64,000 nucleotides of DNA. It comes from Sarcophilus harrisii. Lineage: Eukaryota. The stretch covers positions 261,415,655-261,479,654 of the forward strand of contig CM109175.1 of the NCBI GenBank assembly GCA_048593225.1, written 5' to 3'. Made by a program: the position numbers and the translations under genes. Shown piece after piece: positions 1-64,000 of the stretch (the stretch's first letter is position 1; each line of letters begins with the position of its first letter). The notes beneath the pieces were generated by a model that saw only the letters and a program-made list of their open reading frames with translations, was not told the DNA's origin and ran no database searches.

Positions 1-1779
1 CAGACAATTTCAGAAATATTCAGTGAAGATCAATTGGAGGTAAATTAACCCATTAAAGTGGAAGGGGGAAGGGGCTGGGGAGAGGGGAAGTGTAGCTGTT
101 TCCTAAGGTCTGTGGATTCATGGGTCTAAGTGATTATTTGATCCTATAAAATTCCAATTTCATAGAATCTTATTTCCTTATAATTAAAAAAAAAATCAGT
201 TTAAAATAAACTTTCAATGCAAGTTTGAATTGGTTAACATTTTACAAAATTGCCTCAAACTTTTTAAATGTATATTCAAAGCCCTCTTCAGTGTGGTTCC
301 CCCAGGTATTCACAAATCCTCAGCTAAAGAGGATATTCAGCATTAACAATCATCCAGCAGCCCCTATTACAACTGCTCCTCTTCCCTCTTTCCTTGCTCC
401 CTCAGTCTATGCCCAGAGGCAAAAACTTTAGCTGAAAGAACAAAGAATTTGTAGTCAAAGGATCTGATTTTGGGGTCTCCTATTGTGGTTCTGTTTCTTC
501 ATAGATAAAACAAGAGGAATTTGAATTAGATGAATCTATGAAATCCCTTTCAATAGTTTTCTAGCTGTTGAAACTCTATGCTTTAAAATCCAGTTCAAGA
601 GCTCACTCCTCTATGAACTCCTCCCTGATCTTAGATCCACAGATGGAAAACCTCAAGAGTTCATCTGGTTCTTATGAAAAAAATCCAGGATCAGGGGATT
701 ACTTACTCAAGATATAATGTAAAAGGAAGAATTTGAATGCAACTGCTCCGTCTCCCCTATGTATGCTTGGAGACACACTTAGCTATTCTAAATGCACTTG
801 AATGGGCATTTTGGTTGTTTGAATAGTATTTTTAAAAAAATAACAAAATTCCCATTAATCACTTATTGTGCAAAGGAAACAATTTACTAAGCTCTTATCC
901 ACCAGTCATCCTGCACAGCTCTGGGTAGAGACATAAAAAGTAAAGCAGTCCCTGCCCTCCCATTTATAATCAATCGGAGAAACAATAACTGAGTCTAGAG
1001 GTATAATCATGATGGATGAAAACAGCCACATTTATGTTGTCCACGAAGATCTACAAAGCACTTTTACATACACAAAATATGCAAAACTTATTGGTCATTC
1101 TCAGATGGGGTGATCAAGAAAGACTACATGTAGATGTTTTAAATTGTGCCCTAAAGAAAACTAAAGATTAAGACAATTCCAATAGATGTGAAATAGAAAA
1201 TGTCATTCACATTCAAGCGGGAGAACTACGGATACTTGATGCGGATAGGATTGAACAACACTATTTCCACCTTTTTTGGTTTGCTTTTCCTTTCTCGCGT
1301 TTCCCCTCCTTTGTTTTGGTTTTTCTTTCACAACATGACTAATATACAAGTATATTTTAAATGACTGTACAAGCATGACATATCAGATTACTTGTCTTCG
1401 GGAGGGAGAAAAAAATGTGGACTCAAAATCTTAGAAAAAGGAATACTGAAAACTATCTTTACATGTAATTGGAAAAATAAAATATTAAAAAAAATTTAAA
1501 AGAAAAGGTGAGGAGGGTACAATGTGTGTAGGGATGAGAAGTAGAATTTAAAAGTTTAGATAAAAAAGATCTGTCCCCTCAAAGGCACACCACCCAACAT
1601 TTAACAAAGAGGGCTAAATACGCAGTCAAAAAAGGGTATAGATTAAGATTCTTTTTTGGCCACAAATTCCTAATGTGACTCTGATGAGTCGAACTTTCAA
1701 CATGGGTTGGATTAGCTGGCCTCATAAAACCGTTTCTAAAGCGCTGGGCTACCTCAGTTGAGCGTCCCGGGATGCACAT

Positions 1780-2552
1780 AAACACTAGAACCACTTGTCA
1801 AAAGCACAGCGGCTCTCCAGCATACCACCACAGCGCGGCTTAATCCAACCCTACTTCCCACCCAGTTCCCAGGCTCTTCCTGGCCACGCCCTCTTGCGCC
1901 AAATTCGGGCGCTAAACCCCAACCAATGAAGATGCGCGGGCAACACGCCTGGGATGCAAGAGGAAGAGCGAACAGCCAATGAGAGAACGAGATTATGTTC
2001 CAGGAAGTGAATGCCTCTGCTGGAAAGGAAGCTAATGCGTGAGACCTCGTCTCGAGGTTACGAGAATTTGGCCAATTAGAAAAAAATCAGAAGTCACGTG
2101 CTGTGGGAGCTGGGTAAAGCAACTAATCAGAGAAAGACTTTCTTGAACGCATGCCGAGGATAGGAGCGAAATCGGGAGGGCACCCCTTGGCCCAGAGGTA
2201 GCGTGATGGCCCGTGTCACCAATGGCCAGCTGGTTCTTTAGTCACGTAAAACTCCCGCAGGGACCTTCAGATCACGTGGTAGAGGCTGTCAGCGAACAGA
2301 CACCAATGAGAGGGGACGATGGTTATCTTGGGACGAAGAGAAAGGTCCGTCTGTACCAATGAGATCCTGGTGAACTTGCTGATTTCACCATCACGTGCAG
2401 CGGCTGGACGGAAAGGGGCGTCCACCTGGGAGGGAAGCTGGGTGGGGGCTTGAGGGCTGGGCGCGTGGGGCGCAGGCGCCTTGGGGACCCGGTGGCGGCG
2501 GCAGCGGCGGCGGAGGGAGCCGGGTCCCGAACCGAAGCGGGCGGTGGCAGCC
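1780..2552 (+). promoter_or_regulatory. PIP4P1: CpG-island promoter of PIP4P1/TMEM55B. It carries six CCAAT boxes (1923, 1976, 2072, 2219, 2303, 2356), three CACGTG E-boxes (2095, 2274, 2393) and one TCACGTA half-site (2243).
   Basis: GC/CpG-rich tract directly upstream of the ATG at 2553. 'CCAATGAG' and '(G/A)TCACGTG' motifs repeat on the same strand 23-37 bp apart. Confidence 0.6.
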
Positions 2553-2715
2553 ATGGCGGCGGACGGAGAGCGCTCCCCGCTCCTCTCCGAGCCCAACGAT
2601 GGCGGTGCCAGCGGCAACGGGCTGGTGGGGCCCGGCGGGGGCGGGACCGGCGCCGGGGGAGGCCTGGTTCCCTCTGCGCCGCCGTACGGATCCGGGAAAC
2701 ATGCCCCGCCTCAGG
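2553..2715 (+). CDS. PIP4P1: PIP4P1 (TMEM55B) coding exon 1: MAADGERSPLLSEPNDGG...PPYGSGKHAPPQ. Ends in phase 1; donor GTGAGC.
   Basis: Translation matches the human TMEM55B N-terminus. ATG has Kozak context gcagccATGg. Donor is CAG G|gtgagc. Confidence 0.88.
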
Positions 2716-3017
2716 GTGAGCCGAGTACCGCTTTCAGATTAGGGCCGAGAACTGACAACTAGAGGGGGCGGGACCAGGACCGAAGGTACGGGGTTGTGGT
2801 CCTCTGGCAGGACCTGTGGGAAAAGAAAAGGGGTGAGGCTCGCTGTCTTATAAAGAGGCGGGGCCTCGGGCAGGGGTGGGCGGGGCCCTTGGAAGGAGGG
2901 CAATGACTGGTTACTGAAGGAGGTTGAGGGTTATCCTGGTGGGGGTAAATAGGGCAGGACATGTGGGGGTGACATGTCTGTGATCATGGATGACCCATTC
3001 TGACCGTATTTCCACAG

Positions 3018-3208
3018 CGTTCCCTCCATTTCAGGAGGGCCACCCGGCTGTGTTGCCCGGGGAGGACCCACCACCATATTCACCCCTGACCAGTCCCGAC
3101 AGTGGCAGTGCCCCTATGATCACATGCCGAGTTTGCAATTCTCCCATCAATGTGGAAGGCAAGATGCACCAACATGTTGTTAAGTGTGGCGACTGCAACG
3201 AAGCCACA
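3018..3208 (+). CDS. PIP4P1: PIP4P1 exon 2: (A)[63 protein letters not shown]
   Basis: Acceptor tccacag|CG and donor ACA|gtgagt. Near-identical to the human protein. Confidence 0.9.
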
Positions 3209-3591
3209 GTGAGTTTCATTATCCAGGATTTTTTAGATATTTTAACTCTAGACCCCAAATTTTTCCTGATTCCTGTATATAAATCTCAGAAATTACACAA
3301 GTCTAGATATCTGTCCTTCCTTTCTCCCTTCCCAGCATCACCCAGAGTAAGTCCCAAAATTGTTCTATTTCATATCCATCTCCATTTCCCCTAGCTTTCT
3401 ACATCTGTATATTAAAAGTTCACCCCTGCTTCCCATGGTCTGTTTCCATTCTCCCCAGTATACCTTCTTTTCTTTCTAATCAGGATCCCTACCAGCTTCC
3501 TGGATTATTGCTCTTGGGCCCTCCTCAAAAGGTATGTTTGGGAGGGTTGGAATTCAGGGCTTTTGGTGCTCATCTCCCTATTATTCCTTAG

Positions 3592-3698
3592 CCAATCAAG
3601 AATGCTCCACCTGGGAAGAAGTATGTTCGGTGCCCTTGTAACTGTCTCCTCATCTGCAAAGTGACTTCCCAGCGGATTGCCTGCCCTCGGCCCACCTG
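3592..3698 (+). CDS. PIP4P1: PIP4P1 exon 3: [35 protein letters not shown](C)
   Basis: Acceptor ccttag| and donor TG|gtgaga. Conserved Cys-rich region. Confidence 0.9.
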
Positions 3699-4173
3699 GT
3701 GAGAGCAGAGAACTAGGAAAGCCAAATGAGGAGGGATGGAGACAAAAGAAGTTGTAGGGAATTTAAGAGTAAAAGAAAAAGTGGGGATAGGAAACTTGGG
3801 GAAGGGCAGACTGGTAGAACTGCAAGATTCTACAGGGGGAATTTCAGGATGTGGACAATGAAGAACTCTTCCTCCAGAATGATTCTTGGATCCATAAATA
3901 AAAGGCTTTGGGGAAAGATGAGACCCATTTAGGACTAATAGGTTATATGTAAGACTATCAGATTTGGTGATCTGAGGCCTAGACTTTATCTTTTGATCAA
4001 GGTTTATCAGTTCAGGATGGGAAAAGAGGATTTTGTGTGTAGGAAGAGGCATGTGTACACTGTCTAGGTGATATCTGAAGGGGAAGAGAAACAGTTCTTA
4101 GGATTTAAAAAGTCCTAAACTGTAGCCTTCTTTTCTCTCCCTTCTCAATCACCCCCCCTCCCCCCCAAAATAG

Positions 4174-4279
4174 TAAAAGAATCATCAACCTGGGTCCAGT
4201 ACACCCAGGACCTCTGAGTCCAGAACCACAGCCTGCAGGTGTCAGCGTCAATTGTGGCCATTGCAAGAATACCTTTCTG
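4174..4279 (+). CDS. PIP4P1: PIP4P1 exon 4: (C)[35 protein letters not shown]
   Basis: Acceptor aaaatag|T and donor CTG|gtgagt. In frame with exon 3. Confidence 0.9.
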
Positions 4280-4502
4280 GTGAGTAAGGCTGGGATGGAT
4301 TGGGAAAAGGATAGTAGACATCTATGAGAATATTCCTGTGGGTAATATGAATGTATGAAAGGTGGAGTTAATTACTGAAATTTGCCCTTTCCACTATTCA
4401 ATCCTTGTGTTTTATCCCATTGGAATCCCTTAAAGAACTTACCTCATAGAGCCTTTTTCTGCCTCTATCATAAATTGACCCCTCATCCTGTTTTTTCTAT
4501 AG

Positions 4503-4555
4503 TGGTCAGAGTTTACAGGCCGAACCTTGGCACGCTGCCCCCACTGCAAGAAAGT
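4503..4555 (+). CDS. PIP4P1: PIP4P1 exon 5: WSEFTGRTLARCPHCKK(V)
   Basis: Acceptor ttctatag| and strong donor GT|gtaagt. The phase-2 end completes the Val codon with exon 6. Confidence 0.88.
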
Positions 4556-4674
4556 GTAAGTGATTTGGAATTGATATCATAGACCTAGTTATCAGAAGGA
4601 GGGGTTGGAGATAAGGACTGTATAAGGATTATAAATGCATGACAGGTTTGCTACATATGCTTATCCCTTCACAG

Positions 4675-4765
4675 CTCTTCCATTGGGAGAAGATATCCCA
4701 GGAAAAGATGCATTTGCTGTTTCCTCCTTGGGCTACTATTGGCTGTTACTGCCACAGGCTTAGCA
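4675..4765 (+). CDS. PIP4P1: PIP4P1 exon 6: (V)SSIGRRYPRKRCICCFLLGLLLAVTATGLA (first transmembrane segment)
   Basis: Acceptor ccttcacag| and donor GCA|gtgagt. Identical to the human residues. Confidence 0.9.
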
Positions 4766-4974
4766 GTGAGTAACAAATCTCCTCTAACCCTTGTTAATCT
4801 TACTATTTTTTACTCTCTTCAAGAGAATCAAAGATTTCCTAAGCAGTTAAACAAACACACACACGAGGGTTCATCTGACAAAAGAAAGGTTAACAAGATT
4901 TTCTCTCCACAGAACAATACCAAAAAAAATGTCTTCCAAGTGGCCAGCTTGTGTAATTTTGTCTCTTTTTTTGG

Positions 4975-5085
4975 CTTTGGGGGGAGACAGTCTGAGTTAA
5001 GTGATTTGGCCAGGGTCATACAGCTAGTAAGAGTCTGAGGGCCTGATTTGAACCCAGGTTCTCCTGACTTCTAAGGCCAGTTCCT
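4975..5085. repeat. MIR/SINE1-like fragment in PIP4P1 intron 6 (…gatttggccagggtcatacagctagtaagagtctgagggcctgatttgaacccaggttctcctgacttctaagg…)
   Basis: Characteristic 'gggtcacacagctagtaag...tgaacccaggtcctcctgact' SINE body. Confidence 0.55.
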
Positions 5086-5383
5086 TTATCTTTTGCAACA
5101 TCTAGCTGTTGTAACTTTGTAACTTTGAATTATATGAGAGTAAGAACTTTGGTTTACTAGATGATTTAAAGTAGAGAGCTGCATGCTTCATGGGTTATAA
5201 CTATATCCACGAGTAGATGGTTGAACATCCCTGAAGAGTCTTGTCTTGTTTCTAATATAATTGCCTACAGGTGGGAGTCAGAGGTATAAGTGAAACTAAC
5301 TTGGATTCAGTGTCTTATCAGGTGATGGACTGACAGATTGGCACTGTGGCATTGATTCCTTTTTTTCCATATTTCTCTCCTAG

Positions 5384-5527
5384 TTTGGCACATGGAAGCA
5401 TGCCCGACAGTATGGGGGTATCTATGCAGCTTGGGCCTTTGTCATCCTGCTGGCTGTGCTCTGTCTAGGCCGGGCTCTCTACTGGGCCTGTATGAAGGTC
5501 AGCCACCCTGTCCAGAACTATTCTTGA
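5384..5527 (+). CDS. PIP4P1: PIP4P1 terminal coding exon: [47 protein letters not shown]
   Basis: Acceptor ctctcctag|. The TGA stop is at 5525-5527. The C-terminus is conserved with human. Confidence 0.9.
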
Positions 5528-6186
5528 GCCCTAAGATGACCCACTAACTGTGCCTGGCCCCTCTCTAGCAGGGACAGTGACATTACAGAGGGAAATGGGA
5601 ATGTCCCCTCGGCTTCCATAAGAGGAGCCAGGCCGTTGCCCTCCTTTTCTGTAGGGGGAAAAAATGGGAAAGATCTGGGCCCTCAAAGACAAACAAGATT
5701 GGAAGGGTAGGTGGGCCACTGCTGGCTGTTTAGTCCCTTCTGAGGGCTGCCTGTGCTTGGGGTGGAATGAGAGATAAAGTATCTTTTCTCTAAGTTCTGG
5801 AAAATGGTTATAGCTCTTTTTCCTTCCTCCATCCTCTCCTAAGGGGCCATTCCTGTCCCTCAAACATTCCAGGGCAGGGTAGGGGTAGGCAGCCCTGGGA
5901 GTTCCCCTCCCTTTTGCACCCCCAGGACCTTGCTGCTGCTATTGCACTTCACCAGGGGGTAACTCTAATTTGGCTGCCCTCTTGGCCTCCTTTTCCCACC
6001 TCTTCCCATACCCTGTGGGGGTGGGGTCAGCCGCTGCTCTGTACAGTACCATGGGAACTGATGTATATATTTATTTAATGTGGGGTATGTTCCCCAGTCT
6101 GTGTTCCCTCTCCCCAAATCCTTCCTCTCATCGGCTGTGGCCGGTTTGTCTGTCTATGGGGATCAGGGGCTCATCCTGTGCTTGTA

Positions 6187-6192
6187 AATAAA
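6187..6192 (+). other. PIP4P1: AATAAA polyadenylation signal of PIP4P1 (3'UTR ~660 nt)
   Basis: First canonical AATAAA downstream of the stop. It lies ~100 bp from the APEX1 poly(A) signal on the other strand. Confidence 0.55.
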
Positions 6193-6334
6193 TGAAGTTG
6201 TGATTACCTTATTCCTTGTGTCACCTTTTTTTTGAGTGGGGGGATATATAGGAGAAAAGATTCCAGGCCTTTGTTATGAGTCCTTCCAGAAGGGACAGGA
6301 CATAAAAGACAACAAAGCTGGACCTCTATGGCTC

Positions 6335-6340
6335 TTTATT
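6335..6340 (-). other. APEX1: AATAAA polyadenylation signal of APEX1 (reads TTTATT on the plus strand)
   Basis: ~100 nt downstream (minus sense) of the APEX1 stop at 6438-6440. Confidence 0.55.
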
Positions 6341-6437
6341 CTCAAACAGATTATTTCAAAAGTAATAAACAACAGCATTCTCAAAATTAAACAGTCCTGG
6401 ATTTCTGGTTGCTGAAGAAGCAGTTTAAATTGTAGAA

Positions 6438-6955
6438 TTACAAGGCCAGTAAGAGGGTGATAGGACAATGGTCACTACCCAGGGCTTTGGACCGGATCTT
6501 ACTGTCACATAAGGCAGGGAGCAAGGATTGGGACAACAAGAAATAGTCAAGCCGCCAGCCAACATTCTTGGCTCGGGCATTCATCATGTAAGTCCAGAAG
6601 GTATAAGCATAAGCTGCCTCTGGATAGAGATGACGGAAGCTGTCAGTCAGTGGCACTGCTTGGAGCAGTTCCCCAAAACCTTGGCGTTCCTGTGGGGTAA
6701 AACCAGCATTTTTCTTGTTCCCCTTAGGATTACGCAAGTCAATCTCTTCATGGGCCACATTGAGGTCCCCACAGAGCACAAGTGGCTTTTTGGCATTTAG
6801 CCCCTTCAAAAACTTTCGAAACGCTTCATCCCATCTTTGTCGGTATTCTAGTCGAACCAGCCCCCGTCCTGCATTAGGCACATATGCTGTCACCAGCACA
6901 AACGCCTCAAACTCGGCCACTATCACCCGGCCCTCCTGATCATGCTCTTCTTCAC
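6438..6955 (-). CDS. APEX1: APEX1 terminal coding exon: (G)[49 protein letters not shown]...[17 protein letters not shown] (AP endonuclease core)
   Basis: Long minus-strand ORF, about 90% identical to the human APEX1 C-terminal half. Acceptor ccatag|GT is at 6955-6957. The stop is included. Confidence 0.92.
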
Positions 6956-7067
6956 CTATGGAATTGGACACAACAAGCCCAGAGGCCAAGCATTAGGAAG
7001 TGGAAGTGAAACACTTTCAGGGCTTAAGGAAAATAAGGGTTAGGGGCAGCAAGCTATCATGTCTCAC

Positions 7068-7260
7068 CAATGCCAAAGGTGACGTTGAGTGGGCACTGTC
7101 GAGAAAGCAGACCAACACCACTATATCCTTCTTTATCTGTGGGTGAGGACCAGTACTGGTAAGTAAGTCCAGGCAGATCCTGAAGTTCGGATGGCAGCTT
7201 GCTCTCTGAACATTTGGTTTCTTGGAGGCAAAGGATATCTGGGGCTTCTTCCTTTACCCA
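7068..7260 (-). CDS. APEX1: APEX1 coding exon: [64 protein letters not shown](G)
   Basis: Reverse-complement translation matches human APEX1 residues ~67-130. Acceptor ctgcatgcacag| and donor G|gtgaga. 193 nt. Confidence 0.88.
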
Positions 7261-7479
7261 CTGTGCATGCAGAAAAGAAGGCAGGTTATAAGGGCTCAGT
7301 CCAGCCCATCACTCTGCCTCTCCTCCAACTCATCCCAAAGCCTACGTTCCCTGAATGAGATAATGGCATTTTAAGGAGAAAATCTTGAAAAGCAGAGAAG
7401 GTAATAGGGGAAGGCTCCCCAAAGCAAGTCGGTACCCTTAAGAGCCAAGTCATCTTTCCTCCCTAAGAACCATACTCAC

Positions 7480-7664
7480 ATCCAGACCCTTTTTCTTGAT
7501 CCAGGCCCTGAGCCCATCCACATTCCAAGAGCATATCTTGAGTGTAGAAGGTTTGCCACTAGGTGAGGTCTGCTGGTCTGGGGGATCCTCATACCTGGCA
7601 GACCCTTCCCCTGTTGCCTCCTTGTCTTTTGCACCCTTCTTGGTTTTCTTAGGCTGGGGTTCTG
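7480..7664 (-). CDS. APEX1: APEX1 coding exon: (A)[61 protein letters not shown]
   Basis: Matches the human APEX1 N-terminal region. Acceptor cttttag| and donor GAT|gtgagt. Confidence 0.88.
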
Positions 7665-7890
7665 CTAAAAGTTTTATTGGGAAAGGGAATGTCAGATTTT
7701 TCAAGATGATAGCAGCTACTCTTACCTCAAGTGGCCCCGGGATAACCTGTTGACCAAGAGGTCCACCCAAAGGAAACAGACTGACACCTTTTCCCTGGAA
7801 TGGGAAAACCCTGATAAGCTGTACTTCCGTTTCCCAAGGCTCAGGCCCCAGACTGCAGGGGAGGATAAACAATCAAGGACCACGTGTTAC

Positions 7891-7960
7891 CTTTAGCCTC
7901 TGACTCCTCATCACTGATCCCATCCTTCACAGAAACTTCCTTCTTCCCTCGTTTCGGCAT
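7891..7960 (-). CDS. APEX1: APEX1 first coding exon: MPKRGKKEVSVKDGISDEESEAK(G). The ATG is at 7958-7960 (minus).
   Basis: MPKRGKK... start is conserved with human. Donor AAAG|gtaacacg. A non-coding 5' exon or exons presumably lie further up in the CpG island. Confidence 0.85.
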
Positions 7961-8938
7961 CCTCGCCCACAACAACGCCCCGCGGCCCAAGCCCCCTCTA
8001 GCCCACCGCAGCAGAATCCTGGCCCTGCGGACACAGCGAACGCAGAAGGGATAAGGCTAGAAACTGCCCAGTTTGCCAATGAAAGAAGCGGGGAAGGGGT
8101 CTCTGCCCTCGGGACGCGCCCCCTTCGGGTAAGGCTCTGGAACCCCTCCCCTCCGGGCTCCCTTCCTCCATCCCCAAATATCCCCGGATTCTCAGTCCTA
8201 GTTATTCCCCGGATCCCCAGGCCCCAGCCTATCCGCTTCCCGCAGAAAACCTCTTGGGACCGCTTCCTCGGCCCTGCGGACACTTCTAGCCCACTACTGC
8301 TCTGCAAGTACCGCCTAAAGTGGCGCGAGTCTACCCGAAGCGGACGCGACTCAGCGCGCGCTCCTCCCTACCCAGGACACAAAGAGCAGAAGGCGCGACC
8401 CCCCACGTGGCTTAGTTGGGCCTGGTCACAAGGTCCCGGAACTCGGGCTTCCGCGGAGAAGACATGGCGGGGATTGGCTGAGTCAGCGAGCCCGCCTCTC
8501 CATGTGACTCCAATGCGTAGCCTCCGGGAGGGCTTCTCCTCCGGGGCTGTCCATTCGTATGCCGCACATGCGGCGCCGCGTCCCGAGGGCAACGAGAGAC
8601 CGACGCCTGAAGAAGAGGGCAGGGGAAGTCCGCGGTCACCTAGAAGAGACTCGATGACTTGGTCATGGGGCTGAGAGGGCTAGACGCCGAACCGTCCTCC
8701 CCGGCAGCAGCTAGGGCAGACCCCGCTGGGCACAGGTCGCGGGGCGGCGTGGGGTGAGAGGAGGGGCCTCTGGCCCCGTCGCCATAGCGACGCGGGCGGG
8801 AGCAAAGGAACTGCCGCCTGACGCGCGGCGCCTCTGGCGTCCCGGTAATCCCCGCTGCCTTCTGCGCCCTCTTTTGGCCGCGGCGGTGTCGGCGGGAGCC
8901 TGATGGATGCCTGGGACCTCTAACCTCACGGCCCAGCC
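7961..8938. promoter_or_regulatory. Shared bidirectional CpG-island promoter of APEX1 (-) and OSGEP (+). It contains CACGTG (8405-8410) and an inverted CCAAT plus TGAGTCA at 8472-8488.
   Basis: ~980 bp CpG-rich interval between the divergent start codons. The head-to-head APEX1/OSGEP arrangement is conserved with human. Confidence 0.7.
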
Positions 8939-9053
8939 ATGCCCACGGTGCTTGGTTTCGAGGGTAGCGCCAACAAGATCGGCGTGGGCATCGTGAGAGA
9001 CGGAGCGGTTCTGGCTAACCCTCGGAGGACCTACCTCACCCCTCCGGGCACCG
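8939..9053 (+). CDS. OSGEP: OSGEP (Kae1) exon 1: [38 protein letters not shown](G)
   Basis: Near-identical to the human OSGEP N-terminus. Donor G|gtcagtgag. Confidence 0.92.
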
Positions 9054-9224
9054 GTCAGTGAGTCCGGGGCTGGGCGAGAGGCGGCGGGTGGGGGCGGGGG
9101 AGGGGAGGGAGGGTGCCATCTCTGCCCCTCGCGTCTCGCTCGGCCTGAGAAGTAGCCACAGCAACCCCGCCGCGGAGTTGGGCGCTAGGAGATGAGATAC
9201 TCGTGTGTTTGGTGACAGCTTGCC

Positions 9225-9300
9225 CGAGAGGTGGGGCGCGCCCCCATTTTACAGATGGAGACATTGAGGTTCAGAGAGGTGAGGTGATTTGCCCATACTC
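9225..9300 (+). repeat. MIR-family SINE core fragment (ttttacagatgg...gaggttcagagaggtgaggtgatttgccc)
   Basis: Matches the canonical MIR core 'tttacagatgaggaaactgaggcacagagaggttaagtgacttgccc'. Confidence 0.6.
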
Positions 9301-9399
9301 TTGGAGTAATGGTGACAATATTTCTTTAAAAGATAGAAAAAATAATTAACATCTATGTTTCTTGGAGTCCTTCCACAATTCCCAGACATGGTAATTATA

Positions 9400-9485
9400 A
9401 CCAGTTATGGTTCCCATTTTATAGATGTGGAAAGTGAGGCTCAGAGAGGTTGGTCATATCATTGATCACATAGCTAAGTGTCGAA
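9400..9485 (+). repeat. MIR-family SINE core fragment (ttttatagatgtggaaagtgaggctcagagaggttggtcatat...)
   Basis: Second MIR-core copy 110 bp after the first, flanking the poly-C tract. Confidence 0.6.
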
Positions 9486-9516
9486 TGGGGGGAGGGGGTT
9501 GGATCCAGGTCTAGCA

Positions 9517-9545
9517 CCCCGCCCCCCCCCCCCCGCCCCCCCCCA
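9517..9545. repeat. Homopolymer-like C-rich tract (C4GC13GC9) in OSGEP intron 1
   Basis: Direct reading: ccccgcccccccccccccgccccccccc. Confidence 0.9.
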
Positions 9546-9881
9546 AGCTGAAGGGAATTGGATTTGGAACCAGAGAACAGGATTTAGTTCAACTGATCAT
9601 GAGCAAGACACAGCCTCTGTAGACCCAGCATCTCGAGTTTTAACAAGAAGGGGCTGGACTGGATGGCTTCGACTAAATCTGTGCTCCTGGGAACTCGCGT
9701 ACAGTGCTAGAGTTCAAATCCAGATCTTTCTAACTTCTGTGGTTCTATCTGCTGTAGCTAGAACTAGAGGGTCTTTCACTCAGGGTGGTAGTATTTGCTT
9801 TTAGTCCCCGAAGAGTGAACTAGTAGGAAATTTTTGTAAAAGACCTATTACATCCAGCCCTTCTGCCCAATCCTTTGCCAG

Positions 9882-10001
9882 GGTTCCTTCCAGGAGACAC
9901 CGCCAGACACCATCGAGCTTGTGTGCTAGACCTCCTGCATGAAGCACTGACTGAAGCTGGACTCAGCCCCAAAGATATTGACTGTATTGCCTTTACTAAG
10001 G
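9882..10001 (+). CDS. OSGEP: OSGEP exon 2: (G)[39 protein letters not shown](G)
   Basis: Acceptor ttgccag| and donor G|gtatgg. Conserved with human. Confidence 0.9.
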
Positions 10002-10121
10002 GTATGGATAGAAAGTGGCCCTCAGTTTGGGAATGGGCTGAGACTTGGCTAGTTTCAAATGCCCTATTTTTGTGGACTGGTCTCTTTATATATTGCTTAT
10101 GTCTGTCCTCCTTCACTTTAG

Positions 10122-10297
10122 GTCCTGGAATGGGTGCCCCACTAGTCTCAGTGGCTATTGTTGCCCGAACTGTGGCACAATTGTGGAATAAGCCATTGGT
10201 GGCTGTGAATCATTGTGTGGGCCATATTGAGATGGGCCGCCTCATCACTGGAGCAACTAGTCCAACTGTACTCTATGTCAGTGGTGGGAATACTCAG
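10122..10297 (+). CDS. OSGEP: OSGEP exon 3: (G)[58 protein letters not shown]
   Basis: Acceptor cactttag| and donor CAG|gtacta. Conserved metal-binding HxxH region. Confidence 0.9.
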
Positions 10298-11845
10298 GTA
10301 CTAGGGAAATACAGTCACTTACCCCTTCTTTTAGGACTCAAGGCACTGTCATTGTAAAATGGAGTAGTGGGAGCAGAGTTCTACAGAACCATAAAGTATA
10401 CTACTAAGGTCACATCAGCAAGAAATTTTAGGAAATTCTATTTTAAATTATCTACAGAATAAGGTAGTGCCTAATTATAAAGTTTAAAAGTTTTCATCTT
10501 TCTAGATGAAGGCTGAAAAAGATTATAATCAAAGTCTAAAGGATTTGAATAAGGGAAACATAAGTTTGTTTGCCAAATCTCCAAAAAGTAGAGCAAATTC
10601 ATCAAAACTGCCCCAGAGCAGAGTACATTGGCACAATAGTATCAGTGCTTTTGTATAAATTGGACCTGATAGTTTTTCTTCCATTTTACCGTCTTTTCTT
10701 GAAGCTTCCTGAAGGTAGCTAGTTAACAAGTATTGATTCAAAGACATAATAGGAACTTACTGTTTGTGAGTTTAGGTATATCATTGATCTTTGCCTTTGT
10801 GGATCTTATAGTTTAATGCAGAGTTTCTTAACCTGGGATTCTTGATTTTTTTTTTTTTTTATATACATCTTTTGACAGTTGCATTTATTATTTACTGTCT
10901 TAGTAATTTAAGTATTTCATTTTATGTATTATTGGGAAAAGGGTCCATAGGATTCACTACACTATATAAGAGGCCTGGGAAACCAATACAGTTAAGAACT
11001 CCTGGTATAATGGGATGTAGATACAAATACAATTATAGTATGCATAATTGCTAAACATAGTACTACATAAAATCTGAGAAAGAATGAGGTCCCAGAATGA
11101 GATTGAAGAAGAGACAGCATGGATCTTACTGTGGCTGAATAAGTTTTCCTTTTCCATCCCTTATTCCTTGTACTTAGCCCTTTGCTGCTGACTGGCATTG
11201 GGGGGAATGAGAAAGCTGGGACTAAGGTTTGGGGTGGAAGCAGCAAGTATTACTATTCATGAGTGGGGCATAGCCTGTAGTTGCAGTGGGAGGGCTCCAG
11301 AAGCAGTTCAGGGGAAAAAACATTCCTCATCTGTACCTCCCTGGGATAACTATTTATATGTAAGGGTTTTTTATTAACTTATTCAAATGTTCATAAATAG
11401 ATGACTATTGATTGAGTTAAAAAAAAAAAAAAAAAAGTGTAATATTTCCAGTTATCTAGATTCCTCTGCTCAGTCCCTGGCATAGACTTAAACTACCCCT
11501 AGCTTTTTGAATGGCTTTTACAGGACCCTTTCCTCCTACCTTCATGTAGGATGATCTATTTTACAGTTCAGACTGACAGGACCATGTCATCAAAGGATAT
11601 ATTCCCAAAGGATGTGTAGGAATTTCACAGGCTAGATACCTTGATATCTGTTTTTTAGCCCTTAGACAAGCTAAGTCTATTCTTGAATTCCTTAGGCTAT
11701 TTCCTGTTGTATAGAGAATAATTCATTGAAAAACTAGAGAAGCTATTTCTTCCCCATTTTTTTCTAGAAGTCTTAGTTACTATATTGATTGATTGTAATA
11801 TCCTCTCCAGACTCAGGGTTTTATGGACACCCCTACCTCCTTTAG

Positions 11846-11965
<120 letters not shown>

Positions 11966-12169
11966 TAAAGGAAACATAACATGTGACAATGCCCTTTAGG
12001 CTTCCATTGGGATTGAGGAGGACATAGGGTTCTAAGCAGTCATACATACTTTACAGTAAGAAGAACACAGTTATGAAGTAGTAATCAATGTAGGCCTGCT
12101 CTTTGTTCCATGTACAACTGGCTTAACCTCCTCCCATCTCACTGCTTTCCTATTTTCCTCCCCTACCAG

Positions 12170-12219
12170 ATCTCCAATGATCCGAGCCCTGGCTACAACA
12201 TTGAACAGATGGCAAAGCG
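12170..12219 (+). CDS. OSGEP: OSGEP exon 5: ISNDPSPGYNIEQMAK(R)
   Basis: Acceptor ctaccag| and donor CG|gtaagg. Confidence 0.88.
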
Positions 12220-12296
12220 GTAAGGGCGGGGATAGGCTGAGTAGAATATTAAAAGGTATGGGAAAGGCCAGAAAAGGGAATCTGGTAAGACTTTAG

Positions 12297-12530
<234 letters not shown>

Positions 12531-12664
12531 TAATTAAAGACAGCTTGAGCTTTAAGGAAATAGGTATTAATTCTCTTGGCTCAGACCATAGACTTAATTT
12601 CTACTCTTATTATATTACTCTTATACACACCTCATGCTACCTTTAGATTTGTCTCTTTTCTCAG

Positions 12665-12730
12665 GAAGCAGCTCATCGAATGTTGGCTGCAAATGAATGT
12701 ACCCCTGAAGATCTGTGTTTCTCTCTCCAG
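12665..12730 (+). CDS. OSGEP: OSGEP exon 7: [22 protein letters not shown]
   Basis: Acceptor tctcag| and donor CAG|gtatta. Confidence 0.9.
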
Positions 12731-12798
12731 GTATTAGAGGGGAAGGGGTTGTAATAGATATTGGGGCTGAGGAAACCTAGTGAGTAGAGAGGGATTGA

Positions 12799-13089
<291 letters not shown>

Positions 13090-13284
13090 TAATGAGAATT
13101 CCAGAGCTACTTTTAGTCTTGTAAGAGTGGGAAGTATATTAATGGTCTACTCTTTAGCATACTTCCCAAGCTCCCTAGCTTGATCCTTATTCCTCTGAAT
13201 ACTCCCTAGTTAAGATTTGTTGTTGGTTGGTGACTTAAGTCAGAGAAACAAGTGGAATGAAACTGACTTCCATTGCTAACTCAG

Positions 13285-13360
13285 GTAATATGAGACTGCA
13301 GGAAATGATGGGGACAATGTGTGAAGAACGAGGTGCCAAACTTTTTGCTACTGATGAAAG
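13285..13360 (+). CDS. OSGEP: OSGEP exon 9: (G)[24 protein letters not shown](R)
   Basis: Branch-point CTGAC, polypyrimidine tract, and acceptor ctaactcag|GT. Donor AG|gtgaga. Confidence 0.8.
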
Positions 13361-13487
13361 GTGAGAGAGTGCTTCCTTTTCATTCCTGTCTACTTCCTTT
13401 CTTCAAGAGTCACTTATTCTAGCCAATGAACTATACATCCCCTTCCTCAGTATCCCAGAGCTGATGTATTTCCCTCTTTATCCACAG

Positions 13488-13586
13488 ATTTTGCATTGAC
13501 AATGGAGCTATGATTGCTCAGGCTGGCTGGGAAATGTTCCAGTCTGGACATAGAACAGCACTCGGTGATTCTGGGGTCACTCAGAG
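13488..13586 (+). CDS. OSGEP: OSGEP exon 10: (R)[32 protein letters not shown](R)
   Basis: Acceptor tccacag| and donor AG|gtaaga. Confidence 0.9.
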
Positions 13587-13914
13587 GTAAGATAATCTCT
13601 TCCCCACTTCTTCCTATATACAAGCATCTTGGAGAGAGGTCCACATTTCATTTTTTGATTAGTGGAGAAAATGGCTAATATTGGTATATATTATTAGATG
13701 TGGGTTTTTGTATTGGATGTTTTGCTTAATTCTTTTTTGTTACAAAGGAGATTTCAAATTAGAGGAGATGGTTGGGAAATGATTGTAATGTTTTTAAAAA
13801 ATAAAGGGTGTGTGTATGTCAAAATTCTGTGTCTAGGAATAAAGGTAAAGAGTGTTGAAGAGACGAATTTTCAATTAATGTCCCAATTTTTTCATCTATC
13901 ATATCCCTTCATAG

Positions 13915-13954
13915 GTATCGTACTGATGAAGTTGAAGTGACTTGGAGGAACTGA
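13915..13954 (+). CDS. OSGEP: OSGEP terminal coding exon: (R)YRTDEVEVTWRN*
   Basis: Acceptor cttcatag|. TGA stop at 13952-13954. Matches the human C-terminus YRTDEVEVTWRD. Confidence 0.9.
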
Positions 13955-14183
13955 CCTAGTGAGGGAGAGAGTCACACTGGATCAACACCAAGGAAAATCT
14001 GAATTTGTGGAACCTCCCTGTTGTTAACTGGCCACATAATGGGTTTTAGAGTAGATTCCCTATTATCTCTTCTAAAGAGCTGAGTTTCATCATGATTGAG
14101 CAATAATTTTGTGTGTCTGTCACTAACATGGATTTCTCAAAACCCATATGAATTGTCTTGTGCCAGGTACATAGAGCATGTTA

Positions 14184-14221
14184 AATAAATGCTTATTTGT
14201 TTGACAAGCTGACTAAATAAA
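14184..14221 (+). other. OSGEP: OSGEP polyadenylation signals: AATAAA at 14184-14189 and 14216-14221
   Basis: First AATAAA hexamers, ~230-270 nt past the stop. Confidence 0.45.
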
Positions 14222-15942
14222 AGCCTTATTGACTAGAAAAAGTGATAGCCAACTTTTTCAAGATGAGAAAAGAAATGAATTGAAAATACATGAAAAGGTT
14301 GTTTAATAACAGAAATTTGGCAGCAGAAATGATTGGCTGTAAGGCTAAGACTTGTGGGAGGTTGAACTACCTTACCTGTATATTTCTTTAAGATATTTGT
14401 TCAGCAGACATTTATTGAAGTCCTATTTGAAGGAGCAGGGAACTGATTGTATAAATGGGGAATAAGGATGCCACTATTGCATATTAACCTTGGATGTTTA
14501 GTTAAAATTTGTTTTAATAGTTTTGAGGTAGTGAAGGTCTGGGAGAAGGAACCCTGCTTTGGGATTATATACCTGTTGAGGGTTAGGAAGGGGAGAACTC
14601 CTTTATGAAGAACTGAGCCCTTGCCTAATAAGGTTCCTCTGGGGAAATTCTAAAGTCCTCCTAGAGCTGGGACTCTGTAGCTCCTTGGACCTTCTCTTTA
14701 TTCCCTTGTCTGCAGCTGTCATTGGCAGCAAATGGTCAGAGAGTTAACCAATGTAAGGTGAAGTGGGAGAACTTGAGAGGGAGACAGCAAGATCAGTGAG
14801 GTGGTCAGGTGTGGGGCTCAGGAGTTGGCAAAACAATGCCTCCAGGCCAAATACTTGCCTTTTTTGTCAAGCCAGGCCTTGAGCTAAGAATGATTTTTAC
14901 ATTTAAAAAAATATATATAAAACCCATTCTTAGTTCAAGTGCTGTACAGAAACAGGCAGCTGGCTAAATTTGGTCCTCTAACCCTTGTTTGCCCACTTCT
15001 GCTTTAGCCTGTTGCTTATATCCTCCTGCACATATGCGAGTGCATACACACACATGCATTTCAAGGTCTCCTGTAGTAGTAGTCCCCTGCTCTTTTCTCA
15101 ATTCTTGCTTAATGCCCTATCTCCTATATTTCCATTCTCCATGCCCTTCCTTACCAGGCTTCCTATGGAAACTGTAGAATAGCAGAAGAGTGAATCATAC
15201 AGCTATTAATTCTGCTCGCCAGGTAAGGAGAAACATGATGAGCAGGCAAAGCAGGGATAGCCACGGACTATACCATTTTAATTAAGGGTGCCAACCTAAG
15301 CCAGGGAGGAGACTGTAAACTGTCCCTCACTCTTAATCTTCAACCATGATTCGGACTTATGAGTTTCTATTCCAACCCACCAGCCACCTCCTGGGTCCCA
15401 GTTCTGTTGACAGCCCCCTCCCAATTTTTTTCTCCAAATCTCCCCAATCTAAGAGATTCCTGCAGTCACCAGGTGAGTGAGTGAGCAAGGTGTGGAAGCA
15501 ACTGAAGTTGACAAGGGCATACATAGGAACAGGAAGAAGTTGGAGATGGAAGCAACAGTGTTCAGCTTGAGCTTCAAAGAAGAAATGAGAGGTAAATAAG
15601 AATATTCAAAGTGAGGGACATGGGAAATGGGCCCAGAAATCTTGAGGAATCATCCCCATAACTTCCTATAGATTAAGTTATTTTCTTAAATTCTAGGGAA
15701 TTGGAAAAAGGGGCAGTAGGAGTGATGGATGAGTTTTTAGAAACAAATATTAAGTGCCTATTATGTGTTAGGCACTATGCTAAACACTACAAATATTATC
15801 TCATTTGACGGAAAAGGTATAAGTCCAGTTCAACTTAATAGGAGAATGGGAGGGGTACAAGTTACACAGAAGAGGAACAAAGCAATGGGTGGGGCCTGAT
15901 AGGATGAGGAAGAATATTTACCAATGAAAATAAAGCCTATAG

Positions 15943-16122
15943 CAGGGGTCCTCAAACTATGCCCACAAGCCAGATGCAGCAGCTGAGGATGTTTATCCTC
16001 ACCCAGGGCTATGAAGTTTATTTAAAGGCCCACAAAACAAAGTTTTTGTTTTTACTGTAGTCCTTCCAACAGTCTGAGGGACAGTGAACTGGCCCCCTAT
16101 TTAAAAAGTTTGAGGACCCCTG
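15943..16122. mobile_element. Non-autonomous DNA transposon (hAT-like MITE), ~180 bp. Terminal inverted repeats CAGGGGTCCTCAAACT...AGTTTGAGGACCCCTG. Flanked by an exact 8-bp target-site duplication GCCTATAG (15935-15942 and 16123-16130).
   Basis: Perfect 16-bp TIRs and a perfect 8-bp TSD seen directly. A second copy lies at 54882-55069. Confidence 0.75.
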
Positions 16123-19089
16123 GCCTATAGCAATGATGGTGAGCAAGTACCAGTGGCTCATTGTTCTAGCTCATATCCCTTCCCAAAGAAGCTAATGACA
16201 GGGTACAGCTTGTCCTGGCACAGACACTGAAGGAGTGGGTGGTTTAGTAAAAGCTGAGACTGGAAGCCCCACGTGATGGGTAAAACAACACTTTTACCTC
16301 CTTTACAGGGGTTGGGAAGGATTTGTAAAAACATAGAAACGACAGGAACCAGAGACAGAGATGGTATGAGGGAAGTATTGCAGAGAGGTGAGGGGATAGA
16401 GAAGGAGAACTCATGGAATCTCAAGGATGTACTGGCTGTAAACTAAGAGACATCTAAGGATGAATATGGAAGGAGATGGTGTGCTAGTGCAGGCTCTCAT
16501 AGATTCCTGACAATGTATTAAGTTTTCAATATAAGCATTTACATTTGGAAATTGGCAAATGCCACAAAATTAGGACTTCATTGTTTTATTCATTGTCTAC
16601 ATGTAAGAAAGTGATGGAGAAAATGTTAATAATGCAGATTGAATTTGAAGCCTTTCAATATTGTATGGGTTTAAGTTTTTACAGAGCTGATTGTCAAATA
16701 TTTACCAGCATATCACTATATACACATGCACATATATACACACACACATGCACACACTTGGGCATCAAGTTTTTTTTTTGTTTTGTTTTGTTTTGTTTTA
16801 AGAACCAACCAACTGGAGCCATATATATCAATGGATAACTCCTACCTGACTATAAGGGACACCACACTCCCCACTTCTCCTTGCCCTGACTGACTTGGAA
16901 GACTTTGGGAGCAGAGACAATGCAGGAGAGAGCAGAGTGTAGCACTGAAGATTGCAGCAGGGAACTGAAGGCAGACACCATGCTCATGGTCTAGAGAAAT
17001 AAGGCTGGTCAAGAATAGAAACTGAAGTCCACCCCTTCTCTTCTTCCCCTCCCCCTCTTGGCTTTCCTCCAGACCAGAATAACTTCTGCTATTAATCAGT
17101 CATCTCAATAACATATCCTCAGTCGAGCATCTCTCCTCTTTGTCACTCACCTGATTGATAGTAGTTAGACAGTCCATAGATACAGGAGCCAAGTTCCCTA
17201 CAGCTGCTGAAGTCCCGGCCATTTGGATACTCTGGCCCATAGCTCCTATTCCTCACACCCATATCTATCATATTCCCTGAAACTTATAGCACTACACAGG
17301 AATCTGAGAAGGGGCTGAGGATACAAGTCCCTTCTCAGGGAGAGGCCCCTATCTAAGGGCAACACTGCAGAGTAGATAGAACAAGGTCCAACAGGAATTC
17401 CTTTTACAGTAGCCCTTGTAGGATGATTTAGCCTTACATATATGCATTTTAATAATCAAAAAGCATAATATATGAATTGTATGTGTTTGGGCTAGCTTTC
17501 TGGAGGTCCTCCAGAAGGGCCTTGTTCTCAGTAGGATACACACCATGAGAATGGACAGGAATAGAGTCCAAAGTCTTTATTGTCTTTTACACAGTCTATG
17601 TCTGTCATAGTCTGATTCAGTCTCCTCCAGCAGTCTGCCAGTCTGATTTCCTGCCCCCAGTTCTTATATACAATATTACAATTACATCATTACAGCATAC
17701 TGAATATGTGTGAACTAGAGGACCACTCCATCACCATGTTAAGTACTAAGTATATAAATTAGAGAACCATTATCTCATCAATTCCTGAGTTAACACCTTG
17801 TTTCAAGTATACTTTTAAGTATACTTCTCCAGAGTTCTGGCTCTCTACAGTAAATCAACAATTACTTGACAGATATAAGTAGCTATTGATGCCTTACGCC
17901 TGGCATGTCAGAACCCTCTGTCCACTGGAACTCTTCCGGTACCCTTCTTATCTTCTCTACCTTCACCTATTTCCTTAACTATACTTTAACCTTACTTCCA
18001 AACCCCATAATAAACCTCTTTCATCAATCTAACTTTTTTGGTCAATAAATTCCTTCATTGGGAACTCGCACCGCCACTAGACCTCATTTAACTCCATATC
18101 CTTGCACCGCCGCTAGACCTCAAACCCTAATTTCATTTAGGTACCCCATATCTAGACCTCATCAGATACCACCTTTGCCCATTACGTTCTCTTCATTATC
18201 AGCCTCTATTTCCTCTGAGAGGTTGAGCCAAATAAAGACCAGGTAATTCTGCAGGCAGGTCTTACCAATAGTGAGCTGAATCTTACCAATAGTGGCAGTG
18301 ATGCCCAGGCAAGAAAGGGTAGTCCAAAAGATGGCAAAGAGGAATGGCTTTAGAGTCGCTGTGGCTGGGTCCAAGAGGCAGAAGCAAAGTGGAAAGAGGA
18401 AAGTGGATTGCATCTTCATACATACAGAATTCCCATTGCCCCCACGATCTTTCCCAGAGCTCAGCTCACCTCATTTAAGTTCCATCTTAACTCTTCTCCA
18501 ATCGATGTCCTCTCATTCCCTCTAACAAGACTCCGTGTTGACAAACATCAGGTTTTGAGGAAGCTAGTCAGGTGTTCTACTCCCTCTCTGAGATTCAATG
18601 ACCTCCTCTCACACTAGCCTTAGTGACTGAGGGGAAATGCCATACCTCCTTACACTGTGGGCCTCTTGCTCTGAGTTCTTCATCTGAGTTCCCCAAGGCT
18701 TCTGGCCCTTCTGACACCTCCCTCTTTTTAGAGATTTTTGAGCCTAATCCTCCTGGGGTGCACAGGGAAAGAAGCCCAAGATGTGCTCTGTCAAGGGGAG
18801 AATCACTTCTAGAAAGAGAAAAGGGAGAACATGAAGTGGGGATGGGGTGTGACTGGGTGCCATCACTAAAGCAAATCACAGAAAGTCTCAGCAAAGCCAG
18901 TGGGATGCATAGCCACAGCATCGGCAGGGACCAGAAGAGCCAGATGGCACCTCTGAGCTCTGGACCTGGACTCTAGGAGATCAAGAACTTCGTGCCTCAT
19001 GTGAAGAAGTGCTCCAGATCACCATTGTTCAGAAAAATGCAAATCCAGACAACTCAGACACCACTACACCCTTCAGATTGGCTAAGATG

Positions 19090-19350
19090 ACGAATGTTGA
19101 AGGGGATGTGGAACAACTGGGACACTAATGCATTGTTGGTGGAACTGTGAACACATCCAGCCATTCTGGAGAGCAATTTGGAACTATGCCCCAAAAGTTA
19201 TCAAACTGTGCATACCCTTTGGTCCAGCAGTGTTTCTACTGGGCTTATATCCCAAAGAGATCTTAAAGGAGGGAAAGGGACCCACGTGTGCAAAAATGTT
19301 TGTGGCAGCCCTCTTTGTAGTGGCAGAAACTGGAAACTGAGTGGATGCCC
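19090..19350 (+). mobile_element. L1 (LINE-1) ORF2 C-terminal fragment, sense orientation (…HCWWNCEHIQPFWRAIWNYAPKVIKLCIPFGPAVFLLGLYPKEILKEGKGPTCAKMFVAALFVVAETGN…)
   Basis: The ORF-track translation is the conserved L1 ORF2 tail. Followed by a T-rich run. Confidence 0.7.
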
Positions 19351-19739
19351 ATCAATTTTTTTTTTTTATTTTATTATAGTAACTTTTTATTGACAGAATC
19401 CATGCCAGGGTAATTTTTTTTTTTTTTTTTACAACATTATCCCTTGCACTCACTTCTGTTCCGATTTTTCCCTCCCACCCTCCACCCCCTCCCCTAGATG
19501 GCAAGCAGTCCTATATATGTTGAATATGTCTTAGTATATCCTAGGTGCAATGTATGTGTGCAGATCCAAACAGTTTTCTTGTTGCACAGGGAGAATTGGA
19601 TTCAGAAGGTAGAAATAACCCGGGAAGAAAAACAAAAATGCGAACAGTTTACATTCATTTCCCAGTGTTTTTTCTTTGGGTGTAGCTGCTTCTGTCCATC
19701 ATTGATCAACTGAAACTGAATTAGGTCTCTGTCAAAGAA

Positions 19740-19990
19740 ATCCACTTCCATCAGATTACATCTTCATACAGTATCGTTGTTGACGTATATAATGATCTCT
19801 TGGTTCTGCTCATTTCACTTAGCATCAGTTCATGTAATTCTCTCCAAGCTTCTCTGTATTCATCTTGCTGGTCATTTCTTACAGAACAATAATATTCCAT
19901 AACATTTATATATCACAATTTACCCAACCATTCTCCAATTGACGGGCATCCACTCAGTTTCCAGCTTCTCAGTCAGAGTCAGGATCAGTT
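19740..19990 (-). mobile_element. L1 3' fragment in antisense orientation (the reverse complement encodes the ORF2 end …WMPVNWRMVG)
   Basis: Sequence family 'gttgttgacgtatataatgatctcttggttctgctcatttcacttagcatcagttcatgtaa' recurs at 22260-22400, 40240-40400, 41830-41960 and 52780-52950. Confidence 0.6.
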
Positions 19991-21351
19991 AAAGTCCTTG
20001 GTCTTTAGGAAGAGAAGTGAAGGAGGCAGGCAAGCTGCCATGCAGCTCATCAAAGATGAATCCTGGACTCTGGAGTTCGGAGTCTCTAGCCTCTCTCCTC
20101 CTCTTCCTGCCTCAGAGCAACTCTGACCTCTCTCCCTCAACCCTCCAATCCTTGCCTAAGATTACTTCACCACCACACATTCAGCAAGCCCCAATTGGGA
20201 GGGGAGCCATCACATCACCATCTTATCTAAATATATGTATATAGAATATACATATATAGAAATATACATATATAGAAATATATGTATATTCTCACATGGA
20301 ATAGGTAATTAATCTCAAGTACTCTGCTGTCTCAGGTTCAAATACACCTTTTTAGAGTTTCAGCCTTCTACAACTGCCCTATAAAAAATGATGAACAAGC
20401 TGATTTTAGAAGGACCTAGATCCAAGGAAATTCTCCCCGACTGATAAAACATGAGGGAGAAGTAGAAATAGAAAAAAATCCACATATTACCACCTCAATG
20501 AAATCCTTTGTGGAAAACGCACAAAAATATTATTACCAAATTTCAAAACCAGAACAAAGAAAATTTTGCAAGAAGCAAGAATTCAAATACATTGGAGCTA
20601 CAATTAGAATTGTATAAGACTTCCAGCAATTACAAGAAAAGACTGCATTCATAGTTACCAACAATCAAAATAACTAGGCCAGTGGCCAAAATCATATCCA
20701 AGAAAAATATCCATGATATTAAATGAAAAAAATGGACATTCAATGAACTTGCAGATTTTCAGAACTTTCTATTAACCAAACCCAAACAATAGAAAATTTA
20801 ACATATAAGAGCCAATATAAAAGATCAATTTCAAGGAACTCAATATGGACAAATGGGTTTTTTTTTTTACATGTCAAATACACACTCTATGTTTGATTTA
20901 TAGAAACAACAGGGTAATTCAAAAGAAAGATTGGCAGAGTTAACGTAAAAATTAATTATACAAATGAGGTGCAGAGGAAGAATGGACAAAGAAGCATTGG
21001 AGTAGTTCTGAAAACCTACTCAAATTGGGAATCCTCCCTCATGTTTTGCTAAGCACATGATAATGTTCTCTTTTGTTTTGTATTCCTTTTCTGTTTTTCT
21101 GTTGTTTTTTTGTTTTTGTTTTTTTAATTAAAAAAAAAAGTCTGGAAAGATTTACACAAACTGATGCTGAGCAAAACAAGCAGAACCAAAAATACATTGT
21201 ATACAGTAACAATAAGATTGTGTAATGATCAACTATGAAAGACTTGGTTCTCAGAACTTCTCAGAAATTCAGTGATCTAAGGCAATCCAATAAACTTTGG
21301 ATAGCAAATGTCATCTGCATCCAGAGAAAGAACTATGGAAACTGAATGTAA

Positions 21352-21480
21352 GGCAGCTAAATGGCGCAGTGGATAGAGCCCATCGCTGAAGTCAGGAGGA
21401 CCTGAGTTCAAATGTGGCCTCAGACAATTAATACTTCATAGCTGTGTGACCCTGGGCAAGTCACTAACCCCAACTGCCAC
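21352..21480 (+). mobile_element. tRNA-derived SINE (SINE1_Mdo/MAR1-like) followed by an (AAAG)n microsatellite at 21483-21515
   Basis: tRNA-like head ggcagctaaatggcgcagtggatagagcc...gaggacctgagttcaaatgtggcctcagacaattaatacttcatagctgtgtgaccctgggcaagtcactaacc. Confidence 0.7.
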
Positions 21481-22189
21481 AGCAAAGAAAGAAAGAAAGA
21501 AAGAAAGAGAAAGAAGCGAAACTGGTGACCAAGGCAGAGAAAAGAATGATAGCTCATGTGAGTCATAATTAACATCCCTGGATTCTAATGCTCAAGGCCC
21601 AAGACTGTCCTTCAAAACTCCTCTGCTGTCGAAATCCTTCTATTGGTTCATACCCATACCAACCTGGGCTGTGATATAGGGTAACTAAAGATAGAGGAAG
21701 TGTCTTTCCAGGACAATCCCCCAAAGCTTTGGCTATTGACTTGTCCATTTTCTACCAAGCTAGAATCCAAGAAGAAACAATACTATTGAAGAGGAGAAAC
21801 AAAAGCCAGCTCTGTCCCCAGGATGGACTGGGAACTTGAGAGGTTAAGGGAGGAGGAAGTGTAGAGGACAGGAATCAGGGTTGCAGATCGAAAATGACCC
21901 ATCTCCAAGGTCTTGTACCAAGGGACAAGTTCAGGGTGTTCCAAAGCTCTCTACCTACTGGAATGTTCAAAGATTGTGTCCTTTTTTCTTCCCACCCGGA
22001 ATTTTTTTTCTTTTCTAGTAAATTTATTTTTGAATATACATTGTTTTATAAATCATGTTGGGAAAGAAAAATCAGCAAAAGAGAAAAACCATGGGAGAGA
22101 TTAAAAAAAAAAAAAACAGAAAAAAAGTGAACATAGAATGTGTTGATTTACTTTCAGTCTCCTTAATTTTTTTTCTGGATGCAAATGGC

Positions 22190-22800
22190 ATTTTTTGTCC
22201 AAAGTCCATTGGAATTGCTTTGGATCACTGAACCATTGAGAAGAACCAAGTCTTTCTTAGCTGATCATGCACATTCTTACTGTTATGGCGTACTGCTTGT
22301 TTCATTCAGCATCAGTTCATGTAAATCTTTCCACACATTTCTAAAATCTTGTTCATTTTTTATAGAACAGTAATATTCAATTACCTTCATATATCATAAC
22401 TTGTTCAGCCATTCCCTAGTTGATGAACATCTACTCATTTTCCAATTCTTTGCTACCACAAAAAAAAAACTGCTAGAAACATTTTTGCACATGTGAGTCC
22501 CCCCTTTATGATTTCCCTGGGACGCAGACTCAGTAATGGTACTGCTAGGTTAAAGGGTATGCACAGTTTTTTAGCCCTCTGGACATAGTTCTAAATTGCT
22601 CTCCAGAATCACTGGATCATTTTACAATTCCACCAACAATGCATTCGCGTCCCAGTTTTCCCACATCCCCTCCAATATTTATCATTATCTTTTTCTGTCA
22701 TCTTAGCCAACCTGAGAGGTATTTTAATTTTCATTTCTCTAATCAATAGTGATTTAGAGCATTTTTTCATATAATTATGGATGACTAATTTCATCATCTG
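22190..22800 (-). mobile_element. L1 ORF2 3' fragment, antisense (the minus ORF 22609-22797 ends …CGKTGTRMHCWWNCKMIQ)
   Basis: L1 ORF2 peptide signature HCWWNC plus the shared L1 3' body. Confidence 0.6.
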
Positions 22801-23899
22801 AAAATTGTTTGTTCATATCTTTTGAGCATTTATCAATTGCTTCCCACTCAGGATGAATGACTTGGAATGAGTAGTAGTGTGGAGAGCATAACTTAATCTT
22901 GGTCCTAGGATTCCTGAGACGGGCTGAGGTTCAAGACTTTGGGATTTTTTTCTCCTAAATGAGGTTGATTTCTGGTCATTGATAATTAGATGAAAAGATT
23001 CCTAGACAGACTCCCAGTTCAGAGGAATGGGTATACAATTTCTCAAGCAGTAGAACCAGCAACTCACCCTTTATGTGAGGAACAAAGAGAAAAGCCTACA
23101 CAGAAAAATGAAGAACATGTTGAGGCTGGTGACTAAGCTGGCAAGAGTCCTATGTGCTTTGATTGGGTTATAGGAATCATGATAAGGAATCATAGAAGGA
23201 AGTCTGAGGAATAAAGAGGGCTGAAGAGACAGAGGGAATAGGGAAAGCTATGGGTTGCACGAAAACTAAAACCAAGAGAAATTAGGTGGCCTAAAGGAGA
23301 ATAATCAAAGGCACTTGGGAGTTAAATTCTTGAGGAAAAGCTACTGATCCTTCTCAGAGTTTTTCTCCCCCTAGATGTGCTGCATGCTTAAGTGGGTCAG
23401 ATGTTTCGGGGGGGTTTCACAACCCGAAGCATCTCTGAAGCTGCAAAAGGGTTGCAAAGATGAGCCCTGGGGAGCAGATCCTAAAGAAATTGGCTCCAGG
23501 CTGGGAATTCCAAAGTCTTGTGCCTCAGCCAATCTCAGGACTGGTTCCTAGGACCCGACTGAAGTTATGTCCTGTACACCACATCCCGTTCCAAGTCAGT
23601 CAGTCCTGAGTGGGAAGAAGAAGGAAGGAAGGGACACAATTTTTGAATCTTCTAGCACGGAGAAAGCTTTGGAGCAGTCAACCTCTCCCACAAAGCCTAG
23701 AAGATGGGTCATTTTTGATCCACAACCCTGCCCCCTATCCTCACGCTCCCCAATCCCCACCCCCAACCTCTCAGGTGCCCGTACCACCTTGGGGATAGAG
23801 CTCTTCAGCAGCATAGTTTTTTCTTGAACCCTAGCTTGATAGAAAAAGGAAAAGTCAGTAGCCAAAGCTTTGGGGGATTGTCCCAGAAATAACTCAATT

Positions 23900-24646
23900 C
23901 GCTGCAGCCCCCTCTTAGTCAGAGCAGGGCTCACCTCCCTCTACTCGCCTTTCCATCACGCTCACTATCCGCGGCTCAGACAGCTTTCCTGGGTTATTCG
24001 CGTTCTTCCTCCTTCAATGCTCGAGCTGTCATAGACTTTTTAATGTTCAGCTCCCCTATCTACAAGTGGGAGAGAGGTCATCCGGGGACTGGGCTCTAGG
24101 GATTGGGTGTCCGAGTCCAGGCAGCCGCAACCTCAGCCCCTTACCCGACTATAATTAGCTCACTAGGGCGACAGGCCAGGGTGGCCCCATAAGTCCCCTC
24201 TCCCTGGGGCTCAGAGACAAAGCCCAGCACCTAGGTGAGGAGGGTGGGGGAGCTTGTGAAGGTGACCGGCTATAGAAACTAACGTCACCATCTCAGTTCG
24301 GCAAGGGAGAGGGCAATAGTGGGACAAACACTAGACCAGGAAGGGTCCCTATAATCTCTGCCTCCTTGAGGCTCCGAATCTATCTCCTGTTTGCTGCGAG
24401 ATAGCCCGGCTCCCCCAGAAGGCTGAGAAAAGGGAACTGTCTTTGAGGGGGGTTGGGAAGGCTGGAGGTTTATGTGGCAGAACGCCTGAAGTACAGGTTT
24501 GGCACTTCTCGGACTTGATGAGTGATGAAAGGGGATAGAGGTGCATTTTATCTACGTTCGCGGGCAGAGCAGTAAAAACTCAAGTTTTGACAGGTGCCTA
24601 ATTTCGCCCCTCTCCCAATTTTTCTCAGACCAACCCAGCTCTGGCC
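23900..24646 (+). promoter_or_regulatory. KLHL33: CpG-rich promoter / 5' region of KLHL33
   Basis: GC/CpG-rich block (…ccgcggctcagacagc…gcgttcttcc…cgagctg…) ending at the KLHL33 ATG (24647). Its exact TSS is not determinable. Confidence 0.4.
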
Positions 24647-25376
24647 ATGAGTTCCCCAGGCACCGTGATCTGCAACGAAGATGAGGGGCTACTTTCCCCT
24701 CAGTTCCGGAAGGACTACCCCAGCCTCTCTTTACCAACTCAGCAAAGCCCCACCTGGCCTTCCTCCCCAGACGAAGACTCGGGTCTGCTCCCCTTCCCTC
24801 TGGGACAACCCAGTCACCGGACCTCCCATCTTGGAGATCTTCCTTCTCCTTCCTTGTCCCTGGAGGAAGATGAAGAAGGGGAAACTGAGGCGCTAGTGAG
24901 TGAGGAGCACCCAGGCCAGTTCTTTGCAGAAGCTCGACGGCTTCGGGACTTAAGCCTGCTGCTAGATTTAGAGGTAATAGTGCAGGGTCGAAGGTACGCG
25001 GTGCATGGGGTGGTCTTGGCTTCAGTCAGCAGCCTCTTTCGCTCCTGGCTGCTGGGCAATGGGGACCCAAGACCCCCCATACAGCTGGACGTAGCACCCC
25101 AGGGTTGGGAGGCAGTGCTGACCTTCGCCTACGAGGGGGTGGTGGGTCCCGCCGCTTTGGGCGATGTGATAGCGGCAGCGGAGCTACTGGGAGCCCCTCG
25201 GGTAGCAGCAGCTGCTGTAAGGAGACTGGAAGGGGACCGAAACCAAGGAGACAAGGAGCAAGAGGGACTGGATAAAGCTAAGGAGTTGAGAGAGAATCTG
25301 AGCATCATGGAGCAGCTCTACCGTGAGGGTGTTGGCTGTGACCTGGAGCTGAAAGCAGAGGGCTGCCACCTGAAGG
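24647..25376 (+). CDS. KLHL33: KLHL33 coding exon A (243 codons + 1 nt): N-terminal region plus a complete BTB/POZ domain (…DLEVIVQGRRYAVHGVVLASVSSLFRSWLL…IQLDVAPQGWEAVLTFAYEGVV…) and the start of a second BTB (GCDLELKAEGCHLK)
   Basis: 254-aa ORF starting with ATG in the CpG island. Donor AAG G|gtaagc. Spliced in frame to exon B. Confidence 0.75.
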
Positions 25377-26190
25377 GTAAGCACCTGGACAGAAGAGAGG
25401 GAGGTGGATGAGGAAGAATCGATGGGAAGCAAGGGCAGATACCGACAGGATTCTGCGCATTCACTAAACTAAAAGCATTAAGATGGAACTTGGATGCAAA
25501 AGAACTGAAGGGTATATATAGGCTCTTACTTCCTTGGGTTCTCCATATATCAAGGATTTACTGTCAAACAGAACATGAGCTTTGAGTTGTTTTTCCCATA
25601 GTGGTGATAGATTTACACTGACCATGCACTCTTTCTATCTCTGTCCTCTCTTGAGATAAACAACATTCATATACAGGACAGCTGGCTGGAGTTAGTAGTA
25701 CAATCTGTGACAGTAAATACAAGCAGCAGCCAATTGGGGCAAAGAAGGATAAACCTAAGACGTTGGCCTGTTGGTCGGGCCATGCTCTGGTGCCACACAT
25801 TACTAGTGGAAGGAATGATGTGGAAAAATGATTATCAATTAACACTTATGCTTGTCACCCATTGGCTTGAAGACTTGGATCTTCTACAGGTGCTAAACAG
25901 GATTTCTTGCTCAGAACTCAGTTTAATGTGATCTCAAAGCTCCTCTTTCCAAAATCTGGTTTTCAAGATCATATCCTTTCTGACACATTCCTTATCATTA
26001 GTGGAGCCAGTAGCAAAATAGGTAAAATATTAGTTAATTTTGTCTATGCATCCAGGGGATGAGGAATGCTGCTGAAACTGGTCTGATGTGACTTATCCTA
26101 GTGGCAGACGTCAAAAACCCAGCCATCTCAAGGGCTGGATCTTTCAATTTTATCTTTGGCCACTAATGCTTGGTACAGATACTAAATGAC

Positions 26191-26273
26191 CAAAAAACAA
26201 AACAACACAAAAAAAAAAAAACAAAAAACAAAAAACAAAACAAAACAAAACAAAAAAAAAAACAAAACAAAAC
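26191..26273. repeat. (CAAAA)n / A-rich microsatellite
   Basis: caaaaaacaaaacaacacaaaaaaaaaaaaacaaaaaacaaaaaacaaaacaaaacaaaacaaaaaaaaaaacaaaacaaaac. Confidence 0.9.
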
Positions 26274-26647
26274 CCTGGTGCCAGCATCCAGAATAATAGA
26301 ACTGAGGGTAGAAGGGGGTCTTAGACATCATCTAGTTCACTCTTGTTTTTCAAGTAAGAAAACAGAGGGTTTTAGAGGAAAGTCACTTGGGTGCTTAGGA
26401 TTACACAAAGAATTAGTAGCAGAACCAAGGTAAACCATAAACTCAGGTTTTCTGAGGTTCATTCTGCCACTCTTTGTTATTCTACATTGTCTTCAGAAGA
26501 AAGTTCCAGTTGAGGCACATTTGTGTGGCAGAGTGGTATATAAAACAATCATGTTTACAATCCAATTCAGTAAGTAAGTGCCCAACATATGTGAGCCTAG
26601 GCAGCTAGTTGTGAAGAATTTATCAATCACCTTACTATATTCCATGC

Positions 26648-26795
26648 AACTAAGTGGCACAGTGGATAAAGTTCTAGGCTTGAAATCTGGAATACCTGAC
26701 TTCAAATCTAGTCTCAGATACTTACTAGCAGTATGACTTTAGGCAAGTCACTTGCCCCGTTTGCCTCAGTTTCCTCATCTGCAAAATGAACTGAA
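26648..26795 (+). mobile_element. tRNA-derived SINE (SINE1/MIR-like) copy
   Basis: aagtggcacagtggataaagttctaggc...tgacttcaaatctagtctcagatacttactagcagtatgactttaggcaagtcacttgcc...cctcatctgcaaaatga. Confidence 0.65.
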
Positions 26796-27589
26796 GAAGA
26801 AAATGGCCAAGTACTCCAGGATCTTTGTAAAGAAAATCCCATATGGGGTCATGAAAGTTATTCACAAATGAACAACAACGAATATATAGGGTACCATACC
26901 AAGCATTAAGGGTCAGAAACAAAATGAAAGCTCGAGCCCTTGAGGTTTACTGAGATTTACTGAAGCCTATGTGGCTGTGTTCCTGGCACTTCACACAGGC
27001 ATAAGTCACATCTGACTCCCTGAAAAGTTTTAACAGCATTCCTCATGAATCCAACTGAGCAAGAAGGATTGCCAGCAATGAGGTCCTGGAATGGGACCAA
27101 CTTACTATCATTCAAGTGATGCTCACTGCAAAACAGCTTCAATGAATGCAGAAAGTACACTGGCACCCCACCCAAGATGCTGCTGTGTGTCAGACCCTGC
27201 TCTATTACTTTCTGACTTTTTGAACACGGGCATACTATTTACTTACCTAAACCTCAGTTTTTTCATCTTTAGAATGGGAGGGGAGAGAAGATGGGGGATT
27301 AGAGACACAAAATGGTCTCTAATAACTATAGCCAGGGAGGAAGTTATGGGTGGGAGTAGAGAGAGCCCATGATTGGAGTTAGGAAGATCATCTTTCAGAC
27401 ATTTAGTAACTGTGTGATCCTGGATAAGTCACAGAAACTCTCTGACTTAGAGAATGGAGATAATAACCAAGTCTATCTCCTGGGGTTATTGTGAGCTATT
27501 GATATATCTTTCTATTAGAGCACTATTCTAGAGTAGTATAAAGTTCACAAAGCATTTTCCTCACATTCCCCTTGCTATGGAAAAGGTAG

Positions 27590-27760
27590 TGGAATACAGT
27601 AGCATGCCTATTTTTTTAAAAAAGAGGAGACTGAATCTAGGGGAGGGGGTGGGGGGAAGGAGGGGAAAGTTGGAGCAGAAAGTTTTGCAAGGGTCAATGC
27701 TGAAAAATTACCCATGCATATGTCTTGTAAATAAAAAGCTATAATAAAAAAAAGGAGGAG
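27590..27760 (+). mobile_element. L1 3'UTR tail (…gaaagttggagcagaaagttttgcaagggtcaatgctgaaaaattacccatgcatatgtcttgtaaataaaaagctataataaaaaaaa)
   Basis: Same ~110 bp 3'-terminal consensus occurs at 34270-34385, 40075-40210 and 60265-60395, each ending in AATAAA/A-run. Confidence 0.6.
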
Positions 27761-28815
27761 GACATTAAATAATTTGACCACGATTACACAGCTAGTAAGT
27801 GTTGGAGATGTCATTCAAATCAGGTTTTCTTCTAACTCAGTCTAACTGCCCTACTGTATGAATTGGTCCCATTCTAGTCTATGATTGGTCAGGCAGATGG
27901 AAGAAATACCATTGGGAAGGAGAGTCAGTGTGTGATAGTACAAAGAATTATATTTGGAATCAAGGGCCTGAAGTCTATTTCCACTCTTGCCCCTTGAGAT
28001 CACTTAGTTTTCTCTCATCATCTCATCATCATTATCTGTCCTACCCACTTCTCACTGATGTTATGAGGTCCCTAGGAGGTAAGGTAGTTGAAAGCACTTC
28101 CAAAGCAAAAGGTGCTTTCTATAAAAAGGATTCTGTATAATTAGGCTGAACCAAGCAGAGGTTCAAGCCATGTTAACTAAATCTAGGCTTCTGAGTGACA
28201 ACTTGTTAAATAAAGATTTGATTGCAAAACTGAGTCAGTAATGCAAATAGTAAAATAGCAAGAGGCACAGGGATGATAGCAGCATCTGTTGTCAAGCAAA
28301 AAGTAATCTTCACAGGTACAAGGTATGAGCAGGGCTATTGACTGTATCCTTGTCTTTGAAGCACATCTATCTGCCCTTATAGCATTGTCAGTGAGAAACT
28401 AGATTAGGAATAAAAAAAGAATAGTGTTCTGTTCCAGGTGACAGCTTAGGGCCCAGTGGTTCTCAAACCTTTGTTCTCAGTATCTTCATGTTAAAAAACT
28501 ATAGGGGATCTGTTCAAAGAGTTTTTGTTCACATGGGTTATGTTTATAGCTATTTACTATATTAGAAATAAAAAATAATTTTGAATTTGTAGACCCTCTG
28601 AAAGGGTTTCAGAGACCCCAACAATTTCTTTGGACTGCACTTTGAGGGCCACTCACTGGCTTAGGCTCTTTAGTTAGACTGGAATATGGGGAGTTCTATA
28701 ATCTATAGTAGACAGTATCAGAGGTGGGCATTAAAAATAGGAAGAGCTGTCGGGCCTGTTGGGAGCCTGGTATCTGTTCTGACTCCATGTCCTCCCACAT
28801 TTCCTGTACCCACAG

Positions 28816-29740
28816 TGCACCGTGTGGCTCTAGTCTGCGGGAGTGAGTTCTTCGGGGCGATGCTCCTGAGTGGGATGAGGGAATCTCAGGGCTCAGCTGT
28901 CACACTACGTACAGTCTCAGCCCCCGAACTGCAGCTCCTCGTCTCCTTTGCCTACTCAGGGGCGCTGCAAACAAACTGGCCAGGGCTGCTGAGGGCCACC
29001 CTGACTGCCCTGCAGTACCAAAGCGGCTCCTGCTTGGCCTTATGCCAGAGAGCCCTGGCCCGAGGCCTTAGCCCAGTCCGATGCTTGGCCTTGCTTCCCG
29101 TGGCTGAAGCCCCAGGCCTGGAGAGACTTTGGGACAAAGTGCATCACTACCTCCTCAACCATCTGCCCGCGGTGGCGGCCTGCCCTACCTTCCCAGACCT
29201 GCCTCCTCCCTTCCTGGCCAGCCTCCTGGCCAGCGATGAGCTGCATCTAGAGGAAGAATTCGAGGCTTTCCAGGCGGTGTGGCACTGGTTGGCAGCAGAT
29301 CCCCTTGGCAGAGAGCCTGAAGCGGAGACTCTACTGCGCTGCGTCCGCTTTGGTCGCATGTCCACGCGGGAACTGCGGCGAGTGAGAGCTGCCGGACTGC
29401 CCCCACCGCTGCCCCCCTCCCTGCTACACCAGATCCTGGTGGCGGCCGAGGTGCCGGGCCGAGAAAGGCGGCGGGAGCCTGAGCGGGCCCTGGTGGTGAT
29501 CGGTGGAGACGGGCTCACGGCAGACTTGGCTCAGAGCCAGCCGTCCCGAGGGGTGTGGTGGGCGCGCGCCTTCTGCAGTGGCGTGGGGCTGGTGCACACA
29601 GTGGAGTGGGGGAGGCTGCCCACCCTGCCCCCTCCGGGGCGCTTCCGGCACGGCGCTGCCAGTCTCACTGGGAGCGAGCTGTACGTGTGCGGAGGGCAGC
29701 ACTACTACAGCCACTCAGACACCCTGACCTCAGTGCTCAG
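28816..29740 (+). CDS. KLHL33: KLHL33 coding exon B: second BTB (VHRVALVCGSEFFGAMLLSGMRESQGSAVTLRTVSAPELQLLVSFAYSGAL…), BACK domain, and first kelch repeats (…ALVVIGGDG…LYVCGGQHYY…)
   Basis: Acceptor gtacccacag|TG and donor CTC AG|gtaggg (the ORF's TAG is the intron's gtAG). 307 codons in frame. Confidence 0.8.
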
Positions 29741-30108
29741 GTAGGGGAGAGAGGGGACAGTGGGGGCAGAGAGAGATCAGACTAGCCTTTGTCGCTGGGT
29801 GCCCCACTCTTCTTCGGGGGCTACTTCGACCAGGTGAATCTTTGTGGCAGTAGCCAGAGCTCCCCAAAGTTCTCTTTCGCCCAGCCTTACTTCTCTGGCA
29901 AGGGATTGCGGAGGGAGGGCTTTGGGGGTGAGGTGGAAAGCAACGAAATACTACTAGTCTGGTGGGTGCCAGAGCTGGAGAGCAGAACTCACGGAGGGAG
30001 GCCAGATAGCACTGCTGGAGGGCACAAGGGAGGAAGATGTGCAGATTCAGGAGTACTCCCAAGCACCAGGTAACTCTGCCCGTCTCTCTTTCCTATATGT
30101 GTTCATAG

Positions 30109-30276
30109 GTGGGCACCTGGCCAAAGTAATTGGGAAGAGTTGGCTCCAATGTGTCAAGCTCGGTCTTTCTTCCCACTGGTGGCTCACGATGGACATCTTT
30201 ATGCGTTGGGTGGGAGAGACAACGGGGCTGCCTTGGATTCGGTGGAAGCCTATGATCCCAAGCTTGATGCTTGGAG
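30109..30276 (+). CDS. KLHL33: KLHL33 coding exon C: (R)WAPGQSNWEELAPMCQARSFFPLVAHDGHLYALGGRDNGAALDSVEAYDPKLDAW(R), a kelch repeat
   Basis: Acceptor gttcatag|G and donor AG|gtgagc. Classic kelch motif (HDGHLYALGG…VEAYDP…W). Confidence 0.8.
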
Positions 30277-30748
30277 GTGAGCAAAAGAAAGATCAGTCAA
30301 CTGGTAGACCTTTATTAAGTGCTAATTAGGTGCTAGAGAAAATAGTGATGGAGAGGAACCAGGTTTCTCCTAAAACTATAGCAACTACTTTCCCTTAAAA
30401 AAAAAAACAACCTTTTATTACTTTAGCAGGAATCTGTCCTTTCAGCCAATTCTTAGACTCACAGAATCTCAGGGTTATAGATCTCAGAGATTATCTAGTC
30501 CATTCCCTTCCTGACCAAGAATCTTCTTGTTTCATTACTTGTGCCCTCTGTCTCTGTTAGGGATAACGGGATACTCAGATCCACATCTGTATCATGATGC
30601 CCACATTTAACTGGCCCAAGATGTTCAGTGTCATGAAGGGGTTGGAGTGATCTGGAGTTAGACAGGGAAAGGAGGCCCAGCTATAAGAAGGAAGTTAAGG
30701 ATGTCAGCTGCCCTTCTCTGCTGAGACAGTCCTTTGTTCTTCCTACAG

Positions 30749-31253
30749 GTCAGCACCACCCCTCCCCACACCCTGCTTTGCCCACGCTGCCTCTGTGTTG
30801 GATGGTCAGGTCTATGTGAGTGGAGGCTGCAATGAGTTTGGTCAATATCTGGCCTCCCTCTTTAACTACAACCCTACTCGCAAGCCGTCATGGGTCCTGC
30901 TGAATCCTATGAAGACCCCTCGGGCTAGCCATGTCATGGTAGCCCTGGGTGGACGACTCTATGTAGCAGGAGGTTTGGGTGAGGCCGGAGACCTGCTTAG
31001 TTTTGAAGCATATGAGCCCAGGACTGACACCTGGATGAGCTTGGAACCCTTGCCCTCTCCCCATGTGGGAGCTGCTGGAGTCTCTCTTCAAGGGGAGATC
31101 CTAGTTTTGGGGGGCTATAGTCACCAAACATATGCTCTCTCCCACTTCATTCATGCATACTGCCCCGGCCTAGGCCGCTGGCTTTGCCTGGGAACCTTGC
31201 CCCGACCCCGAGCTGAGATGTCTGCCTGTGTCCTTCAGCTATCTCCTGTATAG
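30749..31253 (+). CDS. KLHL33: KLHL33 terminal coding exon: (R)SAPPLPTPCFAHAASVLDGQVYVSGGCNEF…LGGRLYVAGG…GEILVLGGYSH…CVLQLSPV* (kelch repeats 4-6)
   Basis: Acceptor tcctacag|G in phase with exon C. TAG at 31251-31253. Possible AATAAA at 31572-31577. Confidence 0.8.
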
Positions 31254-33109
31254 CTGCAAACTCCAGGAGCTGATTTAGCTCAGACTTAACTCCTTAGTCA
31301 GGCAGAAAAAGGAGGAGGAGAAAAAGATGGAGAATCAGGATGTGCAGATTGAGGATATGGGCAAGAGGGAAAGAAGCACTTGAGGGAAAAATAGATCATA
31401 TGATGGGGGAAAGCTTTACAGAAGGTTTTCTTCATTTTGTGTGCTAGGGACTCCTTTGGCAGTCTGTGACATCCAAGGACCACTTCTCAGGATGATATTT
31501 TTAAACTTTGTGCACAATATAAACTATATAAGAATACAAAAGAAACTAATTATACTGAAGTACAGTAGGAAAATAAAGTTAGGGGGAAAAAACTTTGTTC
31601 AACTCCATCCAAGGCTTATGGATCTAAAGGTAGACCTATGCATGGCACAGGCCATGGCACCCTATCATCCTAGGATTTAGAATGGAAGCAGAGCTTAGAA
31701 ACTGTCATTTTATGGATAAAGGAACCAAGGTCCAAAATTTTAAGGGAGCTGTGCAGATAAACACAAACAATAAATCTAAGTTATGGAAAGATCATGGAAA
31801 GAAATGGGAAGCAAGGAAAATTTGATAAAAGTTTTAAAAGGTCTAAAAGACCTTTTCTTCCTCGCTTATCTCTTTTACCTTGTTAAATAATATTTTTTTC
31901 CCCACTGCCATGCTCCAAAGTGTCTGAACTCTCCTGACCAGACCATTTCCCTCCTTAAATAGCCCCTTAGAATAAGCTTGGCTTTTTTATATCTCAATCA
32001 TCACATCTACCTTTGGGGAACTTCTAGGTTCCAACAAAATTGAAGGCTCAAGCAAAGAAGCCCTTGACTAGAGTTGTAAGAAGTGAGGAAATGCAGTAGA
32101 TAAAGTGCCAGATTGGGAACTGGGACAACCAGGATTCCAATCCTGCCTCTGATACTTAAGTAGCTATTTGATTGAGCAAAATCATTAAATATTTCCCATT
32201 CATTTTTCTCATTTATAAAAGGAGAGAACCTCTAAGGTCCCTTCTGGCTCTCAGTCTATGATTTTATGATTTAGGTAGGAATTAACTTCAGGAAAGCTGC
32301 TGATAGAAGCAGATGTGTGTATATATGTGTGGATGGACAGGGTTGTTTTTGGTGAAGGGAAAGGGCAGGTGAAACAGAGATGGATTTAAAAGAGTCTATA
32401 CTGGAAGGGGTTATGATTTAGGGGATAGCAAGTGAACTAGGGAACTTCACTGCCTGGATCTCTCCTTACCCAGCATCCCCAGGATAGATTGTGAGGTGAG
32501 TGAAAAGAAACATTTTTTTTACTTTTAGACTGTCCAGTTGAGGAAGAGGTGAATAGAAGGATAATTTGAACACCATGAGAACTGGACAAGAGATCCCCTA
32601 TTCCCTTTACTCCTTTTCCCTGGGATTTTCCTGACCCATCTATTTTTTTCTGAATGGGGAAGGGGAATAGGGGCACAGATACACTGTGTTTGGGGAATTT
32701 TTGATATTCATTTAGTAAAAGACAAATAGCTATTTCAAAGATATTCCAGGGATATACCTATATTTTATTTTTAAAATTCTGAACTTAAGAAATAAAACAA
32801 GCATTTCCATAACAAAGCAGAATATAAAAAGAAGACTATATAAAAAGAATATAAAAAGAAACTGCAAATCCATTATGTACAATGTTCTCTTCCTTTTAAA
32901 TAAAATAGTCATGTAACTTTCAAAGACATCCTGTTTGTGTTTCCCTTTTTCCTTCTATTCTATTTGAGAAATTTAAAAAAATGCTTTAATAACCCCTTTT
33001 TTCTCTCTCTATCCCTCTCTATCCCTCTATCCCCACCTTCCCACTGAAAAAGAAAAGCACAATGCAACCAATTGAAAAAATGCTGAAGTTCAGGTTCAAG
33101 GTCAAATCT

Positions 33110-33236
33110 TGGAGGAACTCCGGAGGTAGTGGATAGAGCACCAACCCTGAATTTAGAAGCTCAAAGCCAGCCTCAAGCACTTAACACTTTTAGTTGTATG
33201 ACTCTGGGCAAATTACTTAACCTCCAATTGCCTCAA
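33110..33236 (+). mobile_element. tRNA-derived SINE copy followed by (CAAA)n
   Basis: ggaggtagtggatagagcaccaaccctgaatttagaagctcaaagccagcctcaagcacttaacacttttagttgtatgactctgggcaaattacttaacc. Confidence 0.6.
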
Positions 33237-34269
33237 ACAAACAAACAAACAAACTAAAATGTCAAATCTTGAGGGGATTTTAGGTGTCATTCTTTAAAAA
33301 ATGAGTGTTGAACAAATAAAGTCTCTTAGGGAGAATATAGAGAGATAAGAGCGGATAGGGTTGAAGAAAAAAACTTTTGGGAAACCCACAGGTGAAGAGA
33401 AGAAGGAAGAGAAGCCTGAAAACAAGCAGTTGGATGGGAAGACAACCCAGAATAACATATTGTTTCACTAAGGGAGAAGAATGTTTCTTGAAAAAGAGTA
33501 TGGTTAATATTGTCAAATATTAAAAGAGGCAGAAATTTCGAGAAAAGAGAAGAGACAAAAGATTTTGTATTTTATAAGTAGGAAGTTATTTATGACCTTT
33601 GAGAAAGCAATGACTTTGAGAAAGTAGTAGGGACAAATCATATTACAAGGGATTAAGGAGAAAAAAAGTGGTGAAGAGAATGGAATGAATAAAAATAAAT
33701 AGAAGACAGTTTAATACAAAGTGGGTAAGCAGGGATTACCAGGTGGGGAAGGACCGTTCATGTAGAAATGTGCTTAAGATGTTCATCTTGAAGGAATTGA
33801 AGATTCTATGAGACAGAGGTGAGGAGGGAATGATTCCAGGGATATAGGACAGCTAGTACAAAGTAAGGAGATGGGAGATGGTGCCATATGCGAGAGACAG
33901 GGAGAAGGTCATTTGGGCTCAATAACTGACTATGGGAATAGAAGCTGGAATATGATCAGATTTATGTTTAAGGAAAAATACTGTGTGGAGGATGGATTAG
34001 AAGGGAAGGTATCTGATTCAGGGAGATAATAATGATGCCATTGCAATAACCTAGTTGGGAATTGATAAGAGCCTGAACTATCAGGTAGCTAGATAGATTT
34101 TTCTGGATCTATAGTCAGACAAGAGTTCAAATCTTAACTCATAAATTTACTAGCTACTTAACTCTTAGCAAGTCAGTCTTCTTTCAGTCTCAATTTCTCA
34201 TCTGAAAAATGAGGTTTAGTAGTAGCACTCACTTCCCAGGAATATTGTAATGTTAAAATGAGAAACTAT

Positions 34270-34385
34270 TTATAACTTTACAAACCACCAATTTACAAAA
34301 ATTTGGAATACAAGGTTTTACAAGGGTGAATGTTGAAAATTATCTATGAATGTGTTTTGAAAATAAAAAGCTATATATGAACATA
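34270..34385 (+). mobile_element. L1 3'UTR tail fragment
   Basis: ttggaatacaaggttttacaagggtgaatgttgaaaattatctatgaatgtgttttgaaaataaaaagctatat. Confidence 0.5.
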
Positions 34386-37300
34386 TATATAAAGACTAAT
34401 CCATCTACCTGTCTCTTTTATACTTTCCTTCACATCTTAGCCACATTTAGCTTCCAAAACAATCATTCTCTATCATGGAGCCTTTTGTAGATCGAGGTCC
34501 TAAAGAACTGACTTTCTATGGAATATTTTATGGAAAATTTCTTTAAATGTTACCAAGGAAAACCATTGTAGTCTACAGAGATGAAATGCAATCTACATCA
34601 GTAAGCCTTCAGACTCAATCAGTTAGTTGCTGATTCCAGTACGATAGTACATTTGGATGGAGTTGGTCAGTTAATCAGTCAAAAAATATTTCTTGAGTGT
34701 TTAGTTTATTCTAGGCACTGTGTTAAGTGTTGGAGATATAATGCAAGGTAAAATACAGTTCCTGTCCTTGAGGAGCTCACAATCTAAAGGCTAGTCAAAC
34801 TCTTCCCCTCCCAGGTTGGGATACTGTGCCAAGCCTCTGATTTTATATAGCCAAATCTGATCATCTGCCTGAACAAACACCATTATATGGAGGTATAGAA
34901 GAAGCCCCCAAAGCAATTTCAGAGGTAGTGAAATTCAATCTGAAAAAAATGCCTCATTTAGCATTTGCGTAAAGAAAGGGAATCTATTCTCATTGTAGCC
35001 CATTACACTTTTGAAAGGAAGAGTTACCCAGCATCAAGCCTAAATATTCCTCTTTGTGACTTCTACCAGAAACTGAGAAATTGACTAGGGAGTTAGTTAT
35101 CTATGTGGAAATTTTGGTTGAAGCTATAAGATTTAATCAACTAGAGAAAAGTGATAACATTAATAAAGGCTTCTAAACTATAGTTTAGGAGTATGTACCT
35201 GCATACATTTTGAACCAGAATAGTTGAGTCCCAGAGGATTCAATCTGTTGGGGGTTAGGAACCTGGAGTATTAATTACACTAACCCCAAAATTTTTTTAG
35301 GGCTCTTATGCCAATGAATGGAAGAGTAGAAGGCTAAGGCAGTGATTTTATCCACAAAATCCAAACTATTTTCATATAATAATACTAAGACATTTTAATT
35401 TTAATACAGTAAATATCAATGGATATAACTTGCTGAAACTAAAGTTCTTGGCAGGTAAGGAATGATCCTCAATAATTTTTAAAAGTATGAATTTAAATCC
35501 TCAAAAACTTTAAGAACCATTAGACAAAGGAATAACAATTTTTAAATCACTTCAAGACTTTTTCTTAATCATTCCAATTCTCTGTTCCAAATTTTTGCCT
35601 TTATTATGTAAATGTAATTATCATGTACATATTACTATTACAGTAACAAGCTTAGCATCTGGCTTTAAGTCTACATTTGAATACCCCCAAGCCCATAGAC
35701 TTAATAAGTTTTTTTCTGAATTGAATTTGTTGAATACTCAGGACAGTATTGCCCAAACCACTGATTCAGCAGAATCAAATGGCGTTGAAGTCATTGGACT
35801 TAGTTCAGAAATACAAAAAATTTCATGCCTTTATTTATGGAAAAGGTCCATAGTTTCTGGAGATTGTGAGACTTGGCAAAGTCACAGATGATAGTGGCCC
35901 CCTCTCAGATAGAGATTTAAAGCATTCAAGATGTGCTTAAAGATTTATACTATTAGAATTATACAATATTTCACCTATTTTCTCCCAATCCAGTGATTTC
36001 CCCCTCTGAAACACAGTGCTTCCTCAAAATCAAACAATCAACAGGCATTTGTTCAATGTTTACTGTTATATTTTTCTGGCAATATTCTAGAGCCTGCAGT
36101 TACAGCGCTTGACCCTCTTTTGTACTTTTTTTGGTGGGATGAGCCATGTATGTCACGGATAATTTTCTTCCAAGTGGTATCTATTGGGTTTTTCTTGAAG
36201 GGTTGTAGTAGAATATAGTGGAAATAGCCCTGTACTTGGAGTCAAAAGATCTTCATCATTTGCTATTTGTGTGATCTCTCACAAATCACTACCTTTCTTT
36301 CATCTTTAGTGTTTTTTCTGTGAAATGCAGACAGTGACATTTGAACTTCTTACCTACAAGCAAAATGCTTGTAAACCATACAGCACAATAAAAATGCATC
36401 ATTTTTATAGATACTAGAAATGAAGAAGCTTTTTTTTTTTTTTTTAATTGACAGGTCTTTATACCCTGGAGGAAATCAGCTGAAGGTCACATTCAAATCA
36501 AAAGCTCAAAAAAGAGAGAATATGTTACAAACCAAATGCCCATCCAATTATAGGCTTCATTTTCCATAAAGTTCAAACTTCTAAGAGTTGGAAATTATGG
36601 CACATTCCACTGAGACTTTGAATTCCTGAGAGAGTGCTATGCAGTAAGTTTATATTATGAATAGATGACAGAAGAGGGAAGTGAAAATAGGACTGCTCAG
36701 TGGATAGAGCAAAGGCATGAGGAAAGGGAGAAAAGGAACAGACTAAGAGTGATACAACATTCAATACATGGAGTCTCAAAACATAGAGCTATCATCAGAA
36801 CCAAGATCAGAGTGGAAAAGTAGGCTTCTGGCTGAGTCAGCCAATAAGTCAATAAATTTTATTAAGCTGTAGAAGGTAAGGTAACAGAAATATAGTATTT
36901 TCCCTAGTTTACCCACAAAAAAAAATGGATTAAAAAACAGCTTTTTCTAAGAAGTATGCTGGGGAAGTAAAAAAGGGAATACATTCATTGGGGAATGATG
37001 GCTAAGCATGTATCTAGTAGTTTGGGGTTTTTTTAAGTTTCCTTTTTTCTTTCAATTAAATGGTTTTGCTCCTCTTTGCCTAGTGTATTAATATGACAAT
37101 AAATGAGTTTCTAAATCTAATTTAACCTTAAATATCACCAGTTCACAGTAGAGTGAGGACTTTAGTCATGTACAAATTAGAATGGAAAAAGTGATGCTGG
37201 TGATGGTAGGCACCAAAAGGTTGGGGTTTGGTCCTGTGAAGAATTCACAACAGCTATTCTCTTTGGCAAAAGGTAGATTTATTTAGGGAAGAGTTACAGA

Positions 37301-51086: not shown

Positions 51087-51129
51087 ATGTCCTCGCGCGG
51101 CAGAGGTGGAAGCACTGGCAACGCCCGAG
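51087..51129 (+). CDS. PARP2: PARP2 coding exon 1: MSSRGRGGSTGNAR(G). The donor is uncertain. GAG|gttcgg at 51129/51130 is the only nearby phase-1 GT compatible with downstream exons. An alternative CAA|gtttcg at 51140 is phase 0.
   Basis: ATG is the first in the CpG island, in divergent orientation to RPPH1 as in human. The Arg/Gly-rich N-terminus resembles human MAARRRRSTGGGRARALNES. Confidence 0.4.
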
Positions 51130-52084
51130 GTTCGGAGCAAGTTTCGGGGTTCAGGGTTAGGGAATGCTAGAGATTAGAGAGAGGTGGGGGAGCGCCCACC
51201 TATCCCCGCTCCTGAGAGGTTTCCGGGAATGCCACAGTCCCGGGCTTGCTATTAGCTAGACAAAGGTTGGGGGTCCCTGCAGGGGCCTGTATGGTCCCGG
51301 GGTCAGGGGTCAGGGGTCAGGAGTCCGACGTGACGGAGAGGCGGCTCTCCCTCCCATCATTCTCTGCCGACTGCGTCCTCGTTTTTACCCTTGTGTTTAT
51401 CCGTCTCTGATATTTGCCTGGCTGGTTATTTTTTCCACCCCACAACTGGAGCAGTCACGGAGCAGATAGATAGTCGAGACAAGTCAGCCAGCATTTATTA
51501 AGCACCTGTTGTGTACCGCACTGCGGAGCCCCGGGGATACCCCTGCCCCCAAGGCCCTTCCATCGAAAACCGGAGAGAAGTCATAAACGCTGCTGGCCAG
51601 GAGCTTAAAGGCCATGAGTTCGGCTCCTGCGTTATATAGATCCCAGAACTAGGTCCGTTACTGGCCGTGTGGTCTCCCCTTCGGACTAAGTTTCCCAAGG
51701 GGAAACCTGTCAGCCTTTGGCGCTGTCTGGGACATGCCAAGTCAGCGTTTATTTAATAAAATGCTTCTTTCCTAACTTGGCCAGATAGGTGAGGAATCTT
51801 AAAGACCTTTGAGCCCGACTCTAATTTTTTTACATCCCAAACCAAAAGTGGGAAGGACCTTGGTAAGTAACCCCCATACAGATGAGGAAACAGAAAATAC
51901 AATGGCTAGGAATTTTCCTAGGGAGGACGCGAACCGCCGTTTTCTGGATTCCCGAACTAGTGCTCAAATCTATGGCATTGGATTCCGGGTTCTTCCCCTT
52001 TATTACCCTTTTCGGTCCATCTGGACTCCATTCCTTATTGGAGCACTAGAGAAAACTCTTGTTCCGTTTTTGTTTCGTCTTCAG

Positions 52085-52232
52085 GTGCAAAGGTAAAGCG
52101 TCGGTGCCCAGAGCCAGGAAAGAGTGACGCAGTCTCACCAAGCATTGAGTTTCGTTGGCAATGGGAAGACCCCGAGGGTGTCTGGCGCTGGTTCTCTTCT
52201 GCTCAGGATGTGGAGATCACAGAGGCTTTCAG
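52085..52232 (+). CDS. PARP2: WWE-domain cassette exon 1 (first half of WWE #1): (G)AKVKRRCPEPGKSDAVSPSIEFRWQWEDPEGVWRWFSSAQDVEITEAF(R). 148 nt, enters in phase 1 and leaves in phase 2.
   Basis: Strong acceptor ttgttccgtttttgtttcgtcttcag|GT and donor AG|gtaagt. Contains the W-x-W…W signature of WWE domains. An upstream stop in this frame at 51958 bounds the exon. Confidence 0.6.
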
Positions 52233-52689
52233 GTAAGTACTATTCAGAATTCCCTCTCATTTTCTATACCTGAAGTGAAGGGTTTGGGCCAAAGGGAGGG
52301 TCCTTTGGGACAATTCCTTTTTTTTTTTTTTTTTTTTTTTATTTAATAGCCTTTTATTTACAGGTTATATGCATGGGTAACTTTACAGCGTTAACAATTG
52401 CCTAACCTCTTGTTCCAATTTTTCGCCTCTTACCCCCCCACCCCCTCCCCTAGATGGCAGGATGACCAGTAGATGTTAAATATATTAAAATATAAATTAG
52501 ATACACAATAAGTATACATGACCAAAACGTTATTTTGCTGTACAAAAAGAATCAGACTCTGAAATATTGTACAATTAGCTTGTGAAGGAAATCAAAAATG
52601 CAGGTGTGCATAAATATAGGGATTGGGAATTCAATGTAATGGTTTTTAGTCATCTCCCAGAGTTCTTTTTCTGGGCGTAGCTGGTTCAG

Positions 52690-53200
52690 TTCATTACTGC
52701 TCCATTGGAAATGATTTGGTTGATCTCGTTGCTGAGGATGGCCTGGTCCATCAGAACTGGTCATCATATAGTATTGTTGTTGAAGCATATAATGATCTCC
52801 TGGTCCTGCTCATTTCACTCAGCATCAGTTCGTGTAAGTCTCTCCAGGCCTTTCTGAAATCATCCTGTTGGTCATTTCTTACAGAACAGTAATATTCCAT
52901 AACATTCATATGCCATAATTTATTCAACCATTCTCCAACTGATGGACATCCATTCAGTTTCCAGTTTCTAGCCACTACAAAAAGGGCTGCCACAAACATT
53001 CGTGCACATACAGGTCCCTTTCCCTTCTTTATGATCTCTTTGGGATATAAGCCCAGTAGTAACACTGCTGGATCAAAGGGTATGCACAGTTTGATAACTT
53101 TTTGAGCATAGTTCCAAACTACTCTCCAGAATGGTTGGATTCGTTCACAACTCCACCAACAATGCATCAATGTCTTTGGGACAATTTCTTACCCCTAGGA
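52690..53200 (-). mobile_element. L1 ORF2 C-terminal fragment (antisense) inside a PARP2 intron. The minus ORF 52751-53170 encodes HCWWSCERIQPFWRVVWNYAQKVIKLCIPF...
   Basis: 139-aa ORF with the L1 ORF2 tail signature. Confidence 0.7.
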
Positions 53201-54881
53201 GCATGAGAATTGTGTTTTCAGGGACCTGTGCTCTCACTTATACCCTTACCTATACTGAATTAGATTCATCCAGCTTTCTATAGTAGAGTCACTGACTGTA
53301 GATATTTAAGAAAATATTACCAGTCTCTAAGTCATATCAGTCTTAACAGTCTCTTAGAAGCTCTTCTACAGGGAATAATTCAGTTGGGTATTAATAGATC
53401 AGTTTTCTATTCACGCCATCCTGTTCAACTTCTCAAAAATGTTTCACAGCAACTAGTTCTGTGAGAAGATAAGGTTTGTGAGGCAAATCTTTTGCTTACT
53501 GTATTTTAAATTATGCTTGGCTTTGCTCCCATCAAGAAATTCTTACACTGGAGAATTGGATATTCTTTTTCCTTCTTGCAATCCTTTTGGATTGACTTTA
53601 TCTTGGGATTTAGTTTGTCTTTTATTTTTAAGTCTTTTGACATTATGGAACTTGCATCAATCTATTGGTAAGCATTTATTCAGGGCCTACTCTGTGCGAG
53701 GCGCTTTCTAAGCACAGGGGATTAAAAAAAAAAAAAAAAAACAAAAGACTGTCATCTTCTTCAAAGAGCCCATAGTCTAACAGAAGAGACGACACTCATA
53801 CATATGTACAAACAAGCTATATACAGGGCAAATAAGATGTAATCTAAAAAGAAGGCATTAAAATTAAACAGAGTTGGGTTATGTTTTCTATAAATTGGGA
53901 TTTTAGATGGGACTTTAAAAAAGCTAAGGAAATCAGTAGGTAAAGATGAAGAAGGGGATGTTCCAGGCATGAGAGATAGCCTGAGAAAATACCTGGAGTT
54001 GAGAGATAGAAGGTCTTGTTCTTGGAACAGCAAGGAGGCTGGGCCACTGCATAAGGGTATGTGAGGGGAGGGAAGGGGCTGTATAAAGTATGATAAGACA
54101 AGAAAGGTAGAAGATTGACTGGATATGGAGTGTTTTGAACTCCAAAGGATTTTTTATTTTATCTTGGAGTAGGGGAATGATATGTTTGATCCTGCCTTTA
54201 GGAAAATCATTTTGAGGGTTGGATAGAAGATGGATTAGTATGGGAAGAGACTTTAGAGAAGCAGACCCATCAGGAGTCTATAATTAGTTAATAATAATAA
54301 TTAATGATACAACATAATCAATTATAATTGTTAATAGTAATAACCAATATAATTAATAATAAATTATTAATTTAATTAGGTCATGGTTACAAATAATAAT
54401 TAATACTACAGTATTCCAAGGGTGAGGAGATTAAGGTCTGTTCTAGAGTGCTGGCCATATCAGAGGAAGGGAAGGGACCTATTTACATATTTAAGAGATG
54501 TTACATAGATTAGATTGATAGGCTTTACCAACTGATTGGATATGTGGGGTGAGAAATAGTGAGAAATCAAGGATGACACCTAGCTTGTGAGCCTGAGGAA
54601 CTAGGAGGATGGTGTTGCCCTTGACAATGATAGGGAAGATAGGAGATTAAGGTAACCCTATTGTCTAGATGTTCATTAGACATCCAGTTCTATATATTCG
54701 AAAGTCAGTTGGAATGGAAGATAAAAAGTTAGCAAGAGAAATCAGGGCAAGATAGATTTGAGAATGATCAGCATAGAAAAAATAATTATATTAATGTGAG
54801 CTGATAAGATCATAAAATAAAGGAGAGTTGGCCCAGATTGAGCACTTTGAGACACATGTTGTTAAAGGGTATGGCTTAGAT

Positions 54882-55069
54882 CACGGGTCCTCAAACTACA
54901 GCCTGGGCCAGATGCAGCAGCTGAGGACGTTTATCCCCCTCACCTAGGGCTATGAAGTTTCTTTATTTAAAGGCCCACAAAACAAAGTTTTTGTTTTTAC
55001 CATAGTCCGGCCCTCCAACAATCTGAGAGACAGTGAACTGGCCCCCATTTAAAAAGTTTGAGAGCCCCA
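54882..55069. mobile_element. Second copy of the same hAT-like MITE (~188 bp) with slightly degraded TIRs (CACGGGTCCTCAAACT...AGTTTGAGAGCCCCA). Exact 8-bp TSD GCTTAGAT (54874-54881 and 55070-55077). Lies in a PARP2 intron.
   Basis: ~85% identical over its length to the copy at 15943-16122. TSDs seen directly. Confidence 0.7.
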
Positions 55070-56518
55070 GCTTAGATGATGATCCAGCATTTGAAAAGTA
55101 TAACTTACTTGAGAATTTAGCAAAGGAGATGGAGAATGAAGGATTAATTGATAAGAGGAGAACCACCAAAAAAACCCTAATCTCTCTGACTAGAGAGAAG
55201 AGAGTATCTAGGAGGAGAAGGTGATCAGCAGTGTCAAAGGCTATAGAGAGATGGAGAAGAATGAGGATTGAGAATAAACCATTTAATTTGGCAATTAAGT
55301 CATCAATAACTTTAGAGAAATAAATTTTATTAGAACAGAGAGGATGAAAGCCAGATTGAAGGGATAAAAAGACTGAAAGAAGAGGAAGTGGAGATACCTG
55401 TTGGTCTGGAGTTCAGTCACAAAAGTCAAGAGATAAAAGGACAAGGGATGAAAGTATCAAGTGAGCATTTTTTGAGGATGGGAGAGACATAGGCATGTTT
55501 TGCAGGTAGTAGGGAAGGAGCCATTAGGGAGAGATTGAGGATAAATGATAGAATGGAGATAACAGAGGGGTCAGTCTGTTGGAGAAGATGGAATAGAATG
55601 AGATTGCTTTTATATAGGGAGAATAGCCTTGGTTTATGTAGTAGGTACCTCATCAGGTGAAATGGATGAAGAAGGAGATAGTTGCAAAAGATATCATATT
55701 TATAAATGATATGAAATAAGAAAGAGGGAAAAGAGGGAGTTTGTGGCAGATAGCCTCAATATTTTCTGTACAATGTGAGGCAAGGATCTCAGCTGAGCAG
55801 GTGGTGGGGAGTGCTGTGGGAAATTTGAGGAGGGATAAAATGGTTTGGAAGAGATGCTATGTTGAGTGGGATAGTGAATTGATAAGTGAGGTATAAATAG
55901 CATTGAGGACCCAATTGAGGTTGTATAATAAGTTTGTATAACATAAGTAGAATCAGAACAGTTGCATGATTTTCTCCACCTTCTTTAGCAGCACGACTGA
56001 GGCTTGGCAGGATGAACTTGGTGATATGATAAAGGGTCTAGGGACTCTGAAAACAATGTAAAAGTTGAACTGGTTTTTGAGAATTGAGGGTTCAGTAGAT
56101 TGAAGATCACTATGTAGATAATTGACTTGACAACAGGAGACAAAGCGACATTATGGTCAGATAAGTGGATTTGGGAATTTTTGAACATGGAAGTGGTACA
56201 TTTTGTGGGTGATTGCAAGATGAAGGGTATGATCATCTTTGTGTGATGCTGAGATGAATGATGCTGAAATGAGGTCATAGGAAGTGAGTAGGTTGAGGAA
56301 CTGAATAGATGGGATGTTTAAGGAAGGGTTAGTAAGTATTTTGAAGCTTTCTAGTATGAGAGTAGGCATTGTGGAGAAGAGAAAAAATGTGAATCATGTA
56401 CTGAACTTATTGATAAATTAAGGGGAGTAATTTAGAGGGCCTGAAGAAAATAGCTACCAGAATTTTGATTTTACAAACTTGGGTAGGGATGATTGTCTCA
56501 AACTGCGTTATTTTTCAG

Positions 56519-56658
56519 GAAAGGAAGTGCTTTGGTAAATGTCTCATCAGAAAGTGGAAATGTGAAGCTTCAGATTGATTTCAAGAAGATGGTCCAGAGG
56601 AACACAAAGACAAGGACTGAGCGGAAGATTGCTGTTGCCATCAAGAAACAGGACTCCT
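56519..56658 (+). CDS. PARP2: WWE-domain cassette exon 2 (second half of WWE #1): (R)KGSALVNVSSESGNVKLQIDFKKMVQRNTKTRTERKIAVAIKKQDS(Y). 140 nt.
   Basis: Acceptor gcgttatttttcag|G and donor T|gtaagt. Carries the WWE C-terminal motif Y/L-x-IDF-x2-M-x-Q-x-N…R-x-I-x-R. Confidence 0.6.
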
Positions 56659-57158
56659 GTAAGTGTATTCTTTTATCAAGAGGTATTTGTTTTAAGAACA
56701 CATACCATATGCCTCATTATTATTATTTCATTCATAGATATAATCTCTACAAATTTCATTGATTGTCAACATAATGATTTATAGTGCCACTCTCTAATAA
56801 CATTTTATAATATGATTATTATCCTTGTTCTCTGGCATTATCATTAAAAAGAAGTTTTGTTAGGTTTTCTTCATAGGTTACAAACAAAATATCAGGGGAT
56901 TGATTTGTCTCTTGGGATCTCTGCATTACTTTTTTGGTTTCTGAGATCATTGGATGATAGATTGCTTGTAAAAGATGAAGCACCTAATAAATGTTTATTG
57001 ACTCAAATTCAAAAGACCCAGCAAAACTTCGAGGAAAGAAAGAAATACAACTTATAATACATCCTTTAAAAAAGAAAGAGTAATTCAGAATCTTGTTACT
57101 TTTATCTATTTTACCCTCATTGCATCAAAATTCTTCTTTTGATATTATTACGTTTTAG

Positions 57159-57371
57159 ATTTTGTCTGGCAGTGGCAGAGTGATGAGGAGGATGGCTGGA
57201 TCCCATATGATGCCAAAACTTGCCTGGCTCTGGAAGCAGCTCTAGGAGAAAGCAATGAGTCAAAAATAAATGTGGTGTTTGGCCGAAAACATTATACTCT
57301 GGATGTGGGCAACATGGTACAAATCAATTGCAAAAGTGGATACCTGCGCAAAATAGAACGCCAGCCTTCAG
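57159..57371 (+). CDS. PARP2: WWE-domain cassette exon 3 (complete WWE #2): (Y)FVWQWQSDEEDGWIPYDAKTCLALEAALGESNESKINVVFGRKHYTLDVGNMVQINCKSGYLRKIERQPS(A). 213 nt.
   Basis: Acceptor cgttttag|AT and donor G|gtatat. Near-textbook WWE domain (W-x-W-x-D-x-G-W-x-PY…LE-x-A…Y-x-LD…M-x-Q-x-N…R-x-I-x-R). Confidence 0.65.
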
Positions 57372-58113
57372 GTATATATAGTTATCAGTTTAATGAGGAA
57401 TGCCTGAGATTCAACATGGGATTGATGTATGGAGAAAGAATTAGCCAATTTGATATTCTTATGGATAAAGTAAAGGAAGAGAGAATAAGCCACACAAGGA
57501 ATGTGATATACAAAGAAGTACTGAGACATACATTAATGTATGTAACCTGAAAAGAACAGAGTTAGACAAAGAGACACTAAAGAGAAAACCTAGTCATTAT
57601 TTCAGGATAGGGGCTGGTTTATTCACAGAAGCATGGAGAATATTGTGAAGAGCAAGTCTCAGTTCAAAGAGGAAATCAAAGAGTAGGCACCAAAAATCAC
57701 AAAAAAACACCAGCAATTGAGGAGCTTAGAGCTTTTGCTCACGTTCCTTTTCTACTTGAAAGATGATCTTGGGGCCATTAGCTCTTTAAGTATTGTAGAT
57801 TAAGGAGAAAACTACTCAGAGGCAATAGTGATATCAAAAATATCGGATACAGTAATTGTTGATAACAATATGTTGAAATTTTAACTTTTTCTACTGCCCA
57901 GCCCACCCTTTGTGAAAAATATCCATTTTTCAGAGAAAAGGTTACATATTATATTCCCTTCATCCTTTTCTTTTTTAAAATGTGTTTTTATTGGTATCTT
58001 TTGGTTTTATAAAATTTATAATTTTCTCCTACTCCACTTCCAGAGAGATCTCACTTGTAACAAAGAATTCTGTCTTTTCTTTATGTTGTGCTTATCTCTT
58101 TTTTTGACTTTAG

Positions 58114-58290
58114 CGGCTGTGGAGTTGACTGAAGCCAATGGAAACAGTATTGGAAACATATCCAATGTTTCTTCTGTGGAATGCCCTTCTAAGGCCAAGA
58201 AAGCCCGAGGTGAATTCTTGGATCAAGGAGTGAAACAAGCACCTGTGGCAAAGGATGCTGAGATAAATGATAAGAACAAAGAGAATCAAG
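58114..58290 (+). CDS. PARP2: PARP2 basic N-terminal region exon: (A)AVELTEANGNSIGNISNVSSVECPSKAKKARGEFLDQGVKQAPVAKDAEINDKNKENQ(V). Corresponds to human …NNGNTAPEDSSPAKKTRRCQRQESKK…KANKDRTEDKQ.
   Basis: Acceptor ttttgactttag|CG and donor CAA G|gtgggt. Lys-rich NLS/DNA-binding-like region in frame with downstream PARP2 exons. Confidence 0.7.
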
Positions 58291-59379
58291 GTGGGTTTCA
58301 AGTGGGAGAGAAGGGAGCATCAAAGACGGTTTTAGGGAAAAGGCTTACATTGGATCCTTCAGTTCTAGTGAGTAACTTTTGTGCTACTTTGAGATGTGAT
58401 CTGAAGTAATCATCTTCTGGAGCTACATCAGACTACTGACCCTATTATTCAACTAAAATTGCCATCTCCAAAATTACCATTGGTACCTTAATTGCCAAAT
58501 CTAATTTTCCTTTTCATTCCCAATCCTTCTTGATCTCTCTGTGTTACCTCACACTACTGATTCCTTTCACCTCTTGGTTCTCTGATCTTTTGGAGGTTCC
58601 CTTTCAGTTTCCTTTTCTGGTTTTTCAACTTTGTCATGCCCATTAATTAAAGGTATTCCCAGTGGCTCTATCTTGTCCTCCTTTCTCCTAATTATCCAAA
58701 CAGGATTGGTCAGGAAATTGAAAGATTACCATATGAAAAGGGTGCTGGAAATGAAGGTGGCCTAGCTGTACCAGATCTAAAAGTACATTATAAAGCAGTG
58801 GTCATCAAAACCATTTAGTACTGGCTAAGAAATAGAGAAGTTGATCAGTGGAATAGGTTAGGTTCACAGGACAAAATAGTCAATAATTATAGCAATCTAG
58901 TGTTTGACAAACCCAAAGACCCCAGCTTTTGGAATAGGAACTCACTGTTTGACAAAAACTGCTGGGAAAATTGGAAACTAGTATGGCAGAAATTAGCATT
59001 GACCCACACATAACACCATACACCAAGATAAGGTTGAAATGGGTTCATGATTTATACATAAAGAATGATATTATAAACAGATTAGAAGAACATAGGATAG
59101 TTTACCTCTCAGACCTGTAGAGGAGGAAGGAATTTGTGATCAAAGAAGAACTAGAGATCGTTATTGATCAAAAAATAGATAATTTTGATTATATTAAGTT
59201 AAAAGTTTTTGTACAAAAAAAACTAATGCAGATAAGATTAGAAAGAAAGCAATAAACTGGAAAAACATTTTTACATTCAAAGGACCTGATAAAGGCCTCA
59301 TTTCTAAAATATAGAGAGAATTGACTCTAATCTATAAGAAATCTTCAGTTGATAAATGGTCAAAGGATATGAACAGACA

Positions 59380-60400
59380 ATTTTTAGATGAAGAAATTGA
59401 AACTTTCTAGTCATGTGAAAAGGTGCTCCAAATCACTATTGATGCAGAGATATGCAAATTAAGACAACTCTGACATACCACTGCACATCTAGCTAAGATG
59501 ATAGGAAAAGATAATGATGAATGTTGGGGGGAATGTAGGAAAACTGGGACACTGATACATTGTAGGTGGAACTGTGAAGAAATTCAACATTCTGTAGAGC
59601 AGTTTGGAACTATGCTCAAAAAGTTATCAAACTGTGCATACCCTTTGACCCAACAGTGTTTCTACTGGGCTTATATCCCAAAGAGATCTTTAAGGAGGGA
59701 AAGGGACCCACATGTGCAAAAATATTTGCGGCAGGCCTTTTTGTAATGGCAAGAAACTGGAAACATGGATGGCCATCAGTTGGAGAATGTCTGAATAAGT
59801 TATGGTATGTGAATGTTATGGAATATTATTATTCTGTTAGAAACGACCAGCAGGATGATTTCAGAGACACCTGCAGAGACCTACATGAACTGAAGCTAAG
59901 TGAAGGAAGCAGAACTAGAAGATCATTATACATCGCAACAACAATTCTATAGGAGGATCAATTCTGATGGATGTGGCTTTCTTCAACAATGAGAGGATTC
60001 AAATCAGTTCTAATTGTTCAGTGATGAAGAGAGCCATATACACTCAGAGAGAGGGCAGTGGGAACCGAGTGTGGACCACAACATAGCATTTTTACTCTTT
60101 CTGTTATTGTTTGCTTGCATTTTGTTTTCTTTCTCAGGTTTTTTTTTTTCCTTTTGATCCGATTTTTCTTGTGTAGCATGATAACTGTATAAATATGTGT
60201 ACATATATTGGATTTAACATATATTTTAATATATTTAACATGTATTGGACTACCTGCCATCGAGGGGAGGGAGTAGGGGAAAGGAAAGGAAAATTTGGAA
60301 CAGAAGGTTTTGCAAGAGTCAGTGTTGAAAAATTACCCATGCATATATTTTGTAAATAAAAAGCTTTAATAAAGAAAAGAAAAGGGTGTTGGTTAACCCC
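59380..60400 (+). mobile_element. L1 3' end (ORF2 C-terminus plus 3'UTR) in sense orientation within a PARP2 intron
   Basis: ORFs 59498-59746 and 59656-59952 encode L1 ORF2 tail peptides (HCRWNCEEIQ..., GLYPKEIFKEGKGPTCAKIF...). Canonical L1 3'UTR ends ~60395 (…tttgtaaataaaaagctttaataaag). Confidence 0.7.
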
Positions 60401-60458
60401 TAAATTTTTCTGTGATTTTAGCACCAGTTGTAAATAGTGCTTATCTGTCTTTCCTCAG

Positions 60459-60529
60459 TTTCTGTGAAGACCTTGTTACTGAAGGGCAAAGCTCCAGTAG
60501 ATCCAGAGTGTACAGTTAAGGTGGGAAAG
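60459..60529 (+). CDS. PARP2: PARP2 exon: (V)SVKTLLLKGKAPVDPECTVKVGK (human SVKALLLKGKAPVDPECTAKVGK)
   Basis: Acceptor ctttcctcag| and donor AAG|gtgaga. Near-identical to human PARP2. Confidence 0.9.
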
Positions 60530-61266
60530 GTGAGAACCTCTTGACCTAAACCTTAATCAAACTTTTGTCACCATTTAGAAAATAATGTCTTACCTTTAGT
60601 AGATGTTGCTACTAGAGTAGAATTTAGTGTTAGTGAATCATCCCTCTTGAGGCTGGAGAACTATGGAACGGTATCAGCCTTATCTCCCCTTTGTCAGCAG
60701 GTTGTAGATACTGTCCCCAAAGAGCATTTGATCACATGAGAGTGTTTATTGAGTATGAGGCAGAAGCACTAAGAAGGATTGGGCCATAGCTTTCCTGCTG
60801 GAAATAGGTGCTTTAATTGTGATGGGAGATGTTTGAAGGAGTCTGCTGTTCTTGCATCAGGAATCTACAAGTGAAGATGAGCGCTTTGATCAGGACCAGG
60901 TCTGGCACATTTAAGTTTTGCTTTTTCAGAACAAGTCCAAGTAGAGAGGAGAAAAGTCCTGAGGGCTTGCTCAGGGCCCACTGTATCCTGATGTCAAAGG
61001 GAGTAGAGTATACTGGAGAGAAACCAGGATTTGGGGTTCCAAGAAATCTGGGTTCCAGTGCTGCCTTTAACAGTGATCAGCTGTATGTAATTGTGAACAA
61101 TTGTTTAGCCTCTTTGAGCCATATTCGCCTCTATTATAAAAGGATAGTGATAGAGCTTAAGGATCCCTCTCCCAAGTATTGTTATGAAGATGACATTGAT
61201 TATGTAAAGTACTGTACAAACAATAATTCTTTTTAGTAAATGCCAGCTCTCCTTGTCATCTTCTAG

Positions 61267-61317
61267 GCCCATGTATACTGTGAAGGGGATGATGTGTATG
61301 ATGTTATGCTAAACCAG
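61267..61317 (+). CDS. PARP2: PARP2 exon, start of WGR domain: AHVYCEGDDVYDVMLNQ
   Basis: Acceptor cttctag| and donor CAG|gtaaga. Human AHVYCEGNDVYDVMLNQ. Confidence 0.92.
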
Positions 61318-62683
61318 GTAAGAAGGAAAGGTCTGTTTGAAAAATAACTTTTTTGTTGATTATTAAGGTCCTCGTGTTCACATGTTCCTAATTCAGGATT
61401 CCTTATATTAGGTACTAACTGGCTGGCAATACTGTAACACAATACTAGTGTATTACTGTTAGAATCAACTCTTTCCCAAGACTTCTTAAGCTGAAGCTAT
61501 CTGTCAGCAGGTTAATATAAGATAAATCACTTTATTTTTTGTCTTTCTTTTTTGAAGTTAACTTATAATTCTTATTTAGGAGTGGTTATGGGGAGTGGAA
61601 AAAAGGAAATTTTCCATTTAATTGTCCCACCAATTACAACAGCTTTATCAATTACAAATTGTTTTGCTATCTTATACCCACTTTTTCCTTGTTCACTAGG
61701 AAAGTGGCAGTTTCTTTGTGCCTATATCTTCAGAATGAGGGCTTTGGATTAAAAAAACTAGAAGGTCCATTCTCACTCTTCATTTTTTTTTAAACTGTAT
61801 TTAGGAGACTGGAAAGTGAAGTGTACATTAACCAAAGAAAGTATGTGCTAGACAGATAGTGCAGGGAACAGGATTCCAGTGTGAAGGCCAAGTACTACTA
61901 TGTGGAATTTCCTTCACTCCACTGAATCCACAGCTTTAGCTTGAGTTAGATTTGCCCTCTTGCTGCTATTTACTGGTCACATTCTTTCCAGAATGGTTTA
62001 CATGGCCCCCACTCCACAATCCAACTTGAAGGGACAGAAGCCAAGCAAAAGGGCTTGCTTGAAGGGAGTAAAGGACTTGCTCTTTGTCCTTTTCTACCAT
62101 TGTCCTGCTCTTAGCCCTCTTTCAGATTGCTACAAATCACAGTTGTGGTCAGTACCAACAAAAGAATTAACATCTAGAACCAAGAACTAGGGTAATCCTG
62201 CACCTCTAGGTATGAGAGAGATTGTTTCTTTGTAATAAATACATTGTAAAATTATTTATTGTTTTCCTTGGAGAAATGATCACAAGAGAATAGAAGGGAT
62301 TAAGAATGAGGAGAGTTAAATGCTCAGAAATGTGGGAGAAGGAGCAGAGAGACAAAATAGAAGAAGCCAGGACAGATTACTTAGTGCTAAATTCAGTTTC
62401 ACAATGTTCACTGGCTTTTATTCATCCTTAGGATTGCAGAATGTTTTCTAAAAGTTATAAGGAAATGGCAGTTTCTTTTAATTCTCATTCCACTTTCTCA
62501 GCTTTCTCTTAAAATGAAGATCTCTCTCCCACACTACTTATTTCCCTCAGGAAAAATTGGTGTTTATATCCAAAGAATATTTTATTTATGTGAATTTTTA
62601 TTCATATATTTATGTGAATTTTCTATAAACCTAGTTTTTGTTTGTGTGTCACTTCTTATTTCAATGGTTGTAGACCAATCTCC

Positions 62684-62780
62684 AATTCAACAATAACAAG
62701 TATTATATCATCCAGCTGCTGGAAGATGACGGACAGAGAAACTTCAGTGTCTGGATGAGATGGGGCCGAGGTAATGGCTA
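62684..62780 (+). CDS. PARP2: PARP2 exon, WGR domain: TNLQFNNNKYYIIQLLEDDGQRNFSVWMRWGR(V)
   Basis: Acceptor ggttgtag| and donor G|gtaatg. Human TNLQFNNNKYYLIQLLEDDAQRNFSVWMRWGR. Confidence 0.92.
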
Positions 62781-63306
62781 TAGTAGGGGATTTGAGAGCA
62801 GGGAATTCAACATTTGAAAAGCTGGAAAGACAATTTGCCAATAACTGAAGGATTTCTGGGCTAGAATTGATCGTGTGGGAATCCTGAAGGGTAGGAGTGA
62901 TGTAAAAAACAATCTGGGTTTCTTGTGGAAAGAAATATAATACCTCCTCCTGAGGTGGAAGTGCAAAGAAAGGCAGTACCCTTCTCAAGAAATTTCTATC
63001 CTGTAGCATCCAAGAGGACTCTATCAAAATTAAGAGTAATTTGGAAGTTAGATTTGAGTCTTACTCTCTTTTATTGACAAGATATATATATATATATTAT
63101 TTCTATTAACGAAATCAAGACATCCCTAAACTCTTCCTGATTCCTTAAATTCTGTAATTTGTTTGTTCCCTTCAACCATTGTGGTCTGCTTTTTGCCCAC
63201 AGTGAATAGCAGTCATGAAGAATAATGTTTTTCTTGGTCTTAAGCAATTGTATAGTGCTAGAGCTTCTCTGAAGGACTGATATTCTCATTGGCATTTCCT
63301 TTGCAG

Positions 63307-63382
63307 TTGGGAAAGTTGGACAGCACAGTTTGGTGACCTGTTCTGGAGACCTCAACAAAGCCAAGGAAATATTTCAGAAGAA
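63307..63382 (+). CDS. PARP2: PARP2 exon, WGR domain: (V)GKVGQHSLVTCSGDLNKAKEIFQK(K)
   Basis: Acceptor tttgcag| and donor AA|gtgagt. Human VGKMGQHSLVACSGNLNKAKEIFQKK. Confidence 0.92.
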
Positions 63383-63930
63383 GTGAGTGGCCTAGCAAGT
63401 GGGCAGGAATGTATCCTCCAAAACATCTCTTCTTTTAACTAAGATATCTTCTTAGTCAAGTAGAAATGATCAGCTTTACCTCTCTGAAGCTTATTAAAGA
63501 GACCATAAAATTCAAGAATGTGGCATAGGGGTGGATTATTTGGGAAGGCAAGGGGAAAAGGAAACTTCCAGTATCTGGAGAATATCTAACTAGACATTAG
63601 ATCTAGTCACTTTCCTCCTTCCCATCAAAAATATATGCCAAGACCTTTAGAAATAGCTATCAGGACAGAAAAATGGGAGCATTTTTAGTGATTAATGTAC
63701 ATATACATTGAAAACCCTTAGGATTCTATTCATCCCTCTAAGTTCTCTCTCTTTACTGGGCTTTTCCATCCCTCCAGAATCCTTGAGGTTTTATGGGAAA
63801 GTGATGTATGAGAGTATTTGATACAGTAAGTGTGGCTTTGTAAGAACGCAAAGTTGTTCTGCCAGGACTGCTGAAGATGTTCTTGTAGCATCTTCCAAGG
63901 GATTTACTCCCTTCTCCTTTGAAACTACAG

Positions 63931-64000
63931 ATTTTTTGACAAAACAAAGAATAGTTGGGAAGATCGTGGCAGCTTTGAGAAAGTCCCTGGGAAATATGAT
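63931..64000 (+). CDS. PARP2: PARP2 exon (partial, runs off the window): (K)FFDKTKNSWEDRGSFEKVPGKYD…
   Basis: Acceptor gaaactacag|. Human KFLDKTKNNWEDREKFEKVPGKYD. The gene continues beyond 64000. Confidence 0.9.

What the first reader, a model, noticed from the sequence alone, without database searches (positions are those of the whole stretch)
52085..57371. Three-exon, frame-neutral cassette encoding two tandem WWE domains inside PARP2
Three + strand exons (52085-52232, 56519-56658, 57159-57371) lie between PARP2 exon 1 and its basic N-terminal exon. Each has strong polypyrimidine/AG acceptors and GT donors. Together they encode two near-canonical WWE domains. The first, split across two exons, reads FRWQWEDPEGVWRWF…ITEAF|RKGSALVNV…VKLQIDFKKMVQRNTKTRTERKI. 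The second reads FVWQWQSDEEDGWIPYDAKTCLALEAALGE…VVFGRKHYTLDVGNMVQINCKSGYLRKIERQ. The exon lengths are 148, 140 and 213 nt, totalling 501 nt or 167 codons. The cassette enters and leaves in phase 1. Those are exactly the phases needed to splice between the phase-1 donor after PARP2 exon 1 (51129) and the phase-1 acceptor of the 58114 exon. Inclusion or skipping both keep the PARP2 frame. WWE domains bind iso-ADP-ribose within poly(ADP-ribose). They are known in PARP7/11/12/13/14, RNF146 and DTX proteins. To my knowledge they are not part of the PARP2 architecture (N-terminal basic region, WGR, catalytic). A PAR-reader module fused to PARP2 would couple PAR recognition to a DNA-break-activated PAR writer. 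PARP2 is known to be recruited by PARP1-made PAR. Alternatively the cassette may be a lineage-specific alternative isoform, or relics of a captured WWE gene.
Basis: partly seen in the sequence, partly recalled or inferred. Interest (0 to 1): 0.88.

Follow-up and report, generated by a model that had tools for sequence, protein, structure and literature searches.

The report
Ancestral tandem WWE exons in marsupial PARP2
The three exons are real and encode two WWE (poly-ADP-ribose-reading) domains at the front of a Tasmanian-devil PARP2 gene, but this is the old animal-wide form of PARP2 that placental mammals lost, not a new fusion.

Summary
Exons 52085-52232, 56519-56658 and 57159-57371 (+) have AG acceptors and GT donors. 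They total 501 nt, stay open in one frame, and score 117 bits (E = 4.7e-34) against Pfam WWE as two domains. They join PARP2 exon 1 (51087-51129) to the basic exon in phase 1. That exon ends at 58290, not 58291.

The novelty claim does not hold. Perina et al. 2014 (PMC4245714) already report WWE domains at the N-terminus of non-mammalian PARP2. Public PARP2 proteins of platypus, frog, electric ray and oyster carry WWE-WWE-WGR-PARP_reg-PARP. A partial turtle model shows WWE-WWE-WGR. The devil model aligns collinearly with them. Intron positions and phases match in manta, turtle and platypus. This is inherited, not captured.

The window is Sarcophilus harrisii or a near-identical relative. The new point is modest: marsupials, like the monotreme, keep the module, so the loss may be specific to placental mammals.

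WWE2 keeps all four RNF146 ligand-contact residues and models as a WWE fold. WWE1 has Leu in place of Tyr144 (Ile in oyster, gapped in turtle). A PAR-reading role is inferred, not shown. Whether inclusion is constitutive or alternative is untested; only one database protein joins exons b, c and d.

The parts
50489..50833 (-). RPPH1 (nuclear RNase P RNA), divergent neighbour of PARP2. It serves as the locus anchor.
   Evidence: Rfam RF00009 scores 248.8 bits over the full model 1-301. Platypus has the same head-to-head arrangement.
51087..51129 (+). PARP2 coding exon 1 (MSSRGRGGSTGNAR plus 1 nt), with a phase-1 donor G|gttcgg.
   Evidence: There is an in-frame stop 9 nt upstream of the ATG. Read-through of the donor hits a stop after 27 codons. 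The peptide aligns with the platypus N-terminus MAARRRTGRNGGPRR.
52085..52232 (+). Cassette exon a: linker plus the N-terminal half of WWE1 (…FRWQWEDPEGVWRWF…ITEAF). Enters in phase 1 and leaves in phase 2.
   Evidence: The in-frame ORF upstream of it has no ATG, so it must be spliced from a phase-1 exon. The boundary after 'AFR' has the same position and phase in platypus, turtle and manta.
56519..56658 (+). Cassette exon b: the C-terminal half of WWE1 (KGSALVNV…KLQIDFKKMVQRNTKTRTERKIAVAIKKQDS). Leaves in phase 1.
   Evidence: P0001 starts at the Met of KKMVQRN in this exon. The boundary before Y-[FY]-x-W-Q-W is shared with platypus, turtle, manta and oyster.
57159..57371 (+). Cassette exon c: the complete WWE2 (FVWQWQSDEEDGWIPYD…HYTLDVGNMVQINCKSGYLRKIERQPS). 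Phase 1 in and out.
   Evidence: Pfam best stretch 97-163 covers profile positions 1-67 of 67. The AlphaFold model has pLDDT 90.5. Foldseek gives TM 0.85 and rmsd 1.5 Å to TRIP12 WWE, and every hit with E ≤ 0.015 is a WWE domain. The residues equivalent to RNF146 Y107, Y144, Q153 and R163 are W, Y, Q and R.
58114..58290 (+). PARP2 basic, NLS-like exon d (AAVELTEANGN…PSKAKKARG…KENQ), equivalent to the exon that directly follows exon 1 in placental PARP2. Phase 1 in and out.
   Evidence: P0001 joins exon c to this exon. It aligns to 'SVAVELNGAGG…VVKKARG' of platypus and to the naked mole-rat PARP2 N-terminus.
60459..64000 (+). Five WGR-region exons (60459-60529, 61267-61317, 62674-62770, 63307-63382, 63931-64000+). 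The gene runs off the end of the window.
   Evidence: tblastn hits at 79-94% identity to my recalled human PARP2 sequence. Splice sites were read, and the frame is continuous.

Best explanation
These three exons are the ancestral N-terminal tandem-WWE module of PARP2, retained in a marsupial (Tasmanian devil or a near-identical relative).

The proposed protein is: short N-terminus (exon 1), WWE1 (exons a+b), WWE2 (exon c), basic NLS-like linker (exon d), WGR, and then the catalytic part beyond the window. This layout appears in PARP2 from oyster, rays, frog, turtle (a partial model reaching WGR) and platypus. Placental mammals have the same gene with exon 1 spliced straight to exon d. That form equals a clean, frame-neutral loss of exons a-c.

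Likely mechanism (inferred): WWE2 has an intact adenine and phosphate pocket. It would bind the ADP-ribose or iso-ADP-ribose unit of poly(ADP-ribose), bringing or holding PARP2 on sites already PARylated, for example by PARP1. WWE1 lacks the phosphate-contacting tyrosine in the six orthologues where that position aligns, so it more likely serves as a structural or accessory partner.

Shown: exon anatomy, domain identity, orthology, and residue conservation.
Inferred: the exon 1 to exon a splice, constitutive inclusion, and PAR binding.
For: Locus identity:
- RPPH1 lies head-to-head with exon 1, as in platypus.
- WGR exons lie downstream.

Domain identity:
- Pfam WWE scores 117 bits as two domains.
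- The WWE2 model has pLDDT 90.5, and its best structural matches are ligand-bound TRIP12, HUWE1 and RNF146 WWE domains.

Orthology:
- A search with P0001 found PARP2-named proteins of platypus XP_028933514.1, the frog Leptobrachium, the ray Narcine and the oyster Crassostrea gigas. All have two WWE stretches plus WGR, PARP_reg and PARP. A partial Chelydra turtle model has two WWE stretches plus WGR.
- The devil model aligns collinearly with them.
- The a|b, b|c and c|d boundaries share position and phase in manta, turtle and platypus.
- Manta (MAS+G|gt) and oyster (MGRK+G|gt) also have a phase-1 intron after the first few codons.

No sign of decay:
- The ORF is intact. Only 1 of 20000 shuffles is open in that frame.
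- Its Pfam score is at least as high as that of the orthologues, which range from 84 to 117 bits.
- Its identity to outgroups is not systematically lower than that of platypus.

Transcript or model evidence:
- UniParc protein P0001 (UPI0002738F50) is 100% identical to the window and joins exon b to c to d.
- In oyster, 2.4-3.5 kb Logan contigs carry whole 690-744 aa products of a gene that spans 7.45 kb in the genome. These must be spliced mRNAs containing both the WWE and PARP parts.

Ligand pocket:
- WWE2 has W, Y, Q, R at RNF146 positions Y107, Y144, Q153, R163 in all seven species. At position 144, WWE1 has Leu (Ile in oyster) and is gapped in turtle.
- The residue roles come from PMC8853533 and PMC9367489.

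Literature:
- WWE in non-mammalian PARP2 is reported in PMC4245714.
- The human PARP2 N-terminal region binds PAR and is required for branched-chain synthesis, per PMC6089979.
Against: - No RNA-level evidence was available for the 51129>52085 or 52232>56519 junctions in this species.
- P0001 looks like an automated model. It starts at an internal Met and reads through the exon d donor into the intron, so it does not prove a full-length WWE-PARP2 mRNA.
- The exon 1 donor (G|gttcgg) is weak by eye.
- Platypus and turtle models have exon 1 and exon a fused, so the exon structure is not identical everywhere.
- No other marsupial sequence could be compared. Constraint within marsupials is therefore inferred from intactness, not measured.
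- PAR binding is predicted from four aligned residues and a model. It has not been measured for any PARP2 WWE, to my knowledge.
- The catalytic exons lie outside the window.
Confidence: 0.85

Rival explanations
1. Regulated cassette. The exons are functional, but marsupial PARP2 makes substantial amounts of two isoforms: an ancestral-type isoform with the WWE domains, and a placental-type isoform without them (exon 1 spliced to exon d). An exon 1 to exon c single-WWE form is also possible.
For: - All three splice patterns keep the frame.
- The exon 1 donor is weak by eye.
- NCBI lists several PARP2 isoforms in snake, ray and coelacanth. One snake isoform starts at the same internal Met as P0001.
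- The placental form equals exact skipping of exons a-c.
Against: - No junction data of any kind were available.
- The donors and acceptors of exons a-c are strong, which favours constitutive use.
- Frame-neutrality is an ancient property of the gene and is also present in manta. It is therefore not evidence of regulated skipping in marsupials.
Confidence: 0.2
2. Decaying relic. The exons are no longer spliced into PARP2 in marsupials and are on their way to the loss already completed in placental mammals.
For: - Placental mammals did lose them.
- There is no direct transcript evidence for the exon 1 to exon a junction.
Against: - A 166-codon open frame with canonical splice sites, expected in about 1 of 20000 shuffles.
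- A Pfam score of 117 bits, equal to or above that of the orthologues.
- All WWE2 pocket residues are kept.
- The branch is not accelerated relative to platypus.
- P0001 includes exons b and c.
Confidence: 0.04
3. Separate or truncated product. The WWE exons mainly serve a short WWE-only protein, such as the 192-aa P0001 form that ends by intron retention after exon d. On this reading they are not part of a full-length PARP2, or they came from a captured WWE gene.
For: - P0001 is such a product: an internal Met start, and read-through of the donor at 58290 to the stop at 58407-58409.
- The closest non-PARP relatives of this WWE pair are fused to Myb/SANT-like, MADF or BED domains in other vertebrates.
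Against: - Exon a has no ATG of its own, and none lies in its upstream ORF. A complete WWE1 therefore needs PARP2 exon 1.
- The model is collinear with PARP2 proteins from oyster to platypus, and intron positions are shared. This excludes a capture.
- P0001 has the look of an incomplete automated model.
Confidence: 0.03

Closest known systems
WWE-bearing PARP2 orthologues of non-placental animals (platypus XP_028933514.1, Leptobrachium frog, Narcine and Mobula rays, Crassostrea gigas XP_011443308, and a partial Chelydra turtle model; noted by Perina et al. 2014, PMC4245714)
   Same: - Same order: short N-terminus, WWE1, WWE2, 'S-x-A-V' linker, basic KKAR/KRPR patch, VKTLLLKGKAPVDPEC, WGR.
- Same intron positions and phases around and within the WWE region in manta, turtle and platypus.
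- Same pocket pattern: WWE2 has W/Y/Q/R, and WWE1 has Leu or Ile at the Tyr144 position.
   Different: - This one is in a therian mammal, whereas the paper describes the feature as non-mammalian.
- Cassette identity to the nearest available orthologue is only 48%.
- Platypus and turtle models lack the intron between exon 1 and exon a.
Placental (human, mouse, naked mole-rat) PARP2
   Same: - Same locus partner, RPPH1. I recall the bidirectional promoter from Amé et al. 2001; here it was tested only for devil and platypus.
- Same exon 1, basic exon d and WGR.
- The devil skip isoform MSSRGRGGSTGNAR|AAVELTEANG… mirrors mole-rat MAERRRARSGRGKLAS|AVLNETKRDNNG….
   Different: - Placental PARP2 has no WWE. 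Its N-terminal region is a short disordered basic segment (PMC4245714; Pfam lists only WGR for P0306).
- Its PAR binding is attributed to that basic region (PMC6089979).
Single WWE readers of ADP-ribose or iso-ADP-ribose: TRIP12, HUWE1, RNF146
   Same: - WWE2 has the same fold: TM 0.85 to TRIP12 (9BKS), 0.80-0.83 to HUWE1 (6PFL), 0.76-0.78 to RNF146 (3V3L).
- It keeps the aromatic, Tyr, Gln and Arg residues that contact the AMP half of the ligand.
   Different: - Sequence identity is only 28-35%.
- The alignment shows no counterpart of the RNF146 C-terminal extension or of Lys175, and positions 110 and 114 differ. Preference for iso-ADPr over ADPr or ATP is therefore open.
- Those proteins are E3 ligases, not PARPs.
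Tandem WWE modules of Deltex (DTX1, Drosophila Deltex) and ZAP/PARP13
   Same: - Two consecutive WWE domains.
- DTX1 is the best PDB sequence hit, with both of its domains matched.
- These are the top structural hits for the platypus tandem model.
- As reported for ZAP, one domain (WWE2) carries the ligand pocket (PMC8853533).
   Different: - Whole-tandem superposition is poor: TM 0.42-0.47, rmsd 9-14 Å, although the model is confident (pTM 0.86). The predicted packing of the two domains therefore differs.
- There is no DTC/RING or zinc-finger context.
Clade 3 WWE PARPs (PARP7, 11, 12, 13, 14)
   Same: [quoted passage not shown]
   Different: In those proteins, WWE precedes a mono-ART catalytic domain without WGR or the helical regulatory domain. 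Here the WWE domains are N-terminal to a WGR-PARP_reg-PARP enzyme of Clade 1 (PMC2964712, PMC4245714).

Membership tests
WWE domain (Pfam PF02825) | Profile HMM score above the curated gathering threshold | tested here: met
   117 bits against a cut-off of 21.1 (E = 4.7e-34), in two stretches.
WWE domain (Pfam PF02825) | WWE fold: a curved beta-sheet with one helix | tested here: met
   WWE2, encoded by exon c, gives an AlphaFold model with pLDDT 90.5 and six strands plus one helix. All 24 Foldseek PDB hits with E ≤ 0.015 are WWE domains, the best being TRIP12 at TM 0.85. Devil WWE1 was not modelled because it is a spliced sequence. The platypus WWE1-WWE2 model has pLDDT 93.8.
iso-ADP-ribose/PAR-binding WWE domains (RNF146 type) | Residues equivalent to RNF146 Y107 (aromatic), Y144, Q153 and R163 | tested here: met
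   WWE2 has W, Y, Q, R, and so do all six orthologues compared. WWE1 has W, L, Q, R, so the Tyr144 position is not met in WWE1. The RNF146 sequence was checked against PDB 3V3L. Residue roles come from PMC8853533 and PMC9367489.
iso-ADP-ribose/PAR-binding WWE domains (RNF146 type) | Residues of the phosphoribose sub-pocket (RNF146 R110, W114, K175 and the C-terminal extension) | tested here: not met
   WWE2 aligns D and I at positions 110 and 114, and nothing aligns at position 175. TRIP12 and HUWE1 differ from RNF146 in the same way. I recalled these three positions from memory.
iso-ADP-ribose/PAR-binding WWE domains (RNF146 type) | Measured binding to PAR or iso-ADPr | not testable with these tools
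   Needs ITC or pull-down with recombinant protein.
PARP2 orthologue (Clade 1 PARP) | WGR domain following the basic N-terminal region, collinear with known PARP2 | tested here: met
   Five WGR-region exons are in frame and 79-94% identical to my recalled human PARP2 sequence. The model is collinear with eight PARP2 proteins.
PARP2 orthologue (Clade 1 PARP) | Conserved genomic neighbour (RPPH1 head-to-head) | tested here: met
   Rfam RNaseP_nuc scores 248.8 bits at 50489-50833 (-), 254 bp from the ATG. Platypus has the same arrangement.
PARP2 orthologue (Clade 1 PARP) | PARP regulatory and catalytic domains with the H-Y-E triad | not testable with these tools
   The gene runs off the window at 64000, before these exons.
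WWE-bearing (ancestral-type) PARP2 | Tandem WWE placed between the initiator exon and the basic/WGR region, with shared intron positions and phases | tested here: met
   Collinear alignment. The a|b, b|c and c|d boundaries are identical in position and phase in manta, turtle and platypus. Oyster shares b|c and c|d approximately.
WWE-bearing (ancestral-type) PARP2 | WWE exons and PARP2 exons joined in one mRNA in this species | tested here: inconclusive
   Only P0001 (UniParc UPI0002738F50) joins exons b, c and d. Nothing was found for exon 1-a or a-b.
Clade 3 WWE PARPs (PARP7/11/12/13/14) | WWE adjacent to a mono-ART catalytic domain, with no WGR or regulatory domain | tested here: not met
   A WGR domain follows the WWE pair here. 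The orthologues carry WGR plus PARP_reg.
Deltex-type tandem WWE | Tandem WWE with Deltex inter-domain packing and a RING-DTC C-terminus | tested here: not met
   TM is 0.44-0.47 over the tandem, using the platypus model. There is no RING or DTC; the context is PARP2.

The most novel reading that the evidence does not exclude
Marsupial PARP2 may be a living intermediate of the placental domain loss. On this reading, the phase-neutral WWE exons are alternatively spliced in the devil, as a+b+c or as c alone. One gene would then produce both an ancestral-type PARP2 with a WWE PAR-reader and a placental-type PARP2 without one. The WWE2 pocket would be the original basis of the PAR-dependent recruitment and branching activity that human PARP2 now achieves with its basic N-terminal region.
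Probability: 0.15. Interest if true: 0.45.

Novelty: new member of a known kind. Interest (0 to 1): 0.3.

Why it matters
Nearly all work on PARP2 uses the human and mouse proteins, whose N-terminus is a short disordered basic tail. This locus shows that the older tandem-WWE N-terminus persisted into therian mammals. Together with platypus, this suggests the loss is specific to placental mammals rather than to mammals as a whole. The one paper found on the subject describes the feature as non-mammalian.

The result gives a natural comparison for an existing question: how PARP2 senses PARP1-made PAR and makes branched chains (PMC6089979). A folded reader domain may have done that job before the basic tail did.

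This refines known evolutionary history. It is not a new architecture or mechanism, and it needs RNA and binding data before it carries weight.

Tried and rejected
- **Therian intron gain (rejected).** I first thought the 955-nt intron between exon 1 and exon a was a therian gain that created a skippable cassette, because platypus and turtle have exon 1 fused to exon a. Manta ray and oyster both have a phase-1 intron after the first 3-4 codons. The intron is therefore more likely ancient and was lost in those two models.
- I used P0001, the contiguous exon c, and the platypus tandem instead.
- **Marsupial PARP2 records (uninformative).** The word-indexed protein search gave one hit for the cassette. 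For the WGR region it returned only short fragments and no full-length PARP2. The absence of other marsupial WWE-PARP2 records therefore says nothing either way.
- **Exact look-ups (nothing on record).** P0001, Narcine, Latimeria and Thamnophis proteins returned nothing.
- **Wang et al. 2012 (not held).** PMC3278890 was not in the library. I took the residue roles from two later papers.
- **Literature searches (empty).** Searches for PARP2+WWE+marsupial, PARP2+WWE+platypus and eutherian loss found nothing relevant.
- **Exon d end (corrected).** My first setting of 58291 broke the frame. I corrected it to 58290.
- **dN/dS (not attempted).** The nearest available orthologue is 48% identical, so synonymous sites are saturated.

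Full report
**1. The observation**

The three + strand intervals are bounded by polypyrimidine/AG acceptors and GT donors. Two of the donors are a perfect gtaagt. Joined, they make 501 nt with one open frame of 166 codons plus split codons at both ends. That is not chance: only 1 of 20000 shuffles of the same bases is open in that frame, and none of 5982 windows of 501 nt from the local introns is open. The exons are also richer in G+C than the introns (0.48 against 0.38).

The translation scores 117 bits against Pfam WWE, where the cut-off is 21.1 (E = 4.7e-34), in two stretches.

PARP2 exon 1 starts at the ATG at 51087, which has an in-frame stop 9 nt upstream. It ends at 51129 in phase 1. 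The next PARP2 exon begins at 58114 in phase 1. My first model broke frame because I set that exon's end at 58291. With 58290, the whole chain of ten exons reads through into the WGR domain, and it does so with or without the cassette.

Each WWE domain is itself a phase 1-1 unit. Exons a+b total 288 nt and exon c is 213 nt.

**2. The locus and the organism**

A full-length nuclear RNase P RNA gene lies on the minus strand at 50489-50833, 254 bp from the PARP2 ATG. Downstream exons encode the PARP2 WGR region.

Other ORFs in the window belong to PIP4P1/TMEM55B, APEX1, OSGEP and KLHL33. I named these from their peptide sequences by my own knowledge.

The APEX1 exons are 100% identical to Sarcophilus harrisii APEX1 over the first three coding exons. 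The four mismatches in the last aligned piece fit its overlap with intron-derived sequence. They are less similar to Antechinus, Sminthopsis and other marsupials. The window is therefore Tasmanian devil or something nearly identical.

**3. What the cassette is**

The only close database protein is P0001, a 192-residue UniParc entry (UPI0002738F50) that is 100% identical to the window. It starts at the Met of KKMVQRN in exon b and continues through exon c into exon d. It then reads through the donor at 58290 to the stop at 58407-58409. Its UniParc number is 224 away from that of devil APEX1 isoform X2, so it is probably an automated devil gene model of 2012. That origin is my inference.

An exhaustive HMMER search with P0001 found 236 relatives. 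Among the best are proteins with two WWE stretches followed by WGR, PARP_reg and PARP. Their sources name them PARP2 or poly(ADP-ribose) polymerase. They come from platypus, the frog Leptobrachium, the electric ray Narcine and the Pacific oyster. A partial snapping-turtle model has two WWE stretches plus WGR. A garter-snake isoform carries one WWE, and there are shark and manta fragments. Of the 99 best representatives, 6 carry WGR, 22 carry a PARP catalytic domain, and 12 carry the Deltex C-terminal domain.

The devil model aligns collinearly with these PARP2 proteins from the first WWE to the WGR domain.

**4. Orthology at the level of gene structure**

I retrieved the genomic loci of platypus, turtle, oyster and manta PARP2.

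- The boundary after 'AFR' (phase 2), the boundary before 'Y-[FY]-x-W-Q-W' (phase 1), and the boundary after 'ER..S' (phase 1) fall at the same aligned residue and in the same phase in devil, platypus, turtle and manta.
- Oyster shares the last two boundaries. Its first lies six residues away.
- Manta and oyster also have a phase-1 intron after the first three or four codons. The platypus and turtle models have no intron there.

The cassette is therefore inherited and at least as old as bilaterians, not a capture.

Exon a has no ATG, and none lies in its upstream ORF. Read-through of exon 1 stops after 27 codons. The exon 1 to exon a splice is thus the only way to make a complete WWE1. This splice is inferred, not observed.

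**5. Already in the literature**

Perina et al. [quoted passage not shown] Citarelli et al. 2010 assign WWE only to Clades 2 and 3 (PMC2964712).

Searches combining PARP2 and WWE with marsupial, platypus or eutherian found nothing.

A naked mole-rat PARP2 fragment goes from the exon 1 peptide straight to the basic region and WGR. This matches the devil's hypothetical skip isoform.

The new element is narrow. Both non-placental mammal lineages keep the module (devil here, platypus in a public record), so the loss may be specific to placental mammals.

**6. Signs of function**

- The devil cassette scores as high against Pfam as any orthologue. It scores 117 bits, against 84-117 for the others.
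- Its identity to turtle, frog, coelacanth, manta and oyster is 46, 42, 46, 37 and 37%. For platypus the values are 52, 37, 42, 44 and 37%. The devil is not systematically lower.
- I checked my recalled RNF146 WWE sequence against PDB 3V3L and it matched 100%.
- In an alignment with RNF146, TRIP12, HUWE1 and DTX1, WWE2 of all seven PARP2 species has Trp, Tyr, Gln and Arg at the RNF146 positions Y107, Y144, Q153 and R163. WWE1 has Leu at position 144 in devil, platypus, frog and coelacanth, Ile in oyster, and is gapped in turtle. Manta was not in this alignment.
- Q153 and Y107 hold the adenine. R163 and Y144 hold the phosphate (PMC8853533). Mutating Y107, Y144 or R163 abolishes recruitment to PAR (PMC9367489).
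- The positions of the RNF146 phosphoribose sub-pocket are not conserved, as is also the case in TRIP12 and HUWE1.
- The AlphaFold model of exon c has pLDDT 90.5. It superposes on ligand-bound TRIP12, HUWE1 and RNF146 WWE domains at TM 0.76-0.85.
- A model of the platypus tandem is confident (pLDDT 93.8, pTM 0.86). It matches the Deltex and ZAP tandems only domain by domain, with TM 0.42-0.47 over the pair. The predicted inter-domain packing therefore differs.

**7. Mechanism**

Most likely, WWE2 reads ADP-ribose units in PAR and tethers PARP2 to already modified sites, while WWE1 acts as an accessory domain. This fits the report that the human N-terminal region binds PAR and is needed for branched-chain synthesis (PMC6089979). 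In placental mammals the basic tail alone would carry that role.

All of this is inference from residues and models. No binding data exist for any PARP2 WWE, as far as I could find.

**8. What remains open**

Whether inclusion is constitutive or alternative in the devil cannot be decided here. The splice sites of exons a-c are strong, and the exon 1 donor is weak by eye. Frame-neutrality is an ancient property of the gene, so it is not evidence of regulated skipping. RNA-seq junction counts and a comparison across marsupial genomes would settle it.

**9. Verdict**

This is a new (marsupial) member of a known kind, of modest interest.

Noticed in passing
window 50489-50833 (-) and 50834-51086: A full-length nuclear RNase P RNA gene lies head-to-head with PARP2, with only 254 bp between its 5' end and the PARP2 ATG. 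A TATA-like 'ctatataag' sits about 25-30 bp upstream of the RNA gene. Platypus has the same pairing (L001 9471-9818 minus strand, ATG at 10001). No RNase P RNA was found in the 10 kb upstream of turtle PARP2 or the 3 kb upstream of manta PARP2.
   Followed up: partly
window 1-50500; L001 1-30572: The window's gene order is PIP4P1/TMEM55B (+), APEX1 (-), OSGEP (+), KLHL33 (+), a 19-kb AT-rich stretch without long ORFs, then RPPH1 (-) and PARP2 (+). Platypus instead has a RING-finger gene with SNORA79 and two SNORD126 copies, then RPPH1, PARP2, and a 2484-aa gene on the minus strand. No SNORA79 or SNORD126 is in the window. The RPPH1-PARP2 block therefore seems to sit in a rearranged, probably inverted, context in the devil.
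   Followed up: partly
window 52751-53170 (-): A 139-aa ORF (MMHCWWSCERIQPFW…LLGLYPKEI…) inside the 4.3-kb intron between exons a and b looks like the C-terminal part of a LINE-1 ORF2. It is probably a retroposon insertion that lengthened this intron; the platypus intron is about 2.7 kb. I identified it by eye only.
   Followed up: no
P0002, P0004, P0009, P0010: The closest relatives of this WWE pair outside WGR-PARP proteins are fused to DNA-binding domains typical of domesticated transposases. These are Myb_DNA-bind_4 (lungfish LOC122790579, with three WWE domains, and a coelacanth record named 'PARP2 isoform X4'), MADF, and BED zinc finger. The coelacanth case may be a read-through or a chimeric model.
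   Followed up: no
L001 10001-10189; L002 10001-10138: In the platypus and snapping-turtle models, the initiator peptide and the first WWE half-exon are one continuous exon. Devil, manta and oyster have a phase-1 intron there. This could be intron loss in two lineages or a difference in annotation.
   Followed up: partly
P0003 residues ~620-686; L001 20176-20470: The C-terminus of the platypus PARP2 record XP_028933514.1 reads as an unrelated Pro/Gly/Cys/Trp-rich sequence. The PARP catalytic profile is matched only at positions 2-93 of 199. This looks like a frameshift or an assembly or annotation error in that record.
   Followed up: no
platypus tandem model m3caa5b034fca: The PARP2 tandem WWE is predicted with high confidence (pTM 0.86). 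It superposes on the Deltex and ZAP tandems only at TM 0.42-0.47, which suggests a different packing of the two domains.
   Followed up: partly
window 52320-52341; 54280-54378; 54001-58000: There is a poly-T run just after exon a and an AT-rich 13-nt tandem array. G over C skew is strong (0.24-0.38) across the introns from 54 to 58 kb. None of this is explained.
   Followed up: no
P0015 (Thamnophis elegans PARP2 isoform X4): This snake isoform starts at the same internal Met (MVQKN…) as the devil P0001. It also carries about four tandem copies of an acidic ~35-residue repeat (EEGSQLASGDLDASTSVPAEKP…) between WWE2 and WGR.
   Followed up: no
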